From the sequence record NC_031039.1: a DNA stretch of 64,000 nucleotides. One strand, 5' to 3'. How positions within the stretch are numbered: position 1 is the stretch's first letter; each line of letters starts with the position of its first letter. Shown one piece after another: positions 1 to 64,000 of the stretch. The notes beneath the pieces are model-generated. The model did not search any database and was not told the origin of the DNA. It saw nothing but the letters and a program-made list of their open reading frames with translations. The position numbers were made by a program, and so were the translations under genes.

Positions 1-389
1 TTAAAATTAACTTTAACTGTTTTAATTTTACCATCTCTAGATCTATACAAAGCATATACAGTTCTTATAGAACCTTTAGCTGTTGGACCTTCTTCTGTAA
101 TAACTACTTGACCATTAAAGGTTTTGAAATTTTGAGTTGAAATCTTAGTGAGTTTTCCTATAGAAAATGTACTTTTCATACTACTTGAGAATACTGCTTT
201 TAGTTCTTCTGAGTCTTTTAATTCATTAACACTTTTTACTGGTGTTAATCCTTTCTTTTGAGCCTTAGCATTTGTTTCTTTAAGAGCAATTTCAATAGCT
301 TTTTTAAGATCAGGCGCTCCTTTACTTACACGAATTGCTTCATTAAACATAAATGAAGACTCAACTAATTTTAACTGTTTTTCATTCAT
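1..389 (-). CDS. Partial hypothetical, probably virion protein (runs off the window start)
   Basis: ATG at 389 with GGAGG upstream. 129 open codons (MNEKQLKLVESSFMFNEAIRVSKGAPDLK...KTVKVNF) reach the window edge. Late promoter at 413-424. Confidence 0.7.
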   Translation of the reverse strand, partial: MNEKQLKLVESSFMFNEAIRVSKGAPDLKKAIEIALKETNAKAQKKGLTPVKSVNELKDSEELKAVFSSSMKSTFSIGKLTKISTQNFKTFNGQVVITEEGPTAKGSIRTVYALYRSRDGKIKTVKVNF

Positions 390-412
390 ATGAAAACCTC
401 CAATATGTGATA

Positions 413-449
413 TAATATATTGTTTATTGAAGAAGACAACAATTAATTA
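413..449. promoter_or_regulatory. Divergent pair of late (nvRNAP-type) promoters AACA-N6-TA
   Basis: Minus-strand copy at 413-424 and plus-strand copy at 438-449, each facing a gene with an RBS. Confidence 0.75.
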
Positions 450-475
450 TAGACTAGATAAGTAGGAGGATTATT

Positions 476-3400
476 ATGTCATTTTTTAAAGGTATTCGGA
501 ACATAGAAAGAGTTCAATATGATCTAGTACAATATTGTGACAAGGAATTTGTTCCAAAATTTATAGCAAGTCAAAATATTGATGAAGATAAATTATACGA
601 TACTATTGATTTTAGTTTACAGTTAGCTGAAAAATTACATTTAGATTACAATATGTGTTTTACAATTGCAGTAATGCATGATTTTGGTTATATTGAAGAA
701 GATGAAAATAATTTTAATACATTAATGAGCATAAAAGCAGATCAATTTTTGTTAAGATATTTTGATGGAAGTCAAATGGAGATTATTGAATCTGCTTGTA
801 AAGAACACGATGGTACAAGTAGAGAAACAGGAATATTTACATCTTTATATTCAAAGGTTATTGCAGATGCAGATAGGATGTCAATATTGAGAATTGAAGC
901 TATGATTCGTCATTATTGGAAATTCTATTCTAATCAAAAGGCATTCTCTAATACAGATGAGCGTCCTAATAAACTAACAGATAAAGAAATTTTTGATAAG
1001 ATGTATAGTTTTCTAAAAAAAGAGTATGGTACAATTGTATCAAAAAATAAATTATTGTTAGAAGCATCAAGAGAAATGATGAAAGATGAAATTGAGAATT
1101 CTAATAAAGTATTAAGCTCTGAAGAAGATACAAAAAGAATGGTTCTACATTTAGCTACTTATGGGGAAATCCAAATAAATAATGATGGAACGCTTACCGT
1201 AGAAAAAATAACTAAAGAGCCAATCAGTGAATCAGATCCTTTTGAATTATTTGAAAAAAATATAAAAGAATCAGTAGATGAACAACTACTAGAAGCCACA
1301 CCAAAGAATCTATCAAAGAGACAAAAGGTAGAAGATTTAATATATAAGGTACTTTCAGTTTTAGATGATACTGGAGCTAACTTGAGAAAATATAAAGAGT
1401 TCTTTGGTAAAATGAACGATGAACAATTTGATAGGTATATGAAAAAATTCCTAAAAGATGAAGATGAAAATTTTTATCTTGAAATTTTACCTAATAAAAG
1501 TGAACCTTCATTAAAGCAAATTAAAAAAGCACTAGATATCTTAAAAGTACCAACTGATGAATATGTATATCTTCGACATGATGGTCATAAAAATGATCCT
1601 ATTAGAACTGCATATAAAGTACCTGTTGGTTATATTACAATTAAGCGAGTACAACAAATTCTAAGTAAAAAGAATACTTATTCTCTTGATATTGCACAAA
1701 GAAACATGAAATCGGGTTATAATTGGCTCTCCATTATAGCAATATAATGGCAAACACTCTCCTTAATTTCTGGGATATCCTAATTTTTAGGACAATCAGA
1801 AGCGAATTTGAATAAAAACCTAATATTCAAAACGTTCAACGACTATCCGAAAGCAATCATACGATTGTGAGTAGCGGTGAAATTCCGCAATAGGAGTACG
1901 GCTCAAGCTATTGGAGTGGGTGAGAATCCCTTAAATGGAAACAGGAGGTATCCTTAACGGATAAAGATATAGTCTCGTCTCTATGGTAACATAGAGCAGT
2001 TCATAAGAGAACGCAGTAGATGTAGCGAGTCTACTGGAAGATACGCAAGTTACAGGTAATGACAAAATTGCCAGAATATCTGATATTGAATCATATAGTC
2101 TTGTTGCTATAGGAGCTGATAATGCTTTAAAAGAATTTCTTGGTCCACGAGCTAGATTATTGGTTCGTAATTTCCTTAATTGCTGGAAACTCCTTAGAGC
2201 TTATTAGACCACAACGTGACTGGTAACAGTGGGCGTGAAGGTTATAAGAACTAATAAGATTGGACAATCAGCAGCTAAGCTTTTATTTAATTCTTTAAAA
2301 AAGAGCTGACAACACTAAAACAAAAATATAAATTAGTGTTGGAGGTAAACAATTATGCCTAGAAAGAAAAGCAATGAAAAATTCATGAATGAAGTTAAAG
2401 AATTAGTAGGGGAAGAATATACATTTTTAGAGAGATACGTTCGATCATTGACTAAAATAAAGGTGAAACATAATATTTGTAACAATATATACATGGTTAC
2501 TCCTAATGATTTCTTAAATGGTGGAAAGAGATGTCCTAAGTGTGCCAACAATATTAAAAGGACAAATAAAGAATTTGTTAGTGAAATTAGAAAATTAGTA
2601 GGTAATGAATATACTTTTTTAGATGAGTATATAAATACTGACACACCTATAGGAATTATTCATAATATTTGTAAACATGTATATAAAATTTCCCCTAAAG
2701 AGTTCATTCATAGAAATTCTCGTTGCCCAAAGTGTAATTTCCTTAATAATGAATCTTTCTTTTCTAAAGTTATAAAGAAAACATTAAATGAATTAAATAT
2801 TTATTTTATTCAAGAATATTCGATTAAAGAATTAGGTAAAGGTAAAAAATTTGATTTCTATATACCTTCACTAAATTTAATAATAGAATATGATGGTAGT
2901 CAGCATTTTTATCAAAAATTTAATGATAAAAATGGATTCCTATCACAGATAAAAAGAGATCAAGAAAAGAATGATTTTATAAAGAACAGTGAATACACTT
3001 TGGTTAGAATAAATTACAAAATGAATAAAAATCTAGACATAATAATTAAAGAATTAATAAAAGAAAGTTCAACGACTATCGAAAAATATAATCTATTATT
3101 AATTAGCAAAGATAATATAACAAATTTTAAAGAATATTATAAGAATGCTAATATTAATTATTTTGATTATATTAAGTAGAGTACCCTACAAGTTATTGGT
3201 AGTATACTTCTGGGATGGAGTATAGTATAGAAAATTTCTATATTGGGAAACAGGAAACTTAGAAGATATAGTCTCAACTTCTATAGAAATATAGAGCAGT
3301 TCATTAATACTATTTTTAATAGTATTATGAGAACGCAATGAGTGTAGCGAACTCATTGGAAGATAACTTGGATAACTCTGTAGCAAAGACAGATATGTAT

Positions 3401-3571
3401 AAAAATATTAATTTATATGGATATACTTATCTAAAAGATTTGGGTCATGATATTACTGAAAATCAAACTCTTAATACCATGTATGTATATCTAATGGGTG
3501 CTGGATTAGGGAATGATTTATTAAAAGAGGATACTAATTTAGAAGAACTATTAGATAAAAAAGGAAAGTGA
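476..3571 (+). CDS. Virion RNA polymerase beta-like C-terminal subunit with N-terminal HD-like domain; spliced, exons 476-1717, 2046-2153, 3371-3571 (516 aa)
   Basis: Joined exons read ...AQRNMKSG|QVTGNDKIARISDIESYSLVAIGADNALKEFLGPRA|DNSVAKTDMYKNI, matching the beta C-terminal G-QR-GEME..AL...GA...L.E.L...SD region. Total 1551 nt, in frame. Confidence 0.85.
1718..2045 (+). ncRNA. Group I intron (no ORF), 328 nt
   Basis: Exon ends in U and intron ends in G. Core motifs CTTAATTTCTGG, GGACAATCAG, GTTCAACGACTA, AAGATATAGTC. Removal restores the frame. Confidence 0.9.
2154..3370 (+). mobile_element. Group I intron carrying a homing endonuclease, 1217 nt
   Basis: P1 CGAGCT|...GGTTCG with a U-G pair at the splice site. 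Core motifs AATTGCTGGAAAC, AATCAGCAG, GTTCAACGACTA, AAGATATAGTC. Ends ...TAACTTG. Confidence 0.9.
2355..3179 (+). CDS. Intron-encoded putative homing endonuclease (zinc-ribbon repeats + Vsr/DUF559-like PD-(D/E)xK domain)
   Basis: Two H..C...CPKC repeats; C-terminal FDFYIPSLNLIIEYDGSQHF; GGAGG RBS. Confidence 0.8.
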   Translation: MPRKKSNEKFMNEVKELVGEEYTFLERYVRSLTKIKVKHNICNNIYMVTPNDFLNGGKRCPKCANNIKRTNKEFVSEIRKLVGNEYTFLDEYINTDTPIGIIHNICKHVYKISPKEFIHRNSRCPKCNFLNNESFFSKVIKKTLNELNIYFIQEYSIKELGKGKKFDFYIPSLNLIIEYDGSQHFYQKFNDKNGFLSQIKRDQEKNDFIKNSEYTLVRINYKMNKNLDIIIKELIKESSTTIEKYNLLLISKDNITNFKEYYKNANINYFDYIK

Positions 3572-3575
3572 TATT

Positions 3576-4580
3576 ATGGAGAATAAAAGTAAAAACAATC
3601 CCCTTGAGATAAAAGGGGATTTTGTTTCATTAGCAGAAAATTTAAAATTATTTTTTTCTAAAGAATTAAAGGAAAATATTATTATTGATAAAGATAATAT
3701 GCTATTAGAATATGATTCAAATTTTGAGAAAGAATATTCATTCCCCTCAATCAAAATTGTAGAATCCAATAATAAATTAGTTGAAAGTAAATTTAAACAA
3801 ATAGAATCTAGACTAAAAGAAAATTATCAATTTACTAATTATGATCTAAATATAGATGAGGATAAATCAAATAATATAAAGTATATTAGCCACCATTACA
3901 ATTTAAAGGAAAATAAAAATGTTATCTTATCTATAAACATGATTAAGGATAATACGAGATATGATAAAATTATTGAGAGTATTAATATAAGCCTAGTATT
4001 TAGTAATCCTGTTATTACTGAAACTACGCATTTGGGAATCACAAAAACTAATATTTTAGAAGAAGATTTGTTAATGGAATCAGTATTTAAAAGAAATAAA
4101 TATAATAATGAATTAGAGAATATGGATCGAATAATGCGAATTAATAGTATCTCTACTGTTAACTTATTAAATGTTTTTGATAGTAAATTAGTTAGCATGT
4201 TAGAAAGAAGATTTGGAACTTCTTTAAATGGAAATAAAGAATATTACACTACTTACAAAAAATCTTATGAAAAGGATCTTTTATTAAGACATTTTGTAGG
4301 AGAATATAATAAATTAGTAAACAACAAAGCACTACCAAAGCATATTAGTTTTGCTTTCTCAGGACTGTTATATAAGGGACAGATGTACCCATTGTTAATT
4401 TCTATTAATAATAATATTAATAGGGTGATTGGAGTTTACTGTTTCTTATTAAGTCCAGATACTGAAAATGAGGGTGTTTATCAGATAGGAAAAGCTGAAT
4501 TATACCACTCACCAGTTGATTCATTAGCAAGTGATATATTAAAAGTACGTAAAGTTCTTAAGTGTTCATATTTTGGATAA
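3576..4580 (+). CDS. Hypothetical protein (334 aa)
   Basis: Long ORF directly after the RNAP gene, followed by a 19-bp hairpin. Confidence 0.7.
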   Translation: MENKSKNNPLEIKGDFVSLAENLKLFFSKELKENIIIDKDNMLLEYDSNFEKEYSFPSIKIVESNNKLVESKFKQIESRLKENYQFTNYDLNIDEDKSNNIKYISHHYNLKENKNVILSINMIKDNTRYDKIIESINISLVFSNPVITETTHLGITKTNILEEDLLMESVFKRNKYNNELENMDRIMRINSISTVNLLNVFDSKLVSMLERRFGTSLNGNKEYYTTYKKSYEKDLLLRHFVGEYNKLVNNKALPKHISFAFSGLLYKGQMYPLLISINNNINRVIGVYCFLLSPDTENEGVYQIGKAELYHSPVDSLASDILKVRKVLKCSYFG

Positions 4581-4585
4581 ATAAA

Positions 4586-4639
4586 TAATAAATGGAATAT
4601 CATACGGTTTAACAGCCAAATATGATATTCCATTTATTA
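4586..4639. terminator. 19-bp perfect inverted repeat, probable terminator
   Basis: TAATAAATGGAATATCATA (4586-4604) / TATGATATTCCATTTATTA (4621-4639), immediately followed by a late promoter at 4640-4651. Confidence 0.65.
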
Positions 4640-4694
4640 AACAAATAATTAATTTCCACTAAACTATTATTATGAAAGGGGTAGAACATGAGAA

Positions 4695-5645
4695 ATGAAG
4701 AACAAGAGAGCAAAAAGAACTCTAAATGTGTTCTCTGTTCTAGTATTTGCATTTTTATTATTACTCCTAATGGGAAGTAATTATGTCATCAATCTAGCTA
4801 ATACTAGTTCTGAGAAAATAAGCTCTGCTATAGAAAATCAGAACCGACAGCATGCTAGGAGTAATCTCTTATATTTTAACGATAAATTAACAAGGGATTA
4901 CGAGAACGGTAAATTAGATGTTACCAATCCAAAACAACTAGAGAAATGGGCTACTGATAATTTAAGAACAGTAAAATCAGATTCAACATTTAATAATTTT
5001 GCTGTAATTGAAGTTGAATATAGCAAAGCAAGTAAAGAGTATATTGGTAATTATATTTGGCGTGCATCTCCACAAAATATTGATAATGGTCTAGGATATA
5101 TGACTACCTATGATATCATTGTTAATCAAGAGAAAGCCAGAGTCTTCTTTTCCAATAATAAAGATATTGGTGGGAAATATCCATTTATTTCTTATAATTT
5201 AATTAAGAATTCCTATAAAGGAAAGATCAGCGACTTAATTAAAGAAGAAATCATTAGATATAAAAATCCAGATGAAGTCCAAGATACCTTAAATGCTATG
5301 TATGAAGGATCAGTAAGTGGCAACAATGATAATTACACTTGGAAATATAATAATGGTAAAGAAAGCTTTATTGAATGGACAACAGTTCCTTTAGAATCTA
5401 CTATTGGACTGAATGATGAACCAAAAAATAAACGTGGATTAATAAATCCTAACTATAAAAGAATTATTATAGCATGTTCAGTTGATAAAGATTATGTTAA
5501 CCAACCATTTAAGAAACAAATAACAGATCTAGAACACTTTAAAGAGTGCGTTTTAATAGGAGTTAGTTTGTTTGTATTTCTCTCTATTGGTTTAATTCTC
5601 TATTTTACTTGGCTGATTTGCTACAATAATAACCACAAAAAATAA
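4695..5645 (+). CDS. Membrane protein with N- and C-terminal TM helices and a large external domain
   Basis: Hydrophobic VFSVLVFAFLLLLLMG and VLIGVSLFVFLSIGLILYFTWLIC segments; late promoter upstream. Confidence 0.7.
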   Translation: MKNKRAKRTLNVFSVLVFAFLLLLLMGSNYVINLANTSSEKISSAIENQNRQHARSNLLYFNDKLTRDYENGKLDVTNPKQLEKWATDNLRTVKSDSTFNNFAVIEVEYSKASKEYIGNYIWRASPQNIDNGLGYMTTYDIIVNQEKARVFFSNNKDIGGKYPFISYNLIKNSYKGKISDLIKEEIIRYKNPDEVQDTLNAMYEGSVSGNNDNYTWKYNNGKESFIEWTTVPLESTIGLNDEPKNKRGLINPNYKRIIIACSVDKDYVNQPFKKQITDLEHFKECVLIGVSLFVFLSIGLILYFTWLICYNNNHKK

Positions 5646-5658
5646 AAGAAAAGGAGCA

Positions 5659-6069
5659 TTGATAACCATGCCTAACCATACTGATGACACAATTGTCAGA
5701 ATCTTATGGGTGGTAGTGATTAGCTTCTTTTCCGCATTCGCCAAGGAACTTAATGATCGTGCCAAAAACCCTAAAGAAACGTTTCTCTTATTTCTGAGTG
5801 AGGTTCTTCTAAACGGTGTTTGTGGTGCGATCACTGGAGTTCTAGCATTTAACCTCACGGATAATATCTATACAATATCTGCTATTTCCGCAATCGGAGG
5901 ATTAATGGGAATGAACCTCATCAAATACATTACTAAGCTTGGCATTGTTTATGTTGCGGCATTGAGAAATATAAACGTAGATGATCTTAGTAAAATTAAT
6001 TTAGATGATGAAAAGCCTAGCGAAGAAGAAAAGAAAGAGAACACTACAGAAGAAAAAAGGGAATCCTAA
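5659..6069 (+). CDS. Putative holin (LydA-like)
   Basis: Small multi-TM protein with the pattern NGVCGAITG...SAISAIGGLMG and a charged C-terminal tail. Confidence 0.6.
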   Translation: MITMPNHTDDTIVRILWVVVISFFSAFAKELNDRAKNPKETFLLFLSEVLLNGVCGAITGVLAFNLTDNIYTISAISAIGGLMGMNLIKYITKLGIVYVAALRNINVDDLSKINLDDEKPSEEEKKENTTEEKRES

Positions 6070-6301
6070 GATAATTAAAGAAGAATAGTCTAATAACTCA
6101 CTGTTCTTCTTTGAATTATCATGGCATGAGTTATAATGCTTCTTTTATGTTTTAATTTTATTACTTTTGAGTTATTATTTTAATATAAGAATAAAATTAT
6201 ACTGTACAGTATAATTTTTCAATTGCATTTAATTGTCATTACCTTAAATGAAATATAAGAATATATTATTAATTTGTATATTTTATTAAGGAGGACATTA
6301 A

Positions 6302-7948
6302 ATGTCATATATTGAAATTGATAAAGAATTTTTTATTAATAACATTCAGCCAGAGTTTAAAACTGATTCAGAAATCAATATTCAGGGTAGATCTAAACTT
6401 AGATATGGCGCATCAATGTTAGAATTAAATCCAAATTCACTAGAATGGGATGACTTAGAAAAAATATATGACATTGCTCAGAATAAAGGCAATAGGTCTG
6501 TTATGATGCAAGTTTCAGCGATCAAGAATTTAATCTCTGACTTTGAAGGAGCTAAGATAGCTAATTTAAAAGCACTTGCAGTTGCACTACCTTCATACTT
6601 TAGTGATAATTTAATTGACGGATGGATTTATTCTTTGGATAGAAAAAATAATCCAGTCACAGTTGATCCATACTTAATTACAGATATTCGCTACTATCCT
6701 CCTAAAAAGGATGATCCAGCGTCTGTTTCTATTAGATTAGTTGCTAATTCACCTCGTCAAAGTAGCCGCGATAAACGTTATACACGTAGTATCTATTTTG
6801 ATAGTAGTGATATCAGAGGGAAAACAATTCCTCAAATACTGGCAAAAGAGAATCTGTTTCATGAAACAGAGGAACTAAAAAATATCTATCTAGAACAATT
6901 AGAATTATTTAATAAATATCAACCTCAAAAAACGAAGCAATTTTTAATTTCAGGGAAAAGCTATGAAACATCAGGAGGAAGTTATTCTTCAGACTATTAT
7001 TTTAATTCTAATGGTTATATAGACATAGCAACTAAAAATAGATTTATCAATGATGAAGGAATAATTAAACGAGTTTTTAATGAAGAGTATGATCCTTATT
7101 ACTGGAGAAACGAAGCAGGAGTGGAAGAAAAATTTGATAGAATTCCACAACATTGCTATATTTTTGGTTTTAACTTAGATACACATAAATATACATGGGT
7201 ACATGCTACTAATATGAAACCATATGAATACGACACTGGTCTAAGAGATAAGTTAATACTCCCTCAACGACATAAGGATTTAATTGACATTCTAGTAAGT
7301 GATCTTGATATTCTTAAAGAAGATATAATTGAAGGTAAATCTGGTGGAACTACTATATTAGCTACAGGCAAACCGGGACTTGGTAAGACTCTTTCAGCAG
7401 AAATTTATTCTGAAGCAATTGAAAAACCACTTTATAAAGTTCATTCAGGACAATTAGGATTGAGCTCAAAAGATGTTCAAGAAAATCTAGAAGTAATATT
7501 AAAGAGAGCTTCACGTTGGGGAGCAATTGTATTATTAGATGAAGCTGATGTTTTTATTAGAGAAAGAGGAAATGATTTGCAACAAAATGCTGTTGTTGCA
7601 AGCTTCTTAAGAACACTAGAATACTTTGATGGTATTTTATTTATGACAACTAATAGGGAATTTGATGTAGATGATGCTATTAAATCAAGATGTATTGCTG
7701 TTATTAGATATGAAACACCTTCTGAAGAAGATGCTAAAAAAATATGGAAAGTATTATCTACTCAATTAGAAGTAAACCTTAGCGATGAATTAATTGATCA
7801 GTTAGTTCTTAAATTCCCAGAAGCATCAGGACGTGATATTAAAGAACTATTAAAACTTACATCAAGATTTGCCAAAGGAAAAAATGAAGAAATCTCATTA
7901 GAACTGTTTAGACAGTGTGCTCAGTTTAGAGCTATTAAAATCAAATAG
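6302..7948 (+). CDS. AAA+ ATPase
   Basis: Walker A GKPGLGKT, Walker B IVLLDEAD, sensor MTTNR, and DDAIKSR arginine finger. Confidence 0.85.
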   Translation: MSYIEIDKEFFINNIQPEFKTDSEINIQGRSKLRYGASMLELNPNSLEWDDLEKIYDIAQNKGNRSVMMQVSAIKNLISDFEGAKIANLKALAVALPSYFSDNLIDGWIYSLDRKNNPVTVDPYLITDIRYYPPKKDDPASVSIRLVANSPRQSSRDKRYTRSIYFDSSDIRGKTIPQILAKENLFHETEELKNIYLEQLELFNKYQPQKTKQFLISGKSYETSGGSYSSDYYFNSNGYIDIATKNRFINDEGIIKRVFNEEYDPYYWRNEAGVEEKFDRIPQHCYIFGFNLDTHKYTWVHATNMKPYEYDTGLRDKLILPQRHKDLIDILVSDLDILKEDIIEGKSGGTTILATGKPGLGKTLSAEIYSEAIEKPLYKVHSGQLGLSSKDVQENLEVILKRASRWGAIVLLDEADVFIRERGNDLQQNAVVASFLRTLEYFDGILFMTTNREFDVDDAIKSRCIAVIRYETPSEEDAKKIWKVLSTQLEVNLSDELIDQLVLKFPEASGRDIKELLKLTSRFAKGKNEEISLELFRQCAQFRAIKIK

Positions 7949-7956
7949 AAGGAGTT

Positions 7957-8295
7957 ATGATAATGGGTAATATTCTTACTGAAATAAAAGCATTTGATAC
8001 TAATTATATACAAAAAGGTGATGCTATTAAAATTATTTCACCTGAAATTTTCTCTAAATTAGGTGTTAATAATAGGAATGCGATAATTTCCGAAATTAAA
8101 GATAATGGTCAGGAGCTAGTGTGCTTTTTTGTATCTGATACGTATGTAAATACTTCTCCTTTTGGGGTTATCTTTAATGGTGATAATTACAAAATTTTAT
8201 CAATTAGAATAAATGTTAAAGATGTAGTCAATAATATGATTATGGTTGAAAAATTAATTCCTGAAGAAGTTTCACAATCAAGTGAAATTTTATAG
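7957..8295 (+). CDS. Hypothetical protein
   Basis: ORF with GGAG RBS. Confidence 0.6.
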   Translation: MIMGNILTEIKAFDTNYIQKGDAIKIISPEIFSKLGVNNRNAIISEIKDNGQELVCFFVSDTYVNTSPFGVIFNGDNYKILSIRINVKDVVNNMIMVEKLIPEEVSQSSEIL

Positions 8296-8365
8296 TATAA
8301 ATAAAGAATGAAATAGCTAATAATGCTATTTCATTCTTTAAATAACTTTAAAGGGGATATGTAAA

Positions 8366-8623
8366 ATGGCAAATAACTACACAGGTTACACAAGTGAATT
8401 TGGTTTGTTACTATATTCAAATAAAAAATATAATAGAAAAAATGTATTTAAAAGATTAAGATGTAAACATGATGTAATTACAAGAGATAGATGGGTAGAA
8501 GCAGGTTTCTATCCAACAGATTATAGTGTTTATTATTGTGAAAAGTGTGGAAAAATCAAAAATATTAAAAAATGGAGTGGTGAAAAGAGAAAATTAAAAT
8601 TTGGTAGAATAAGGGAAATATAA
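8366..8623 (+). CDS. Small Cys/His-containing hypothetical protein
   Basis: C.H...YCEKCGK motif typical of small phage zinc-finger proteins. Confidence 0.6.
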   Translation: MANNYTGYTSEFGLLLYSNKKYNRKNVFKRLRCKHDVITRDRWVEAGFYPTDYSVYYCEKCGKIKNIKKWSGEKRKLKFGRIREI

Positions 8624-8731
8624 TAAAATAGATTTCCCTTCTCTTATGTATTCACTTTTTAATAGAAAAAATTTAGAGAATTCCTAACAAGTAATTGAAA
8701 ATCTTGTTATACATGAGAGGGGAAATTCATA

Positions 8732-9997
8732 ATGTCAATCTTAACCGAAGAAATGCGTAAAATTATTAGTAAAGAAAAAATTGGAGAAGAAAATACTTAT
8801 ACTCCTGCATATAGAACTGGAATTGATCTTTTTGATTATCGTAACGGTCGTAGAGAAAGTGGTACTAAGAAGATTGGTATTGATGGTGGAAAGGTTCTTA
8901 CAGTTGTAGGTAAATCAGGTACAGGTAAATCAACTCTTGCTATTGAGTTTGCCAGTAGTATTGTTGAACCATATAAAGAAGGACAAGTTTATCATTTGGA
9001 TTTTGAACGTGCGTCAACTTTATCACGTATTCAAACTATTACTGGTTGGTCAGATGAAAAAGTTAAAGAAAAATGGATTCTATTGAATCGTGGAATCTAC
9101 AGTGAAAGTTTATATCAATTGGTTAAATCACTAGCTAAAATTAAGCTTGAAAAATTTGAAGAATTGGCTTTAGATACAAATGAAGTTGATTTACATGGAA
9201 ATGATGTAAGAGTTCTTCCTCCAACAGTTATCTTACTTGATTCTTGGGCTACTCAAATGCCTAAAAGTATCTCTGAAGAAGAAAAACTATCAGGTTCTAT
9301 GTCAGCAACATCTATTGCTAAGACAAATAATGCTATTATTAAACGTATTATGGGTGATCTTGAACAAGCAAATATTATCCTGATTATTATTAACCATATT
9401 ACTCAAAAAATTGAAATTAACCCAATGGTTAAAACTCAGGCTCAAGTTAACTACTTCAAACAAGATGAATCTATTCCTGGAGGAACTTCTTGTATTTATC
9501 TTGCTAATACTCTTTTGAAACTTGTTTCTTCAAGTAAACTAGAACCAGATAAAGAGTTTGGAATTAAAGGATTTAAAGTAAATGGTGAGTTAATTAAATC
9601 ACGTTCTAATAGTGCTGGTAATAAATTTGAGATGGTATTTGATCAAGAAAAAGGTTTTGATAATGTTCTTACTAACTATCTTCTACTTAAATCTAGTGGT
9701 GCTATTGGCGGAGCAGGTAGAGGTTTCTATCTTAATACTCTTCCAGATGTAAAATTCTCTCAAAAAACAGTTAAAGAAAAGTATGAAACTGTTCCAGAAT
9801 TTAAAGCTGAATTTGATCGTTTAGTTGAAGAGATTATGGAAGAATTCCTATCCGGTATTGATCTCTCAGAAGATAATGATAATCTTACATTGGAAGAAAA
9901 CATTGAAGGTAACATTTGGAGAGCTAGTGACGGTCAATATTATAAATTTGATGAAAAAACTGAGGAAGTTGAATTAATTGAAAATTACGGAAAATAA
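8732..9997 (+). CDS. recA: RecA/UvsX-like recombinase
   Basis: GKSGTGKST, LLDSWA, IIINHITQKI and IPGG motifs. AACA-N6-TG promoter at 8686-8697. Confidence 0.85.
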   Translation: MSILTEEMRKIISKEKIGEENTYTPAYRTGIDLFDYRNGRRESGTKKIGIDGGKVLTVVGKSGTGKSTLAIEFASSIVEPYKEGQVYHLDFERASTLSRIQTITGWSDEKVKEKWILLNRGIYSESLYQLVKSLAKIKLEKFEELALDTNEVDLHGNDVRVLPPTVILLDSWATQMPKSISEEEKLSGSMSATSIAKTNNAIIKRIMGDLEQANIILIIINHITQKIEINPMVKTQAQVNYFKQDESIPGGTSCIYLANTLLKLVSSSKLEPDKEFGIKGFKVNGELIKSRSNSAGNKFEMVFDQEKGFDNVLTNYLLLKSSGAIGGAGRGFYLNTLPDVKFSQKTVKEKYETVPEFKAEFDRLVEEIMEEFLSGIDLSEDNDNLTLEENIEGNIWRASDGQYYKFDEKTEEVELIENYGK

Positions 9998-10129
9998 TCT
10001 TAAGATGAGAATAGTGTAAATTACACTATTCTCATTATCTTTTTTCCAATTTATTTTTTAGATATATATTATAAAAAAGAATTCCTATTACTTAAAGGAA
10101 GGAAAAGTCTATATCGGACAAATAAAAAC

Positions 10130-10158
10130 TTGCTTTTTATTGGAAAATATGTTATAAT
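10130..10158 (+). promoter_or_regulatory. Sigma-A-like promoter (TTGCTT-N17-TATAAT, extended -10 TG)
   Basis: Read directly upstream of the AGGAGG RBS of ORF 10178. Confidence 0.5.
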
Positions 10159-10177
10159 TAAAAGGAGGAAAATTTGA

Positions 10178-10570
10178 ATGAAAGTTGTAAGAAGTATATC
10201 AAACGTAGAGATTCAACCAGAGAGTGTAAACTATATGAATAATCTATTTTCTTGTTATACAGAAGAAAATGATATTCCATATCATTTAACTATTAACAAT
10301 CCAGTTATTCATATGTATCCAAAGGAAGATACATATGGTGAAGATGGAAAATTATATGGTTTTATTGATGCATTGAGGTTTACAGTAGATATCTATGATC
10401 CAGAAAAGAAAATAGTTTATAGGGATAATCGATTAAGAGATGTTATTAAAACAAATGATAGTAAAATTAAGAGTATTTCTTATTTCAAAGATCTTAGTAC
10501 TATGATATCTTTTGATGGTAGCCATATGTTACATCCAAATTATATAGAATTATTGGTGGAAAAAATATAG
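10178..10570 (+). CDS. Hypothetical protein
   Basis: ORF with AGGAGG RBS. Confidence 0.65.
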   Translation: MKVVRSISNVEIQPESVNYMNNLFSCYTEENDIPYHLTINNPVIHMYPKEDTYGEDGKLYGFIDALRFTVDIYDPEKKIVYRDNRLRDVIKTNDSKIKSISYFKDLSTMISFDGSHMLHPNYIELLVEKI

Positions 10571-10588
10571 ACATAGGAGTTATTTATC

Positions 10589-10735
10589 ATGTTAATACAA
10601 CCAGTCAGTCCAATTATACCTATTTATAATAATAAATTAAGGAATAAATTCTTAAAAAATAAAAAGAATGAAAAACAAAAGAATGATTTAATATTTAAAG
10701 ATATTTTAGAGAAGTATATAAAAGAGGAGTGTTAA
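10589..10735 (+). CDS. Small hypothetical protein (48 aa)
   Basis: AGGAG RBS, MLIQPVSPIIPIYNNK..., fills the gap between neighbours. Confidence 0.45.
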   Translation: MLIQPVSPIIPIYNNKLRNKFLKNKKNEKQKNDLIFKDILEKYIKEEC

Positions 10736-10736
10736 T

Positions 10737-11189
10737 ATGGAAATAGAGGGATTCGAAGTACCAAGAGTTGGAATGTTATATGAATATACAAGATTTGATA
10801 GAAATAATAACAATAAGAAGTATAGTAAAATAAAATTAGTCAATGATTTGTATGAATCAGATAATGAAATTTTAAAAGATATACCTTTTGAAGAATTGGG
10901 TTTCGAAGATCGTTATTATATTTCTGAAATTGCAATTTCTTTAAGACCTGATACTGACTTTTCTATATTTAAAGCTATATTCAAATATGATGAGAATACA
11001 GTTAACTATATTAGAGAATTTGGAAAAGGATCTAGTGAAGTTATTGCAATAAACAATTTGAGAAATGAATTTATTTTTGTTAAATATTATAAAGTACTTA
11101 TTATAGGAGGATATGCGTATCCACTTTCTACAGATAATTATCAATGGATAGGTGACGCTAATATAGTAGATCGTTCAGAAGATTATTAA
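10737..11189 (+). CDS. Hypothetical protein
   Basis: ORF with GAGGAG RBS. Confidence 0.65.
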   Translation: MEIEGFEVPRVGMLYEYTRFDRNNNNKKYSKIKLVNDLYESDNEILKDIPFEELGFEDRYYISEIAISLRPDTDFSIFKAIFKYDENTVNYIREFGKGSSEVIAINNLRNEFIFVKYYKVLIIGGYAYPLSTDNYQWIGDANIVDRSEDY

Positions 11190-11218
11190 AAAGATACATA
11201 CAACTAGGAGGAATATAA

Positions 11219-13216
11219 ATGGATGACATCAGTGTAATTAAGAATGAAGATTATGAAGGTTCACATAGATTTTTAGCAGAGGAATTGTTAATGCCTAATG
11301 CAAATAAAACAGACGGTAATAGATCTACAATGTTCTGCTCTCACTTAGCACAGGCAGTAACTCTACAAAAGGCTGAACCGCCATTAGTCTATACTAACTT
11401 TGAGAATCAAGTTGGAAAGTATTCAACTGCAGGTTATAGAAAGGCTAATAGTAATTATAAGGTTATTGAAAAAATTTATAAGAATGATTATAATTATGTA
11501 CTTATTGTACAAGATCAGGAAACTGGGGAATATACATTATTTGAAAGAGCTGAATGCGAGTTTCTAACTGAACATTATGGTTTTCAATGGGATAATGATA
11601 AAATTGATTCATTAAAGAAAGATGATACAATTGAAAAAGATACTGTATTATATAAGAATACTTGTTATGATGAAAATATGAATTTTGGTTATGGTGTTAA
11701 TTTAAATGCCGCATATTTTAGTTATAAGAATGAAACATTAGAGGATGCTATTGTAATCTCTGAAAGTGCCGCTAAAAAGCTAGGAACATTTAGTGTTAAC
11801 AAAGTAAAAGTATCTGTTAATACAAATGATATCTTGCTTAACCTATATGGTGATAATGAGAATTATAAAGGATTCCCAGATATTGGAGAGCATATTAAAA
11901 ATCAGATTATTGCTAGCCGTAGAAGATTTGATTATAACACTGCATTATATGAATTAAAGAATCTAAATGAAATGAGAGATTCAGATACTCCATTTTTTGC
12001 TGATGGTAAGATTGTAGATATTGAGATTTTCTCTAATGTACCTGAAGAAGAATTAAAGGTACAGAAGTATAATGAACAAGTCCTATACTATATTAATAAG
12101 CAAAAAGAGTTTTCTAATAATGTTTATCAAAAGCTTAAAAAGATTGTAGAAGGTAAAGATAATAATGTATCAGATAAGCTATTGCACTTCTATAATAATT
12201 GTAAAATGAGAATTGATGAAAATATTTCTTACACTTATCAGAATAGTAAATTTAGTGGATTTATTATGGAATTCACAATTTTAGAGGAAGAACCATTAAA
12301 TAAAGGAAGTAAGATTACAGGTAGATATGGTAATAAAGGTGTAATTAGTAAAATACTCCCTGATGATCAAATGCCTACTGTGGCTGAAGGACGTTTTAAA
12401 GGACTCAAGGCAGACATTTGTCTTAATCCACTTGGTGTATTTAACCGCCTTAATCCAAGTCAATTGATCGAACAAGAATTAAACTGGATTGCTAAATTCA
12501 TTAGAAAAGATATGGAAGAAGCAGGAAGTAATGAAGAAAAAGTTAGCATCTTACTTGATTTCTTAAATAGGGTGAATAAAGAAGAAACTGAATTAATGGA
12601 AGAATTCATTAATAGTCTAAATAAAACAGAATTAGAAGAGTTTCTAAATGATATTATTGAAAATGGAATTCCTATCTGTCAAAAGCCATTCTTTGGTAAT
12701 ATTGGTTTAGATGAACTTTGGGAATTATACAATCATTATGATCATATTGATTACTTTAAATGTGAGGGAATTAGTACTCCTTTAATTATTGGAGAAATTT
12801 ATATGGTTAGATTAAAACATGAGCCGCATTCTAAATTTAGCGCTCGTAGTACATCATTTATGAACCTAAGAGGTCTACCAGCTAAATCTAAGAACTTTAA
12901 AGAGCATAAAGACTTATATTCAAAAACACCTGTACGTATTGGTAATATGGAGATTTCTAACTTAAGTCTTACTAATGAAATGGGTTCTATTATGGATATG
13001 CTAAATTCATACTCTAATAATGAGACTAATAGAAGAGAACTTATTATGCAATTATTAACTGGAAATCCATTTGATACCAATATTGATCTTTCAGATGTAG
13101 AGTCAGGTACAAGTAAGATTCTTAAATCTTTATTTACATGTCTCGGTCTTTCTATTGATGATGTAGAAGAAGAATGGGAAAATAAACTAAATGGAAAAGT
13201 AGAGGATGAAAAATAA
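11219..13216 (+). CDS. Non-virion RNA polymerase beta-like subunit, C-terminal half (AR9 gp089-like)
   Basis: NRSTMFCSHLAQAV, EDAIVISES, GSKITGRYGNKGVISKI, DICLNPLGVFNRLNPSQ, YMVRLKH and RIGNME motifs. Confidence 0.92.
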   Translation: MDDISVIKNEDYEGSHRFLAEELLMPNANKTDGNRSTMFCSHLAQAVTLQKAEPPLVYTNFENQVGKYSTAGYRKANSNYKVIEKIYKNDYNYVLIVQDQETGEYTLFERAECEFLTEHYGFQWDNDKIDSLKKDDTIEKDTVLYKNTCYDENMNFGYGVNLNAAYFSYKNETLEDAIVISESAAKKLGTFSVNKVKVSVNTNDILLNLYGDNENYKGFPDIGEHIKNQIIASRRRFDYNTALYELKNLNEMRDSDTPFFADGKIVDIEIFSNVPEEELKVQKYNEQVLYYINKQKEFSNNVYQKLKKIVEGKDNNVSDKLLHFYNNCKMRIDENISYTYQNSKFSGFIMEFTILEEEPLNKGSKITGRYGNKGVISKILPDDQMPTVAEGRFKGLKADICLNPLGVFNRLNPSQLIEQELNWIAKFIRKDMEEAGSNEEKVSILLDFLNRVNKEETELMEEFINSLNKTELEEFLNDIIENGIPICQKPFFGNIGLDELWELYNHYDHIDYFKCEGISTPLIIGEIYMVRLKHEPHSKFSARSTSFMNLRGLPAKSKNFKEHKDLYSKTPVRIGNMEISNLSLTNEMGSIMDMLNSYSNNETNRRELIMQLLTGNPFDTNIDLSDVESGTSKILKSLFTCLGLSIDDVEEEWENKLNGKVEDEK

Positions 13217-13401
13217 TGGGAGTGAATGAAATAGAAAAAGAAATTAGATGGGTTGCTGATAATACTATCTTTACCCATTTTACTTTTGGTATTCGTAATT
13301 TTAAGAAGATTCTAGAAGCTGTTTTAATTAAGTTAGATGGTCAATATGACACAAAATTAGTTCAAGATATAACTAGAGAAATTTATAATGAACAAATATA
13401 A
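13216..13401 (+). CDS. Small hypothetical protein
   Basis: ORF overlapping the RNAP stop codon. Confidence 0.55.
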   Translation: MGVNEIEKEIRWVADNTIFTHFTFGIRNFKKILEAVLIKLDGQYDTKLVQDITREIYNEQI

Positions 13402-13537
13402 ATCATAATAAGAGACGTATAATAGATGTGTGCCAGTTTCACATCTATTATACGCTATTAAAATTACAGGAGGACATTATTAATATGTTTATTTCCTGTA
13501 ATAAAAAAGACATAATTTTGAGAGGAAGAGATATTTT

Positions 13538-13945
13538 ATGGGGAATGTAGTAGAATTTAAAAGAAAAACAGAAAATGAAGAAGTAACCGTAGAAGAAATT
13601 CAGTTAGAATATGTTAAAAAGAAAATTTTAGATACATATGAATTAGAAGAAAAAGATATTATGGAAGTTGATGAGATGGTTAAAGTATATTTAGATCATC
13701 TAGAAAAAGGAGAGGTAATGGTCTTCTCAAGTAGTGAAGATGCTTTATCATTTGCTAATATTGTAATTAATCATCCAGAATTTAAAGATATTTCACATTT
13801 TAAAGTTACTCCTAATATTTCACGACTTTCAATGTTTTATGAACTAGAACCTGTAATGAAGAATTCTAATAAAAAGTATATCTTTCCATCAGAAGATAAA
13901 TTTGTTCCATCTATTCACTATAGAAATATCAATGAAATTTTATAA
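13538..13945 (+). CDS. Hypothetical protein
   Basis: ORF with RBS. Confidence 0.6.
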   Translation: MGNVVEFKRKTENEEVTVEEIQLEYVKKKILDTYELEEKDIMEVDEMVKVYLDHLEKGEVMVFSSSEDALSFANIVINHPEFKDISHFKVTPNISRLSMFYELEPVMKNSNKKYIFPSEDKFVPSIHYRNINEIL

Positions 13946-14027
13946 TATTACATGAACTAGGAAGGGTTCACATTAATATTTATTAGAAATCATTACACTT
14001 ATATTCTTTAAAATAGGAGGAAGAAAA

Positions 14028-14179
14028 ATGATAATTGAGAAAGAAGGTAACTTGCTTGAAGCTGAGAAAAATATAATTGCGCACCAAGTAAATTAATTAA
14101 TGATGTTTTTGATGATTATGATGTGACATTATATAAATTTGATGAAAGAAAGTTAGAGTCTCAATATGGAAAAAGATAA
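14028..14179 (+). pseudogene. Internally deleted macrodomain (Appr-1-p/Poa1p-like) remnant
   Basis: Strong RBS followed by MIIEKEGNLLEAEKNIIAHQVN* (macrodomain-like N-terminus). This abuts, in another frame, INDVFDDYDVTLYKF (macrodomain-like C-terminal strand). Confidence 0.65.
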
Positions 14180-14330
14180 TCTAAGAGAATGGATTAAAAC
14201 ATTTAGGTGGGTAAAGAAGAATCCTTTATATGCTGTACAGAGATTATTTCATTATGAAGAAATAATTGAAAGACGAGATAACACTATTACAGAGTTAAAA
14301 TTAAAAATTAAGAAATTAGAGGGGAATTAA
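14166..14330 (+). CDS. Small hypothetical protein (54 aa)
   Basis: MEKDNLREWIKTFRWVKKNP...; ends just before the next gene. Confidence 0.45.
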   Translation: MEKDNLREWIKTFRWVKKNPLYAVQRLFHYEEIIERRDNTITELKLKIKKLEGN

Positions 14331-14332
14331 CT

Positions 14333-14569
14333 ATGGGAAAAGAAGTAACATTTGAGATAATAAAAGAATTAGGAGTACTTTCAGAAGGTAAAAATGGTTG
14401 GACAAAGCAGGTTAATATTGTTAAATGGAATAATGGAAAACCTAAATTAGATATTCGGGATTGGAATGAAGACCGAAGTAAGATGGGTAAAGGAATTACA
14501 TTAAATTATGATGACGTTCAACTGTTATCTGACATTTTAGAAGATTGTAAAGATGATCTTGATATCTAA
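14333..14569 (+). CDS. YdbC/PC4-like ssDNA-binding protein
   Basis: FEIIKELGVLSEGKNGWTKQVNIVKWNNGKPKLDIRDWNEDRSKMGKGITL matches the YdbC pattern. Confidence 0.85.
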   Translation: MGKEVTFEIIKELGVLSEGKNGWTKQVNIVKWNNGKPKLDIRDWNEDRSKMGKGITLNYDDVQLLSDILEDCKDDLDI

Positions 14570-14614
14570 TTGATATCAAGATCTCTTATTACATAATTAG
14601 GAGGATAATTTAAA

Positions 14615-14896
14615 ATGGAAAAACAATATTTTTTAGAATTCGTTCATAACACTATTAAAGAAAATCCTGATTGGTTGGGAGAGGCAGTTCTTTATATGCA
14701 GGATGGTCTTAAAAGATCATTAGAAGAAGAAAGACAAAAAAGAAATGATGCTGAATATGCATTAGTAATGGCATATGATATGTTAAGCGAGAAAAAATTA
14801 AATAGCCGCCCAGCCAATCATATTGCTATTAAGAAAGTATTAAAAAATAGTTCTGCTTTTCAAGGTACTGCTTTTGTAGAAGAATTAGATGTATAA
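14615..14896 (+). CDS. Hypothetical protein
   Basis: ORF with AGGAGG RBS. Confidence 0.6.
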   Translation: MEKQYFLEFVHNTIKENPDWLGEAVLYMQDGLKRSLEEERQKRNDAEYALVMAYDMLSEKKLNSRPANHIAIKKVLKNSSAFQGTAFVEELDV

Positions 14897-14960
14897 TATA
14901 GGAAATAATTTCAATATAAATGAAATATAACAACAAAAAATTTTAAAGGAGGAATTAACA

Positions 14961-17006
14961 TTGGATAAACTTAAAATTCAGAAGTTCATTATGAGTCTTA
15001 AACAAAAGAAAAATTTGAGTGTAGAGAAATTAGAAGAGGTCAAATCATTTCTAGATAAGGCTTCAGAAGCCTATTATAACACTGGTCAAGAAATCTTATC
15101 TGATGATGAATTTGATGCCATTGCCAGAGAATTTAAACGTTTAGGTGGTAAATTAGATGTAGGTGCTAATCCACCTAAAGGAAAAGGAACAGTAGATGTA
15201 TCTCATACATTTGCTGAGTTAGTTGGTACATTAGATAAAACAAATTTTATTTATGAAAAGAATGTTGATGATCCAAGCAAGAAGAGCGTAGAAGAATGGC
15301 TAAACAATATTATCAAAAAGTTAGGGAATGATAAAGAATTTAGTCTAGGTATCAGTTTTAAATTTGATGGTAATTCGGTTGTTATTGAATATAAAGATGG
15401 AAAAGTAGTTAGAGCATTAACAAGAGGTAGAAATGGTTTGGGAATGGATTTAACTCATGTCTTCAAAGATCATACTATTAAAAGAAAAGATCATGTAGGA
15501 ATCAAATATGAAATCATTATTCCTTGGAAACGTTATGAAGACTTAATGAAAGATACTGGTGTATCATATGCTAATCCTAGATCATTAGTATCTGGTAAAT
15601 TAGGTGACGATAATGCTTATGAGTATTATAAATATATGGAATTAGTTCCGTTATGGGTAAAACCTTACAATTCAACAATGGAAAGAACTGAACAGTTAGA
15701 ATTTATTGAAGAAGCATTTGGGGAAGATAATAGTTTATTCAGTGATTATAGATTGATTGAAGGAGTAACAGGAAATAATTTAACTCCTTTTATGGAAGAA
15801 TTAGAAGATATGTATGAAAAATATAATATTGAAAGATATAATCTTCCATTTATGATAGATGGTTTAGTTATTGAAGTATTAGAAGAAGATATTAGAAATA
15901 CATTAGGGTATGTAAATGATGAACCTAACTGGGCGACTGCTTTAAAATTCCCTTATATGGAAAAAACTACTACTGTAACTGATTTTGATTTTACATTAGG
16001 TGACTCAGGAATTATTACTGCAAGAGTCTGGTATGAACCAGTAACTTTTAATGGAACTGAACACCGAAAACAATCTCTTCAGAACTATAAAAGATTTAAA
16101 GAGTTAGGTTTAGGAATTGGTAGTCAAATTCTAGTTCAGTATCGCAATGATTGTCTCAGCTATGTCGTTCCAATTTTAAATGAACACAATAAAAATATTT
16201 CTCCTCATCCTTATACTGATAAATGTCCAGTATGTGGCGGTGAAGTTGGAATTACTAAAACTGGAGCATTTGCATATTGTAAGAATGAAACATGTGAGGG
16301 TAAAACAGTAGGCAAAATTCAGAACTATTTGACTAAGATGGATATTAAAGGAATTAAAGAATCAACTATTGTCAAACTTCATAATGCAGGATTAGTAAAA
16401 AGTATCACTGATCTTTATACAATGGATTATGGAAAGATTGCTGAAGTAGACGGTTTAGGAGCAATTGCTTCAATTAATATTAGTGGTGCTATTAATAGTA
16501 AAATTCCATATGACTATGAAATTATTGGTGCATTAGGTATTAGTAGTTTTTCCACATCCAAAGCTAAAGAACTTTGTAAAGTATTTTCTGTTCAAGAAAT
16601 GCTTGATATACTTGAGAGTTATTATCCTGAAAATTTAATTAACAGTATCACTCAGCAAGAAGGATTTTCTGATATTACTGCTAACTATATTGTAGAGGGT
16701 TTACAAAAGAATAAAGAGACAATTGAATTTTTATTAAAAAGAGAACATAAAGTCTTTAAAACAGAATATGAAAAAATGGCTGGAGTACAAGCTATGAAGA
16801 TTGTTTTTACTAACTTCCGTGACGAAGCAATGCAAATTCAATTAGAGATGGCTGGTCATAAAATTACAAGTGCAGTCTCAAGAAAAACTAATATTGTTGT
16901 AACCCCTAATCCAAACGGAAATACAGTTAAATTAAAGAAAGCAAGAGAATATGGAATTCGAATTGTAAGTGTAGATGAGTTTAAAGAAGAAATGGGAATT
17001 AGCTAA
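14961..17006 (+). CDS. ligA: NAD-dependent DNA ligase
   Basis: YY...ILSDDEFD, KFDG adenylation motif, TRG.G..G, DGLVI, CPVCG zinc finger, HhH region and C-terminal BRCT. Confidence 0.93.
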   Translation: MDKLKIQKFIMSLKQKKNLSVEKLEEVKSFLDKASEAYYNTGQEILSDDEFDAIAREFKRLGGKLDVGANPPKGKGTVDVSHTFAELVGTLDKTNFIYEKNVDDPSKKSVEEWLNNIIKKLGNDKEFSLGISFKFDGNSVVIEYKDGKVVRALTRGRNGLGMDLTHVFKDHTIKRKDHVGIKYEIIIPWKRYEDLMKDTGVSYANPRSLVSGKLGDDNAYEYYKYMELVPLWVKPYNSTMERTEQLEFIEEAFGEDNSLFSDYRLIEGVTGNNLTPFMEELEDMYEKYNIERYNLPFMIDGLVIEVLEEDIRNTLGYVNDEPNWATALKFPYMEKTTTVTDFDFTLGDSGIITARVWYEPVTFNGTEHRKQSLQNYKRFKELGLGIGSQILVQYRNDCLSYVVPILNEHNKNISPHPYTDKCPVCGGEVGITKTGAFAYCKNETCEGKTVGKIQNYLTKMDIKGIKESTIVKLHNAGLVKSITDLYTMDYGKIAEVDGLGAIASINISGAINSKIPYDYEIIGALGISSFSTSKAKELCKVFSVQEMLDILESYYPENLINSITQQEGFSDITANYIVEGLQKNKETIEFLLKREHKVFKTEYEKMAGVQAMKIVFTNFRDEAMQIQLEMAGHKITSAVSRKTNIVVTPNPNGNTVKLKKAREYGIRIVSVDEFKEEMGIS

Positions 17007-17051
17007 TATAAAATAAAGAGATTCTATAATAGAATCTCTTTATTTTTTTTT

Positions 17052-17858
17052 TCAATTTACCATGGATATAATAGCACCATTAATAGATGATACAACTTTA
17101 GATAGAGATGCTAGTATTTTAGAATTAAGTTTAATTAATTCTGAGTGAACATGAATGGAACTTGATCCAATGAGATAACTTAATTCATAGTTATCCATTC
17201 TTGAAATTCTTTCTTTAATTACAGAAAGATTATCTTTTAATTCTTTCATTGTTCCTTCCACTTCAGCAATATTTTTATAAGATAATTTTAAGAATGTTAA
17301 TAGTTTATCAATATCTTTTGTAGTATAAGATGAGCTACTTTTATTATCAAGTTTTTCACCAATTGATCGACTTAAACCATCTAAAGATACATCCATAGAT
17401 GTTTTAAGAATACTAAATTGAGAAGGATCAGTAATGGTGGACATTCGATTGTGACTATCCATTAGTTTTTTATAATAAGGATCATCTGAAAATGAACTAA
17501 TAGTTTTTAATATTTTATCTGGATCAATTTCAATTGTAACTTTCTTTCCACTTGTAAAGTCACTTTCATGAATCTTCTTTTCTAATTCTGATGTCTTTTT
17601 GGCTAATTTAGAAGCAAATTTCTTAAGCTGTGTATTAATCCATTCTTTTATCCTCTGGATAAGTTCAGACAATTTTTTGATGATCTTTTTTAATCCATTA
17701 GATAAACCCTCATTAAGTAATTCAGTATTTTCTTTAAGTAGGTTATTGTGATGCTTGATAATTAAATTTCTTTCTTCAAGATTCATTTCATTAATTAAGT
17801 TCATTAAGAAAATGTTCTCTTCATTTAGGCTAATAAGAAAGTCGGTTGTTAAGTCCAT
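17052..17858 (-). CDS. Late hypothetical, probable virion head protein
   Basis: Late promoter at 17887-17898; N-terminus rich in L-x-E motifs. Confidence 0.65.
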   Translation of the reverse strand: MDLTTDFLISLNEENIFLMNLINEMNLEERNLIIKHHNNLLKENTELLNEGLSNGLKKIIKKLSELIQRIKEWINTQLKKFASKLAKKTSELEKKIHESDFTSGKKVTIEIDPDKILKTISSFSDDPYYKKLMDSHNRMSTITDPSQFSILKTSMDVSLDGLSRSIGEKLDNKSSSSYTTKDIDKLLTFLKLSYKNIAEVEGTMKELKDNLSVIKERISRMDNYELSYLIGSSSIHVHSELIKLNSKILASLSKVVSSINGAIISMVN

Positions 17859-17957
17859 AAATATAAACCTCCAATTTTATACTTTTTATTAAATTGTTCT
17901 AATAGAAATATAAATATATATTATTATACTGATCAATTTGTAAAGGAGAGAATTTCA

Positions 17958-18161
17958 ATGAGTTTATCTGATTCTATTGGAGTTGGAAGAGTAACAAAAT
18001 TGGATAAGGATGAATTAAAAAGAGAACTTGAAAAATTCTATAATACTTCTAATCATCCTAAAAGAGAAAAATTATTTGAACTTGCTTGGGAATATGGACA
18101 CGGTCATGGTAGTCATGAAGTGGATTTTTATTATGATGATTTAATTGATCTTATTCGATAA
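17958..18161 (+). CDS. Small hypothetical early protein
   Basis: AGGAG RBS; ATATATTAT motif upstream (~17912-17924). Confidence 0.65.
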   Translation: MSLSDSIGVGRVTKLDKDELKRELEKFYNTSNHPKREKLFELAWEYGHGHGSHEVDFYYDDLIDLIR

Positions 18162-18396
18162 AAAGGAGAGAATAAAGTGAAAGAAAAAATCGGTATACTT
18201 TTAGAGAAGATTAAAGACATGAACATCAACTTTAATCATGGCGGTGTAAATATAGTTATTAATGAAGAAGGATTTAAATTAAATGTTGCTAAGAAGGAAC
18301 AAAAGAAATTAGAGAATAAATAATTGGGAAATGAAAAATTAGGGAAGAATATTCTTCCCTAATTTGTTTATACTAATATAAAAAGGAGGTTAATAT

Positions 18397-18933
18397 ATGT
18401 CTATTAATAGACAAGATGTAATTGACCAACTATGGGAAAGAAGATCAAATGATTATGTGCTTAAAGATGATAGAGAAGAATTTGAGCTTGATGAAATAGT
18501 AAAAGTAACGCACCGTCATCAAATTTTTGAAAAAGATCTTCATGATGTTGAATTTAAATTACAGCATTTACTTGAAAGAAGTATTACATGTCCTATTTGT
18601 CAACCTAATACTCAGCATGAAGCTGGTGTAAAAGTCTTAAGAGATTATTTTAAGAATAAACTTCAATTGGCAGATGAAGAAATTCAAGAAAAGGCTATTG
18701 AAACAGATAAAGGACATGTATTTGATTTTCTAATATTTGATCGTTTAGTAGTACATTATTTTGATCCATCTTATTATGTAAACTTTACAAGAGAATCAGA
18801 TGAAATGGTAGATTTAATGGCAGAATTTGTTGATTCAGATGATTATGATTTACTCCCCGTAAACTATGCTGATATTACCAATATTTTAGCAGGTGGAGAT
18901 TTAGAGTTAAATCCAGATGAAGATGAAGAATGA
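18397..18933 (+). CDS. Hypothetical protein with CPxC and a nuclease-like fold
   Basis: CPIC followed by FDFLIFDRLVVHYFD. Confidence 0.6.
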   Translation: MSINRQDVIDQLWERRSNDYVLKDDREEFELDEIVKVTHRHQIFEKDLHDVEFKLQHLLERSITCPICQPNTQHEAGVKVLRDYFKNKLQLADEEIQEKAIETDKGHVFDFLIFDRLVVHYFDPSYYVNFTRESDEMVDLMAEFVDSDDYDLLPVNYADITNILAGGDLELNPDEDEE

Positions 18934-18986
18934 CAGAAGGTTTAAATAAACCTTCTGTTATATTTATTTAAAGGAGAGAGGATTAG

Positions 18987-19790
18987 ATGATTACTAAAAG
19001 ACAAGTTGAAAGGGTATTCAAAGTTGCTTTACAAGAACAAGGAAAGAAAAATGATTACATAAGAGAAATTGCAAGAAGTTATAAAGGGCATTTTAAAACA
19101 TTTAACTTTTCTGATTTTGAAAATTTTGCAAAGAATTTAGATAATAAAATGTATGAAAAAGCATTCAGAAAGTTTAAAAAAGATTTTAAAGATGATACAT
19201 TAGAATTATATCTACCTTTTGATAATATGGAAATTATCTTTAATAATGGAGATGGTTTAGTTCCACTAGGTAAGAAAGAAAGATATGAGATTATTAGGAT
19301 CTTCATTACAAAGATTAAAGGAACTATTTATATTACTTCACATATTCTTGATAATGAAGAAAAGAAATTATACAATAATTATATTACTTTAGAAAATGGT
19401 ATTCTTGGAGGAATTCATGGTGAAGGAATGTTATCTGATAATTTAGCATCATTTGATTTATTTGTAAATCTAATGGTATGGCTAGATTATATCAATGGAA
19501 GTTACAGTGTAAAAATTATTGATAATAAGAGTCTTCCAAGAGAAGAAAGAAGACGTGTTAAAAGGGAATATCAAAAAGCAAGTGGCACTATTAATTTAAA
19601 CTCAAAAGAATTAATTAAAAGATATATTAGGGAAAAAGAATCAAATAAAAGAGGTAGTAAAATCACCAAGCAATTTGAAGTCAGAGGTCATTGGGTACAC
19701 CGTAAAGATGGAACTAAATATTGGAGAAGAGGTTATGTAAAGGGTAAACATTTAGAAGAGAAAACAAACAAAGATTATAATATTAGCTAG
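18987..19790 (+). CDS. Hypothetical phage protein
   Basis: C-terminal FEVRGHW...WRRGYVKG motif common in phage proteins. Confidence 0.65.
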   Translation: MITKRQVERVFKVALQEQGKKNDYIREIARSYKGHFKTFNFSDFENFAKNLDNKMYEKAFRKFKKDFKDDTLELYLPFDNMEIIFNNGDGLVPLGKKERYEIIRIFITKIKGTIYITSHILDNEEKKLYNNYITLENGILGGIHGEGMLSDNLASFDLFVNLMVWLDYINGSYSVKIIDNKSLPREERRRVKREYQKASGTINLNSKELIKRYIREKESNKRGSKITKQFEVRGHWVHRKDGTKYWRRGYVKGKHLEEKTNKDYNIS

Positions 19791-19890
19791 GAGGCTTAAT
19801 ATTTGTTAATCAATAGTTATGTATTATTTAGAGATATCATTTTAGGAATGCAATCTGGTTATAATGTAGTGGAAATAATTGTAAATTATA

Positions 19891-20151
19891 TTGCGGGAGA
19901 AAAATATGGAAAAACCAATTTTAGTACTTCTAGAAGGTGAGTATCACCGTAGAAAGAATATACTAGTAACTACCGATGTGAGAAAAGTTGCAAGGGAATA
20001 TGTAATTTTATTATTAGAAGATGATTGGATAAATTATCCACATGTAGAAATTTGGAGGGATGGTCAGGAAATAAAATACTTTGATGAAAAAATTACAAAT
20101 GAAAAAAAGTTAGTAAAGATATTAAGTAAATATGCATATAAGAAAGCATAA
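19891..20151 (+). CDS. Hypothetical protein
   Basis: ORF; the start is probably the internal ATG (MEKPIL). Confidence 0.55.
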   Translation: MREKNMEKPILVLLEGEYHRRKNILVTTDVRKVAREYVILLLEDDWINYPHVEIWRDGQEIKYFDEKITNEKKLVKILSKYAYKKA

Positions 20152-20204
20152 TCAAGAAGTAATCATAGTAGACCTATATCTACTATGATTACTTCATTTT
20201 AAAT

Positions 20205-20501
20205 TTATTTTTTTAAAGGTTCTTGAAGGTGCTTTTTAAGTGTATCAAAAGTTTTAAATGAAGCTCGGCGTGAAGCAGGAATTGTCATTGGTTCACGAGT
20301 ACTAGGGTTATGTCCTTCATAAGATTCACGATAAGTTACAGTGAATTTACCAAGTTTAGGAATAGAAACAGTTGTTTCTTGTTCTTTGTTAACTTCTTTG
20401 TAGATCAATCCTACAAAAGCATTAAACATTTCCTCAGCTTGTTTTTTAGTAACTCCCGGTACTTCTTCTTTAATATGTTGTGCGATTTGATTGACATTCA
20501 T
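20205..20501 (-). CDS. HU/TF1-like DNA-binding protein
   Basis: V.IPKLGKFTV..R....GHNPSTREPMTIPASRRASFK; late promoter at 20585-20596. Confidence 0.9.
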   Translation of the reverse strand: MNVNQIAQHIKEEVPGVTKKQAEEMFNAFVGLIYKEVNKEQETTVSIPKLGKFTVTYRESYEGHNPSTREPMTIPASRRASFKTFDTLKKHLQEPLKK

Positions 20502-20846
20502 TATAATGTCCTCCTTAGAATTTATAATTTTTATTTTATCCTAAATCAATATCTTATAAACAAGATTCTGATTAAGAATTTTTCTATAAATTTGTTCTAG
20601 AACCCACATATATTTTTTAATTTTTTCGAAAAATATATAGGGGAGAACTATAGAAATTTATTTATATATTTGTTACATGCAAATTATAATATTTAAAAAG
20701 TTATGAAAATATATATTATTTATAAGATAAAATAAGTAATTAAAGGAGGTGTTTAAAATGTAAATTATATTAAAATCGGTATAATAGAAAGAGAGAATTT
20801 AAATTGGGAATATACAAGTAATACAAAAATTAGGAGGAATTTCAAC

Positions 20847-21101
20847 ATGACAAATTTATCTGACATCATTGAAAAAGAAACAGGAAAACAACTAGTGATT
20901 CAAGAATCAATTCTAATGTTACCAGAAGAAGTAGAGGAAGTAATTGGGAATAAACCAGAAAGTGATATTTTAGTTCATACTGCTTATGATGAAAGTACAG
21001 ATGAAAATGTAATGCTATTAACTTCAGATGCTCCAGAATATAAACCTTGGGCTTTAGTAATTCAAGACAGTAATGGAGAAAATAAAATTAAAATGTTATA
21101 A
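20847..21101 (+). CDS. ugi: Uracil-DNA glycosylase inhibitor
   Basis: 84-aa MTNLSDIIEKETGKQLVIQESILMLPEEVEEVIGNKPESDILVHTAYDESTDENVMLLTSDAPEYKPWALVIQDSNGENKIKML, recognised as PBS1/PBS2 Ugi. Confidence 0.98.
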   Translation: MTNLSDIIEKETGKQLVIQESILMLPEEVEEVIGNKPESDILVHTAYDESTDENVMLLTSDAPEYKPWALVIQDSNGENKIKML

Positions 21102-21355
21102 GTATAAATATTAGTGTATAGGAATATTCCTATACACTAATAATTCTTTTATTAAAAAAAAATTTATTTTTATTTCCATTTCATTGAATTTTATGTTATA
21201 ATAAGTAGAGAATTATAAATTATTCTCCTAACTTTTTATGTAAACTCATAAAAATATAATATAGGTTTTGATAGGTAATAATATAAAATTAATATTATTA
21301 TATATTAAATTTTAATAAAATAATTATATAATAATATTATAGGAGGAAAACATTT

Positions 21356-22846
21356 GTGATCAGTAATTTTAGAAAGTTTCATGGTAATAAGAATCAAGAA
21401 AAATTTAATGAAAATCTTATTCTTAATAAAGAGAATGAAAGTATTTTAAATTATTTAGATCCTATTTGTAAGACGTTAGAGATCATCCCAGAGATTACAT
21501 ATCTTGGATCATCTGTAGAACCAATTAATAAAGTATATAAATTTAATAAAGAAGAGAAGACATCTGATATTGAACGTTCAGAATTGCAATTAATTAAAAT
21601 GTCCTTCCTTATTGAAAAAGATGATAAGAAAGAAGAAATAAATAAATTTATTTACTTTCCAAAATTAATTGATTCACAGTACTTTATTATTAATGGTAAT
21701 AGATATTATCCAATCTATCAATTACTTGATAGTGGTACTTATCGTACTAATAAGGCTCTCACACTTAAAACATTACTTATGCCAATTGTTCTAAGAGAAA
21801 AGAAAGAGACATTTGATGATATTAATGGTGAAACACATACAATGTTAAATGTTGATCTTGATTTATTTAAGAGTAAAGTTCCATTCTTAATATACTTCTT
21901 CTCTAAATTTGGATTTGAAGGAACTCTTGAATATTTTGGTTTACAAGATTTAATTCATGTCTTAATGAAAGAAGATTTAGATCAATTGGATGAAGATGAA
22001 ATTAATGATAATGTAATTTTTATGATTACTAAAAATATTTCCTTAGTTGTTGATAAGAATTTCTTTAGTAATAAAAATAATCAGATTATTATTGCCACAT
22101 TACTTAACTGCTTTAATACTAGAATTAAAATTGATAAGATTTATGAAAAAGATTATTGGGTGAAGAAACTCGGTGGTTACTTTACTACTAATAATAGTAA
22201 TAAGCAAGAAAAAGGAGAAGGAATTATTCTTTCATTTGAACGTATTCTTGATGAATGGACTAAGAAAATTTTGCGTACAGAGGAAAAGAATAAGGAAGAT
22301 ATTTATTCAGTAGTTAGATGGATGATTAATAATTATCTTGCTTTAGTAAAACAAGATAACATGAACTTGGCTAATAAGAGAATCAGACTATATGAGTATC
22401 TCTTACATCCATTACTAATCAAATTCAGTAAAGGTACTTATCGTGTTTTAAATAATCGTAATTCTAATAAGTTTGAGAAGATTAAAACGATTTTTAGTAA
22501 CATCCAAGAAGGTTTCCTAGTAAAGAAAATTATCAATAATGAATTATTACGTTATGATAATAGTGTAAATAGCATTAGTCTTTTCACGCTGATTCTAAGA
22601 TATACACAATCTGGTCCACAAAGTCCTTTTAGTTCTAATAGTACAAACAATAAACTTAGAGGACTTCATCCATCTTACTTAGGGAGATTAGGTTTAACTT
22701 CTACTTCTGCTGGTGATCCGGGAGCCAGTGGTTCTTTGACTCCTTTCTTAGAACTTCCTGAGAATAGTTATATGCATTTTACAGAAGAACCAGAAATTAA
22801 TTTGAATATTGATGATATCTCAATTGATGAAGTTATTGAATCTTAA
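21356..22846 (+). CDS. Non-virion RNA polymerase beta-like subunit, N-terminal half (AR9 gp105-like)
   Basis: YFIINGNRYYPIYQL, NMNLANKRIRLYE, LRGLHPSYLGRLGLTSTSAGDPGASG motifs. Confidence 0.92.
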   Translation: MISNFRKFHGNKNQEKFNENLILNKENESILNYLDPICKTLEIIPEITYLGSSVEPINKVYKFNKEEKTSDIERSELQLIKMSFLIEKDDKKEEINKFIYFPKLIDSQYFIINGNRYYPIYQLLDSGTYRTNKALTLKTLLMPIVLREKKETFDDINGETHTMLNVDLDLFKSKVPFLIYFFSKFGFEGTLEYFGLQDLIHVLMKEDLDQLDEDEINDNVIFMITKNISLVVDKNFFSNKNNQIIIATLLNCFNTRIKIDKIYEKDYWVKKLGGYFTTNNSNKQEKGEGIILSFERILDEWTKKILRTEEKNKEDIYSVVRWMINNYLALVKQDNMNLANKRIRLYEYLLHPLLIKFSKGTYRVLNNRNSNKFEKIKTIFSNIQEGFLVKKIINNELLRYDNSVNSISLFTLILRYTQSGPQSPFSSNSTNNKLRGLHPSYLGRLGLTSTSAGDPGASGSLTPFLELPENSYMHFTEEPEINLNIDDISIDEVIES

Positions 22847-22855
22847 TTATAATAT

Positions 22856-23089
22856 TTGGGAGGAAAAATAATGAAAGATCTTATTGATGAGTTATATAGT
22901 GAAAAATGGTCGGCTGAAAATGAACTGAGTAAACAAAAAGATCATGTTAAAAATATTACGAATAAATTAAATAGAGAACTTATTCGTAAAGCCGCTTCTG
23001 ACATTGTTAAATATTCTGATGAAGGAAAATTGGATAATTGGTCAGTAGAATTAGTTATAAATGATCTTCTATCTAAGATGAGAAACTAG
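22856..23089 (+). CDS. Hypothetical protein
   Basis: ORF with GGAGG RBS, followed by a hairpin terminator. Confidence 0.6.
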   Translation: MGGKIMKDLIDELYSEKWSAENELSKQKDHVKNITNKLNRELIRKAASDIVKYSDEGKLDNWSVELVINDLLSKMRN

Positions 23090-23150
23090 ATAATACAAAA
23101 AGCCATACTAATTAGTATGGCTTTATTTTTTTAAAGGGAGAGCATTAAAA

Positions 23151-23546
23151 ATGAAAAAAGAAGGAAAACTTATTATTATAACTGGTGATTTAACTTATAG
23201 ATCTGCTTATTCTTTATTTCCCGCATTTAATAATATTATTGATTTAAATTCATTTCATCCTTTGCAATTTAAAGAATGTTTATTAGATATACTTGAGAGC
23301 ATTAAAAATGGTTCAGAAATTCTTTTAATAATTAATAGTGATGTTGCTATTAGTATTCTTAATAACATTCTTATTACTAATAGTAAAAATTATCCTCTAA
23401 ATATAATAAAATTATATGAAATAAATAAGTTTGAAATGAAAGAAATTAGTTTTGGAAAATTAGGTTATGAAATTGAATGGATGAATGGTTTCTTAAATAA
23501 CTTATTTGAAGAAACATTAGAAATTCAAGAAAAAATTAGTGAATAG
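23151..23546 (+). CDS. Hypothetical protein (weakly resembles the C-terminal part of ABC/AAA_15 ATPases)
   Basis: FHPLQF...ILLIINSDVAI pattern. Confidence 0.55.
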   Translation: MKKEGKLIIITGDLTYRSAYSLFPAFNNIIDLNSFHPLQFKECLLDILESIKNGSEILLIINSDVAISILNNILITNSKNYPLNIIKLYEINKFEMKEISFGKLGYEIEWMNGFLNNLFEETLEIQEKISE

Positions 23547-23630
23547 TTATTTACCGTATTAAAAATATTTTTCAAGCATATATTATATTCCTGTAATACC
23601 AGACTATTTAAAAGAGGAGGAATATAATAT

Positions 23631-23975
23631 ATGCCTAACACCAAATCAGAACTGACAGAATTCAAAGATCCTCTACTGGTCACGAATCATTTCACAAAAG
23701 AAAAACGAATTTTTCTAAGAAAGACGCTTGGTGAAGATTATAGTATCCTAAGTAGCTCTGAACTTATTAATGAAATCGATAATGATCCATTAGAATTTCT
23801 TGATAGAAAGGGGGTTAATAAATACGATTTGGTAATATTTGATACTGGTAGTAATATAAATGAAAAAATTCTAGACTCAGTTTCCTCAAAACCACTAACT
23901 CTTCAAAGAACCACAAAAACTACTCCATCATTCAAGCTTCTAGAATTTCATAATGATAAATTTAATATAATTTAA
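23631..23975 (+). CDS. Hypothetical protein
   Basis: ORF with GAGGAGG RBS. Confidence 0.6.
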   Translation: MPNTKSELTEFKDPLLVTNHFTKEKRIFLRKTLGEDYSILSSSELINEIDNDPLEFLDRKGVNKYDLVIFDTGSNINEKILDSVSSKPLTLQRTTKTTPSFKLLEFHNDKFNII

Positions 23976-24042
23976 AATAAAAGGATAATCTTAGTGATTA
24001 TCCTTTTTACATATTCAAAGATTTTAATGGGGGAATATTGGA

Positions 24043-24369
24043 ATGGATATTAATGGTAGAGTAATATTAGCCGCAATTGCGGTTATTGTGGGAGGTACAG
24101 TATTAATTAGTATAATACCTTTCTCAAGCTTTATAATTATTGCATGTATAATAGGAGCTGTAATACCTTGGATTCTTCCTAGAAGGGATGAACAAATTCA
24201 ACAATACAACCAAGAACAAGAGTATTATATAAAATTAGAAGAAGAGAATTTAAAACTTAGAGAACAGTTAAACCTAGAAGAAGAAAACCTAAGATTAAAA
24301 GAAAGATTAAAACTAGAGGAAGAAAATCTAAAACTAAGAGAAGAATTAGAAAAATTAAAGGAGAAATAA
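24043..24369 (+). CDS. Membrane protein with three 13-aa coiled-coil repeats
   Basis: Two TM helices, then EEENLKLREQLNL/EEENLRLKERLKL/EEENLKLREELEK. Confidence 0.7.
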   Translation: MDINGRVILAAIAVIVGGTVLISIIPFSSFIIIACIIGAVIPWILPRRDEQIQQYNQEQEYYIKLEEENLKLREQLNLEEENLRLKERLKLEEENLKLREELEKLKEK

Positions 24370-24371
24370 AA

Positions 24372-25082
24372 ATGAAATTAACAGAAATTAAAAAAGAAGA
24401 TAAAATTATATTGGTTGAAAAATGCAAAGAATTACTTAATCTAAAAGATGCTAAGCTCCCAGATGAATATTATTATTCCAGTCTTCCTTTATGTGTAATT
24501 GATTCTATCTTTTCTATTAATTCTAATTATACTAGTGTAAAGAATGTAATTAAGCGTTATTGCACTTATTTTAATATTAACCCATTAAGAGAAAGTAGTT
24601 CATTCCCTAGTACATCTAATCAGTTATCTGTAAAAAGTTTTATTGATTCTTATGAAAAAATAGGGGTAGATTTTTACACTCAAAAAATCTTTAATAATAG
24701 ACAACGAACTTCAGCAGTTAATGGAATATTAAAATCTGAAGCTGTTTATGAGTTTTGTAAAGTTCTAAATAAGTATAATATTAATTATTTTCAAGATGTA
24801 AAAAACATATATGGTAATAAGGAATTTGAAAAAGATATTAGACGTATTAAGGGTCAAGGAAAAGGGGTTTCGTTATTATACTTCCTTATGCTTTCTGGTG
24901 AAGAAGATAAAATAAAACCAGATAGAATGATAATTCGCTTTCTTGAAGAGATCCTTCAAAGAAAGATTAATATAGATGAATCACAGATATTACTTAAAGA
25001 GGCATCATTAATACTATCAAAAGAATATCCAAATCTGAGTCCAAGATTACTGGACTATGTTATTTGGGAATATACTAGGTGA
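24372..25082 (+). CDS. Helix-hairpin-helix (HhH-GPD-like) DNA-binding/glycosylase-like protein
   Basis: LCVIDSIFSIN, IRRIKGQG.G HhH-like turn, MLSG...IKPDRMIIRFL, and PRLLDYVIWEY. Confidence 0.6.
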   Translation: MKLTEIKKEDKIILVEKCKELLNLKDAKLPDEYYYSSLPLCVIDSIFSINSNYTSVKNVIKRYCTYFNINPLRESSSFPSTSNQLSVKSFIDSYEKIGVDFYTQKIFNNRQRTSAVNGILKSEAVYEFCKVLNKYNINYFQDVKNIYGNKEFEKDIRRIKGQGKGVSLLYFLMLSGEEDKIKPDRMIIRFLEEILQRKINIDESQILLKEASLILSKEYPNLSPRLLDYVIWEYTR

Positions 25083-25151
25083 AATTAAAAACCATAATCT
25101 CACTATGGTTTTTAATATAAATTTTAATAATTATAGAAAGAGGAGATTTAG

Positions 25152-25448
25152 ATGTACAAAAACGCAAAAGATCTAAGAGCAGTAGCACTCAAAAAATTAG
25201 ACTTAAGATTGAATGAGATTATTGATGAATTTATTTTTCCTGCTTTGAATGATGCCGCTGATAAAGGAAAAATGTCAATAAAGTTTTCTAAAAATAATTA
25301 CTATGATTTCTTAAAAGACAGTGATGATTATGAAAAATTTCAATTAATTTTTGAAAATCAAAAATTATTTAAAGAGAAACTTTCTGAATTTGGTTTAACC
25401 TTTATAGATGATTCAACATCAAATTCTATCACGGTCTCTTGGCAATAA
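25152..25448 (+). CDS. Hypothetical protein
   Basis: ORF with GAGGAG RBS. Confidence 0.6.
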   Translation: MYKNAKDLRAVALKKLDLRLNEIIDEFIFPALNDAADKGKMSIKFSKNNYYDFLKDSDDYEKFQLIFENQKLFKEKLSEFGLTFIDDSTSNSITVSWQ

Positions 25449-25490
25449 ATTAAAAGACATTATAAGGGAATTCCCTTATAATGTCTTTTC

Positions 25491-26183
25491 CTAATAGATA
25501 TATAATTTTTTTCTATTTGCTTGTTTTGCTACATTCTGTCTCCACTTATCTAATAACTCTTGTTTTCTATCTGTTGCTTCTTGTAATTCATCCACAAATA
25601 ATTCAATATTACCAAATGCAGTTTGGAGGTTTGCAAACCGTTTTCTAATTTGATATAATACTTCTTTCGTGTCGTATAATGCTAATTTTAGAAATTCAGT
25701 TTGAAGGTTAGTTGGAATTGTACCAAAATGATCTGGATGGACAACATTTAATAAAAGCTTTGTTTTTCTAATAGTATATAAAGCAGGGGTTATAGTAATA
25801 ATATTTGGATAAGTAAATTGGTAAGTCATTGGGTTTCTATTCATTGATGATAGATCAGCTTGTATTTGTCTACTCACAGGATCAATCATATTATTACTAT
25901 AAGGTACTAATTCTGCACCAAAGTATCTAGTTGTATTATCATACATTCTTGCTACGTTTAATATATTATAATCAGTATTAATATAATATTGGTTTCCAGT
26001 TCCTTCAACTTTATCTTCATTTGATATAATAGCTTCAACTTGATAAGGGAAAAAATTACTAAATGTAACTAATGTTTCTTCTTTAATATTATCAATAATT
26101 TCATCTGGATCCATTTCAAGTTCATTAAACTTATAACCTAATTTTTTTTCTATGAACCGAAGGATATAGGTACTAGATAACAT
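25491..26183 (-). CDS. Putative neck/head-completion protein (T4 gp13-like)
   Basis: N-terminal ILRFIEKKLG...ELEMDPDEIIDNI..TL..FSNFFP pattern; lies in the protease operon. Confidence 0.5.
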   Translation of the reverse strand: MLSSTYILRFIEKKLGYKFNELEMDPDEIIDNIKEETLVTFSNFFPYQVEAIISNEDKVEGTGNQYYINTDYNILNVARMYDNTTRYFGAELVPYSNNMIDPVSRQIQADLSSMNRNPMTYQFTYPNIITITPALYTIRKTKLLLNVVHPDHFGTIPTNLQTEFLKLALYDTKEVLYQIRKRFANLQTAFGNIELFVDELQEATDRKQELLDKWRQNVAKQANRKKLYIY

Positions 26184-26203
26184 ATTATCAACCCTCTCTA
26201 TTA

Positions 26204-26447
26204 TTAACTGGTAGAACTAATAAAGTCTACATCCTTCTTAGGAATATCTTCAATTTTTTGAATAACGTTTACTCATAGCTCTATGAGTATAACAATAATA
26301 TTCTCCATCTTTATTTTTAGCAAAACTACATTCAGTTTTTCCAAATTTATTTTCAATATATTCCTTCTCTTTTGGAGTCAAAGGAATATGCTGAATTGCT
26401 TCAATTAATAATAAACTTTCACAAATCATCTTATACTTTTTATTCAT
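26204..26447 (-). CDS. Small protein, apparently frameshifted at an A6 run (~26254-26259)
   Basis: The 65-aa ORF stops at 26250. A shifted frame continues IEDIPKKDVDFISSTS* to 26204. Confidence 0.45.
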
Positions 26448-26501
26448 AATGCCCTCCTATAATTTAATATGGTTACTCTATAATTAGAGTAACCACTTAT
26501 T

Positions 26502-27653
26502 TTAAAATTGAATTAAAAGGAAATTATCAATTTCTTTTTTAATTTCATCTTCAATAAATAAAACAGCTTTACCATCTTCAGTATTGAAGCTAACTGTTTT
26601 ACCATCTTCACCTAATTTGGCAGTTCTTTCATCTAAACCAAGATGATCAACTGTTGTTTTAATATTTTGACTCTCTTCCTTAATGTAATTAAGGATTTCA
26701 TCTTGAGCCACTGACACCATTAGACCTTCATTAAGAATTCTCTTATTCATAGGATGAATAGCATCTTCTTTAATAATATTTGTCTGATAAGCATTAGAAT
26801 GAGAAGGGAAGATTACCCAATCCCAAGTAACAATGTGAAGAGGTTTTTCAACTCGTGTTAGTCCATTCACTTTACGAGTAACACCACCAAGACCTCTCAT
26901 TGAAAATGCTACTTCAGTACCTTGTCTAATTAAACCTTCCATATCTTTACCAACAGCAGTGTTAGTAGTTGCTACCACACCTTTTAGTAATTTTTGTTCC
27001 CACCATAATTTCTCAATAACATGAGACATTCTAGTTTGATCAATGTACGTTTGTCTTTCCATTTTATCCGAAAGAGGGTGCAAATATCTTCATATGGATT
27101 CGCTACTTCCATACCGTTCTCTTATGAACTGCTCTAAGTTTCCCTAGAGTTGAGACTATATCAAGTTCTTCAGCATTACTGTTAAGAACCTCTCTATTTC
27201 CACTATGCTTATAGTGTACTCCCATTTGGGATAGTCGTTGAACTCCATTGGTAAATATATGTACAAATATTATTAACCAATAAAGCTGCTGATTGTCCAA
27301 TCTTATTAGTTCTTATAACCTTCACGCTCACTGTTACCAGTCACGTTGTGGTCTAATAAGCTCTAAGGAGTTTCCAGCAATTAAGAGAGTTTAGACATAG
27401 TATTTCTACTATGAATGGCAACCCTACCAGCCTCTCCGAACAATGATTTACGTCTTAACTTTTCTTGAATTTGAGGAGAACGAATAGCACCATCTAATGC
27501 TTCAAATGCATATTCCCTTCTATTTCTATTACCAGCTTCTGCCTCTTGAAGAATAGCTTCAATTACAACATTATCTTTATTATGCTCAATAATATTAGGT
27601 TTAACTGGTTCTGATGTAGATTCAATAATTAGAAAACCACAATTTTGATCCAT
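26502..27653 (-). CDS. Prohead core protease (T4 gp21-like); spliced, exons 27426-27653 and 26502-27080 (268 aa)
   Basis: Junction gives FGEAG|HPLS (catalytic His). AFSMRGLG (catalytic Ser) and TWDWVIFPS also present. Confidence 0.9.
27081..27425 (-). ncRNA. Group I intron (no ORF), 345 nt
   Basis: Exon ends GGT and intron ends ...GATATTTG. Core motifs AATTGCTGGAAAC, AATCAGCAG, GTTCAACGACTA, GATATAGTC. Confidence 0.9.
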
Positions 27654-27689
27654 TATTTAGCCGCCTTTCTAATAACTTAATTAAATTTA

Positions 27690-27726
27690 TTAATTATATG
27701 TTTTCTAATAAAAAACATATAATTAA
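27690..27726. promoter_or_regulatory. Palindromic bidirectional late promoter
   Basis: TTAATTATATGTTTT-N7-AAAACATATAATTAA; each arm contains AACA-N6-TA. Confidence 0.75.
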
Positions 27727-27760
27727 GTTAAATCATAATATTAAAAGGAGGTACATCAAA

Positions 27761-28219
27761 ATGTTATCCAAATATGAGTCATTATTATTAGTTGAACATG
27801 AAGAATTTGATTCATATAGAGAAGAATATTTTCTATTAAAAGAAGGTTTAGCAACTGATGTCGATAAGACTACTAAAGGTATATTTAATATAATTAAAAA
27901 ACTCCATTCCTCTAGTGATGATAGATTAATTGAAAATATGCCAGATTTTTCTAGACTATTAACACGTTGTATCATTATTGGAAGTATTGCCGTTATCAGT
28001 CCTGTTATCGGTCTTATTACTTTATATACTAGTTCAGTTATTAGAAGACGTAATGATGCTAATAGAAGAGAAAAATTAATTCATCTTTATTCTAGTAAAT
28101 TAGAATATATTGAAGACCGATTAACTAGAGAATCAGATGAAAAGAAAAGACAAAATATGATTAAAATGAAAAATAAATTAAAAAGTGACTTAGATAAACT
28201 AAAAGTCATTAAAGATTAA
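27761..28219 (+). CDS. Probable virion head protein
   Basis: ATG at 27761 after AAGGAGG; LLVE/LLKE motifs; in the capsid operon. Confidence 0.65.
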   Translation: MLSKYESLLLVEHEEFDSYREEYFLLKEGLATDVDKTTKGIFNIIKKLHSSSDDRLIENMPDFSRLLTRCIIIGSIAVISPVIGLITLYTSSVIRRRNDANRREKLIHLYSSKLEYIEDRLTRESDEKKRQNMIKMKNKLKSDLDKLKVIKD

Positions 28220-28238
28220 ATGAAGGGAGTGTATATAT

Positions 28239-28880
28239 GTGACAGATTTTGATACCCTTCTAATTGATTTTAATAAAAAATTAATGGAAGATACAAAACA
28301 TAATAATAATTTTTTCCTTAAAGAAGATGAAGACGATGATGATGTAGGTATGGATAGTCTTGAAGACTTATCTGTTGGACATTCTAATGACCCTGCTCAT
28401 CCAGAAGATGAAACAGATAGTAAATCTGAAGAAACTAATGATGGTAATTCACCGGAATCTTTAGATGGAGGAGATGATAATTCAAATCCTTCAGATGGAG
28501 ATACTGGCGATTCAGATGATCAAGGGGATGCTGATTCAGGAGATTTGGATAATGAACAAGATGATAGTCCTACTGATAATGATAAAAAATTACAATTGTA
28601 TAAGTCATATAAGACAATCTACACTTCTATCGATAATTTTTTAGATAAAGTTTCATCTTATAAGGAATATTTAGATACAGAAGAAAATAAGAGTAAGAAT
28701 TATGAACTTGTTGAATATATCGAAGATAAATTATATAATCTAAAAGATAGTACCAAAATTATGTTAACTGACAAAATTAAGACAATGGATTATGAAAAAG
28801 TAAAAACTGTTTTCGTATATACAAAAAGTGAAATTAACTTACTGGTCAACCTATTTAACAAATTTTCTTCTTCCAAGTAA
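28239..28880 (+). CDS. Acidic probable scaffold/core protein
   Basis: D/E/S-rich disordered centre; lies between the protease and capsid genes. Confidence 0.55.
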   Translation: MTDFDTLLIDFNKKLMEDTKHNNNFFLKEDEDDDDVGMDSLEDLSVGHSNDPAHPEDETDSKSEETNDGNSPESLDGGDDNSNPSDGDTGDSDDQGDADSGDLDNEQDDSPTDNDKKLQLYKSYKTIYTSIDNFLDKVSSYKEYLDTEENKSKNYELVEYIEDKLYNLKDSTKIMLTDKIKTMDYEKVKTVFVYTKSEINLLVNLFNKFSSSK

Positions 28881-28991
28881 TAAACAATTTAATAGTAAAA
28901 AAATTATAAATCAATTTATTAGATTTTATATTAGAGAGATCTAAACAAAAAATTATTAAAATCTAATAATTAAGAAAAGGAGTAATGATCA

Positions 28992-30587
28992 ATGTCCGTA
29001 GAATATCGAACTAATCATTCAACTGGAACAACTGATGAATTCAGTCAAACATTAAAAGAAAGTCATCAATATTTCTTACAAACTCAACAAGTAAACATCC
29101 TTGGAGAAGGCTTCAGTGATGTTCTTTCTGAAGCATCCACTTTTAGTGCTTATGTAGATAAATTAGTAGAAGGCTTAGATGCAACTGAAGAAGCAGATAT
29201 GCGTCAATTACTTGCAAACAACCGTCAAGCAATCCTTCAAGAGTCCGTAGTTGCAGGTATCCCTCCAATTGCGTCTCTATCTATGCCAACTATTCGTAAA
29301 ATGTGGGCTAAGATTGCATTGAAATATGCTATTCCTACTGAACCTGTTAAAACACCTGCTTTCTCTGTATCATTCTCTAAACCTTATATCATTGATTCAG
29401 TATCAGGTGAAAAACATTATCTTCCAGAATCTCTTCGTTCTTTAGATAATGGACTTGCTGAAAAAACAAAACTTTCTTCTCAAGCTTATGAGCTACCTTT
29501 GGATAACAAAGATCTTCTTGCTGATGTAGGTGCTTCTGCACAAGCTGGAGATGCAATTGATCGCCGTTTCCATATTGTTGAAGTTGAAGTTTCTGCGGCA
29601 AGTGCGACTGGAACAGCTGAGACTGCTGAAACAGTTAAAGTAAAAGTTAACTCTAAAATTGATATTAACAACAAACTATATGCTGAAGTTAAAGCTAAAC
29701 ACTCTGATGGTACTGTAACTTCTGACGTACTTATGGGTGCTGTTGATCCAGAAAAAGGTACTGTTAGCTTAGTATCTCTTCGTCAAGCAGTTAAAAAAGT
29801 TGTATTCCTTGGTTATGTATCTTCTGAGGCTCATAACAGAGCAACTAACGTATCTTTCGATATTGAACGTAGAGATATCACTATCGGAACTGGCGAACAC
29901 TTAGAGGCTTCTCTACCACTTGAAATGCTAACTGATACAATGGCACTTTATCAAATTGATGGTGCTAATGAAGTGGTAGACACAATGTCTAACGTTACAG
30001 CTCAAAAAGTTGACCAAGAAATTTATAATTTCATTGATGCGGCTTTCCAATCTAACCCTACTTATATGGGTAAATTTAACGTTCATCCTGCACCTCAGTT
30101 TGCTGGAAATCCTAGAGACTGGTTGGATGGTATCAAACGAGTAATTGATTACTTTGCTCAAAAAATTAAATCTGAAACTTACTACTACCAAGGTTACTTT
30201 GTAATTGTTGGGAACCCACTTGATACTGCTTTGATTCCAAATGTTACTTGGACATTTAACCGAGTATCAGATGCTCAAAATGGTATTGAAGTAGATTACA
30301 GTATTGGAGCTGTTTCTGGTGCAAGCCGTTACACAATTGTTTCTTCTGACTTGATTCCTCAAGGCGAATTGACAATGTTCATGGTTCCACTTACTAATAA
30401 ATTTATGACGTTCAAGTACTATCCGTACACTTTCAATGTTGTACACAACTACCTGAACACTCGTAATCCTAATATTCCTTCCATTATGATGACTAAACGT
30501 CATACCCTTGAAGAGTTCCTTCCAATGGTATGCAAAATCAAAATTGAGAACAATGATGGTACTCTTGTTTCTCAATATAATGGATAA
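28992..30587 (+). CDS. Major capsid protein precursor (T4 gp23-like)
   Basis: 531 aa with strong codon bias. ILQE|S putative cleavage site, P.IR...P...V.TEP pattern, C-terminal Y.FKYYPY...MTKR. Late promoter at 28883-28894. Confidence 0.85.
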   Translation: MSVEYRTNHSTGTTDEFSQTLKESHQYFLQTQQVNILGEGFSDVLSEASTFSAYVDKLVEGLDATEEADMRQLLANNRQAILQESVVAGIPPIASLSMPTIRKMWAKIALKYAIPTEPVKTPAFSVSFSKPYIIDSVSGEKHYLPESLRSLDNGLAEKTKLSSQAYELPLDNKDLLADVGASAQAGDAIDRRFHIVEVEVSAASATGTAETAETVKVKVNSKIDINNKLYAEVKAKHSDGTVTSDVLMGAVDPEKGTVSLVSLRQAVKKVVFLGYVSSEAHNRATNVSFDIERRDITIGTGEHLEASLPLEMLTDTMALYQIDGANEVVDTMSNVTAQKVDQEIYNFIDAAFQSNPTYMGKFNVHPAPQFAGNPRDWLDGIKRVIDYFAQKIKSETYYYQGYFVIVGNPLDTALIPNVTWTFNRVSDAQNGIEVDYSIGAVSGASRYTIVSSDLIPQGELTMFMVPLTNKFMTFKYYPYTFNVVHNYLNTRNPNIPSIMMTKRHTLEEFLPMVCKIKIENNDGTLVSQYNG

Positions 30588-30653
30588 TAAATAAAAATAT
30601 CAGTTGTGACCATAACGGTTACAACTGATATTTATTTTAAGAGGTGTAGATGT

Positions 30654-31625
30654 ATGGTAGATACTATTTTACTAGAAAAAATTTATCATAGAACAGAATT
30701 GGATCAATTAGATGAATGCTTTGAAGAAATACTTAATCTACTACCATCGAAGAATTTTAAAGATGCTGGTTTTAAAAGGAATATATCAAAAATAGAAAAA
30801 CTCTTGAAGAGTACTTTTAATATAGATTGTAAAATTTTTCTTCATCCAACATTAAGTAATAAAGTAAGTTATGGTATGAGAATTTTTCCTTCTTATGAAG
30901 AAATGAAAGGACAATATTTAGAAGCCATTGAATCTAAGAAAAAAGGTTATCAGTTAATCGATTGTCATAATGTATCAATTGAAATTGAAGGATCTCTTTT
31001 AAACCTATTTAAAAGAGAAGGAGCAACATCTAGAATGCTAACTGCAATTTTAATTCATGAAATTGGACATAAAGTATATGTTAAAGTTCAAAATGCTCTT
31101 AGGGATGAAGAAAATTCCAAGAATATGGCTAATATTGGTTATGGTATGGGATTAGCTATGGCAGTACTCTCTATGACCGTTAGAATGGGTAAGAGAACTT
31201 TATCAGTTCCATTAACTGTAATGAGCCCAATTATAGGTTTTGTAGGTTTGGTTATGATTGTAATGGGTACAAGTTCTCTTATGGATTTTGTTGCAAATAA
31301 ATATTATTCAGAGAGAGAAATATATAGTGATAGCTTAGCAGTTAAATATGGATATGCTGATGAGATGTATCAGACACTCTCAATGCTTCAAAATCATACT
31401 AACTCAACTCATAAAATTAGTACGAATGTATTTATTAATTGGATAAGGAAAAATTTAAACTTCTATTATTTAAGAAGAAAAGGAGTTATTGATGTTCTCA
31501 AGAAAGAATATCAAACTGCTGAAACAGAATTAGAGAAAGAGTTGATTAAGAAAGTACTAATTGATTTAAATAATAAGCAGAATAAAGATTTTGGTGAGGA
31601 TAATACTCTTTTATTAAAAAAATAA
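30654..31625 (+). CDS. Putative zinc metalloprotease (HExxH)
   Basis: ILIHEIGH, downstream E..SD..A..YGY and a hydrophobic hairpin. Confidence 0.65.
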   Translation: MVDTILLEKIYHRTELDQLDECFEEILNLLPSKNFKDAGFKRNISKIEKLLKSTFNIDCKIFLHPTLSNKVSYGMRIFPSYEEMKGQYLEAIESKKKGYQLIDCHNVSIEIEGSLLNLFKREGATSRMLTAILIHEIGHKVYVKVQNALRDEENSKNMANIGYGMGLAMAVLSMTVRMGKRTLSVPLTVMSPIIGFVGLVMIVMGTSSLMDFVANKYYSEREIYSDSLAVKYGYADEMYQTLSMLQNHTNSTHKISTNVFINWIRKNLNFYYLRRKGVIDVLKKEYQTAETELEKELIKKVLIDLNNKQNKDFGEDNTLLLKK

Positions 31626-31659
31626 AGAAGGGCAAAGTAGCTGTCCTTCTTTATTGTAA

Positions 31660-31848
31660 CTATTCAGTTATTAATTGTCCAAGATTATCAACTATATTAT
31701 TAGCAAATGGTCCAATATCATACAATTCATCTTCCATATCATTTAGTTCTCCGATAAATTCGCTATTGCTATCATCATCTAATTCTACAAAATCAAAACT
31801 AATTTCATCAATACCATCAAGTAGTTCTTTGACCTCCGCTTTGCTCAT
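31660..31848 (-). CDS. Small acidic hypothetical protein
   Basis: GGAGG RBS; highly D/E-rich. Confidence 0.55.
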   Translation of the reverse strand: MSKAEVKELLDGIDEISFDFVELDDDSNSEFIGELNDMEDELYDIGPFANNIVDNLGQLITE

Positions 31849-31981
31849 TTCAAATTCCTCCTTGAGTGAGAGTTGGTATTTCTAGATGTTTTTATTTTAA
31901 CCAGAAAACTTCATCTTGAAACTCAAAAAAGAAAAAAAAATTCACCTGAACTAGTTTATGCAGGTGAATCTCTAAGATGTC

Positions 31982-32695
31982 TTATGTTAGTTTAGTTAGT
32001 AGGATTCTAAATCCATTTACACTAACAGGGGAATATTGAATACTAGTTATATTTTTATCTGGAAATTGGTTTCTTATATAACTTTCAGTTTCTTCATTTT
32101 CAGGTATAGCAAAATAATCCAAAATGGAGTTATCACTATTTTCAAATGTTATAAAAGCACCATATAATTTATACTCAAATCCTTCTATTCCATGAGTTTT
32201 CTTATATTCAGTAATTATCTTATCGGATATTCCCATTGTTTCTAAAGCAGTTAATATCATTTTTTCAGAAAGATCACCAAGTTTGTCGATACTCTTTAAT
32301 CTTTTTTTACTCATATAATCTATTAATTTACTTAGATTATCTAAACCATTCCGTCTTAATAAGTTAAACGTTCTTAAATCTAGTAAATCTTTATCAATTT
32401 GATATGTTAAATTTTTCTTTCTTTTACCTTCTTGTATTTCTTCATTTTTACATTTTTCAAATGCTGTCCATACTAACTGATTTACTCTTGCTGATGATAG
32501 ATTTACGATCTGTCCTACTTCTTCATTAGAAAGTATTCTATCTCCACCAAATTTTATAATTACTGTCTGTAATTCATTATTCGTAATCACATCTTTGTTT
32601 CTTTTAAAGAATTTAATTACATCCTCTAATTCATAATTGATTCCAAAGTATTCTATTATTTCCTTGTCAATATTTCTTCTCTCTTTTCGTACCAA
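31982..32695 (-). CDS. Sigma-70 region-4 HTH fused to an RNAP alpha-CTD-like domain
   Basis: LSNEEVGQIVNLSSARVNQLVWTAFEK (sigma4-like) and LLDLRTFNLLRRNGLDNLSKL...LKSIDKLGDLSEKMI (alpha-CTD-like). Confidence 0.7.
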   Translation of the reverse strand: MVRKERRNIDKEIIEYFGINYELEDVIKFFKRNKDVITNNELQTVIIKFGGDRILSNEEVGQIVNLSSARVNQLVWTAFEKCKNEEIQEGKRKKNLTYQIDKDLLDLRTFNLLRRNGLDNLSKLIDYMSKKRLKSIDKLGDLSEKMILTALETMGISDKIITEYKKTHGIEGFEYKLYGAFITFENSDNSILDYFAIPENEETESYIRNQFPDKNITSIQYSPVSVNGFRILLTKLT

Positions 32696-32801
32696 TGACT
32701 TTCTCTCCTTTCACTCTTTCTCATATATAATATATACTTAGTTTTATATTTTAATACGGTACAAACATTCTATTAAAATATCATAATAGGAGGTTGATTA
32801 A

Positions 32802-35800
32802 ATGTATGATTATTCTACTAGAAACCTAAGTTTTATTAAGATCTGGAAGTTTCTAAAAGATCAAGGTATAAAAAATAATAAATTCTTTTTAAAATTAAAT
32901 GATGAAACATTACAAGGTGTTGATCCATATGATCCAAATTTAACTGATGAACAAAAGGTAAGAATACAGGTTGAAGTAATGACTAACTTTTGGTATTTCT
33001 TGAGGGAAGTAGTGCGAATTCCTGAATCGGGTGGTTCTATTCATTTCATGCTACACAGAGCTAATCTCGGTCAAATGTTTCTTATGGAAAATAATATTGA
33101 TATGATTGAGATACTACCTCGTCAGAATGGAAAAACAATTGGGGCTGTATGTCGATATATATGGGTATATCATTGGGCTACCAAAAATACTCATATGATT
33201 TTTAGTAATAAACAATACGCCGATTCCCAATTAAATATTAAACGTTTCAATGATATAACAGAATTATTACCAAGTTATTTAAAAACGCATTTAGACCCTA
33301 AAAAAGATACAAATAACTTAGCTCAAATTTCATGTGCAAAGAATAATAATAAAATTGATGCAATGAGTACTGCTAGGACTGTTACTGACGCTGACAAACT
33401 GGGTTAACTAACTATGGCTCAGTATAAACTCCTTTAATTTCTGGAACGTCCTTCCAAGGATAATCAGAAGCTAAGACTTTTAAAAGTAAAGTTCAACGAC
33501 TATCGAAACCGACTTATCAGATCGTTGTGATAACGCTAGATAGGGATAAGGGAGTAGAGTAGAATACAAGCTATAGGTATTCAAAAAGGGGAGCGCCGTA
33601 TTTAGGTGAAGATATAGTCTCATCTCTATGGTAACATAGAGCAGTTCATAAGAGAACGGTATAGGCGTAGCGAACCTATATGAAGGTAACTTGCGTGGTT
33701 GTACAGTGCCAATTATATGGTTAAATTTTTAGCCCATTATAATAGTGATATTATAATGAATCCTTCTTAACTGCTGGGATATCCTTTTAGGACAATCAGC
33801 ATCCAAGCATTGTTATATAAATAACAATGAAGGTTCAACGACTATCGAAACCGACTTATCAGATCGTTGTGATAACGCTAGATATGGGTAAGGGAGTAGA
33901 GTACGACTCAAGCGATTGGAGTTGGAAATGGAAGGCATCTCAATGAGATGAAGATATAGTCTCATCTTCATGGTAACATGGAGCAGTTCATAAGAGAACG
34001 GTATAGGTGTAGCGAACCTATATGAAGATAATGATGATGAATTTGCATTTTTAAAATATAATGATACGGTATACGCTAAACTGGTGCAAACTGGCGTATT
34101 AAAACTCTCTTAACTGCTGGAAACTCCTAAAGTCTTTAGTACCAAAGTGTAATAATCTAAAGGATATATGGACAATCAGCATCCAAGCATTGTTATAAAT
34201 AACAATGAAGGTTCAACGACTATCGAAAAATATAATTTGTATTATGTTGAGTAGAGTACTTTCAAGCGAAAGGAAAAGGAGAGCATGATGAAGGTATTAA
34301 ATACTGGAGTGAAGATATAGTCTCATCTCTATGGAAACATAGAGCAGTTCATAAGAGAACGCATTAGACGTAGCGAATCTAATGGAAGGTAATTATGAGT
34401 GCTGCACCAGCACTATCAAAAGCGTCAGAAGCCGCACAGCGTAATGGTACTCCTTATGGGAAATTAATTACAACAACTCCTAAACTATTGGGCAATACAT
34501 TAGTAATAATGTAATTGAATCTTCCTTAACTGCTGGAAAATCCTATATGGACAATCAGCATCCAAGCATTGTTATAAATAACAATGAAGGTTCAACGACT
34601 ATCGAAACCACTCTAACAGATCGTTGTGATAACGCTAGTTAGAAGGAAGGGAGTAGAGTACAACCTAAGTGATTGAGGTTGGAAAAGGGAAGCATCTCAA
34701 TGAGATGAAGATATAGTCTCATCTTCATGGTAACATGAAGCAGTTCATAAGAGAACGCATTAGATGTAGCGAATCTAATGGAAGATAAATGAATGATCTT
34801 GATACAGAAATGGGTAAATATTGTAAGGGTATGATTGATGATGCATGTCCATTTGATGAAGCTTGGTATGATTGGGATATTGATGAAATTAAAAAATATA
34901 TTGAACAGAACTCTCGAAATGACTTTGTTTATTTAGTATTTAACTATAAAGAGTTAGGGCATGATGACAAATGGTATCAAAAACAATGTCGTCAGCTCAA
35001 TAATGACTTATTAAAAATTAAACGTGAAATATTATTAGAATGGACATTGGCTAACGATACTTCACCTTTTTCAGAGGAACAATTAGCAGAAATTGAGCAA
35101 CATGCAGGTGAACCTATTGGTAAGTTTTATGTAATGAAAAGATATAAATTTGAAATTTTCAGTGAAATGCGAAATATATTTAAAAAATCATGGCTAATCG
35201 GTATAGATATTGGAGCAGGTTTGAATCGAGATTTTACAGTGATATCTATTATTGATCCTAAAGATATGGTTCAAAAAGCAGTATTTAGAAGTAATAATAT
35301 ATCTTTACCTGATTTAAAAGATTTGGTTATACACCTAGTATTAGAATTTTGTCCTAATGGTGTCATTATTCCAGAACGAAATAACTTAGGTATCTCTTTA
35401 ATACAAGATCTACTACGTTCAGAAGTAGCTAATAACTTATATTATGAAGTTAGAGAAGTAAAGGGAGAAAAGAAAGTTGATGACCCAAAAAGATCATCTA
35501 AAAAGACAGTTAAGACTAAAACAAGAGTTTATGGGGTTACTACTAGTAAAGATAGTCGGGATATAATGATCAATGAGATTCTTAGTAATGCAGTTAATGA
35601 TACTCCATATGTGTTTACAAGTAAATATATTTTTGAAGAATTAAGAACATTAGAAAGAAATAAGAAAGGAAAGATTGAACATAGGGATGGAGGTCATGAT
35701 GATACATTATTCTCATGGCTAGTGGCATGCTATGCTTTCTTATATGGAAATAATATAAATAAATTTGTTAAAGTCATCAGTGATGGCGATAATAATGAGA

Positions 35801-36003
35801 ATGAAGAAAATAATAAAGATAGAGCTAGAAATATTCATGCATTGTCTAAAATTAATAGTGGTGAAAAATCACAGAGTGAAATATTATTAGAAATGTATAA
35901 GAATGAAAGTAGATTTTTTGAAGATCATAATGAGAATGATAATAATATTAGAAAGCAAAAAAGAATGAAAAGCCTAAATTTTATTACTAGTTTAAATAGA
36001 TAA
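32802..36003 (+). CDS. terL: Terminase large subunit; spliced, exons 32802-33404, 33694-33721, 34034-34077, 34398-34481, 34792-36003 (656 aa)
   Basis: Walker A PRQNGKT. Spliced text DKLG|RGCTVPIIW(Y)DEFAFLKYNDTVYA|SAAPAL...LITTTP|NDLDTEMG. RNase-H-like IGIDIGAGLNRDFTV...HDD. Total 1971 nt, in frame. Confidence 0.92.
33405..33693 (+). ncRNA. Group I intron terL-1 (289 nt, no ORF)
   Basis: P1 ACTGGGT|...GCTCAGT; core motifs present; terminal G. Confidence 0.9.
33722..34033 (+). ncRNA. Group I intron terL-2 (312 nt, no ORF)
   Basis: Core motifs present; splits the Walker B Tyr codon (T|AT). Confidence 0.88.
34078..34397 (+). ncRNA. Group I intron terL-3 (320 nt, no ORF)
   Basis: P1 TACGCT|...GGCGTA; core motifs present; terminal G. 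Confidence 0.9.
34482..34791 (+). ncRNA. Group I intron terL-4 (310 nt, no ORF)
   Basis: Follows the TTTP coupling motif; core motifs present; terminal G. Confidence 0.9.
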
Positions 36004-36112
36004 ATGAAAGAATGTAGATGAAAATCTACATTCTTTTTTATATTGAAGAGAATTACTAACAAATTCATATGAATTTAATTAAAATTAGTTGACACATATA
36101 GGAGGAAGTCTA

Positions 36113-36883
36113 ATGGCTGAAATGATGGATGAACAAGAAGCAAAATTTTTAACAGATGAAGATATTGATCATGTAATTACATCTTTATCAGATGATATTA
36201 TTTTTGATAGTTTGAAAGAACAGATTAGTAATGTATTTGTACAATCTGATAGTAACCCAGTATATTATATTACTTATTTTACTGGTAAATATAATTATAT
36301 TATGAATAAATATTCAGAGTATGAAGAAGTATGTGAAAAAATAAAAGAAATTAGAGAAGAATTTTATGAAAAACTTAAAACACTAATTGAAGAAAAATTT
36401 GATTTTACATTAAATTTACCTGCATTCTTTGATGATGAAGAGAAGTTTAATATTATTGGGAACCTTTATGATTTCTTCATAATTAGAAATAAAGTAAATT
36501 CAGTTAATGTTATCTCTGGATATATTGACAAAGAAATTAAGGATCTTATTAAATACTATAAACCTTTAATTGATAAAAAAGATCTTACCTATAATAACAT
36601 CAAAAAGACTATTAATAAAGATATTGCAGTAATTATTTGTAAACTACCTGACATTATTTCAAATCTGACAGTGGAATCTGGTTTTGATCTAGTACAGCTA
36701 ATGATAGATGATGAACAAGAAATTACGAATATGGTTATTGGTACTTTATTTGATGAGAATACTGAATATATTAATATTGGGGAAAGCTTTATTGATAATA
36801 TTCTTAATGCTATTAAGAAAAATGAAGTATATTACTTGCAGGCTAGAACTCAATTAGTAAATAAATATTCAGATAAAAAATAA
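36113..36883 (+). CDS. Late hypothetical protein
   Basis: ATG at 36113 after GGAGG; late promoter at 36058-36069. Confidence 0.65.
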   Translation: MAEMMDEQEAKFLTDEDIDHVITSLSDDIIFDSLKEQISNVFVQSDSNPVYYITYFTGKYNYIMNKYSEYEEVCEKIKEIREEFYEKLKTLIEEKFDFTLNLPAFFDDEEKFNIIGNLYDFFIIRNKVNSVNVISGYIDKEIKDLIKYYKPLIDKKDLTYNNIKKTINKDIAVIICKLPDIISNLTVESGFDLVQLMIDDEQEITNMVIGTLFDENTEYINIGESFIDNILNAIKKNEVYYLQARTQLVNKYSDKK

Positions 36884-36897
36884 ATTATTGGAGGACT

Positions 36898-37614
36898 ATG
36901 AAGATGGCAGTTATCGACAGTAAAAATAATGACATGATTAAAACAATGAAAGGACTTCAAGAAAGTTCAGAATCACTATTAAAAACTTTTAAAGATCTAG
37001 GTTTAGATAAAGAAAATAAAGAAGATTTTGAGGTATTAGAAAAGTCTGCTAATGAAATTAAGCAAGAATTTGATACTATTGCTACGATTGAGGAAGAAGT
37101 TAAGAAATATTCTGGCTGTAGTGCTTTTATTAAACAGCTAGAAGAGGTTCTTGAAGATGATTCACAGAGTGAAGAATTAAAAGAAAAAATTAAGAGACAG
37201 ATTTTTATGATTAAAAGTAGTTATAATTTTAAAGCATTTAGTGAATTACAACCTACTTTAAAGCCTAAAACTTTACTTAATAATTATAAAGCATTACGAA
37301 ATAAAGCTGAAAATAAATTAAAGAATAATAATACTTTTACATTTAATACATCCTTTTATTTAGAAAAAATGATTAAAGGAGTATTACCAGATGATTTGAA
37401 ATCTTATTCTAGAATGACAGCGTCATATATTTATGCTTTTATTAATACTGCTTCTCTTAAGCGAGGCGGTTATGCTATCTTTGTTGGATTCTTAATTAAC
37501 AATATTAATAATTTAGATAAAGAATATCCAGAAAAAGAAGAATTGATTAATAATCTTATCAAATTAACTCAGTTACTAAAAGATGAATTAATTGGTAGTG
37601 CTAAAACAAAGTAA
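36898..37614 (+). CDS. Late hypothetical protein
   Basis: GGAGG RBS; co-transcribed with the previous gene. Confidence 0.65.
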   Translation: MKMAVIDSKNNDMIKTMKGLQESSESLLKTFKDLGLDKENKEDFEVLEKSANEIKQEFDTIATIEEEVKKYSGCSAFIKQLEEVLEDDSQSEELKEKIKRQIFMIKSSYNFKAFSELQPTLKPKTLLNNYKALRNKAENKLKNNNTFTFNTSFYLEKMIKGVLPDDLKSYSRMTASYIYAFINTASLKRGGYAIFVGFLINNINNLDKEYPEKEELINNLIKLTQLLKDELIGSAKTK

Positions 37615-37708
37615 ATAAATAAGTAAACCTATATATTAAATTATATATAGGTTTACTTATTATTAAAACATAATATTGAACTACTAAGTCATGAAAGGAG
37701 TTTAACAA

Positions 37709-38455
37709 TTGAAATATAATTTTTTAAAGAAAGTTGATAATAAAATAATTTTTGATGGTGAATATATGGAAGTTTATATTCCTAAAGACTATTTTTCAAA
37801 AGGAATTGCTAGTTATCATGGTGATATGGTGAATACATTAGGGGTTTTTAACTTTATGGTTTACACTCAACCAAAAGAATCCAAAAATAAAGGTGAGATT
37901 CATCTATTAAAGCTTCCTATGGAAATAAAGTTTGAATTTACAACATACCATGATATATCTACTAAATTAAGAGCAGACTTAGATAAGGACGATTATAGAG
38001 TTTTTCAATTGGAAAAAGGCTCTGTATTCATTGATAATGTTATTAAAGAACAATCTGCTGAAAACAGTAAAAAATTTATTTACCTACTTCATGGTGGAAA
38101 ATTACCTAAATCACTAAAGTACAGTGATATAATTGACTTATATCATGAAAGTATCTCTTTAAATAAAGTAAAATTAAATAACCCATCAGTAATATTTGAA
38201 TTAATCATTGCTGAACTATGTCGCTATAGAAATAATACAGAAGTTCCATTTAGAATGATGATTGGTAAAGAGAATGCTAAAGTATCCGACTATGACTATA
38301 ATAATATAGCTCTTAAGAAATTACCTGCTATTAACTCAACATTTAATGCAATGACATTTGAAGATATTAACCAAGCCATTATATCTTCTATTCGTAAAAC
38401 TCGTAATAATGAGAATGAAAATCCATCACCTGTAGAAAGAATAATTAAGTACTAA
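37709..38455 (+). CDS. Putative stand-alone RNA polymerase beta' extreme C-terminal fragment
   Basis: NPSVIFELIIAELCR resembles NDKHIEVIVRQMLR; NSTFNAMTFEDINQAI resembles ESFISAASFQETTRVL; PSPVERII resembles GLKENVI. Late promoter at 37667-37678. Confidence 0.65.
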   Translation: MKYNFLKKVDNKIIFDGEYMEVYIPKDYFSKGIASYHGDMVNTLGVFNFMVYTQPKESKNKGEIHLLKLPMEIKFEFTTYHDISTKLRADLDKDDYRVFQLEKGSVFIDNVIKEQSAENSKKFIYLLHGGKLPKSLKYSDIIDLYHESISLNKVKLNNPSVIFELIIAELCRYRNNTEVPFRMMIGKENAKVSDYDYNNIALKKLPAINSTFNAMTFEDINQAIISSIRKTRNNENENPSPVERIIKY

Positions 38456-38520
38456 AATTTTCTTATTTGTAAAAGAACATTTAATTAATGAAATAAAGAT
38501 TTCTGTAAAGGAGAGATAAA

Positions 38521-41484
38521 ATGGCTACTGAAGCTAGTACATCACAATCAATTTCTACTGGTACTGAAGTAAGTCCTACTTGGTTACACCCAAGCGTTAC
38601 AAGTGTAATCAATAGTGAAGAGATCACTTATCAAAGTGGCTCTGGACAACAAAAAATGCTTTCTATCTTTACTTCTGAAAAAGGTGAAGATAATAAACTA
38701 GTACTATATACTGATCCTGATGAATTTATTGCCAAAACTGGTAATCCAAATCTTAAAAAATATGGTCAATCAGCTTATAACATCATTAACTGGTTAAAGG
38801 CTGGTGGTGAAGTTTATGGTATGCGTGTAATGCCTGATAATGCAGGTTTTGCTCATGCATTCTTAAATGTTCTTTCTAAAGTTGATACTAAAAAAGTCAA
38901 GGATAAGGACGGTAATGCTGTTTCCTATAAAAATGTTACATTGAAACCAGCAGTTGCTTATTCAGATGTAAATAATGTATCTGAAACACTATTAAATTAT
39001 GAATTAAATAAAGATAGATCATCTGATGAGACTATTGATGGATTTAAGAATCACTTATTATTTGCAGTCTATCCTACAGGACGAGGAAGTGCATATAATA
39101 ACTTGGGATTCCGAATCACTCTAAATACTTCTTATGATGAACAACACGATTTCCGTGTTTATAACTTTGAAGTAATTAGATATGATGAATATAATACCGC
39201 TAATATTATTGAAGGACCATTTTACGTATCTTTGAGTCCAGATGCTCTTTCTTCATCTAATGAAAGTATGTTTATTGAGGATGTAGTTAATAAATATTCT
39301 ACTCATTTAAGATGTATGTTTAATGAAGATGCTTTCCTTGATCTTTGTCGTACTATTAATCCAGATGTTTCTCCATCTAAGATTGATCCACTAACAGGTA
39401 AGACAAGAACTGTTCGAGGTGTAGTTGATACTTTCTATAGTAACATTACTAAGAAATTTGAAGATACACATATTTCTTTACACCGCTATGATACTAATGG
39501 AAATGTTATGACTGATTCTAACGATAATCCAATCTTGAATATTATTGATGCTGGTGATCTAATTGAGCAATCAATTCTATTGGCAGATAACACTTATCGT
39601 AAACGTATGTATGAAAGATATCTTGCTGGTATCGATTATATGAAACAAGTGTTCAATAGTATTGAGAATAATGATTATAATACAATCATTACTAAATTGC
39701 TTTATACTCCTGATGGTGTAACTCCTGAATCTGGTTTAATCCCAGAAATGGTTGAAAAGCTAAATGGTTATCATACTACTATTCAAAACCTTGTAACAGT
39801 ATTTAATAGTAGTCATTTAGAATCAGATTTCAATCGGATTGTCACTGAGAATACTCTTGTTGAACAAGGCATTAAAGATATTATGAGTCTGATTGGTCAA
39901 CTTCTAAGTTATCATAAAGCATTAGAAATGAGTTCAACAGTTCTTGATCTAGATGAGAAAGTTAATTCTGTTTACAATAAGTTAAATCTTAAAGAGATTA
40001 TTGATATCCGTGCAGTTTCTAAAAAAGATAAGATTAATGAAATTTCTGACACTATTCTTACTTTAAAAGGAACTGGTGATGAAGATGAACAAGCAAGTGC
40101 TTTAACCTCTATTCTTTCTGATGTTAAAACAACTATTGATTATCTTCTTATGATCATCAATGAAAATTCTCTATCTGCTACAGATATTAACCAAGCAGTA
40201 ACTCGTTATAATGCAATCATTGATATGTATAATGCTATCTTTGATCCAATTGTATCTAATGATGCGGCTAAAACTATTCTTGCTAATATTTATAACAGTC
40301 TAGATGAATTAGTTGCAGATCTTTATAATATTTGTGAACTTGCTATCGTTAATATTGATTTACTTATTATTGACGATATTATTAGTAAGAAAATTGCAAA
40401 TATTGTATCTGGTATTGTTCCTGTAACATATACTAATACTGAATTGTATGCACAAAAGGTTTCTACAACTGAAGGCAAGGCTGAACTCTTATCTAGTATT
40501 CGTAAGAATATTGATAACTCTACAGCTGTTGTAACTGTGATGAAATCTATTGTTTATACTACTCAACTTCAAGATTTTAATTCTCCTGCTATTTTTATGA
40601 ATGGTAGTGATGGTGATCTTGATGAAAGTAATCCTACACTTAAGAGTAAAACTATGTTGAGCCTCCTAGTTAAAGGATATCAAGGATTAATTGATGATAG
40701 TGTTACTAATCGTAAGGTTGCTCCTTTCCAATTTGTATTAGATGCCAATTATCCAACAGATGTTAAGAATGCAATTGTTACACTGGCGAGAGATATCCGT
40801 AAAGATATTTTCTTCTATGCAGATTCTGGTATTCAAGCTAGTCCAGCAGATGCTATTAGTTGGAGAAATGCTTCTTTCAATGTATCTTCCCAATTCCTTG
40901 GAATTTATACTCAAGACTTCGTAGTTTATGATGAGTATAATGGAAGAGATATTAAAGTAACACCAACTTATTTCTTGGCTACTAAGATTCCTAGTGTTGC
41001 ATCTCAATATGGATTGCAATATCCAATTGCAGGTAATAAACGTGGTACAATTGATGGATTTAAGTCTATTAGTTATGTACCAAATGAATCTTATAAAGAA
41101 CAATTATATACTCGTCAATTGAACTATGTAGAACATGATAGTAAACGTACTAAGTTTGGTATTCAATTAACAGCTGATATGCAAAGAACTCCATTATCTA
41201 ATATCAATAACGCTATCATTGCTCTTGATATCAAACGTAATGTTGAGGAAATGGCTGAAGATTATCAATTCGAGTTTGAAGATGATGAAACTATCAGAAC
41301 ATTCCAGTACAATCTTAATGATTATCTATCTACCTACATTTCTAATAGAAGTTGTGATGAAATTTCTGCAACCGTATATGCATCTGATTATGATAAAACT
41401 CAACAGATTCTTCGTGTTAAAATCACAGTTAAGTTTAAAGCGGTTGTTGAACGCATCGTAATTAGTATTGATGTAGTTAAGTAA
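38521..41484 (+). CDS. Contractile tail sheath protein
   Basis: 987 aa. N-terminal F....G.PN..KYGQ; C-terminal sheath pattern (FVLDANY, PIAG..RG, Y.FEF.D..T). Precedes the tail tube gene. Confidence 0.85.
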   Translation: MATEASTSQSISTGTEVSPTWLHPSVTSVINSEEITYQSGSGQQKMLSIFTSEKGEDNKLVLYTDPDEFIAKTGNPNLKKYGQSAYNIINWLKAGGEVYGMRVMPDNAGFAHAFLNVLSKVDTKKVKDKDGNAVSYKNVTLKPAVAYSDVNNVSETLLNYELNKDRSSDETIDGFKNHLLFAVYPTGRGSAYNNLGFRITLNTSYDEQHDFRVYNFEVIRYDEYNTANIIEGPFYVSLSPDALSSSNESMFIEDVVNKYSTHLRCMFNEDAFLDLCRTINPDVSPSKIDPLTGKTRTVRGVVDTFYSNITKKFEDTHISLHRYDTNGNVMTDSNDNPILNIIDAGDLIEQSILLADNTYRKRMYERYLAGIDYMKQVFNSIENNDYNTIITKLLYTPDGVTPESGLIPEMVEKLNGYHTTIQNLVTVFNSSHLESDFNRIVTENTLVEQGIKDIMSLIGQLLSYHKALEMSSTVLDLDEKVNSVYNKLNLKEIIDIRAVSKKDKINEISDTILTLKGTGDEDEQASALTSILSDVKTTIDYLLMIINENSLSATDINQAVTRYNAIIDMYNAIFDPIVSNDAAKTILANIYNSLDELVADLYNICELAIVNIDLLIIDDIISKKIANIVSGIVPVTYTNTELYAQKVSTTEGKAELLSSIRKNIDNSTAVVTVMKSIVYTTQLQDFNSPAIFMNGSDGDLDESNPTLKSKTMLSLLVKGYQGLIDDSVTNRKVAPFQFVLDANYPTDVKNAIVTLARDIRKDIFFYADSGIQASPADAISWRNASFNVSSQFLGIYTQDFVVYDEYNGRDIKVTPTYFLATKIPSVASQYGLQYPIAGNKRGTIDGFKSISYVPNESYKEQLYTRQLNYVEHDSKRTKFGIQLTADMQRTPLSNINNAIIALDIKRNVEEMAEDYQFEFEDDETIRTFQYNLNDYLSTYISNRSCDEISATVYASDYDKTQQILRVKITVKFKAVVERIVISIDVVK

Positions 41485-41593
41485 TACAGTAATAATGTAT
41501 AGTGTGAGGATAATTGCCTCACACTATACTATTTATAATAATTAAACATATTGATATAGAACTTTTATATTATGAGAGAAAGGTGAATGATTA

Positions 41594-42391
41594 ATGATTA
41601 AACAAGGTAACGTTAGAGTTTTTGACTCTTCACTGGCGCAACAGCAATCATTCTTCACTGGTGGCTTAAATCTCAAACAACTAGCTTTTGACCCATTGGT
41701 TACTGGTTATGCGTTTATTGTTTGGACTAAATTACCAAAATGGATTGTCCAAGAATATCCGGGATTCAAAGCTATGACAGAGAAGAACTTTAAAGGATTC
41801 ACTGGTCTAGAAGATATGGAACTTCAGACACAACAATACCAATATGGTTTTGCTAACAATGATTATAATGTTGCGGCTGGTATTACTAAAAATAACACTG
41901 AATTCACTCTTCGTCATCAAGAGTATTCTGGTAGTCCTATTAAAAATATGTATCAGTTCTGGGTTTCTTCTATTTCAGATCCAGAGACAGGTATTGCAAC
42001 ATATCCAAAAGTATATGGAATGGAATATGCGGCTAAAAACCATACTGGCGAGTTAATGTACATTGTTACACGTCCTGACGTTAATAATACTGAAAAACGA
42101 AATATCGAACAGGCTGTTTATTATACTAATGTAATGCCTAAACGTATTCCATTATCTCATTTTGATTATACTCAAGGTGAACATAACCTAGTTGAGCTTG
42201 AAATTCCATTTAGTGGTAATATGCATATTTCTTCTAAAGTAGATAACTATGCTAAGAAACTTCTTGCTACTACTTACTCCTTTGTTACTGCTGGTCTATT
42301 TGATCCAGAAAAAGCTAATGTTGGTGGACGTTATCTTTCTGAATTTAATAATAGTGCTGGTAGCGTACAACAAGGTCTTGGTGATATTTAA
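41594..42391 (+). CDS. Tail tube protein
   Basis: Follows the sheath gene with its own late promoter (41545-41556); T4 gp19-like size and pattern. Confidence 0.7.
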   Translation: MIKQGNVRVFDSSLAQQQSFFTGGLNLKQLAFDPLVTGYAFIVWTKLPKWIVQEYPGFKAMTEKNFKGFTGLEDMELQTQQYQYGFANNDYNVAAGITKNNTEFTLRHQEYSGSPIKNMYQFWVSSISDPETGIATYPKVYGMEYAAKNHTGELMYIVTRPDVNNTEKRNIEQAVYYTNVMPKRIPLSHFDYTQGEHNLVELEIPFSGNMHISSKVDNYAKKLLATTYSFVTAGLFDPEKANVGGRYLSEFNNSAGSVQQGLGDI

Positions 42392-42442
42392 TAATAAAAT
42401 AAAAGCATATATCTTAATTGATATATGCTTTTATTCTTTAAA

Positions 42443-44638
42443 TTAGAATCCTCCTCCTAAGTCTCCTCCATCACCTTCAGAATTATTTGTCTTAAGGGCA
42501 TTTTCAGTAGAATCCATTAGAGCATCTTCGTATAATCTATCCATTAGATCCCAATCAATATTTGGAATCATTTGTCTAACAATTTTCTTCTTAAAACTAG
42601 TCTTTTTAGATGTATCTGCATCTGTTTCGTCTATATAGGAAGATGTAATAAAATCAACCGTTTGACTAGCATTAGAAATCTGATCATTAATATTAGTCAG
42701 ATTAAGGGATATTGGGGGTGGAAATAGTACTTCAATATCATTAACATCAATATAATCTTGACTATCTTTTTTCTTCTTTTCATTATCTTTATCTTTTCTA
42801 TTATCATTTAAATGATATTCATTGCGATATAATATTCTAATTAATTCTGAAAAGCTCTCAGAGAATGATGCTTGATCTGATACAATAGTTCTTACAAATG
42901 TAGAGTTTTGCATAACAAGTGATCTAGCAAAATCAACATCTTGAGAAGCATCAATATAGTTAGCAGGTACTCCTGTACCATTTACTGCTGACTTTAATAA
43001 GAATTGAAGGAAATCACTATCTGCGTCCACATCCATACCACTCAATGTATCAAAGTCTAAAGGTTTTTCTCCATCTATAAGAGGAATATAGTAGTCATCA
43101 AATACTCCAATACTATTTAGAATTGTAGAAACACTTTTTAAAATATCTGTCTGAATTTCTTTTGACTTAATATCTTTAACTACTCCTTGAATAGCACCTT
43201 CAATATCTGCGTCTAATCCAGTTTCAACATACACCAAACGTTTATCCCTACCACGAGAGATCTTTTGCATTAATTCTGTAATCAAAGTAGCAAGATATAA
43301 TTTAGCAAAGAACAGACTTCTTGCTAATTTTGATTGTCCATATAATTCATCACTATCAGTCATAAAATGTACTACCTCATCTGGTGCTAGGTAGGTAATC
43401 TTAACTTTCTTTTCAGTGATATATTTTTCCTTTAATAACGCATAGATATAGTCTTTGAATTCTTTATTATCTTTAATGAATTCATTATCTATCTTTTTTG
43501 AAATCCCTTTAATAAACACATTGGCAATAATTTCTTCTCTATCCTTATGATTTGATTGCTCAATATCTACTCTTGAATTGAAGAAATCACTAATTGCTGT
43601 TGTACCTGAACCCTGTGTTGCAATCTCATCAGTCTTTTCAATATGAATATAACCAAAATTTATTCCATCTACTTCGAGTTTAATAACATTCTCAGGTGAA
43701 AGCATTCTTATAATAGAACCCTTAATACCAAAATGTGTAAACTCATCCTCATCATTTTCCTTATTTTTCTTTTTATTTAATTGAGATAATCCATCCGCAG
43801 ATAAGTTAAGTAAAGATTTTCTTGGATCATCTTCATAATCAATATTATTATTTATAACACTTGAGATTTCTGATTTAATCTGATTATAATTATACTCTGA
43901 TTTCTCATTCAAATTAGTTTCGAATAGCATTTTTAAATCTTTATCATCAATATCTTCTTTCATGATAAATCTAGAATTTTGCTGTTCCTCATTATTTGAA
44001 TTAAATAAATCCTTATTATCTTCTGTTAATAGCATTTTATTAAATTCTTCATCATACTTTAATACTGCAACAAAATAATCACCAAGCGTTAATGTTTTTC
44101 TTATAATATTCTTTGCTCTCTTATTTAATTTATACTTTTTAACGAGGAAGTTAGTATTCTTTATAACATCGTTACTTAATTCATCTTTTACTTTATCTGA
44201 TTTATAACGGATATTTAAAGAGTCTTTAGTCAAATCATCTGGTGACATGATACTATCTCTATAAACATTAATACACTCAGCTAATTGAGGAATATAAGAG
44301 TAGATAATACTATAATCACTATATCTAGAGATTCTTTCTTTTTCAAAACCCATTAATTGTGATAAATTCTCTTTGGATAAGACTTTTTCTAACTGACCTT
44401 TATCAAATTTCTTCTTAGGTTTTTCTCCACTCATATTAGCATCATTATTAAATTCAGATGCATTTAGAAAGTCCATCATATTTGGAGTAGTATAAGATTT
44501 ATTTTGATCTATAATCTTATTAATAGAGTTAGATATTTCTTTTGTATCGTTCTCGAAATTATCAGATGTATCAGTACCAAAGATCTGATTATTTATCTTA
44601 TGTTCTAAACCATCAATTTTTCCTCTTGGATCTGCCAT
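42443..44638 (-). CDS. Portal protein (T4 gp20-like)
   Basis: PQLAECINVY...IMSPD, RGRDKRLVYVETG, DDYYIPLIDG, A..VP patterns; late promoter at 44667-44678. Confidence 0.85.
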   Translation of the reverse strand: MADPRGKIDGLEHKINNQIFGTDTSDNFENDTKEISNSINKIIDQNKSYTTPNMMDFLNASEFNNDANMSGEKPKKKFDKGQLEKVLSKENLSQLMGFEKERISRYSDYSIIYSYIPQLAECINVYRDSIMSPDDLTKDSLNIRYKSDKVKDELSNDVIKNTNFLVKKYKLNKRAKNIIRKTLTLGDYFVAVLKYDEEFNKMLLTEDNKDLFNSNNEEQQNSRFIMKEDIDDKDLKMLFETNLNEKSEYNYNQIKSEISSVINNNIDYEDDPRKSLLNLSADGLSQLNKKKNKENDEDEFTHFGIKGSIIRMLSPENVIKLEVDGINFGYIHIEKTDEIATQGSGTTAISDFFNSRVDIEQSNHKDREEIIANVFIKGISKKIDNEFIKDNKEFKDYIYALLKEKYITEKKVKITYLAPDEVVHFMTDSDELYGQSKLARSLFFAKLYLATLITELMQKISRGRDKRLVYVETGLDADIEGAIQGVVKDIKSKEIQTDILKSVSTILNSIGVFDDYYIPLIDGEKPLDFDTLSGMDVDADSDFLQFLLKSAVNGTGVPANYIDASQDVDFARSLVMQNSTFVRTIVSDQASFSESFSELIRILYRNEYHLNDNRKDKDNEKKKKDSQDYIDVNDIEVLFPPPISLNLTNINDQISNASQTVDFITSSYIDETDADTSKKTSFKKKIVRQMIPNIDWDLMDRLYEDALMDSTENALKTNNSEGDGGDLGGGF

Positions 44639-44725
44639 TTCATCACCTTTTTCTATTTCAACATTATAATTAAATGTTTTTCTTTATGAAAAAAATAAAA
44701 AAAAAATAAAGCATGTTTACATGCT

Positions 44726-45493
44726 TTATTCTGCTATATCAGTAATAAGTATATACTGTTTTACCTCAATATTATTTGAAGGAACAATAATCTCGATAAT
44801 ATAGAGATTTTCATCTGAATTATAATCATATAATTTAAAATAGATATCTTGTTTAGATGTCTTAGTACCTTTGAATCCAACTAAAAATTTCTTATTATAA
44901 ATTATTCTAATATAGCTATCATCATCTTCTAATTTTTCATCTATAGTACAATTACCAGTATTAGGGTAGAAATAAATAGAAAATGGTGAATTCTTATATT
45001 CTTTTATTACCTCGGTTTGATCACTATTTAATTGAAATTCTCCTAATAACTTATAGTTTTCTATCTTAAATCTATTAGAATCATCAATGAATTCATATTT
45101 TTGTTCTACTAAAGGAACGTCAGTGTTAAATTCAATATAATTATTATCTATTCTTACTTCAGTTATATTATTCTTATATTCTTTAAAAAAGGCATAATAA
45201 TCAGATCCCCTAATGGAAAATCTACAATTATTAATTATATCTTCTAAAAATGCATTCTTTTTAGAATAGACAGGATAAGCAGTAATATAAGGAGTTAGTT
45301 GTTCATGACCATTAGCAATTATAACTCCATTAATGTAGTTATAATGTTCCCTGCTATTATGTACCTTTTTCATATATTGATTAAGATCATTAAGCAGTTT
45401 ACAAAATTCTTTAACCTCATTCGCATCAGATAATACAATCATATTATCACTCCTATTATAATGATTCCAGTAGAATTTATCTACTGGAATCAC
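44726..45493 (-). CDS. Hypothetical protein in the DNA polymerase operon
   Basis: Long ORF downstream of the polB and exonuclease genes. Confidence 0.6.
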   Translation of the reverse strand: MIPVDKFYWNHYNRSDNMIVLSDANEVKEFCKLLNDLNQYMKKVHNSREHYNYINGVIIANGHEQLTPYITAYPVYSKKNAFLEDIINNCRFSIRGSDYYAFFKEYKNNITEVRIDNNYIEFNTDVPLVEQKYEFIDDSNRFKIENYKLLGEFQLNSDQTEVIKEYKNSPFSIYFYPNTGNCTIDEKLEDDDSYIRIIYNKKFLVGFKGTKTSKQDIYFKLYDYNSDENLYIIEIIVPSNNIEVKQYILITDIAE

Positions 45494-45549
45494 ATTTATT
45501 TATCTTTCCACTGATTTAATAACAATTTCCCTTTTTCATAATATATCCC

Positions 45550-45786
45550 TCATTTACTTGTTATCTGTTCTTTATTTTTAACTTGAGATTTCTTTAGACG
45601 CTTATTTTGGTGTTCTAATAAGTTATTATAACTGTTAATCCTAATGTTCTCATTTGATAAGTATTCAGTTTTTGTCCGTTCTTCATTATATTTATCCATT
45701 AAACTTCGATATTTATATAATAACGAAAAAGCAGCAATATTAACTATCACAAATTCCACTCCTAGAAATACCTTAATAATATCCAA
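45550..45786 (-). CDS. Small single-TM coiled-coil protein
   Basis: N-terminal hydrophobic helix. Confidence 0.55.
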   Translation of the reverse strand: MDIIKVFLGVEFVIVNIAAFSLLYKYRSLMDKYNEERTKTEYLSNENIRINSYNNLLEHQNKRLKKSQVKNKEQITSK

Positions 45787-45799
45787 TATTATATCCCCT

Positions 45800-46393
45800 T
45801 TAGTGTTTTTTACTAACTAATGCTCTCTTATTAATTACCTTTCTATGATAAGCACTATTAAGTTTGTAATAACATTCTTTAATTACTTTAGCATCATGGA
45901 GTGCATTATGTTTATTTTCACTAAATGGTAATCCAATATATTCTTCTCGATTAATATCAGGATCAATGTCTAGGATTTTAAATAGAGTACAAATATCGAA
46001 AGGAATATAATTAATATTATCTGGAATGTCGAAAGCACTACCAAATAAATTATTAAATAATATCCAATCATAAGATAAACAATCAGACCACATGTCAATG
46101 TAATCAAACTGTTCTAACCATGTTTCTAATGCTTCTTTAATTTCTTTAGAATTTCCTTTCATTGTTACAGTGTAATCATCTCTATTAGACTTAAAATTAT
46201 TAAATTGATTATAATCATTGTATAGTAATTTATCAATAACATTTTCCTGTAACCATTCATCTACTTGATCTTTGTTATAATCATTAAATTCAGCATAAAA
46301 AGATCTTCCATTTTCAGCAACTAATCCAATACTAATAAGACTGGTCTCCTGATGAAGACCAGTAAATTCTGTATCAAAGAAAATTTTTGCCAT
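45800..46393 (-). CDS. DEDDh 3'-5' exonuclease (Rv2179c-like)
   Basis: FFDTEFTGLHQETSLISIGLV, SYDW, and HNALHDAK. Confidence 0.85.
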   Translation of the reverse strand: MAKIFFDTEFTGLHQETSLISIGLVAENGRSFYAEFNDYNKDQVDEWLQENVIDKLLYNDYNQFNNFKSNRDDYTVTMKGNSKEIKEALETWLEQFDYIDMWSDCLSYDWILFNNLFGSAFDIPDNINYIPFDICTLFKILDIDPDINREEYIGLPFSENKHNALHDAKVIKECYYKLNSAYHRKVINKRALVSKKH

Positions 46394-46406
46394 TTATATC
46401 TCTCCC

Positions 46407-48071
46407 TTAAGATACTTGTAATTGTTTTTGCTGTTTTAATTTTTGAATTAAATCACTTGTTGTTGGCAAATTATGCCATTTATTACCAAAATTAATATAG
46501 TCCTTACTTGAATAATCATCAACATATTCTTTTGATATATCATTGCCATCTTCTTCAATAATGACTCTTCCATAACATGTTTCAGGAGAGATATTAAATG
46601 CTTGAATAATTGATGGATATAGAGAGCTTAAATCAAAGTCGATACAATTCTCAAATAGGAATTTAGATTTTTCCCCTAATAACTCAATACCAATATTATC
46701 AATATTATTTGGATTAGCTACAAACGCACCTTTAATTTTTCCCTCAGTTTGCTCTCTAATTTTTGCTCTATTATTAGAGATATAAACTCCTTTTTCACGA
46801 TAGAATTTAGAAGCAAGATTTCGTAAACAAATTGTTTTCTTCATTGCTTTCTCAATACGTGTTTCAGTTAACATTGCTACTGAATAGATTGCATCAACAT
46901 CTCTATTCTTTTCTTCCATCATCATCATCATAACAGTATCTTGAATATTATAAAACATAAATTTCTTATAATCGGTAATATGGAAAGTTTTAAATCCTTC
47001 TTCCATTACATCTTTTGTTAGACCTACTTCTTTTTCCCCAATATAGTCCAAACTATAAGACTCTTCTTTACCCATACCTTTTCTTAAGTTAGCATAGAGG
47101 TTCATTGCATCTAGATATACTGAATAAGATGTAACATTCATTTCATTACCATTATCAGATGGATCTTGGTTAAATGTATCTTTTCTATAGCTAACTCTCT
47201 TATATTTAAATTCTTTTGGACACATAATATCTTCTGGATTATATCCTAATCTCATAATTCTATTCATTAAATAAGGATTATCGAATCCATGTCCATTCCA
47301 AGCTAATACAAAATCAGGTTTAATTTCAATATTAATAAGATCGTAGAATCGTTTTATCATATGAATCTCACTTTCCCATTCTTCAATGATAAAATTCATC
47401 TTTCTACCTTTTAAGATCTTTTTATATCTTTCTTCTAGTTCACTCTTAATACTATCTAGGTTACTCATTGTTTCTACATAAGTATCATGATTATATTTTA
47501 AGCAAAGTGTATAACAATTAAGATTATCCATATCAATAAGTGTCATAATATTTACTGGTGCTTCAGCTTCTTCTGGTTCAGGGAATCCAACAATTTTCTC
47601 AATATCAACCTCTATATCGTATACCACTTTAGTTAAACCGAAGTTATTTTTATCGACTGGGTGTTTCTTTAAAAATTGAGAAATATAATAATCTTGAATG
47701 TTTACATCTGAACCATGTAAACGATAGTCTAAATGAATTCGATTTAATTTCTTTCCAATTCCATAGCCGCCAGATTTTATTGTATCCCAGAAATAATTTG
47801 TAAGATTCTGATCATTTAATGTAGTGATAATTGACTTATATAAATCTTTCGCATAACATTTGATTGGAAGTACCTTATCTTTTTCAATGTAGTTTCTTAG
47901 TTTTCCATCCCAATATTGTGGTTTTGTAATGTAATATTCAATGACTGGTTTTTCAATTGTTTCACAACGCTTATTACCATTTTCATCTTTAACAATAAAT
48001 AGTACCTTATCAAAACCATCTTTACTTTTTCTATCTGGATAAAAATAATGTGTGTTAATCATCTGAACCAT
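46407..48071 (-). CDS. Family B DNA polymerase, N-terminal subunit (exonuclease + motif A)
   Basis: YDIEVD, AWNGHGFDNPY, YNIQDT, DFDLSSLYPSIIQAFNISPET; ends before motifs B/C. Confidence 0.88.
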   Translation of the reverse strand: MVQMINTHYFYPDRKSKDGFDKVLFIVKDENGNKRCETIEKPVIEYYITKPQYWDGKLRNYIEKDKVLPIKCYAKDLYKSIITTLNDQNLTNYFWDTIKSGGYGIGKKLNRIHLDYRLHGSDVNIQDYYISQFLKKHPVDKNNFGLTKVVYDIEVDIEKIVGFPEPEEAEAPVNIMTLIDMDNLNCYTLCLKYNHDTYVETMSNLDSIKSELEERYKKILKGRKMNFIIEEWESEIHMIKRFYDLINIEIKPDFVLAWNGHGFDNPYLMNRIMRLGYNPEDIMCPKEFKYKRVSYRKDTFNQDPSDNGNEMNVTSYSVYLDAMNLYANLRKGMGKEESYSLDYIGEKEVGLTKDVMEEGFKTFHITDYKKFMFYNIQDTVMMMMMEEKNRDVDAIYSVAMLTETRIEKAMKKTICLRNLASKFYREKGVYISNNRAKIREQTEGKIKGAFVANPNNIDNIGIELLGEKSKFLFENCIDFDLSSLYPSIIQAFNISPETCYGRVIIEEDGNDISKEYVDDYSSKDYINFGNKWHNLPTTSDLIQKLKQQKQLQVS

Positions 48072-48231
48072 AAATTTATAACCTCCTCAATATTCATCAA
48101 TAATTTAGTTTTCCATTTTTATAAAAAGTTAGGCTAAATCACTATATTCTTCCTTTCTATTTATGTAATCATTTATATAATATATATTTAAAGTGGTTAT
48201 GTGAATTTAATATCCACATAACCACTTTTTA

Positions 48232-48486
48232 TTATCTAGTATTTACTTTATTAGCCTTTAGTTTAATTAATTTTAATTTTCCGTCTGAAAATTCTACAGT
48301 CATCTTATCAGTTTCACCATTACTGTTGACTTTAATAATATTTTTAATACTATATCCATAAGTAGTAGCATTACTTACTTCATTAATTACCTCTTCCTCT
48401 GATTTTGCTTGGTTGAAGTATATTTCATCATTTTCATCTTTACTAATTACTATAAAGCTATTCTTTTCAATTTTTTCTTTATTCAT
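48232..48486 (-). CDS. Hypothetical protein
   Basis: ORF in a tightly packed minus-strand cluster. Confidence 0.6.
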   Translation of the reverse strand: MNKEKIEKNSFIVISKDENDEIYFNQAKSEEEVINEVSNATTYGYSIKNIIKVNSNGETDKMTVEFSDGKLKLIKLKANKVNTR

Positions 48487-48513
48487 TTTATCTTCATCCT
48501 TTGATAAATTATT

Positions 48514-48894
48514 TTAATTACTCTCAGATCCAAATTTCTTTTTTAGTTCTTCATATCTTTTTCTATCTGCTTCTTCTTTTCTTCTTAGATGATCTTTTCT
48601 AACTTGCTCTTGCTTTCTCTTAACTTCTTTATCATACTCTTCCCAATCTTTTTCAGTAATAATTCCTCTCTTATTAAGTTCATCTCTAACATATTTGTCA
48701 TTATATAGACTATATTGTGCTTGTATTTTTGGATATACTCTAATTTCAGTGTCCCCAAATTCATCAGTCTTTTGCTGAATCAAACAAACTCCACCATCTT
48801 TAGTAGCAATAGTAGTATAGTCGGCAAATTGATTTGCTGAAACAAAGCCAATTACTTTTCCTTCTAAATCATTAGTATCATCGATAAAATACAT
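48514..48894 (-). CDS. Hypothetical protein
   Basis: ORF in a tightly packed cluster; GGAGG RBS. Confidence 0.6.
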   Translation of the reverse strand: MYFIDDTNDLEGKVIGFVSANQFADYTTIATKDGGVCLIQQKTDEFGDTEIRVYPKIQAQYSLYNDKYVRDELNKRGIITEKDWEEYDKEVKRKQEQVRKDHLRRKEEADRKRYEELKKKFGSESN

Positions 48895-48898
48895 ACTA

Positions 48899-49174
48899 TT
48901 ACACCTCCTTATTTTTACGTCTATCTAATTTAAAGACATCATTTAGATAAAGGGCAAGCCAGTCTAATTCCAATTCTGTTTTCCCTCTTCCATTTTTAAT
49001 ACTTTTACGAATTGCATTATTTACATCTGAAATTCCTTTATTTTTTCTGAATAAATATTTTCCTTCAATAGCTTGTTCTAAATCTTCTTTATTTTTAATA
49101 TTTCCAAAGAAAAATTGACCTGCAAGATCTTTTAAATTATATACTTCTTTCATTATTAGTCTCCTAACATTCAC
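48899..49174 (-). CDS. Hypothetical protein
   Basis: ORF in a tightly packed cluster. Confidence 0.55.
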   Translation of the reverse strand: MNVRRLIMKEVYNLKDLAGQFFFGNIKNKEDLEQAIEGKYLFRKNKGISDVNNAIRKSIKNGRGKTELELDWLALYLNDVFKLDRRKNKEV

Positions 49175-49430
49175 TACATTTTTTACATACTCTATAATAA
49201 TAAAATTTGCCTAAATCAGTTCCTACCCAATATTGACAACTATTTCCCTTTTGTATCATCTCATTACAGAATTCACATATAAAATTTTTTCTTGATTCTC
49301 TAACTTGTCTAATTTTCATGAATGGAGGATAGGTGGGGATTCTTCCTAACCTCTCATCATTATTATAAAATTCACTCATTATTCTTGAATAGATTAATAA
49401 AATTCCAAATATCCCCATAAGAAATATCAT
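49164..49430 (-). CDS. Small zinc-finger protein
   Basis: CEFC...CKKC. Confidence 0.55.
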   Translation of the reverse strand: MIFLMGIFGILLIYSRIMSEFYNNDERLGRIPTYPPFMKIRQVRESRKNFICEFCNEMIQKGNSCQYWVGTDLGKFYYYRVCKKCSEC

Positions 49431-49842
49431 TTAATATTTCAAATTCACCAGTCCAATTACCTCTTTCTTTTAAAACAATGGTATCTGGAATATTTAATGC
49501 TTTAATATTGTTAAGAAGTTTATTTAGAGCCTCAATTTGTTTTGAAGATAATTTTTTCAAAATATACTCTTTCTGTAATTGTGCATATTTTTCACCCTTT
49601 AATTCTTCATAAGTATAATAAAATTCTTGTCGAAACTCTATATCATTAGCATCATTTCGGAACCAAATTTGTTTTTTATTTTCATCTATATCAATAATAC
49701 CTCTAACGCCTTCATTATAAATAATATTTACTTTTCTATGATAATCGAGTTCAGCCATTGCTTCAGCATTATTCAATATTTTCCAATATAATTCAATAAA
49801 CATATTCATTTCTTCATCAGAAATTCTTTCTATTTTACGCAT
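49372..49842 (-). CDS. Hypothetical protein
   Basis: GAGGTGG RBS. Confidence 0.6.
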   Translation of the reverse strand: MRKIERISDEEMNMFIELYWKILNNAEAMAELDYHRKVNIIYNEGVRGIIDIDENKKQIWFRNDANDIEFRQEFYYTYEELKGEKYAQLQKEYILKKLSSKQIEALNKLLNNIKALNIPDTIVLKERGNWTGEFEILNDISYGDIWNFINLFKNNE

Positions 49843-50335
49843 TTTTAACCACCTCTTTTTTCATAGTTATATACCAATAATTATATTTATTATCAAACTC
49901 AATATTTGTATACGGATTATTATTAAAATAAGATACAACCATATGAATTAAATCATTTCCATAATCATTAAAACTCTTATTCTTATCAATGATATATTTA
50001 TATACTTTGCGACTTACTTTGTTTTTCTTTCTCCAGAAATCAAATCTAAAGAATTCATCTAAAGATATATCAACATTAGATTCAGATATTGCTAATTCAA
50101 CACCTTGTGATGGATATTTTACTAATACATTTTCAATATATGATATTACTTCATTGACTGCAAGCTTATAATACTTGTGTTTATTTTTATTATATCTTTT
50201 TCTTTCAAAAGCCTGAAACTTCTTATAGAAGAAGTTACAAGGCTTTTCAATGAGAAATAAAAGTATACTATAGTACAACTTTTTATATTTTTTCTTTCTT
50301 TTTTCTTTATTGATTCTTTTTGGTATGTGACTCAA
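49835..50335 (-). CDS. Hypothetical protein
   Basis: GGGGGG RBS; packed between neighbours. Confidence 0.6.
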   Translation of the reverse strand: MSHIPKRINKEKRKKKYKKLYYSILLFLIEKPCNFFYKKFQAFERKRYNKNKHKYYKLAVNEVISYIENVLVKYPSQGVELAISESNVDISLDEFFRFDFWRKKNKVSRKVYKYIIDKNKSFNDYGNDLIHMVVSYFNNNPYTNIEFDNKYNYWYITMKKEVVKNA

Positions 50336-50347
50336 TTAAATTCCCCC

Positions 50348-53083
50348 CTAGTACTTATAAATAATTCCTTTATTTTGCATGAACTCTTCATTATCTGTAT
50401 CTATATTATGACCATTTAATAAAATTAGATCAACTGGACTAGAATCAAATTCATTATTATGGCTGATCACAAATACTTGCTCGATACCTAATTCTTGAAT
50501 TTGAGACTCAAGCAATGATGTATATAGTCTTCTATTTCTTGCAGATAACGTACTATCAACCTCATCTAAATAAAGAATATTATACTTAGTTGATTCCATC
50601 ATTCTTTCTATCATTCCTAGTGATAGAGAGATAATTGTTAATGATGTTTCCCCTTGAGAAGCTTCTTTAATATCTTCTAGAGAAGTACCATCAGATTTAA
50701 AAACATTGATAAAGAAATCAGATGCACTTATATCAAATTTAATCTTAAATTGATCACCATATGCAATATCTAATAAGTTATTAGCTCTCATTGCTATATC
50801 TTTAAGATAGTTATCGATAAAGAATAATGGAATTCCTTTCTTTGGATCAAGTGCTTCTTTAATAATTTTATAATTATTATAATTTTCCTCAATTTCTTTT
50901 AATCTTTCAGTGCAATCATCAATAATGATTAAGTCTCTTTGAACTTCTTTTAATTTAATTTCTAACGGTTCAAGTTCAGATCTTTTGCTTCTTAATAGAA
51001 GAAGATTATCATTAATGATTTTCTCATTTGCTTTAATAGAATTATAGATGTTTAGTTTCTTTTGGTAATCTGCTTCTTTTTTATTTAATTCATTAGTATT
51101 ATTCTCAATAATACTTTTTTGATTTTTAATAGTTTCTAAAATTGCTAATTTTGTTTTATTATTTTTAATTTTCTTGTCTGTTGATTTTTTACTAGAAATT
51201 AGAGTATCAATTTCACTCTTACACTGAAGATACTTTTCCTTAATTTCCAATAATTCCTTTTTAGCCTGTTCAACAATTTCATTTTGCTTTTGTGCTGTTT
51301 TAAGATGAGATAATAAATTTTCTTTTTTATCTTTTTCAATTATAATATCCACTTTTACACTAGCTATTTCAATAATATCCTTAATTGAAAACTTTTCTTG
51401 GATGTCGCTAATGCTACTTTTTAGAATATCAATTACATTTTCCTCTGTTATAGCATTATCATAAATTAATGAAATTACTTCTTTATTAGAATTAATTTTC
51501 TTATTCAATCTCATAATATCTTGAGCATAGTTCCATCTATTTCTTAATTCTTCAAGATTTTTCTGATCTTCAATAATACTATTTTCAATATCTATTAATT
51601 CGCTAAGTAAGGGTTCTAACCTAGAATAATCATTATTTCTATAATCTAAAGCTTTAACAATAAAAGGACATGTATCAATTATACAATTACTTGGTCTTTT
51701 CTCAAGTGTTTCAAGTAAATAAGAATTTGACTCAATCTTATTAGTCTCTTTTTCAATAGTATTTTTTCTATTTAGATCAACTTGTAATTTTTCATCAAGT
51801 CTCTTAATCTCATTAGGTATAGTAATTATTTCAGAAACATTAAATGATTCAATGATATGGCTAGTATGATCAGACTTAATTGATTCAATTGTTTCAACAA
51901 TTCCATCTAAGATATATTGATATTGTGTTGCCATTTGAACCGTTATATCTAGATCTGAATAAGGACTATTTAAAATTTTCTTTTCATACTGTTCAATTAA
52001 TGAATCTTTATTCTTTATTTGTTCCTCTATATAGTCAGTATCAGCTTTATTTTCAATAATACTATTTTTAGAAGTGATTTCGTTTCCTAGACGAACAATA
52101 TCTTTTTCAAGATTATCAATCTGACTATTGATTAAATTTAATTCTCCATTTAGCTCAACTTCTAACTTATTACATTCCATAATTGAATTATTAATTCTAT
52201 CAATCTCATAATTTTTAAGGTTTGGATATTTGTCATAATAAGTATCCAAAATCTTTTCACCTTTTATAATTTCTACTTGCATCTGTTTAATAGTATTGCT
52301 TAGATGGTTAATATAATGATCATAATCATCAAAGCCCTCAGTATCTAGACTTACTTTTAATTCGTCTATCTTTCCCTCAGTTCGGTTAATATTCTTATCA
52401 ATATTCTCAATCTCTTTATTTAATTCATTAATTCTTTTGGTCAATGTTTCATTTAATTTTTCCAAGTTATCCTTGGAATCTAATTTTTCTAATTGACTTC
52501 TAATGCTTTTAATAGTACTTGTAACATTCTTAAATTTTTCATTGACTATCTCAAATGCTTCTAAATAATCATCAATATCTGGAAGAAAATTGTTTATATA
52601 TTTCTTCCTATCAGCAGTTTTTAAATCTACAAATGTAGTTACATTACTCCCAAGTCTTGCTACTCTAAAATAATCCCTTGTTAGATTAAATTCTTCTTGA
52701 AGAATTTTTTCAAATGTTCTAATACCGCCATTTTCATTCAGTTCTTCACCATTCTTTGAAATAAATGATTTATTACCACTACTATTAAATTTACCATCTA
52801 CCACTTTTGCATAGTAATGTCTAATAATGTAGCTATTTTTTTCACTAGAGAGATGAATTTCTTTTTCACCTTTCTTGCCATCAAGAATGATAGATTTTCT
52901 CTCATCATTAGTATCTCTATAAGGAGTTAATAAACTTAAAATAGTCGTTTTACCAGAACCATTATCACCGATTAAAGCAATAATTTTATTAGTAGATTTT
53001 GAGAAATCAAGCTCTAGTTCTGTTTTACCTAATCCAGCATAAATTCCAGCAAAGTTAACAAATCTTGCATAAGTGATTTTCAT
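50348..53083 (-). CDS. sbcC: SbcC/Rad50-like SMC ATPase (T4 gp46-like)
   Basis: GDNGSGKTT, long coiled coils, central C...CPF hook, ASQGE signature, LYLDEVD and ISH. Confidence 0.88.
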   Translation of the reverse strand: MKITYARFVNFAGIYAGLGKTELELDFSKSTNKIIALIGDNGSGKTTILSLLTPYRDTNDERKSIILDGKKGEKEIHLSSEKNSYIIRHYYAKVVDGKFNSSGNKSFISKNGEELNENGGIRTFEKILQEEFNLTRDYFRVARLGSNVTTFVDLKTADRKKYINNFLPDIDDYLEAFEIVNEKFKNVTSTIKSIRSQLEKLDSKDNLEKLNETLTKRINELNKEIENIDKNINRTEGKIDELKVSLDTEGFDDYDHYINHLSNTIKQMQVEIIKGEKILDTYYDKYPNLKNYEIDRINNSIMECNKLEVELNGELNLINSQIDNLEKDIVRLGNEITSKNSIIENKADTDYIEEQIKNKDSLIEQYEKKILNSPYSDLDITVQMATQYQYILDGIVETIESIKSDHTSHIIESFNVSEIITIPNEIKRLDEKLQVDLNRKNTIEKETNKIESNSYLLETLEKRPSNCIIDTCPFIVKALDYRNNDYSRLEPLLSELIDIENSIIEDQKNLEELRNRWNYAQDIMRLNKKINSNKEVISLIYDNAITEENVIDILKSSISDIQEKFSIKDIIEIASVKVDIIIEKDKKENLLSHLKTAQKQNEIVEQAKKELLEIKEKYLQCKSEIDTLISSKKSTDKKIKNNKTKLAILETIKNQKSIIENNTNELNKKEADYQKKLNIYNSIKANEKIINDNLLLLRSKRSELEPLEIKLKEVQRDLIIIDDCTERLKEIEENYNNYKIIKEALDPKKGIPLFFIDNYLKDIAMRANNLLDIAYGDQFKIKFDISASDFFINVFKSDGTSLEDIKEASQGETSLTIISLSLGMIERMMESTKYNILYLDEVDSTLSARNRRLYTSLLESQIQELGIEQVFVISHNNEFDSSPVDLILLNGHNIDTDNEEFMQNKGIIYKY

Positions 53084-53106
53084 TCTCTCAACTCTCCCAT
53101 ATGTCT

Positions 53107-53538
53107 CTATTTAAGCTCTTCTCTAACTTTCATGAGAATCTTACCTAATTTATTTTGTCCTTTCCCATTGCATACTCCCCAAGTTGTATCATTCCATGTA
53201 TTTCCTTCAATTAATTCAAGATTTCCTGTAGCAATTAATTTTCTTTTGAGTCCTTCATTTTGTGAGAATTTAGCATAAACAATTCTATACATAATATCCT
53301 CTTTAATATTCTCCCAATCTGGTCTTAGACGAACACTACGACCTTTTCTTTTGGCTAGATTTGGAGGAAGAATTGTAAATTGTTTACGAATAAAGCTTGA
53401 AGTAACCTTCATAGCTTGAAAGGCGGCTTCGTTATTATTAAACTCTAAGTCAGCAAATTTTACTTTTGCAGGATAAAAATTACTTAAAAAATAATATTTA
53501 CCTGAAAAACTATCAATCTTATTCATCAACATCCCCAC
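53107..53538 (-). CDS. NADAR (YbiA-like) family protein
   Basis: FLSNFY, EAAFQAMK, KFSQN..L..KLIATG...LIEGNTWNDTTWGV..GKGQNKLGKILMKVR. Confidence 0.9.
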   Translation of the reverse strand: MGMLMNKIDSFSGKYYFLSNFYPAKVKFADLEFNNNEAAFQAMKVTSSFIRKQFTILPPNLAKRKGRSVRLRPDWENIKEDIMYRIVYAKFSQNEGLKRKLIATGNLELIEGNTWNDTTWGVCNGKGQNKLGKILMKVREELK

Positions 53539-53604
53539 CTTAGTTTAATATTCTTCATTTTCATGTTTTTAAATAATTTTTTTAGTTACAAGAATATAAA
53601 TTAT

Positions 53605-53748
53605 TTAGTATATATCTGCTTGATTATATTCTTCAAAATTATCACATTCTTCACATTGTATTACAAGTAATGAACCAAATTCATCATCGTCTACTATAAA
53701 ACTAATATTGTTTGATCCACATTCATCGCATCTAATAGTAAAACTCAT
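53605..53748 (-). CDS. Small zinc-finger protein (47 aa)
   Basis: MSFTIRCDECGSNN...CEECDN; GGAGTG RBS. Confidence 0.6.
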   Translation of the reverse strand: MSFTIRCDECGSNNISFIVDDDEFGSLLVIQCEECDNFEEYNQADIY

Positions 53749-53932
53749 TTAAATCACTCCATTTTTTCTTTTATTTTATTAACTTATTTATAATATATTC
53801 TTTAATCTTTTTTTATTTTTAGAGAATTAATTACAATAAAACATAATTATAATAAAATAAACCCCTCAATAAAAGCAGAACAATATTATTTAATTAAACC
53901 AAGGATATCATTATTTGATATCCTTGGTTATT

Positions 53933-54619
53933 TTATTCTTCATCTTCAGTAAATTCTACTACATCATAAATTTTTCCATTTTCATCTTTTGCAATGTATT
54001 CCCCATTTTCTTCTGTAATCTCTATTTGCAGATCTGGTATTTCAGCATCTTCTATAATATTATAGTCGCCATCCAGACAATAGATATTTTTCTCCATATC
54101 TACTACATATTGATAGTCATTTATTTTTTCCTCTATTACTGTCTCTTCCTTTTCAGAATTGCTTTCATTTTGTTCTTCTTTCAATCTTGCTTCTAATAAT
54201 GCATCTACTTCTTCATCATTTTTCTGTGATCCAGAAATATCTTCAGATTCTTGTTTATTTATAATTTCACTAAATTTTTTATCTTTTTTATTATTAAGAA
54301 TATAATCATGAACACCAGCAACAATTTCTCTAATATCAGAGTTATCGCCACCCTCTTGATTTCTTTGATTTTTAAGTGCAATATCAGCTTCAGTTTTCTT
54401 AGCATTTACGATTTGCTGAATAATAGATATCTTACCAGTTTTAAGTGAAATTAAATTAGAGGTTTGTTTTTCTATAAATGTAAGAGTTCCATTACTGCCA
54501 CTATTTTTAACTTTATCATAATGCTCTTTTGTTTCATCATATAATTCATCGATTTTTTCTAATTCATTCTGGAGAATACTTAATTCTTTAGAAATATCGA
54601 TATTAATATTATCAGCCAT
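53933..54619 (-). CDS. Late hypothetical protein
   Basis: Late promoter at 54648-54659; hairpin terminator downstream. Confidence 0.65.
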   Translation of the reverse strand: MADNINIDISKELSILQNELEKIDELYDETKEHYDKVKNSGSNGTLTFIEKQTSNLISLKTGKISIIQQIVNAKKTEADIALKNQRNQEGGDNSDIREIVAGVHDYILNNKKDKKFSEIINKQESEDISGSQKNDEEVDALLEARLKEEQNESNSEKEETVIEEKINDYQYVVDMEKNIYCLDGDYNIIEDAEIPDLQIEITEENGEYIAKDENGKIYDVVEFTEDEE

Positions 54620-54659
54620 TTTCTATCACTCCTATAATATTTAATACTAATATAATGTT

Positions 54660-55152
54660 CCGTATCAAAAAGATTTTCAAGTATGTATTATTACTGTGAC
54701 GATATCGAAGTAATAGAATTTCGTCATAATTCCTACGGTATCATTGTAGGGTAATTTTCTTAGATATTGTTCATTTACACGGACTCAAACATGTGCCCGT
54801 AGCTGTAACAATAAGAAACACAAAAACTAGTAATAAATAAGGTAATAAAAGAATGGTTGGAAAGACAAAAATATTCATCAGGCTACATACCACGAAAAGT
54901 GTATTGAACGAATGACAATACCCACCTAGTGATTATAGCAAGATCTTTCACCATTCTCCGTATCCTTATAAAGAGAAAAAGGATTTTTTAAAATGGAGAG
55001 GAGAATACGCTATGACAAACACAGTTGAGAAAAATGATTGTCTGGGAAAATTCCCTATTGATGCAGTAAGAATTAGAAGTTCTATTATTTAAACATATAC
55101 GACGACTACTTTTACTATGGGTGGGGGCAACCCCACCCATAGGGCTTTTTTT
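54660..55152 (+). ncRNA. Candidate structured non-coding RNA or long structured leader
   Basis: No ORF over 26 aa, several nested and long-range stems, and a strong terminator at the end. Confidence 0.45.
55115..55152 (+). terminator. Rho-independent terminator
   Basis: 12-bp stem CTATGGGTGGGG-GCAA-CCCCACCCATAG followed by a T7 run. Confidence 0.85.
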
Positions 55153-55201
55153 GGTCAATGTATAAAGATTTCGTCAAAATACTTAATGGGGAGGTTTTTG
55201 A

Positions 55202-55975
55202 TTGAATTGGTTTAAAAGAATGTTTATGGCAAAGGAGAAGGATAAGGAAATTGATTCACTAAGAAGGATGGTTGAACAGAGTAATGAAACTATTAAACTC
55301 ATGGATGGTGTCATAAAAAGATTAGAGGATAATATGACTAAATCCAGACAAGAATCAGCAGCAACTCTTCAGGAAGAAAAAGAATATCAAGATCAAATGA
55401 AATTGGAATCAGAAAGGATGCGGGAATATGAATATATTCAAAATGCTCAAAAAGTTGTTTCTACTTATTTAACTAAATATCTAGATCGTTTTAATCTAAT
55501 TGAAAATCGTTTTTCACTTGCTCATAATATAGATCTTCTTTCTAATTCTGATGACTTAATGTTTAAAATTGTACAAATGATTAAATTGTCTAAGACCAGT
55601 GTTGAATTTGCTACTGTTTGGAACAATCATGTTATAAGAATTAGTATTGATAATGATGAAGATGATGTATATTATAGTATTAATGGTGGAAAAAATCTAA
55701 GTTCCGACATTGTAGGAACCAAATTTCTTACTAAATTTAAGAAGGATATCCAATTAGATATATTGAATTTTCCATGTGTTCAGACAAATAAGATTTATGA
55801 AGTAACTGGTAAGAAGTACAAGTATGTCTTAGCTAACTCAAGAAGAGAATGTTATTATATACTTAAAGATAAAGAGATGAAAACAAAAATAAAAGAAGTT
55901 AGTTTTGTTGAACCAAGTGCATATACACGTTCTATTAGATCTAGACTAGTATATGTAGTACCTCATCAAACTTAA
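55202..55975 (+). CDS. Hypothetical protein
   Basis: GGGGAGG RBS, TTG start, N-terminal coiled coil. Confidence 0.65.
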   Translation: MNWFKRMFMAKEKDKEIDSLRRMVEQSNETIKLMDGVIKRLEDNMTKSRQESAATLQEEKEYQDQMKLESERMREYEYIQNAQKVVSTYLTKYLDRFNLIENRFSLAHNIDLLSNSDDLMFKIVQMIKLSKTSVEFATVWNNHVIRISIDNDEDDVYYSINGGKNLSSDIVGTKFLTKFKKDIQLDILNFPCVQTNKIYEVTGKKYKYVLANSRRECYYILKDKEMKTKIKEVSFVEPSAYTRSIRSRLVYVVPHQT

Positions 55976-56019
55976 TGCTATAAGAGTAAAGTCTATAAAA
56001 GACTTTACTCTTTTTTTTG

Positions 56020-56199
56020 TTAATAACGTTTGATATCTAATAATAAGTATTGATTATTTTTATAAAGAAAATTTGAATACTGTTTTACTTTAAAACCAAA
56101 TCTTTGTAATAGCCAGCAAGGGAAAGAAATAATAAACATTAACAAAATTAGTATAATTAACAATAGTCCTTCCAATAAATTTATCTTAAAACCCCACAT
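56020..56199 (-). CDS. Small single-TM protein (59 aa)
   Basis: GGAGG RBS; MWGFKINLLEGLLLIILILLMFIISFPCW...; follows the RNAP stop codon. Confidence 0.55.
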   Translation of the reverse strand: MWGFKINLLEGLLLIILILLMFIISFPCWLLQRFGFKVKQYSNFLYKNNQYLLLDIKRY

Positions 56200-56210
56200 A
56201 GAAATCCTCC

Positions 56211-59200
56211 TTATTCTCTAGTTAGAGAATAAATTGCTTGTATTGCTTCATTCCCAATTTGACGAGAGTTTCGTCCCATTTGGTCTAACATATTCTTCTT
56301 TTCCCATATTAGTCGTTCTGCTTCTTCATTAGCTTCTTTACTAAATACTCCACGTAAAGATACTGTATCACCCAAAATCTTCCATTAGATTCGCTACGTC
56401 TAATGCGTTCTCTTATGAACTGCTCTATGTTTCCATAGAGATGAGACTATATCTTCACAATATAATTGTGCCCTCCGTTTCCATTTAAAGAGGAATTATA
56501 ACCTTATTACGGAATACCTCTACCGCTTGGCTGTACTCTACTCCCTTCCTTCTAACTAGCGTTATCACAACGATCTGTTAGAGTGGTTTCGATAGTCGTT
56601 GAACCTTCATCTTTAAATGAATTAAAGATGCTTGGATGCTGATTGTCCATATAGGATTTTCCAGCAGTTAAAAGGGTTTTACTACGACAGTAGATTATTA
56701 TCTTTTATAGGTAAATACTAAATTACCACAATCCCATATTCTTTTAAATCTAGTTTTATCCATGATTTCAAATTCAGTACTATCATCACTATATAATTTT
56801 GGAAATTTCTTTTTGAGATTAGACTTTCTATAATTAAATCTATGGAATCGTTGAGTTTTTTCAACGTTAACATACCAATAGTTGGGTTTACTAATATGAC
56901 TTAATTCAAATTTATTATTGATATAAACATTGCCATCTGACCAGCGTTTATCTGCATAGGTTATTAATTCTTTCCACTCATAATTTCTCTCGAAGTATTT
57001 GAGAAGTTTACTAAAAGCACCTATTACTCTATAGTCCATATCGGTAGCGAATCTTGATAGTTCAAAAATATTATCAGCACTATTTCTACCTAGGCTTTTT
57101 CTAAGTTTACTAAAAGTCATTACCGCTACAAGTTCATCGCCATCTTCTTTTGGAAGCCATAAGCCTAATTTAATTGATGACAAATCTTTTCCCTGAATGT
57201 GATTTCTTTCTAGGAATTCATTTTTAAAATTGTTATCAATTACTTCTACATAACAATTTCTAGCGTATATTTTAGTAGAATTATTTAATTTTAGTAGGTG
57301 TTTTATTTTTTCTTTTACTATGAGAGGTTTGTTAACCCATTCGTCTTCAAAAATTTGAATTAGTCTAATCCCTTTACTATTACATTTTTCTAATTTTTCT
57401 AAATGATAGTTTCTTTTCTTCCCCATTTGCTCTGAATGCCAATATAAACCATTAAATTCAAAAGCAATTTTTTTGGAAGGAATAAATATATCAATCTCTT
57501 TACCTTCAAGTAATTTCCTGTCATTACATATGACTTTATCTACAACTAATCCTTTAATAAAAGAAGATAGTTCTTTTTCCATTTTTGATGAACTTTTAAA
57601 TGCACAATATGGACATCTATTTCCATTATCAAAGTTTTTAATTGTAACTTCATACTCCTTATTACAACTATGATGTAACAATCTAATCTTCGTTTTATTA
57701 TTACGATATTCACCTAATAATGAATACTCATTATTTGTAACTAAGCTAATTTTTCTTTTAACCTCATCAGTAGTTAGTCTTCTTTTACCAGAACATTGAG
57801 GACATCTATTTTTCAAAGCATAATAAGGAGTAGTCTTCCATTCATAATTACAGTCATTACATCTGAAAAGTATTTTGGTATCGATATTGATATATTTCTC
57901 AAGACTTATAAGTCTTCCATTAGTCTTTTCTTTTAATTCCTTCTTAAACTCATCATTGCTTTTTAATCTTGATTTACCTTTATTAATATCAGCGCACTGA
58001 GGACATCTTCTACCATTATGAAATACATCAGGTCTAACCTCATATATATTTCCACATAATTCATGCCTTAATTTGATTTTAGTCTTATTGTTAATATATT
58101 CATTGGATAAAACTGTATAGGTATTGTTAGTTAGTAATTTAACTTCTTCTTTGAATTCATCCAGTGTCTTTTTACGTGGCATACACTAATACCTCCAAAT
58201 AATTAATAATTATTTGTTTATTTGACACTGTATTCCCTTAAAAAGAAATAATATTAATTTTATCGTAGTCTCCGCCTAAAGCCTTTAAATAACCATTATA
58301 AGGAATTACTGTATCAACAAAAAGTTCATCCTCTGCGGGATAGTCAGGGTATATAACAGGATAATCAGGTAAGTATCTATCTTCCAGCTTTTGAGGTCGT
58401 GTTTCCTTTGTTGAAAGAATTCTTATTTTACTTGGATAAATATTCTATAGTGATAGGTAAAGATTTGATTTTATCTCCTCTTTTTCCCCCACTTCACACC
58501 CTACGTGCGACTTTCATCGCATAAGGCGTTCCATCAATTTAATAAAAATTTTTTAATAAGAATTGGTATACTATCGATTGGTGTATCATATTTAATTCTA
58601 AGAATTGGTAAATTATATTTCTTACAAAAATCATTTTTAATATTATCATGTTTTTGTATTAATTCTAATTTTTTAATACGGTCATTTTCATCGTTACCAA
58701 AGATAGGAAGAAAATGTTGTCTACCATCATATTCTATTATAGCATTAAATTCCTCTACAAAAAAATCAAAAGGTAAGGGTTTTCTATCTTTACATTCTTT
58801 AAAAGTTTTTTGATAGGTATATTCTGTTCCCATATTATTTAAAATATTTTTTATTAATAATTCCCCACTACTCATTTTACAGTTTTTACATGAAAATTTA
58901 TTAGATGTAATATTTTTTAATGAAAATTTATTAATAGTATTACACTCTAAATGTATTATTTCTAATGGAGTTACATTATTTATATACTCACCAATCACTT
59001 TATACTCATTAGGATTTATTTTGTCTAACTGTTCTTGAACATATTCTTTATTTTTCTTAATAAGTCCTGAACAGTTAGGACAACGTCTCCCTAGAGATGT
59101 AAAATTTCCTGCTTTGACTTCATAAATGAATTTACATTTATTATGACGCATTGTTACCTTAGAATGATAATTTTTATAATTAGACAAAACAGTATATTCA

Positions 59201-61163
59201 TCTTTTACTAATTCCTTAACCTTATTGATAAATTTTTCTGTAGTTAACTTTTCTTTTGAATTACAATGAGGACATCCATAACCCTGTAATAAGTTACAAG
59301 GTCTTGCCTCAAATTCTTTATTACAAATTTCATGTAATATTAAAATTTTTGTTTTAGAATTAATATATTCACCAATTCGTTTGTAACCTTTTAGTATTTG
59401 ATTTAGTCTTAAATCAAATGAAGTATTATCCAATTTTCTCATTAAAATCACTCCACATAACTATTTATTATTATGTTTTGTGATTGTTCGATTATTTTTA
59501 TTAAACTGACTATGACCCTTCGCTCCAATGGAGTTACCCATCTTCATAACTACTATGGTCTGCTGACTTTCTATATAAGAGTATCAACTATAATTTCTCT
59601 TATATAGAATCTCTGACGTTCCGTAAATGATAGTATAGCTATAACTTAGATGCCTTCTGCCCTATATAAACTTCTATTGTACCACACTTTACAATCAGGT
59701 CGTTCACCAGTACCGTATTACTAAACCCTGAATTTATATAGTATAAAAAGGTTCGTGTTCCTCATCATATTATAGCACCGCCCACCCTATCTATTAGTAT
59801 TATAGTACTACTAATATTCAGATGACTTCACCTAACTTCATACAAATATTTTATATAGTTTAAAATAGATGCATGTAGGAGTATTAGCGACAAGTCTTCA
59901 ATGAAAATGGTCATATCTTTTACTTGTTCTCATTTACAGTTTAGATTATAAAATCTACTCCATTTCACATTAAATGCTTATAGGAGAACGTCACATACGA
60001 TACTGCTCTATTGGATACCTTGTTACATATACATGTTTATCTTTGGTAATATCAACTGCCGCAATGAATAGAATATCAGTTAATGTAAAGTTACGTCCTA
60101 GTTCTTCTCTATATAATGGAATAGGAATCTCATTTCCTTTATCATCTTTAATCATTAAACTATTAAAACGACTTTCAATAGACTTAATGTATAATGAGAT
60201 CATCTTTTTAACTGCTTCCTCAGAAAATTGTTCTCTTATATTACTGATGGTTATCTCTTTTCCATTATGCTTAAATTTACTAAGTTCTGATTCACGTTCA
60301 AGAATATAATCTTGGATATATTTAAGAAAGAATGGATAAAATTCTACCACTAATTGTGATAGGGGAATACCAGTCCATCCAAATCTAATAGGGTTATCCT
60401 TCCAGCTATTTGACTTAAATCGTGGTGCTGAGATTACACTACGAGTTGCATAATCAACAGATTTACCTAAAGAGTTTTGATGGAACATACCATTTTTACC
60501 AGCTAAAGAGGATGTAAAATAGTCATAGATATCATATAAAAGAGTCTGAATAGATGATTCTGTTATTACTCCCATAAAATCATAATCTTCACCCTTAGAA
60601 ATTGATTGGCTATACCTAATTAATTTAGCATATTTGTCATTCACTTCATCAACAGCTTTAATCGTATCATTAGAAGATTTTGAGGGATTATAATCTCTAT
60701 AAAATGCCGGAATCACTAAATATTTGTCAATAAATATATCATCCTTACCAAGTTTATTTAATAATGTAAGATAACTTGTTCTTCTATCAGTTCCAGTATT
60801 ACTAAATTTTAATTGGTCATAAATAGTATAAAAATAGGTAACTCCAGTTTTACCATTATCTTTATCTTCAACTAACCTACCGCCCTCAACTTTAAAATAT
60901 TTTTTTCCAGATAGACAATCTGCAATTTTTCGATCCATAGAGGTTAGAAGCTTATAAATTACTGGATGGAGAAATTTTCTCTTTAAGTCTATATAACCAA
61001 AAATTATTTTTCTTTCTTTACTTCCCGGATAACCAAAAATACTAGTTGAAAATAATCCATCTTCAGTTGGTATATTTCCCATATTAAAGTAAACCGGATT
61101 TGTTACTTCTTTACATGCATGAGAAGTAATAAATTTATCTATATTTAATGTATCTATTTTCAT
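56211..61163 (-). CDS. Virion RNA polymerase beta'-like catalytic subunit; spliced, exons 59999-61163, 58262-58446, 56211-56372 (503 aa)
   Basis: GLFS..IFG, GYIDL, GKSVDYATRSVI. Spliced text TRYPIEQY(Q)NIYPSKI...LKALGGDYD|GDTVSL restores DxDGD. Total 1512 nt, in frame. Late promoter at 61185-61196. Confidence 0.9.
56373..58261 (-). mobile_element. Group I intron with a homing endonuclease in the P1 loop (1889 nt)
   Basis: Exon end ACTACGAT pairs with IGS GTCGTAGT located after the ORF. Core motifs present; ends ...GATTTTG. Confidence 0.9.
56698..58182 (-). CDS. Intron-encoded putative homing endonuclease (zinc-ribbon repeats + PD-(D/E)xK + Hef-like C-terminal domain)
   Basis: CPQC/CPYC repeats; EIDIFIPSKKIAFEFNGLYWH; ELSRFA...ITYADKRWSDG. 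Confidence 0.8.
   Translation of the reverse strand: MPRKKTLDEFKEEVKLLTNNTYTVLSNEYINNKTKIKLRHELCGNIYEVRPDVFHNGRRCPQCADINKGKSRLKSNDEFKKELKEKTNGRLISLEKYINIDTKILFRCNDCNYEWKTTPYYALKNRCPQCSGKRRLTTDEVKRKISLVTNNEYSLLGEYRNNKTKIRLLHHSCNKEYEVTIKNFDNGNRCPYCAFKSSSKMEKELSSFIKGLVVDKVICNDRKLLEGKEIDIFIPSKKIAFEFNGLYWHSEQMGKKRNYHLEKLEKCNSKGIRLIQIFEDEWVNKPLIVKEKIKHLLKLNNSTKIYARNCYVEVIDNNFKNEFLERNHIQGKDLSSIKLGLWLPKEDGDELVAVMTFSKLRKSLGRNSADNIFELSRFATDMDYRVIGAFSKLLKYFERNYEWKELITYADKRWSDGNVYINNKFELSHISKPNYWYVNVEKTQRFHRFNYRKSNLKKKFPKLYSDDSTEFEIMDKTRFKRIWDCGNLVFTYKR
58447..59998 (-). mobile_element. Group II (IIB-like) intron lacking reverse transcriptase (1552 nt)
   Basis: 5' GUAUG and 3' AU ends. 34-nt domain V (58496-58529) with CGC triad, GAAA loop and AC bulge. 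Domain VI with bulged A at -8. AAGUCAGCAGACCAUAGUAG and GGAGCGAAGGG landmarks. EBS1 GAUACU pairs with IBS1 AGUAUC. Confidence 0.9.
58534..59442 (-). CDS. Endonuclease ORF in domain IV of the group II intron (zinc-ribbon repeats + Vsr/DUF559-like domain)
   Basis: CPHC/CPNC/CKNC repeats; LPFDFFVEEFNAIIEYDGRQHF. No RT YADD motif. Stop lies 4 nt before domain V. The start may be the upstream GTG at 59451. Confidence 0.82.
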   Translation of the reverse strand: MRKLDNTSFDLRLNQILKGYKRIGEYINSKTKILILHEICNKEFEARPCNLLQGYGCPHCNSKEKLTTEKFINKVKELVKDEYTVLSNYKNYHSKVTMRHNKCKFIYEVKAGNFTSLGRRCPNCSGLIKKNKEYVQEQLDKINPNEYKVIGEYINNVTPLEIIHLECNTINKFSLKNITSNKFSCKNCKMSSGELLIKNILNNMGTEYTYQKTFKECKDRKPLPFDFFVEEFNAIIEYDGRQHFLPIFGNDENDRIKKLELIQKHDNIKNDFCKKYNLPILRIKYDTPIDSIPILIKKFLLN

Positions 61164-61251
61164 TTAATTTCCCTCCTACTATTATAATAATTTGTTAACG
61201 GTTTAAGAGAAATGAACAAAAAAAAAATATGAAGGGATTAACCTTCATATT

Positions 61252-61515
61252 TTATTTAAATTCAATTTTTTCATTTCCCAATGGCATAATTCTAATACTG
61301 TTACTAACTGAGTCGTTTACAATAATACAATCAATTGATCTATTATCTTTTAAATAAATTAGTCTTTTAATGAGAGTTGGTTTTTTAGGATCAGACATTT
61401 TATTTAATGTATCAAGCTTATTTATTACATCTTTAGTAGTTTCTCCGCATAATAATTCTGATTTTTTATATCCTTTAACAATAGTTAAATAAAAGTTTTC
61501 ATTTAAGTATTTCAT
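61252..61515 (-). CDS. Hypothetical protein
   Basis: ORF with AAGGA RBS. Confidence 0.55.
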   Translation of the reverse strand: MKYLNENFYLTIVKGYKKSELLCGETTKDVINKLDTLNKMSDPKKPTLIKRLIYLKDNRSIDCIIVNDSVSNSIRIMPLGNEKIEFK

Positions 61516-61543
61516 ATATTAGTCCTTTTTATTATATTTTTGA

Positions 61544-62005
61544 TCAATGATTATATGATTCAATTGTTACTGAAATCTCTTTAATTCCAAAGCTTTTAAT
61601 AGTATTTTTAATTCTTTCAAATTGTTCATCAATATTGTCAATATTAATATCTTGGATGTTTAAACTTATAGAACCACTATCAAATTTCTTTTCAATTGGT
61701 TTATTTAAAGATTCATTAACTATGTGAGTTGGTGTAATTCCCTTTACATTATCCTTTTCTTCTGTATAATTTAAAGGTTTTCTAACTCCATATCTAATTT
61801 CTTCTTCTGGAGTCATTTTTCTAGTGATTACCTCACCATGCATACTTTCTTTTCGTGGTCTCTTACCTCTAATTTTTGAACCATGATATTGTACTGTTTG
61901 ATATTTTACCCCAGTCTTTTTAGAAATATCAGAATAAGACAGATCAGTCTCTCCAATTAATCTTTTTGCTTCTTCAATATTATATTGTCCATTCTCTCTT
62001 CCCAT
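61544..62005 (-). CDS. HTH DNA-binding protein
   Basis: LSYSDISKKTGVKYQTVQYH. Confidence 0.65.
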   Translation of the reverse strand: MGRENGQYNIEEAKRLIGETDLSYSDISKKTGVKYQTVQYHGSKIRGKRPRKESMHGEVITRKMTPEEEIRYGVRKPLNYTEEKDNVKGITPTHIVNESLNKPIEKKFDSGSISLNIQDINIDNIDEQFERIKNTIKSFGIKEISVTIESYNH

Positions 62006-62055
62006 TATTTTTCCCCATTTCTATTTAATATTTATATAGTTTTGTTTCTCAAATT

Positions 62056-62277
62056 TTATAATTCTTTAAATAAAAGATAAAATAAAATAATAATGATTAT
62101 TAAAATAATTCCAAAGGGAATGTATATAATAGGATCACTTAAATGAAGAATTGTGCTACTTTTATCATCTTCATAGAGGTAGTTAACAGGATGTGTAGGA
62201 CTTAATAAATTATTTGGACTGGTAGGATTTAAAGGACTTGTTGGATTAGCAGGATTTAATTGACTAGATGGATTCAT
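62056..62277 (-). CDS. Small membrane protein with NP.SP repeats
   Basis: NPANPTSPLNPTSPNNLLSPTHP followed by a C-terminal TM helix; ATG after AAGGAG. Confidence 0.55.
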   Translation of the reverse strand: MNPSSQLNPANPTSPLNPTSPNNLLSPTHPVNYLYEDDKSSTILHLSDPIIYIPFGIILIIIIILFYLLFKEL

Positions 62278-62341
62278 CTTATTCTCTCCTTTGTAGACAA
62301 AAAATAAAAACATAAGAGACTTATAAGTCTCTTATGTCATT

Positions 62342-63067
62342 TTATACTGCTTTCTCTTCTGTTTCTGGTCTTTCTATAATTACATATGGAACGGCATTAA
62401 ATCCTTTTTTCATTAGATTTTCATTAAAACCATCAATATCTTTATTGTTATAACCAGTTGATGGAATATAAATATCTACTTCTTCAAAACCATCATTACA
62501 ATTTTCTACAATATCATTAATATTTGATAATTCATCTTCTACAATCATTTTTACATTCTTTAGATTCTTAATATAATCTGATTTCTTTTCATTTTTCCCA
62601 ACAAAAATAATCTCTACTTTATTAGAATTTAAGAAAGTTTCAATAAATTTTCTTTTTCCTTCTTTGGTTCCTTCACTTGTTCTTGTTACAACATAGATTT
62701 TATCTACGAATTTTTGTAATGATAATTTATAAATTCCTTCACACATTTTAGTTGGCATACAATCTTCATAAAATTCATCGTTATCATATAATGAATAAAA
62801 TCTTTCAAATAATTCTTTTTCTTCTTTATCTGATAATACAAGATTTTCTTTTCTTAACCATTTATTTAAATGAAATTCTGGACGTGATAGTACTGTTTGA
62901 TAATGTTCAAATGTACCAAATTCCAATCCTTCTAGTTTACTTAAATCAAAGTATTTTCCAAAATAATCAGCATTTTGCTGAATCTTATGAACCCATAAAG
63001 GACTAATGTCAGTTAATACCTCATCGCAGTCTGTAACAATTGAAAATGGTTCTTTAATAGAAAACAT
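62342..63067 (-). CDS. HAD-superfamily 5'(3')-deoxyribonucleotidase-like protein
   Basis: DCDEVL motif I, VVTR motif II, K, and IVED motif IV. Confidence 0.72.
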   Translation of the reverse strand: MFSIKEPFSIVTDCDEVLTDISPLWVHKIQQNADYFGKYFDLSKLEGLEFGTFEHYQTVLSRPEFHLNKWLRKENLVLSDKEEKELFERFYSLYDNDEFYEDCMPTKMCEGIYKLSLQKFVDKIYVVTRTSEGTKEGKRKFIETFLNSNKVEIIFVGKNEKKSDYIKNLKNVKMIVEDELSNINDIVENCNDGFEEVDIYIPSTGYNNKDIDGFNENLMKKGFNAVPYVIIERPETEEKAV

Positions 63068-63146
63068 TAAATCCTCTCCCTGTAATTATAATATGCACGA
63101 AGGAATATTAGAATAATACCATTATATTCTAATAATATAAATGCTT

Positions 63147-64000
63147 TTAGAATGTTAAGATATTGGTTGGAAATTGTGTCTGCTTAGTTGTTTCTAGTAT
63201 TTTAAATCCTAAAGATTCTAACATAATCATACCACTCTTAATATGGTCGTTAACCATCGTTTCAATATCAATAAATGGAGTAACCCACTCAGGTAATTTT
63301 TTGATTGATTTTGGTAGACACAGGATTGTAAAACCATGCTTAGAAAGATTTTCATTATCATAAATAGTTTCTTTAATGGTTTTATAGACATCCATTGGTA
63401 TTTTACCTGCTAAATCGTTTAAACTCTCAGTTGTCAATTTAATCAGATTTACTTTGGTAGGTAACACAATTTCATTATCAGGAAATAATTCATTCCAAAT
63501 AATAGTTCCTCTAATAGATTGCATTGCATAAGGATTAGCATATGATTCAATCTCATTAGCCTTGGAAGGAAGTGTATAAGTAATTTCTCCATTCATCAAT
63601 GAATTAGCAATTTCATTTTGTAAATGAACAAAGTTCCCAAATACTTTACTTAAATCAATTTTATCAGAAGATAAAATATTTTTATCCAGCATTTCAGTAA
63701 AGTAGTCTCTTACATTTTTGTTTACACTTACTTTTCTAATAGCTAAACCCTTAATATCAAGTTTAGGCTTTTCAAACATACGACCTTCTTGCATGATTAA
63801 TTTACCAGCATAACTTTTCTTATTACGAGTAAGCATTAGACGTTTATAGAAAAATTCATTTTTCATATTGATAATAGGACGTTTTTCAGAAGGAATATTT
63901 AGTTCAGATGTCATTTTCCAATAAACATTTTCAATTACCTTTGCCAATAAATATGATGCAATATTAACAACACTTACTTTACCTTCATCCGTCTCGTCTA
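63147..64000 (-). CDS. Family B DNA polymerase, C-terminal subunit (partial; runs off the window end)
   Basis: NEFFYKR...NKKSYAG...LDIKGL thumb motifs; frame open to the window edge. Confidence 0.8.
   Translation of the reverse strand, partial: DETDEGKVSVVNIASYLLAKVIENVYWKMTSELNIPSEKRPIINMKNEFFYKRLMLTRNKKSYAGKLIMQEGRMFEKPKLDIKGLAIRKVSVNKNVRDYFTEMLDKNILSSDKIDLSKVFGNFVHLQNEIANSLMNGEITYTLPSKANEIESYANPYAMQSIRGTIIWNELFPDNEIVLPTKVNLIKLTTESLNDLAGKIPMDVYKTIKETIYDNENLSKHGFTILCLPKSIKKLPEWVTPFIDIETMVNDHIKSGMIMLESLGFKILETTKQTQFPTNILTF

Follow-up and report, generated by a model that had tools for sequence, protein, structure and literature searches.

A pre-early gene of Bacillus phage AR9 encodes a sigma region 4 domain joined to an alpha-CTD-like domain

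Bacillus phage AR9 and related jumbo phages have been stated to encode no homologues of alpha, the assembly subunit of RNA polymerase, or of sigma, the specificity factor (PMC5312081), and the absence of an alpha subunit from the phage polymerases, presumed in the original prediction, is borne out by published work (PMC5312081, PMC7598289). One gene of AR9 nevertheless appeared to encode the DNA-reading end domains of both proteins in a single chain. What is this protein, when is it made, and what might it do?

The window analyzed here is a stretch of 64,000 nucleotides from record NC_031039.1, the source of which is the Bacillus jumbo phage AR9. The open reading frame list and the sequence place gene g120 at positions 31982..32695 on the minus strand; it encodes a product of 237 amino acids, gp120, and is read from a TTG start codon at 32695 to a stop codon at 31982-31984, with a GGAG Shine-Dalgarno sequence situated 9 nt 5' of the start. 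The frame is 100% identical to g120 of KU878088. Its dN/dS ratio of about 0.17 to 0.20 (0.20 against the Goe21 allele) denotes purifying selection and thus a real, constrained gene, and this selection acts on all three domains of gp120 within a mosaic allele. No paralogues of gp120 were found within the 64-kb window, and no study of gp120 or of a sigma-4/alpha-CTD fusion was found in the literature searched.

The annotations of g120 disagree. GenBank labels its product a hypothetical protein, whereas in RefSeq, PBS1, and PHROG it goes under the name RNA polymerase. PHROG 28674, named RNA polymerase, covers gp120 over its full length (residues 1-237, E = 1.6e-163) and is essentially gp120 itself, and its name reflects similarity to the alpha-CTD alone. 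To name this protein "RNA polymerase" or "RNA polymerase subunit A" is to claim more than has been established. Models of defense and antidefense systems (PADLOC) returned only noise, and the GenBank note of "Crl" on g123 is unsupported (E = 0.13).

Residues 29-86 of gp120 (32438..32611, minus strand) form a helix-turn-helix domain resembling region 4 of sigma-70, as recognized by hhalign, profile, and Foldseek comparisons. The AR9 protein alone matches Pfam Sigma70_r4 (PF04545) over residues 55-83 with an E value of 0.011 and 15.7 bits, under the threshold of 24.1 bits that the full-length orthologue P0004 exceeds at 42.8 bits. A gp120 family profile, built from 3 sequences, matches the solved region-4 chains of SigA/RpoD over residues 34-83 (E = 3.7e-6), and hhalign against an alignment of RpoD region 4 gives a probability of 97.2% (E = 3.9e-11) over residues 29-86. 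The structure model of this domain, with a pLDDT of about 96, superimposes on sigma region-4 structures (4g6d_A, which is the top match for this part, 1ku3, and 3n97_D) with a Foldseek probability of about 1.0, a target TM score of 0.73-0.80, and an rmsd of 1.2-2.2 Å. The sigma-4-like helix-turn-helix that had been predicted is therefore present, but not the start assigned to it near residue 50, since homology extends from about residue 29-34 and takes in the region 4.1 helix. The domain is conserved (dN/dS of 0.13), and the "K-F-G" motif of region 4.1, in which K48 and F49 correspond to R562 and F563 of sigma-70, retains both of these residues across orthologues that are 27% identical.

The residues that would read DNA are less well kept. 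We take the canonical contacts to the -35 element (TTGACA) to be R584, E585, R586, R588, and Q589 in E. coli numbering, and the aligned residues in AR9 gp120 are S68, A69, R70, N72, and Q73, such that two of the five contacts are retained. R584 is changed to S68, E585 to A69, and R588 to N72, whereas R70 and Q73, which correspond to R586 and Q589, do not vary in the gp120 family; at the five positions the orthologue carries Y, T, R, R, and Q. The net charge of the AR9 domain is -1, and this slight acidity, together with the loss of three of five contacts, implies that its affinity for DNA may be low. The suggestion that gp120 occupies host -35 elements is weakened on both counts. In the model, a continuous helix extends past the recognition helix into the linker and replaces the last, flap-packing helix of primary sigmas.

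The second domain, residues 97-159 (32219..32407, minus strand), is an (helix-hairpin-helix)2 module resembling the alpha-CTD of RNA polymerase, as recognized by hhalign, family profiles, and NCBIfam. Matches to Pfam RNA_pol_A_CTD (PF03118) are marginal (E = 0.017, residues 91-152), and single family sequences score 15.3 and 21.7 bits, below the curated threshold of 23.8. The NCBIfam rpoA model matches residues 78-156 with an E value of 6e-6, a match that spans only the last 80 or so positions of the model (216-293 of 298) and reaches 25.7 bits against a cutoff of 227.8. The family profile finds solved alpha subunits over residues 95-157 (E = 3.8e-5), and hhalign against alpha-CTD domains that pass the threshold yields a probability of 97.2% (E = 3.5e-11) over residues 97-159. 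Among the matches of the family profile to solved structures, the best 60 of 81 (E up to 1) are all to sigma region 4 or alpha-CTD. Three model helices (107-115, 121-130, and 141-153) are consistent with the alpha-CTD fold, and the module has a dN/dS of 0.10. Alpha-CTD structures are absent from the best 50 Foldseek matches of the gp120 model, so that it is the sequence profiles and the helix pattern of the model that support the assignment of this domain. On the strength of the NCBIfam, family-profile, and hhalign results, the alpha-CTD-like domain predicted to follow the helix-turn-helix was confirmed, and the profile-profile comparison proposed at the outset supports each of the two domains at 97% probability.

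Some of the residues with which alpha-CTD contacts DNA have putative counterparts in gp120. R265, N268, G296, K298, and S299 constitute the "265 determinant" for DNA binding by the alpha-CTD. Opposite R265, N268, and G296 of E. coli alpha, every member of the gp120 family has the residues R108, N111, and G140; S143, aligned with S299, occurs in AR9 and Goe21 and is lacking from P0004, and the position of K298 is filled by L142 (or by T). The residue that matches Y263 of B. subtilis alpha is F110 in AR9 and C in the orthologue, and the titration of Spx-type activators by gp120 would accordingly find no conserved support at this position.

Outside these two domains, gp120 has no recognizable relatives. 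Predictions of its structure from a single sequence or a shallow alignment were unusable (mean pLDDT of 49.7); the model used here came from AlphaFold with a 30-row alignment supplemented with domain pieces, which resulted in a mean pLDDT of about 84 (83.7). The N-terminal residues 1-28 (32612..32695, minus strand) are assigned to no family and contain two short helices in the AlphaFold model (9-17 and 23-32, pLDDT of 67-88), and they are identical in AR9 and Goe21. A linker rich in Lys and Glu (residues 87-96, 32408..32437, minus strand) extends the long recognition helix in the model: the helix at 68-92 runs into it, and the pLDDT there falls to 66. This linker is the most variable segment of gp120: AR9 and Goe21 differ in it by an indel of one residue, and dN exceeds dS. 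The C-terminal residues 160-237 (31985..32218, minus strand) are modeled by AlphaFold as an alpha/beta domain with a helix at 158-167, strands at 175-184, 190-198, and 216-224, and a further helix at 203-209 (pLDDT of 70-92). This domain is acidic (net charge of -4) and is kept in the 27%-identical orthologue, and no relatives of it were detected in Pfam, in the profile search of solved structures, or in the PDB and BFVD databases of Foldseek, in agreement with its original description as unrelated.

By profile, profile-profile, and fold evidence, there is a solid case that gp120 combines sigma region 4 and an alpha-CTD in one chain. No match to Sigma70_r2 or Sigma70_r3 was found in gp120 with Pfam and NCBIfam at E values up to 10, only 28 residues precede region 4, and no Pfam family of the alpha N-terminal domain was matched. 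With no match to sigma region 2 or to an alpha N-terminal domain, gp120 does not qualify as a sigma factor or as an alpha subunit.

The timing of g120 expression is well defined. The early-type motif noted upstream of the gene is an annotated promoter that was confirmed by primer extension 5 min after infection (PMC5312081). Its core, AAGTATATATTAT, recognized by the virion RNA polymerase, lies at 32727..32739 on the minus strand, as identified from the sequence, a consensus search, and the GenBank annotation, and departs from the early consensus of AR9 at a single position. Transcription starts at a G at 32720, 6 nt past the core, and produces a leader of 25 nt in which AAAGGAGAG is situated at 32703-32711. 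Directly 3' of the stop codon, a hairpin resembling an intrinsic terminator (AUUCACCUG / CAGGUGAAU, followed by U9CU6; 31925..31973, minus strand) has a predicted RNA folding energy of -15.7 kcal/mol (z = -2.9) and is 100% conserved in Goe21. Transcripts of g120 amount to 313, 237, and 167 FPKM at 5, 20, and 40 min, and the gene belongs to the "pre-early" class; g120 is thus a one-gene pre-early transcription unit with its own promoter and terminator. An operon partnership with the acidic neighbor g119 was dismissed, the terminator lying between the two genes and g119 being a very strong late gene with an unrelated expression profile.

The promoter of g120 contains a further element, ACCGTATTAAAA, at positions -40 to -29 from the start site (32749..32760, minus strand), which is common to pre-early promoters. 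This element, which seems not to have been described before, reads CCGTATTAAA at -39 to -30 and coincides exactly with the pre-early class: it is present in all 6 of the promoters that serve the eight published pre-early genes (P = 5e-5, Fisher exact test), and in a genome-wide scan, 9 of 30 near-matches stood exactly 10 nt before an early core. Early promoters with the element have a median 5-min/20-min transcript ratio of 1.18, as opposed to 0.24 for those without it (P = 6.7e-5). The element and its spacing are the same in the distant relative L003 and in BpSp, making three phages altogether, and it precedes g120 in AR9, Goe21, and L003. A search of IMG/VR for the composite pattern of element plus core returned AR9 itself only. 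The element gives the pre-early class a basis in sequence and would constitute a second recognition element for the virion polymerase.

The distribution of gp120 is narrow. Word-indexed and exhaustive HMMER searches, a scan of IMG/VR loci, and tblastn against phages confined it to the PBS1-like phages of B. subtilis (AR9/PBS1/Internexus and Goe21) and one metagenomic relative, whose gp120 is 27% identical to that of AR9, as opposed to 72-83% for its core proteins. It was not found in the congener BpSp or in relatives infecting Staphylococcus, Listeria, and Yersinia. The cassette of element, core promoter, and g120 is kept in the distant L003 at a different locus, where the gp120 gene lies two genes downstream of the gene for the non-virion beta-N subunit. 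The gene is not annotated as part of either phage polymerase: GenBank lists g089, g105, g154, g226, and g270 as subunits of the non-virion enzyme and g078, g145, g189, and g264 as those of the virion enzyme, with g125 marked "virion protein."

What, then, does gp120 do? We infer that it binds DNA and affects transcription, and we tentatively favor the view that it is an accessory factor for take-over or regulation that acts on DNA upstream of promoters, a view somewhat more apt to be wrong than right. In the opening minutes of infection, the injected virion polymerase would transcribe g120 from its one-gene unit, yielding an accessory, non-virion product. The helix-turn-helix of sigma region 4 would read a hexamer in the major groove and the (HhH)2 module of the alpha-CTD an A/T-rich minor groove, with the C-terminal alpha/beta domain probably serving for self-association or for holding a partner. 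By binding directly to composite sites (a specific sequence beside an A/T tract) in promoter-upstream regions, gp120 would interfere with or reroute the initiation of transcription, most probably at the host sigma-A polymerase or the host chromosome as part of the take-over.

Several observations favor this accessory factor, namely, the alignment of the invariant R108, N111, and G140 with DNA-contact residues of the alpha-CTD, the invariance of R70 and Q73, and the precedent for the sigma-4/alpha-CTD pairing in structure 3n97, as well as the early timing, the accessory and host-linked distribution, the purifying selection, and a fall in host reads. Against it stand the lost -35 contacts, the replacement of K298 by L142, and the weakness of host shutoff. 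Host reads drop during infection, but host mRNA is only about 2-fold lower and only 34 host genes change, such that there is no strong shutoff in need of explanation. Moreover, because AR9 does not rely on the RNA polymerase of its host, it could dispense with a factor directed against the host.

A DNA-binding role is not the sole use to which such domains could be put. It is unlikely that gp120 is instead a decoy that docks on RNA polymerase, its sigma-4-like domain on the tip of the host beta flap or its alpha-CTD-like domain on alpha-CTD partners, and lowers host initiation by competing with sigma-A or activators without sequence-specific DNA binding. The invariance of K48 and F49 in region 4.1 across such divergent orthologues agrees with docking, a domain that had ceased to need DNA could be expected to lose its -35-reading residues and positive charge, as this one has, and fast divergence with a host-linked distribution is typical of proteins that bind host proteins; phages are also known to target this interface, as with G1 ORF67, which binds domain 4 of sigma-A (entry 4g6d). 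However, the modeled helix that runs into the linker supplants the one that would pack on the flap, the Arg and Asn that contact DNA are the most conserved residues of the alpha-CTD-like domain and point to DNA, and host shutoff is weak. A role in DNA packaging (as a small-terminase-like protein), in replication, or in nucleoid handling, outside transcription altogether, is scarcely credible. In AR9, g120 adjoins and diverges from the large terminase gene g121, a small terminase annotation is absent from the stretches read, and small terminases are loosely similar in having an N-terminal helix-turn-helix, a helical middle, and a beta-rich C terminus. Yet g120 peaks at 5 min and then falls while terminase rises 20-fold late, L003 has the two genes apart, BpSp has no g120 and its capsid gene abuts the terminase gene, and no terminase family matched gp120. 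The small-terminase idea was rejected on this timing and synteny.

Two further alternatives have gp120 serve the transcription of the phage itself. The more probable, though still quite improbable, is that gp120 binds ACCGTATTAAAA and shuts off or boosts its own class of pre-early promoters. The element occupies the -35 position and consists of a GC-containing hexamer that leads into an A tract, the form expected for a reader that combines a helix-turn-helix with a minor-groove module; it stands ahead of g120 itself in three phages and on all six promoters of the published pre-early genes, and transcripts from element-bearing promoters stop accumulating after 5 min. These kinetics are equally explicable by promoter strength or mRNA stability, however, and gp257, another DNA-binding protein, is encoded in an element-driven operon. 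Against this feedback role, about 8 promoters of BpSp bear the element with its spacing unchanged, but no gp120 homologue, sigma-4 protein, or alpha-CTD protein was detected in the whole BpSp genome (the best candidate, gp261, reached a probability of 3.8% in hhalign). Hence gp120 is not an obligatory reader of the element, and its candidacy as the reader was downgraded after this co-occurrence test. Because the element is nearly invariant where gp120 is only 27% identical or is absent, its reader is more likely to be the conserved virion polymerase. It is very unlikely that gp120 is an accessory subunit supplying the virion or non-virion polymerase with the upstream contacts of sigma-4 and alpha, a role that the original prediction had also raised. 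The want of alpha and sigma homologues in the phage polymerases, the nearness of the gene to that for non-virion beta-N in L003, and the label "RNA polymerase" in RefSeq, PBS1, and PHROG all speak for such a subunit. But the annotated non-virion enzyme has five subunits without gp120, which is not an annotated virion protein either; early transcription requires no new protein synthesis; the g120 transcript declines as late transcription rises; BpSp and other relatives with the same polymerases lack gp120; and the database names were transferred from alpha-CTD similarity alone.

There is also a small chance that gp120 is a free-standing reader of promoter-upstream DNA, in which a respecified sigma-4 helix and an alpha-CTD recognize a composite major- and minor-groove site and switch a promoter class. 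That class might be the UP/-35 promoters of the host or the ACCGTATTAAAA pre-early class of the phage, and the major-groove contacts could perhaps tell the thymine DNA of the host from the uracil DNA of the phage. Orphan bacterial proteins with sigma-4 and alpha-CTD domains, encoded next to ffh, would then be a cellular version of the device, and control over transcription would lie with DNA-reading parts copied from the polymerase itself and detached from it.

The PBS1 group thus carries fused homologues of the DNA-reading end domains of sigma and alpha and expresses them first. Should gp120 bind DNA or polymerase, it would be a small and experimentally tractable means of learning how a phage that does without the host polymerase copes with host transcription and what a detached sigma-4/alpha-CTD pair can do, and it would provide a first functional lead for an uncharacterized family of chromosomal proteins in Clostridia.

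Comparison with known systems sets gp120 apart from each of its relatives. It shares with region 4 of Firmicute SigA (4g6d, 1ku3/1ku7, and 7ckq) the fold and the order of helices (region 4.1 and then the helix-turn-helix of 4.2), and it retains the equivalents of R586 and Q589 and an R-F-G motif. Unlike members of the sigma-70 family, to whose region 4 it is about 25% identical, it has replaced R584, E585, and R588 and has a long linker helix in place of the flap-packing helix, and because regions 1-3 are missing, it cannot act as a sigma factor. With the alpha-CTD (3gfk_B, 1z3e_B, and 8syi_A) it has in common an (HhH)2 module of about 60 residues and the aligned equivalents of R265, N268, G296, and, in AR9 and Goe21, S299, but it differs from the alpha subunit in having no N-terminal assembly domain and Leu for K298. 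The reading of gp120 as a recent chimera of host modules is not supported: it is only some 20-30% identical to region 4 of SigA and to the CTD of RpoA in Firmicutes, and in an exhaustive scan its nearest nonphage relatives are not RpoD or RpoA but orphan bacterial proteins that carry either the order sigma-4 then alpha-CTD or repeats of alpha-CTD.

These orphan proteins, annotated as "hypothetical" in uncultured Clostridia (P0005, P0010-P0016, and P0087), have sigma region 4 followed by an alpha-CTD-like module, as in gp120, and the gp120 profile is collinear with them over both modules (e.g., P0013, profile positions 35-180). They are longer (264-672 amino acids), with an insert of about 50 residues and two further copies of the alpha-CTD, such that P0005-like members run from sigma region 4 through a degenerate alpha-CTD to two canonical alpha-CTDs. 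They do not have the C-terminal domain of gp120, which shares only their first two modules. In the contigs read, P0005, P0013, and P0014 are chromosomal and situated in the order ftsY-[gene]-ylxM-ffh-rpsP-rimM-trmD, and P0087 has a different chromosomal context. With its different C terminus and its phage context, gp120 falls outside this P0005-like family.

The same two modules meet in a ternary complex with UP/-35 DNA (3n97), where alpha-CTD and sigma region 4 lie side by side on the DNA and touch noncovalently; in gp120, by contrast, they are joined covalently, with sigma-4 first and a linker of about 10 residues, and are part of no polymerase. Phages also produce early proteins that target the part of the host polymerase that reads -35 and UP elements, among them ORF67 of S. 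aureus phage G1, AsiA of T4, and gp39 of Thermus phage P23-45. These three may possibly be functional analogues of gp120, but they bind sigma region 4 or the flap without homology to region 4, whereas gp120 is itself a homologue of the modules.

The window matches positions 62001 to 126000 of the Bacillus phage AR9 record KU878088 at 100% identity, and the gene under study, g120 (window 31982-32695, minus strand), encodes a 237-amino-acid protein, gp120, from a TTG start with AAAGGAGAG ahead of it. The original prediction was that gp120 joins sigma-70 region 4 to an RNA polymerase alpha C-terminal domain (alpha-CTD) and ends in a separate domain, with a profile search for the first two as its check. 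On its own, AR9 gp120 falls under the thresholds of the Pfam models Sigma70_r4 (E = 0.011) and RNA_pol_A_CTD (E = 0.017), and NCBIfam rpoA models match it by their C-terminal 80 positions only (E = 6e-6). HMMER, run exhaustively over 1.8 billion representatives, recovered one distant full-length orthologue (27% identity, E = 5e-14), encoded on the metagenomic PBS1-like contig L003, that scores 42.8 bits against Sigma70_r4, above threshold, and 21.7 bits against RNA_pol_A_CTD, just short of 23.8. When a family profile (AR9, the B. subtilis PBS1-like phage Goe21, and L003) was run against all solved-structure sequences, residues 34 to 83 matched SigA/RpoD region 4 (E = 3.7e-6) and residues 95 to 157 the RpoA CTD (E = 3.8e-5); all 60 of the best 60 of 81 matches at E up to 1 were sigma region 4 or alpha-CTD. 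Profile-profile comparison matched both domains at 97.2% probability, residues 29 to 86 with bona fide RpoD region 4 (E = 3.9e-11) and residues 97 to 159 with alpha-CTD domains (E = 3.5e-11).

The AlphaFold model of gp120 (30-row alignment) has a mean pLDDT of 83.7, reaching about 96 in the sigma-4 part and 88 to 96 in the alpha-CTD part. Foldseek superposes it on sigma region 4 structures (4g6d_A, 1ku3, 1ku7, 3n97_D) with a probability of about 1.0, TM scores of 0.73 to 0.80 and rmsd of 1.2 to 2.2 Å; alpha-CTD entries are absent from the top 50, so the alpha-CTD assignment rests on the sequence profiles and the helix pattern of the model. Residues 160 to 237, modelled as helix, beta-hairpin, helix and strand (pLDDT 70 to 92), are conserved in the L003 orthologue and matched nothing in Pfam, in solved-structure sequences or in Foldseek. 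The sigma-4 plus alpha-CTD observation is correct and statistically secure; as for "chimera," the word fits the domain homology but not a recent capture from the host.

GenBank lists g120 as "hypothetical protein," whereas RefSeq (NC_031039 / NC_043027) and PHROG 28674, which is essentially gp120, call it "RNA polymerase," and the identical PBS1 gene 6 (MF360957) is labelled "RNA polymerase subunit A." These names already reflect the alpha-like piece, although our literature searches found no paper discussing it; because the polymerase names rest on alpha-CTD similarity alone, they are over-annotations. The sigma-4 domain is annotated in none of these RefSeq, MF360957 or PHROG entries. The architecture is new as a combination of known parts and is unreported in the AR9 literature searched. 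A 1,261-bp contig of a B. subtilis assembly carries a 140-amino-acid copy of gp120 (DA469_22380) that is the same to about residue 131 and then diverges; the break coincides with the gene's A7 run, pointing to phage DNA in a host assembly with either a frameshift or a sequencing error.

The early-type motif noted upstream of g120 is the annotated early promoter P120. Its core is AAGTATATATTAT, at window 32727-32739 on the minus strand, and the start G follows 6 nt downstream, at 32720; primer extension verified the promoter, with product at 5 min (PMC5312081). Directly after the stop codon come a GC-containing hairpin of 9 bp and then U9CU6. Published FPKM values at 5, 20 and 40 min are 313, 237 and 167 for g120, as against 77, 330 and 10,726 for the downstream gene g119 and 88, 177 and 1,930 for the divergent terminase gene. 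With its own promoter, a hairpin and U run, and expression unlike that of its neighbours, g120 is therefore a one-gene transcription unit of the "pre-early" class (Lavysh et al.). The L003 orthologue has the same layout at a different locus, two genes after the beta-N subunit gene of the non-virion RNA polymerase, with a start G 6 nt past a perfect early core and a terminator-like T run of its own upstream. Beyond the terminator that divides it from g120, g119 (window 31660-31848, minus strand) is a very strong late gene with its own AAGGAGG site; its 62-amino-acid product (net charge -17, pI 4.1) matched no family, is weakly similar to the syntenic L003 ORF over only 17 residues, and in composition resembles a DNA mimic.

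In the searches run, the gp120 family comprises AR9, PBS1 and Internexus (about 100% identical), Goe21 (85%) and L003 (27%); no member turned up in BpSp, a congener with a B. pumilus host, or in the Staphylococcus, Listeria and Yersinia relatives. The capsid, beta-N and terminase proteins of L003 are 77 to 83% identical to those of AR9, and gp120 therefore evolves far faster than core proteins. AR9 and Goe21 are essentially identical in the promoter, codons 1 to 28, codons 217 to 237 and the terminator, whereas codons 29 to 216 (window 32048-32611, minus strand; Goe21 locus L026) differ with dS of about 0.6 and dN/dS of 0.17 (sigma-4, 0.13; alpha-CTD, 0.10; C-terminal domain, 0.30). The gene is a mosaic, exchanged allele, yet with all three domains under purifying selection, and the exchange looks confined to the domain-coding part. 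Such a pattern marks a functional accessory gene and not a core component. L003 (Logan SRR12632060_494; 260,603 bp, 20.7 kb examined) is from an uncultured PBS1-like jumbo phage; one of its genes encodes a uracil-DNA glycosylase inhibitor domain, and where AR9 has the g108-g111 early cluster it has the gp120 orthologue and two other genes.

When aligned, the annotated AR9 early promoters reveal a further conserved element, (A)CCGTATTAAA(A), precisely 10 nt ahead of the core. Written C[CT]GTAT[TC][AG]AA, it precedes the AAATATATATTAT core and occupies -39 to -30 relative to the start site. A genome-wide scan allowing one mismatch gives 30 matches, nine of which stand at this distance from a core: those of P120 (window 32749-32760, minus strand), P108 (window 23554-23563, plus strand), and P047, P048, P069, P169, P234, P253 and P292, which between them account for AR9 record positions 11-20 (minus strand), 39436, 39688, 56739, 139386, 201677 and 213830, with P292 spanning the record junction. 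The eight published pre-early genes are served by six promoters, and each of these carries the element (Fisher P = 5e-5), which the AR9 transcriptome paper does not mention. Element-bearing promoters go with transcripts that no longer accumulate past 5 min, the median ratio of 5-min to 20-min FPKM for first genes being 1.18 versus 0.24 for the others (Mann-Whitney P = 6.7e-5). The element has been conserved across three Takahashivirus genomes: L003 has it ahead of its gp120 gene and at the promoter that matches P120 in synteny (9939-9948, plus strand; 19160-19169, minus strand), and BpSp has C[CT]GTAT[CT][AG]AA at equal spacing at about 8 of 44 cores (starting 20 nt upstream of cores at 30787, minus strand, and 61673, 105780, 138705, 179964, 192934 and 246499). 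Upstream of g144, CCGTATCAAA, a 9-nt spacing and AAGTATGTATTAT (which departs from the early core at two positions) at window 54660-54692, plus strand (record 116660-116692), form a possible unannotated, degenerate promoter of this kind.

The A3 alignment and alignments to B. subtilis alpha-CTD allow a residue-level reading against the standard E. coli numbering of alpha-CTD and sigma70. In the alpha-CTD determinant, R108, N111 and G140 (R265, N268 and G296) are invariant in the family, and in AR9 S143 corresponds to S299 and L142 takes the K298 position. In the sigma recognition helix, R70 and Q73 (R586 and Q589) are invariant, and S68, A69 and N72 replace R584, E585 and R588, which specify TTGACA. 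Net charges in AR9 are -1 (sigma-4), +2 (alpha-CTD) and -4 (C-terminal domain). Given these residues and charges, the alpha-CTD part could plausibly bind DNA in the minor groove, and the HTH, if it binds DNA at all, does not read a canonical -35.

We tentatively favor gp120 as an accessory pre-early DNA-binding factor: its alpha-CTD module would sit on A/T-rich minor groove and its re-specified HTH on adjacent major groove, the C-terminal domain would provide self-association or contact a partner, and initiation would be disturbed at promoter-upstream DNA, most likely the host's. Host shut-off is weak (about 2-fold, 34 genes) and, with the acidic, partly de-specified sigma-4 domain, counts against a strong occluder of host promoters. 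That gp120 acts as a polymerase-docking decoy is unlikely. Feedback control through the pre-early element is a minor and rather improbable rival: a GC-containing hexamer and A tract at the -35 position seem an ideal site for a sigma-4 plus alpha-CTD protein, and gp120 would be an autoregulator if it read them, but BpSp keeps the element, yet no gp120, sigma-4 or alpha-CTD protein was found there, and the element hardly varies among phages whose gp120 is 27% identical or that lack the protein. The conserved virion polymerase is therefore the more likely reader. A role as an accessory subunit of a phage polymerase seems distinctly improbable, and a nontranscriptional DNA-binding role is hardly to be expected.

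By Pfam and NCBIfam, gp120 has neither the region 2 of a sigma factor nor the NTD of an alpha subunit, which rules out both identities. Neither the five subunits annotated for the non-virion polymerase nor the proteins annotated as virion components include it, and timing and synteny rule out a small terminase. AR9 early transcription requires no new protein synthesis. Nearby, GenBank annotates g123 (window 36113-36883, plus strand) with "pfam07417 transcriptional regulator Crl," which would make it a sigma-S-binding protein; the Pfam Crl model does not support this, at E = 0.13 and 12.5 bits where the threshold is 27 bits.

Outside phages, the nearest matches come from uncultured Clostridia: they are proteins labelled "hypothetical" in which sigma region 4 is followed by a degenerate alpha-CTD and two canonical ones. 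In the three contigs examined, the chromosomal gene (L004, 8001-9296; L017, 6001-7290; L018, 2315-3556) lies within ftsY-[gene]-ylxM-ffh-rpsP-khpA-rimM-trmD, where ylxM also encodes a sigma-4-like HTH protein; a fourth, smaller member sits elsewhere on a chromosome. Since these proteins share the order found in gp120, the succession of sigma-4 and alpha-CTD recurs and is no peculiarity of the phage.

Follow-up and report, generated by a model that had tools for sequence, protein, structure and literature searches.

A conserved and abundant structured RNA element preceding g144 in AR9-like jumbo phages

The g142–g144 intergenic region and its promoters

The window analyzed here, a stretch of 64 000 nt from sequence record NC_031039.1, belongs to the Bacillus jumbo phage AR9 (KU878088), and window coordinates are obtained by subtracting 62000 from those of AR9. 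The divergent genes g142 (53933-54619, − strand) and g144 (55202-55975, + strand, encoding 257 aa) flank a gap of 582 nt (54620-55201). As the first-pass annotation of the sequence had noted, this is the largest gap in the window, the other annotated gaps reaching at most ~345 nt. The island within it was also described as less AT-rich than the spacers, and this agrees with a GC content of 33.9% versus 21.1% for 12 pooled spacers and 28% for the whole window. The flanking proteins gp142 and gp144 matched only PHROGs families of unknown function, had no Pfam match above the cut-off and no useful atlas neighbors; gp144 has no recognizable family or reliable fold, and its AlphaFold model is poor (pLDDT 62.6).

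We gathered homologs by protein searches with g142 and g144, which added seven syntenic loci to that of AR9 (n = 8): one in phage vB_BpuM-BpSp (hereafter BpSp) and six in metagenome contigs (L021-L026). Every homolog has a gap of 540-610 nt separating a g142-like gene on the − strand from a g144-like gene on the + strand, and g144 is always the next gene after the element. The flanking proteins are ~37-49% identical in the compared pairs of divergent homologs, and all eight loci carry an early promoter, the conserved sequence blocks, both fold-back arms, a helix between Shine-Dalgarno (SD) and anti-SD sequences, a short open reading frame (ORF), a terminator and a g144 ribosome site. Close relatives of AR9 are >99% identical and are therefore of no use for covariation. 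In Listeria phage LPJP1 and two IMG/VR contigs, a g142 relative is present while g144 and the island are both absent, so the island and g144 form a travelling cassette. Searches beyond these loci were negative: a protein-seeded scan of viral contigs returned nothing with g144 and two contigs with g142, both lacking the island; exact-pattern scans with the conserved blocks in viral, metagenome and genome contig collections gave chance matches only; and no second copy of the island was found in the AR9 genome.

An Rfam scan of the window at gathering thresholds matched only group I and group II introns elsewhere; the window has its introns at 33.4-34.7 kb and 56.4-59.9 kb, outside the island. 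The island itself is unmatched by Intron_gpI, Intron_gpII and the domain models; the earlier annotation had likewise noted no group I or II hallmark. The same annotation had offered a ROOL/GOLLD-like class as one possible identity and proposed a cmscan against Rfam as a check. When four homologs (AR9, L022, L021 and BpSp) were scanned with E values up to 10, matches were at chance level and no family was identified, leaving the ROOL/GOLLD assignment unsupported. The element belongs to AR9-like (Takahashivirus) jumbo phages and matches no described RNA family.

Early promoters of AR9 follow the consensus AAATATATATTAT-6N-G and late promoters AACA-6N-T(A/G) (Lavysh et al. 2017, PMC5312081). A match to the early consensus, recognized by the virion RNA polymerase, lies on the + strand at 54660-54698. 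It consists of an upstream element CCGTATCAAAA (54660-54670), 11 nt, the core TATGTATTAT (54682-54691) and six bases before G54698, which is the predicted transcript start. The upstream element CGTAT(T/C)AAAA is common to nine published early promoters and is present here too. The exact early core is found in PBS1, Goe21, Internexus, BpSp and L021-L026, and the sole mismatch is A54685G in AR9, so that by consensus the sequence upstream of the transcript is an early promoter with, in AR9, one mismatch. The published dRNA-seq Tables S2 and S3 (PMC5312081) give no transcription start site (TSS) for g143 or g144, and the stock used there is without the promoter region. We found no conserved internal late promoter on the + strand; a late-like motif in AR9 would give an internal start at 54799 and is not conserved, the late-like motifs of L021 and L022 lying elsewhere.

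On the − strand, the late promoter of g142 (AACA-N6-TA, 54648-54659, with AACA at 54656-54659) has its start at 54648, which is the late TSS listed as AR9 116648(−) in Table S3 (PMC5312081). In each of the four phages scanned, this motif precedes the early start by 49-65 nt. With g142 starting at 54648, the first bases of the island are therefore promoter DNA. The first-pass annotation counted 54660-54697, which are promoter DNA, as part of the island, and mentioned neither the early promoter nor the ~60-bp fold-back between the 5′ and 3′ regions nor the SD-preceded ORF of 26 codons. It had further proposed a pseudoknot at 54689-54726 from interleaved TATTACT/AGTAATA and TGACGA/TCGTCA stems. 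This does not hold, as BpSp has no TCGTCA, and TATTACT belongs to the promoter and precedes the predicted start.

The AR9 record also includes g143, a gene for 50 aa on the − strand (54988-55140) that overlaps the terminator hairpin. It is uncalled in PBS1, Goe21 and Internexus, its ORF is not conserved, it has no Shine-Dalgarno sequence, and its sole resemblance to other sequences comes from the conserved RNA blocks. We treat g143 as a mis-call annotated on the wrong strand, and have corrected the AR9 annotation in this respect. A hydrophobic mini-ORF on the − strand (54771-54893) was rejected as well, having no Shine-Dalgarno sequence and a likeness only via the conserved RNA blocks.

Fold-back helix, conserved core and short reading frame

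The predicted fold of the whole RNA is considerably more stable than that of dinucleotide shuffles, with z −6.2 for AR9 and z −6.6 for BpSp. The opposite strand of AR9 also folds well (z −5.4 versus −6.2). In the MFE folds of all eight homologs, the first ~70 nt pair with ~60 nt near the 3′ end, with pairing that begins at nucleotide 1-3 in seven homologs and at nucleotide 12 in BpSp. In AR9 this fold-back helix, P1, joins a 5′ arm at 54700-54766 to a 3′ arm at 55039-55101.

The annotation had named covariation among homologs as a check on the island, and for P1 the outcome is clear. In an alignment-free test that paired every 5′ arm with every 3′ arm (8 × 8 matrix), duplexes between arms of the same homolog had energies of −39 to −61 kcal/mol (mean −50.4), compared with a mean of −21.5 kcal/mol off the diagonal and −12 to −19 kcal/mol for shuffled arms. 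The own 3′ arm is the best partner in 8/8 rows and columns. On the 5′-arm alignment, both sides of the pair have changed in 49 of the 58 columns that are paired in at least five of the eight sequences. The P1 arms co-evolve. Their G·U pairs number 40 on the + strand versus 19 on the − strand, and the + strand duplex is the better one in six of eight homologs. This bias, the promoter and the T run all point to the + strand, and selection therefore acts on the + strand RNA. No consistent local (metastable) hairpins were found in the 5′ arms when homologs were compared. The CCTAC/GTAGG and GTATTG/CAATAC hairpins seen earlier in the AR9 sequence are local alternatives of that phage, and in the comparative model their bases are taken by conserved long-range helices.

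Between the P1 arms lies a core of nearly invariant blocks. Block C (TTGTTCAYTKACAC, 54767-54780, containing UUGUUCA..ACAC) is complementary to block F (GUGUAUUGAACGA, 54899-54911, containing GUGU..UGAACGA), which in all eight homologs is its best partner at −11.5 to −13.8 kcal/mol. In all eight homologs, block D (GUAGCU within GCCCGTAGCT, 54799-54804) is complementary to block F′ (GGCUAC, 54881-54886), and the extension of this helix and its variant in L026 show changes on both sides. The central domain is closed by P2, a pairing of GAATGGT..GAAAGA (54851-54865) with TCTTTC-ACCATTC (54944-54956). This is the long-range stem that had been noticed in AR9 alone, and it recurs in 8/8 homologs with an invariant outer part and an inner part that varies together with its partner. 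Since C:F and D:F′ cross P2, the core would be either a pseudoknot or two alternative states.

On the automatic sequence alignment, 81.6% of the cells of the core can pair, versus 35-49% when the partners are slid. Changes on both sides are present in only 2 of the 34 core pairs on that alignment, because the core blocks are nearly invariant, and the shuffle control fails to separate observed from shuffled values. The core helices are accordingly proposed here as a probable model, drawn from conserved complementarity and from hand-aligned variants in BpSp, L024 and L026, without strong covariation.

Downstream of the core, the SD region GGAGAGGAGAAU (54995-55006) pairs through GGAGAAU (55000-55006) with the anti-SD AUUCUCC (54953-54959) to form helix P3. 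The pairing exists in all eight homologs with −10 to −14 kcal/mol, and the SD takes the form GGAG(A)GG(A/G)GA among homologs, followed by ATG. The first four bases of the anti-SD, AUUC, are common to P2 and P3 and possibly act as a switch point between the two helices. A CGTAT/ATACG stem proposed earlier is unconserved and incompatible with P3.

The strong SD precedes an ORF of 26 codons (55012-55092), most of which is the 3′ arm of P1. An SD followed by an open frame of 26-38 codons is found in 8/8 homologs, with a chance product of ~8e-4 for four of them. The encoded peptides vary in length and chemistry and are dissimilar, being no better matched than shuffles in five of the six pairs tested; the AR9 and L022 peptides score above shuffles, and an L(G/E)K motif is present in five of the eight. 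BpSp and L022 use different frames over the same conserved bases. In addition, a Gly-to-Glu codon change (GGA to GAA) is accompanied by a compensatory substitution in the 5′ arm, so it is the pairing that is kept rather than the residue. We conclude from these comparisons that what is kept is an open, SD-preceded frame and not a particular protein. The description of the island as non-coding therefore mainly stands, with the qualification that a short ORF behind a strong SD is open in every homolog while its peptide is unconserved.

Transcripts, terminator and lesions in laboratory lineages

Published expression values for the ‘g143’ region are 39, 531 and 1799 FPKM at 5, 20 and 40 min of infection, and its late neighbors g142 and g144 have 0.8 and 0.4 FPKM at 5 min (PMC5312081). 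In two food-fermentation metatranscriptomes, the island is covered 40-300 times more deeply than its flanks, as judged from contigs that carry no strand or end information. A contig of the first (run X3) spans 54716-55412 with a depth of 146, versus 0-3.7 in the flanks, and has adapter sequence directly before 54716, that is 18 nt downstream of the predicted start, which fits a 5′ end slightly upstream. The second (run X4) has a contig at 54798-55106 with a depth of 589 and flanks at ≤11. Its start at 54798 disagrees with the predicted start at 54698, and may represent an assembly break at a polymorphic site (G54795T in Internexus), a processed form, or use of the late-like start at 54799.

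At its 3′ end, the unit closes with an intrinsic terminator (55115-55152, + strand) formed by a 12-bp GC-rich stem, a 4-nt loop and GGGCTTTTTTT. The stem (55115-55142) has eight GC pairs and is followed by a run of seven T on the + strand, as required of an intrinsic terminator. A very strong terminator had been recognized in AR9 from the sequence alone; it recurs in all eight homologs with the stem altered on both sides, ending in GGGCTTTTTTT or, in L023, in GGTCTTTTTT. The ribosome site of g144 follows within a few to ~20 nt of the terminator in BpSp, L022, L024, L025 and L026, and after ~35 nt in AR9 and L021. A scan with the known phage motifs detected no early or late promoter between the terminator and this ribosome site. 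Read-through does occur, since three runs contain contigs that span the terminator, and the 7-12-fold drop in FPKM from ‘g143’ to g144 at 20-40 min fits a leaky read-through.

We also searched for a conserved antiterminator. The best upstream partners of the terminator strands are at the level of shuffles, and their positions differ among the four homologs compared. With no conserved pairing that competes with the terminator, regulated antitermination is unsupported. The earlier suggestion of a regulatory leader remains compatible with the fixed site of the element before a gene that has no evident promoter of its own. That the region is a structured island holds in the main, given its conservation, the co-evolution of its arms, its position between a promoter and a terminator, and the abundance of its RNA.

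Lesions of the element were found in laboratory lineages. The 2017 AR9 RNA-seq contigs skip 112 nt (54656-54767) flanked by a TGTTC direct repeat, and the joint 54655>54768 is seen in both infection runs (X1 and X2). In the skipped bin, all of the depth is explained by the 6-nt overlap of the joined contig, so the 112 nt are missing entirely. With this skip, the early promoter and the 5′ arm are lost and the late promoter of g142 is rebuilt. A DNA deletion in that stock is the simplest reading, and reverse-transcriptase skipping or RNA processing could also produce such contigs. Splicing was rejected as the first choice, since no part of the segment occurs in the contigs, its length is below that of a group I intron, it matches no intron model, and a 5-nt direct repeat flanks it, much as with the DNA deletion in PBS1. 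In PBS1, a deletion of 109 nt (54694-54802) is flanked by a CTGT repeat and keeps the promoter while removing the 5′ arm, block C and most of block D. The third lesion is the promoter point change A54685G of the GenBank AR9 sequence. The Goe21 and Internexus isolates and all metagenome sequences are intact.

Both PBS1 and the AR9 stock used for RNA-seq grow despite having lost the 5′ arm. Under laboratory conditions the fold-back is therefore dispensable and is possibly selected against. The occurrence of three independent lesions suggests, on the basis of a small number of lineages, an importance of the element in the wild but not in the laboratory; possible roles in the wild include action against defense systems, during sporulation or in a carrier state.

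Candidate functions and comparison with known systems

We consider it somewhat probable that the element is a translation-locked, nuclease-resistant early leader RNA and that read-through of its terminator supplies g144. From the arrangement described above, we infer a translation lock and a dependence of g144 on read-through, and with them a function for the element. The virion RNA polymerase would use the early promoter to drive a self-contained + strand unit, giving an RNA of ~450-455 nt that would stop at the 55115-55152 terminator, ~50 nt short of g144. Its first ~70 nt would zip onto the 3′ region that forms the body of the 26-codon ORF, with the SD held by the upstream anti-SD. The majority of transcripts would terminate and build up as a closed, exonuclease-resistant ‘panhandle’, and the fraction that reads through would be the sole evident messenger for g144. 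Because the peptide is unconserved, it would be the act of translating, and thereby unzipping the fold-back, that matters if ribosomes enter the ORF, and not the product. AR9-like phages use two polymerases of their own, so host-style regulation is not to be assumed.

Several of these observations would also suit a stable non-coding RNA acting in trans, either as the RNP partner of gp144 or as a decoy or sponge for a host factor, with read-through into g144 being incidental. In its favor, the island is far deeper in coverage than its flanks in both metatranscriptomes and ends at a strong terminator for which no antiterminator was found; the highly conserved and possibly pseudoknotted core, the pairing that closes both RNA ends and the constant company of g144 point the same way. 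We find this reading credible yet doubtful, as it has no known target or partner, gp144 offers no recognizable fold or family, the contigs carry neither strand nor end information, and a purely non-coding role leaves the conserved SD, ATG and open frame unexplained. A new class of large pseudoknotted jumbo-phage RNA with duties beyond those of a leader seems unlikely. It might form half of an RNP with gp144, act as a host-factor decoy, or have its terminator opened by the conserved late small RNA next to it (53851 to ~53935), whose C-rich motif could pair by complementarity with the G-rich 5′ terminator strand. This small RNA has a weak signal against that strand (permutation p 0.017) and no diagonal, co-evolving pairing signal against the island overall; if true, opening of the terminator in trans would turn g144 on late. 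The open frame itself, with its strong SD and ATG in 8/8 homologs, could instead belong to a conventional early mRNA that encodes a small protein of 26-38 aa behind a long structured 5′ UTR, and the BpSp annotators called it as gp210. That the AR9 and L022 peptides match better than shuffles and that five of the eight share L(G/E)K also speaks for such a protein. We nevertheless judge it quite improbable, given that five of six peptide pairs are at shuffle level with widely varying length and chemistry, that BpSp and L022 read the same bases in different frames, that the GGA to GAA change is compensated in the 5′ arm, and that the peptide has no PHROGs or Pfam match.

A function at the level of DNA, for instance as an inverted repeat forming a cruciform, as an origin, as a site bound by protein or as the termini of a small mobile element, would account for both strands folding well (z −6.2 and −5.4) and for two independent deletions at short direct repeats that each remove one arm. 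It is scarcely probable when the G·U pairs favor the + strand (40 versus 19), the structure sits exactly between a + strand promoter and a + strand terminator, the element is abundant as RNA, and the AR9 genome holds no further copies. Type I toxin mRNAs are, together with the start-site-dependent hairpins of phage T4, the closest known parallels to the locked leader. In hok of plasmid R1 and AapA1 of Helicobacter, 5′-3′ pairing and a sequestered SD prevent translation of a short ORF and stabilize the RNA. The AR9 island likewise combines long-distance 5′-3′ pairing, a sequestered Shine-Dalgarno sequence, a short ORF and a stable transcript, and a toxin-like module with an inert mRNA under such a lock would have this form. 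This is very unlikely, however, as the island peptides are unconserved, are not hydrophobic and contain nothing resembling a membrane segment. The search for an antisense antitoxin was also negative: a scan with known phage motifs detected no conserved − strand promoter inside the element, and the neighboring late small RNA shows no co-evolving pairing of the kind expected from an antitoxin. Unlike hok and AapA1, the island RNA is also far longer, has a conserved core, belongs to a lytic jumbo phage and precedes another gene.

The locked leader that we favor also resembles other regulatory RNAs in part. As in the hairpins of phage T4 that sequester the ribosome-binding sites of gene e, soc and I-TevI, RNA structure would gate a phage ORF in a manner that depends on the transcription start site. 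The T4 devices are short local hairpins, whereas the island would rely on a 60-bp fold-back over ~340 nt and a separate anti-SD helix, and a second, internal start is only hinted at in AR9 by the unconserved late-like motif with its start at 54799. With leader-peptide attenuators and riboswitches it shares a structured leader, an unconserved short ORF and an intrinsic terminator ahead of a gene. It differs in having no conserved terminator/antiterminator alternative, an ORF that ends 15-22 nt ahead of the stem, a leader 3-4 times longer than usual and no match to a known aptamer. ROOL and GOLLD likewise are phage-borne RNAs of unknown function, with multiple domains and a length of several hundred nucleotides; the island differs from them by the lack of a covariance-model match at the thresholds tried, by a panhandle with an embedded ORF and by its occurrence in another phage group. 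The element belongs to neither the hok/AapA1 nor the T4 hairpin group, nor to ROOL, GOLLD or another Rfam family. It is a candidate regulatory or effector RNA particular to AR9-like phages, and is predicted to be made from one of their earliest-firing promoters. Natural deletion variants of it already exist in PBS1 and one AR9 stock.

A late small RNA beside g142 and the island terminator

A late small RNA of ∼75–85 nt is encoded next to g142 on the plus strand (window 53840–53935). Its late promoter, of the form AACA-N6-TA, is conserved in all seven loci for which the region is available: the window, the homologous locus L013 (∼940–1010) and the metagenome contigs L021 (∼1620–1710), L022 (∼1612–1700), L023, L025 and L026. 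The start published for ‘antisense g142’ (Lavysh et al. 2017, PMC5312081), at window 53851, is the start of this small RNA. Its 3′ end is a bidirectional terminator common to g142, and a plus-strand end carrying a poly-A tail is seen at ∼53935 in one of the 2017 infection RNA-seq runs (X2). The small RNAs include a C-rich motif (CCCCUC and similar), placed in a hairpin loop in three cases. In AR9, this motif (53851–53880) and the island terminator's G-rich 5′ strand (55109–55126) are complementary. Small RNAs pair slightly better with their own terminator strand than in cross pairs (−14.1 versus −12.1 kcal/mol; permutation p 0.017); this weak signal suggests that the late small RNA may antiterminate the island terminator in trans.

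Transcript ends, annotation and laboratory lesions within the island

A late-like motif (AACATGTGCCCG) lies at window 54788–54799 (+) in AR9-group phages with a predicted transcription start at 54799, and an abundant contig from one of two food-fermentation metatranscriptomes (X4) begins nearby at 54798; the motif is not retained in the other island homologues. The other infection run (X1) yielded an assembled poly-A branch at ∼55231–55233 (+), ∼30 nt inside g144, which points to a recurrent plus-strand RNA 3′ end downstream of the island terminator. The terminator hairpin is overlapped by the annotated minus-strand gene AR9_g143 (54988–55140), which has neither a Shine-Dalgarno sequence nor a counterpart in relatives and is probably a wrong-strand mis-call; in the annotation of phage BpSp, a plus-strand mini-ORF (gp210) is called instead.

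Three independent lesions in laboratory lineages hit the early promoter or 5′ arm of the island: the AR9 RNA-seq of 2017 skips 112 nt (54656–54767), PBS1 carries a 109-nt deletion (54694–54802), and the GenBank AR9 sequence has A54685G. Both elements are intact in the close relatives Goe21 and Internexus and in all metagenome homologues.

Neighboring genes and divergent relatives

An early-like promoter (AAGAATATATTAT) faces g141 at window ∼53790–53812 (−) and is kept in four phages. The published g083 promoter is of this variant too. A promoter at this position would explain the early expression of g141, which reaches 310 FPKM at 5 min yet has no listed promoter (Lavysh et al. 2017). In Listeria phage LPJP1 (L018, 1062–3401) and in contigs L019 and L020, the g142-like gene comes immediately after the polymerase gene or after other same-strand genes. 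Judging from this gene order, the island and g144 seem to have been inserted together, as an opposite-strand cassette, in the AR9/BpSp lineage. In the most divergent g144 relative, a short contig (L028, 1–462), the SD-preceded ORF has 69 codons and extends across a terminator-like hairpin as far as the g144 ribosome site.

Follow-up and report, generated by a model that had tools for sequence, protein, structure and literature searches.

Endonuclease-carrying group II introns

Group II introns in which a DNA endonuclease gene takes the place of a reverse transcriptase (RT) gene are known from fungi: the passages of Merk et al. (NAR 2025, PMC12350094) that cite Mullineux et al. 2010 place LAGLIDADG-encoding examples in mitochondrial rRNA genes, with GIY-YIG also mentioned. 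These introns lack an RT-type maturase and their mobility is thought to be DNA-based. The group II intron of the Bacillus jumbo phage AR9 resembles them in these respects, and differs in its nuclease, which has a Vsr/PD-(D/E)xK-like fold and zinc-ribbon repeats instead of a LAGLIDADG fold, and in its host gene, a bacteriophage protein-coding gene as opposed to an organellar rRNA gene. By fold, its endonuclease (g147) resembles I-Bth0305I and the EDxHD nucleases, which share the Vsr-like catalytic domain. I-Bth0305I is likewise borne by a phage intron and has a modular DNA-binding N-terminus; in g147 the N-terminal modules are zinc ribbons of the CapR/DUF4379 type, and a group II intron carries the gene, whereas I-Bth0305I/EDxHD enzymes reside in phage group I introns.

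The AR9 intron has been described before, by Merk, Jones and Eddy. They list it (Table S1, PMC12350094; NC_031039 121998-120447, ORF 121442-120537) in a gene labelled 'viral RNA pol beta prime', and classify it as class B, D1D4-5, CGC, GTATG, AT, HEG. They describe a protein with CapR-like repeats and an EDxHD/Vsr-like nuclease, report that group I introns interrupting that gene carry homologous endonucleases, list a copy without an ORF in phage Internexus, and propose endonuclease-mediated homing for the AR9 intron. Their AR9/PBS1 intron (Table S1, Fig. 5) is the identical object to ours, with no essential difference. To their description we add the positions of EBS1 and ε′ with their covariation, the overlap of the domain IV stem with the end of the ORF, the tie to a published late start site, an explicit RT search of the whole genome, eight metagenomic relatives with one more insertion site and related endonucleases in the same ribozyme type in all eight, and sister ribozymes with RTs.

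The intron interrupts a virion RNA polymerase gene

The window, a 64,000-nt stretch of NC_031039.1, is from AR9: it matches KU878088.1 120200-122300 at 100% identity, so AR9 coordinates in that record equal window coordinates plus 62000. The interrupted gene encodes the virion RNA polymerase subunit g145 and is annotated in GenBank as a three-piece join. With the intron-less protein of phage Goe21 as tblastn query, exon 1 maps to 59999..61163 (minus strand; amino acids 1-389, 99% identity), ending in ...CAGTATC with its last base at 59999, and exon 2 (QNIYPS...GGDYD) maps to 58262..58446 (minus strand; amino acids 390-450; 3′ end approximate). Exon 2 begins with AGAATATT; after it comes a group I intron. 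Joining AR9 exons 1 and 2 yields TRYPIEQYQNIYPS; the corresponding site of Goe21 reads CAGTATCAGAATATT. Because Goe21 carries exactly the joined junction, the intron limits are fixed at 59998..58447 (minus strand). The Goe21 protein is uninterrupted, 503 residues long and colinear with the three AR9 exons by tblastn.

Among these near-identical phages, whose exons are 91-99% identical, the occurrence of the intron is patchy: AR9 and PBS1 have the intron with its ORF, Internexus has the intron without an ORF, and Goe21 has no intron.

RNA polymerase genes of jumbo phages are often split, and the exon 1 frame ends 8 nt inside the intron, as might be expected if the ribozyme were dead and each piece of a naturally split gene gave its own polypeptide. 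However, exon 2, ~62 codons long, has neither its own start codon nor its own ribosome-binding site, the group I intron cuts through the catalytic DYDGD motif so that exons 2 and 3 each hold a part of it, the Goe21 subunit is a single chain, and compensatory changes preserve the ribozyme pairings described below. We regard a split gene as the least probable of the readings considered here.

Architecture of the ribozyme

The intron is a 1552-nt, class IIB-like group II intron (58447..59998, minus strand) with 5′ GUAUG and 3′ AU ends (in DNA, GTATG from 59998 and ...CACTAT to 58447), an assignment based on Rfam, its absence from Goe21 and Table S1 of Merk et al. Rfam models were run at gathering threshold. 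The domain I core matches group-II-D1D4-5 at 59771..59944 (minus strand; 80.7 bits, E = 1.4e-15, gathering score 34.5) and domains V and VI match Intron_gpII at 58447-58531 (minus strand; 55.2 bits, E = 4e-08), both well above their gathering scores. A further model, D1D4-1, matches weakly at 59515-59608 (25.4 bits, under its gathering score of 35); this region includes J2/3 and domain III (59515..59570, minus strand), a conserved alignment block reading CAGCAG..CAUAGUAG..GCGAAGG.

In the Rfam alignment, domain V (58496..58529, minus strand) is 34 nt long, with a GAAA loop and a CGC triad at 58528-58526, and domain VI (58450..58492, minus strand) contains a bulged branch-point A at 58454, the eighth base from the 3′ end of the intron. 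The IIB-like ribozyme with a GUAUG 5′ end, the 34-nt domain V with its CGC triad and the branch A at -8 had all been read from the sequence in the first-pass annotation, and all stand. The 14 pairs of domain V are paired in 100% of cells across 10 relatives, five of them with changes on both sides, and domain VI has compensatory changes at four pairs. For the two domains combined, 98.5% of cells are paired, compared to 86.5% in shuffles, and nine pairs are changed on both sides, a number reached in 0 of 500 shuffles.

GUAUG departs from the canonical 5′ end at intron positions 3-4 (A, U; 59995..59996, minus strand). These bases correspond to ε and covary in five related introns with positions 163-164 (G, U; 59835..59836, minus strand), which lie within an AAGU bulge where the IIB consensus is AARC and which we assign as ε′ from this covariation. 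No other pair of columns in the alignment can base-pair with positions 3-4 throughout the five introns (AU/GU, CC/GG, UU/GA and GC/GC twice); in three further relatives the combination is GC/GC. The odd 5′ end is thus explained by a compensating change in ε′. Comparison with relatives also shows a tetraloop-receptor-like motif formed by UAUGA (59765..59769, minus strand) and UCUAAG (59645..59650, minus strand), with a compensatory change relative to the UAUGG...CCUAAG of the relatives. This motif is presumably the ζ receptor for the GAAA loop of domain V.

The last bases of exon 1 form IBS1 (CAGTATC, 60005-59999, minus strand). Its partner, EBS1 (GGUACUG, in DNA GGTACTG; 59708..59714, minus strand), lies in the terminal loop of a domain I hairpin closed by CAGGG/CCUG, and it covaries with the exon end in seven of eight related introns. 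At the EBS1 column, AR9, L005, L006 and L008 each pair with the final 6-7 bases of the exon, the same pairing is present in the held-out L036, L037 and L039, and five distinct IBS1 sequences are matched. EBS1 had previously been placed at GATACT, 59585-59580. The complementarity of that hexamer to the exon end is real; its identity as EBS1 is not, and we reject it. It lies in the loop of a hairpin (59571..59607, minus strand) past the closure of domain I, which the alifold consensus places upstream, and we read this hairpin as the variable domain II: its length differs between relatives and the hexamer is not kept in them. A perfect six-base match to the exon end is not unlikely by chance (~0.13 as a rough estimate, from 556 positions and 4096 hexamers). 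A search of the AT-rich intron RNA for an EBS2-IBS2 pairing gave none that could be assigned.

The domain IV stem consists of 16 contiguous pairs between a 5′ strand (UCAGUUUAAUAAAAAU; 59494..59509, minus strand) and a 3′ strand (58534..58549, minus strand) that is also the end of g147, encoding its codons F-L-L-N and the TGA stop. The stem is maintained by differing sequences in relatives (12 bp in L005, 9 in L006, 11 in L008 and 8 in Internexus), and this covariation overlaps the end of the ORF.

Domain IV encodes a late, Vsr-like endonuclease

g147 (58534..59442, minus strand; 302 codons plus stop) lies inside domain IV and has GGAG 8 nt 5′ of its ATG. Its layout is three zinc-ribbon (CapR/DUF4379-like) repeats followed by a Vsr-fold nuclease. 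It gives three Pfam matches, each under the curated cut-off, and matches PHROG 559 with E = 1.5e-75. The top Foldseek matches of its AF2 model (pLDDT 94.6) are Vsr (1cw0/1vsr) and I-Bth0305I (3r3p; TM 0.65 on target), with probabilities of 1.00 and marginal E-values of 1e-3 to 1e-2. Neither Vsr nor I-Bth0305I was matched significantly in sequence searches, so the family assignment rests on the fold: g147 is predicted to fold as a Vsr/I-Bth0305I-like nuclease. It is homologous to g146, the endonuclease of the neighbouring group I intron (31% identity, E = 2e-27). A zinc-ribbon/Vsr-like nuclease akin to the local group I intron ORFs, with its own late promoter, is what the first-pass annotation had described. 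The promoter (AACA-N6-TA, 59477-59466, minus strand) has its transcription start at 59466, which is the published dRNA-seq start site for g147 (AR9 121466, minus strand; Lavysh et al. 2017 Table S3). In the supplementary table of that study g147 RNA has values of 0.54, 47.7 and 469 in three expression columns, which we take to be the 5, 20 and 40 min libraries. The mRNA from this promoter contains neither D1-D3 nor the 5′ strand of the domain IV stem.

The intron could be immobile at present, with g147 an inactive passenger and the element kept by vertical descent alone, precise loss being rare. An ORF-less copy, as in Internexus, would be expected while a homing cycle is in decay; however, the zinc-binding cysteines of g147 and its family-invariant residues D226, E237, H243, D266 and K269 are all intact, its late promoter is active, and the intron is present in some and absent from others of the phages sharing 91-99% identical exons. 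We consider immobility improbable.

Absence of reverse transcriptase and age of the partnership

Pfam finds no RVT_1 domain in g147, in accord with the earlier reading that it has no RT motifs, whereas RT ORFs of sister introns reach E = 1e-37; retrohoming is therefore not available to the AR9 intron. Across the whole 251-kb genome no RT was detected (best tblastn E = 0.018, best HMM E = 0.34), none is annotated in the feature tables covering about three quarters of the record, and Korn et al. also describe AR9 as having none. Other ribozymes of the same Rfam subfamily have standard RT ORFs in domain IV. The canonical bacterial mobile IIB introns with RT-maturase-HNH proteins, of which L012 and L017 are examples, from viral contigs, share with AR9 the domain I subfamily (RF02004), nearly identical domains V and VI, and an ORF in the domain IV loop ending ~20-55 nt before domain V. 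Their ORFs are 583-611 aa long, as opposed to 302 aa for g147. A Pfam search of two of them, from L012 (611 aa) and L017 (593 aa), gave RVT_1 matches at E ~1e-37.

These sister ORFs, and the ability of ORF-less group II introns to use RTs in trans (Merk et al., PMC12350094), would be in keeping with retrohoming by a phage or host RT, with g147 a free-standing endonuclease of unrelated origin that had entered domain IV. Yet the AR9 genome holds no RT homologue, and the arrangement of ORF and domain IV stem is conserved and co-evolving, which makes this reading very improbable.

In the eight metagenomic relatives, which include a second insertion site, ~300-aa endonucleases related to g147 lie within the same ribozyme type in every case. 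They are 42-61% identical to g147, far closer than g146 is. The proposal that the ribozyme captured a local endonuclease does not hold: the capture is old and not local, because g147 is closer to the endonucleases of the same ribozyme and the domain IV stem co-evolves with the ORF end. On these comparisons the partnership of ribozyme and endonuclease is old and inherited as a unit.

Proposed splicing and homing

The presence of an endonuclease-carrying group II intron in AR9 is confirmed, and the tests run support the core of the first-pass reading. Very probably, this group II intron splices g145, carries the g147 endonuclease in domain IV, homes at the DNA level and has no RT-type maturase. 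This explanation is built on the anatomy, boundaries, covariation of RNA contacts, nuclease fold and RT absence that we observed, and on published data for the promoter. Pre-mRNA starting at the g145 late promoter (61185) would fold into the ribozyme, and pairing of EBS1 (59714-59708) with CAGUAUC would define the 5′ exon. Branching at A58454 would then release the intron as a lariat and join the exons as ...EQY|QNIY..., and removal of both this intron and the downstream group I intron would restore the 503-aa subunit. In the domain IV loop, g147 occupies the slot of a reverse transcriptase/maturase gene and is transcribed late from its own promoter. In mixed infections g147 would cut alleles that lack the intron, close to its insertion site, and repair from an intron-bearing genome would copy the intron and its flanks, in the manner of group I introns. 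We infer lariat splicing in vivo, the specificity of cleavage and homing itself.

Since both the intron and the phage genome lack an RT-type maturase, splicing probably proceeds without one. LAGLIDADG proteins of some group I introns have a maturase-like second function, and g147 might similarly double as a splicing cofactor in an otherwise identical intron, whose splicing would then not be protein-independent. This would suit the retention of endonuclease and ribozyme together over 42-61% protein divergence in all eight cases, the contribution of the ORF end to the domain IV stem and the lack of any other maturase in AR9. On the other hand, the LAGLIDADG protein encoded by one fungal group II intron reportedly failed to promote splicing, and the near-identical ribozyme of Internexus has no ORF and sits in an essential gene. 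We therefore think a cofactor role unlikely, and favour maturase-independent splicing; strict dependence of splicing on a cis-encoded g147 is excluded by the Internexus intron.

Boundaries and class of the intron

Across 58200-60300 the sequence shares 100% identity with Bacillus phage AR9 (KU878088.1 120200-122300) and 99.5% with phage PBS1. Adding 62000 to a window position gives the AR9 coordinate. Within this region, the virion RNA polymerase gene g145 is interrupted on the (-) strand by a sequence that two Rfam models recognize at gathering threshold: the group-II-D1D4-5 model (RF02004) matches 59771-59944 with 80.7 bits (E 1.4e-15) and the D5/D6 model (RF00029) matches 58447-58531 with 55.2 bits. 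Exon 1 ends in CAGTATC at 59999, the intron begins with GTATG and ends in CACTAT at 58447, and exon 2 starts with AGAATATT.

In phage Goe21 the gene for the same polymerase subunit is unbroken and encodes 503 aa. Its junction sequence, CAGTATCAGAATATT, is identical to the joined AR9 exons, and its protein is colinear with the three AR9 exons, with 99% identity across exon 1; removal of one discrete intervening sequence restores the g145 reading frame by this comparison. Because of the uninterrupted Goe21 gene and the colinear protein map, the boundaries 58447-59998 proposed in the first-pass annotation are exact, and we regard the anatomy of the intron as established. The intron's own open reading frame, g147, carries the GenBank label ‘homing endonuclease, group I intron VSR’.

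The ribozyme core

Domain V (58529-58496 (-)) is the 34-nt element with a CGC triad that had been proposed from sequence, here confirmed by the Rfam alignment, and it has a 2-nt AC bulge and a GAAA loop. All 14 of its pairs persist in 10 relatives, double changes accounting for 5. In domain VI, A58454 (-), eighth from the 3′ end, is bulged and unpaired in the Rfam alignment and is flanked by a helix that covaries; it is the predicted branch point, in agreement with the earlier assignment to position -8. Across ten related ribozymes, drawn from metagenomes and viral contigs, standard pairs occupy 98.5% of D5/D6 pair cells, compared with 86.5% after shuffling and 35-52% with the partners slid, and nine pairs are changed on both sides, a count reached by none of 500 shuffles.

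The 3′ end of the intron, AU, fits the AY consensus, whereas the 5′ end, GUAUG, departs from GUGYG at position 3. In the epsilon-epsilon′ contact, the partners of intron positions 3-4 are positions 163-164 (59836-59835), and this is the only column pair compatible in all five aligned introns: the combinations are AU/GU in AR9, CC/GG, UU/GA and, twice, GC/GC. The position 3 pair is A-U in AR9 instead of G-C, and in relatives it is C-G, U-A or G-C. The non-canonical end noted at first reading is real, and is explained by the covariation of positions 3-4 with epsilon′, which compensates for it. In the intron at L005 (501-1675), the closest metagenomic relative, whose endonuclease is 60% identical, the 5′ end is GUCCG and the matching epsilon′ is GG.

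The IIB consensus for the epsilon′/lambda bulge is AARC; the AR9 bulge is AAGU (59838-59835 (-)), and its relatives have the AAGN type. This bulge, the RF02004 score of 80.7 bits and the class B assignment by Merk et al. uphold the description of the ribozyme as IIB-like.

Exon recognition

EBS1 is GGUACUG (59714-59708), which pairs with the exon end CAGUAUC in AR9. A D1 hairpin presents it in its terminal loop, beyond a receptor-like motif (UAUGR...YCUAAG). In three relatives the partners of this alignment column are CAAUAUC, AAUUUCC and GAUAUC. Three further introns, inspected once the hypothesis was in place, show pairing with AACUAUC (7/7) in one and with GAUAUC in two, so that the column covaries with the exon end in seven of eight introns. 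The hexamer at 59585-59580, which the first-pass annotation took for EBS1, does complement the exon end, yet it is not conserved in relatives, and we rejected it in favor of 59714-59708 since its hairpin falls after the closure of D1 in the consensus fold. This hairpin, whose length differs from relative to relative, is read as a putative domain II. A search for an EBS2-IBS2 pairing returned many weak AU/GU-rich matches, none at a consistent alignment position.

An endonuclease in domain IV

The g147 ORF (58534-59442 (-)) occupies the loop of domain IV. It contains three zinc-ribbon repeats and gives weak CapR and DUF4379 matches, all under the Pfam curated cut-offs. A single-sequence AlphaFold model had a pLDDT of 34.8 and was discarded; the AlphaFold (AF2) model made from a 66-sequence alignment has a pLDDT of 94.6. 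Its closest PDB folds by Foldseek are those of E. coli Vsr (1cw0 and 1vsr; probability 1.00, E 1e-3), and it also matches the catalytic domain of I-Bth0305I (3r3p; probability 1.00, TM 0.65). The modeled catalytic fold is thus Vsr-like (PD-(D/E)xK-related), and residues D226, E237, H243, D266 and K269, as well as the zinc-binding cysteines, are invariant across 66 homologues. Phmmer and profile searches of PDB sequences gave chance-level matches, none of them significant, so it is the fold search that supports the nuclease assignment. The protein is accordingly like the I-Bth0305I/EDxHD family in catalytic fold but shows no significant sequence match to its solved members; Merk et al. place the AR9 endonuclease as an outgroup of the EDxHD/Vsr-like family (PMC12350094). 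Both parts of the original description, a zinc-ribbon/Vsr-like nuclease in domain IV and its kinship with a local group I intron ORF, are borne out, the latter by homology to the g146 endonuclease, which is carried by the downstream group I intron in g145 (31% identity, E 2e-27).

Introns that encode a reverse transcriptase (RT)/maturase and move by retrohoming carry a protein with RVT_1 and maturase X domains. The AR9 intron ORF differs: Pfam finds no RVT_1 in g147, whereas the ORFs of sister introns reach E 1e-37, and the fold search yields nucleases and no polymerase fold, as expected from the reported lack of RT motifs. A trans-acting RT was sought in the 251-kb AR9 genome, with five sister-intron RT ORFs and the HMM derived from them as queries, and none was found (best tblastn E 0.018, best HMM E 0.34). 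Feature tables covering about three quarters of the AR9 record hold no RT annotation, and Korn et al. describe RT as absent from AR9, unlike the Staphylococcus jumbo phages.

The domain IV stem is formed by UCAGUUUAAUAAAAAU (59509-59494), which pairs over 16 bp with 58549-58534, and this 3′ strand is also the last four g147 codons and the stop codon. Relatives keep the stem by different sequences. The late promoter that had been ascribed to g147, AACA-N6-TA at 59477-59466 (-), coincides with the primary late start site mapped by Lavysh et al. (2017) at AR9 121466, which is window position 59466; late-gene behavior is common to g145, g146 and g147. Transcription from 59466 begins past the 5′ strand of the stem (59494-59509), and for this reason the mRNA of g147's own promoter cannot form the stem. 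The full pre-mRNA can; there the stem takes up the last g147 codons and the stop, and translation may possibly be coupled to ribozyme folding through it.

Relatives and the origin of the pair

A scan of viral contigs for the D5 pattern returned 19 loci. Several have ORFs of 583-611 aa that end just before D5, and others are ORF-less. The two ORFs given to Pfam, from L012 and L017, contain RVT_1 at E ~1e-37. The RF02004 D1 model matches both of these RT-bearing sister introns and that of L025, and their D6 sequences are nearly identical. In a tree of 12 taxa built from the D1 core and D5/D6, a single branch with 80% support splits RT-type from endonuclease-type introns, a result that is compatible with, and not proof of, a single RT-to-endonuclease switch.

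Searches found 881 homologues of g147, and we examined the genomic context of ten. The ~300-aa homologues at 42-61% identity are all in the AR9 ribozyme type (8/8 sampled); D5 starts 3-10 nt past the endonuclease stop in six of the eight, where the contig includes the 3′ side. The two remoter homologues (36-40%) lie outside this type. The first-pass annotation had proposed that AR9 captured a local endonuclease, and this does not hold, since the eight ~300-aa relatives already carry the same endonuclease-ribozyme pairing.

Most of the related endonuclease-bearing introns share both the host gene and the insertion site of the AR9 intron. A second site, 15 nt upstream, is occupied in three loci (L008 2475-4002, L037 1985-3490 and L039 from 1993), where the introns follow ...RY|P and an altered EBS1, GGUAUC, matches the exon end GAUAUC. 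The endonuclease codons that double as domain IV stem, the restriction of the ~300-aa clade to one ribozyme type among the eight sampled, and the colonization of two sites in one gene with EBS1 re-matched each time all point to endonuclease and ribozyme being an old, co-adapted unit, more than a chance passenger and its vehicle. We think it unlikely that, beyond this, g147 or translation through the domain IV stem joins in or controls splicing and that a new site can be colonized only if nuclease specificity and EBS1 are retuned together.

Phage Internexus (L002 3303-3897) has a 595-nt ORF-less copy with few ribozyme substitutions relative to AR9, in which domain IV is a bare 19-nt hairpin. 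It is a natural minimal ribozyme that may either have lost its ORF or be ancestral.

Gene calling in L005 breaks exon 1 into two overlapping ORFs (322 and 70 aa), which reflects either an assembly error or the onset of decay. Intron packing in the polymerase gene region is very dense in L038 (45-2424), where two group I introns (1734-2012 and 2208-2424) come within 900 nt after an endonuclease-bearing group II intron.

Splicing, mobility and significance

It was long held that phages lack group II introns and that these introns go together with reverse transcriptases. Here, in an essential phage polymerase gene, an intron appears to have exchanged its RT for a group-I-style DNA endonuclease, which presents ribozyme and mobility engine as interchangeable modules. 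It follows from the sequence that the AR9 intron would have to splice: exons 2 and 3 each encode part of the catalytic DYDGD motif, exon 2 is without a start of its own, and the ribozyme contacts are kept by compensatory change. Homing at the DNA level by g147 and maturase-free splicing are both well-motivated inferences, and the AR9 case would then show that a group II intron is able to splice in a cell without a cognate maturase.

The endonuclease-carrying group II intron of AR9 is already in the literature. Merk, Jones and Eddy (NAR 2025, PMC12350094) described it with the same coordinates, class B, triad and ends and the label ‘HEG’; they also reported the CapR-like plus EDxHD/Vsr-like architecture of its endonuclease, homologues of that endonuclease in the gene's group I introns and the ORF-less Internexus copy, and proposed endonuclease-mediated homing. 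Because the same point was thus published for this intron in 2025, our finding adds no new discovery. Its remaining practical value lies in a natural trio in the tractable B. subtilis system, AR9 with intron and ORF, Internexus with the intron only and Goe21 with no intron, which allows direct tests of maturase-free splicing and endonuclease-driven group II homing.

Other introns in the window

The second g145 intron, at 56373-58261 (-), is of group I (Rfam match 56423-56734) and carries the 494-aa endonuclease g146, for which a separate late start site has been mapped at AR9 120207 (window 58207). It splits the catalytic aspartate motif of the polymerase: exon 2 ends in ...GGDYD and exon 3 starts with GDTVS. 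The large terminase gene g121 contains four tandem group I introns (70-93 bits) in ~1.35 kb at 33395-34740 (+); it is annotated as a five-piece join, and its inner exons are roughly 70-130 nt, as estimated from the gaps between Rfam matches.
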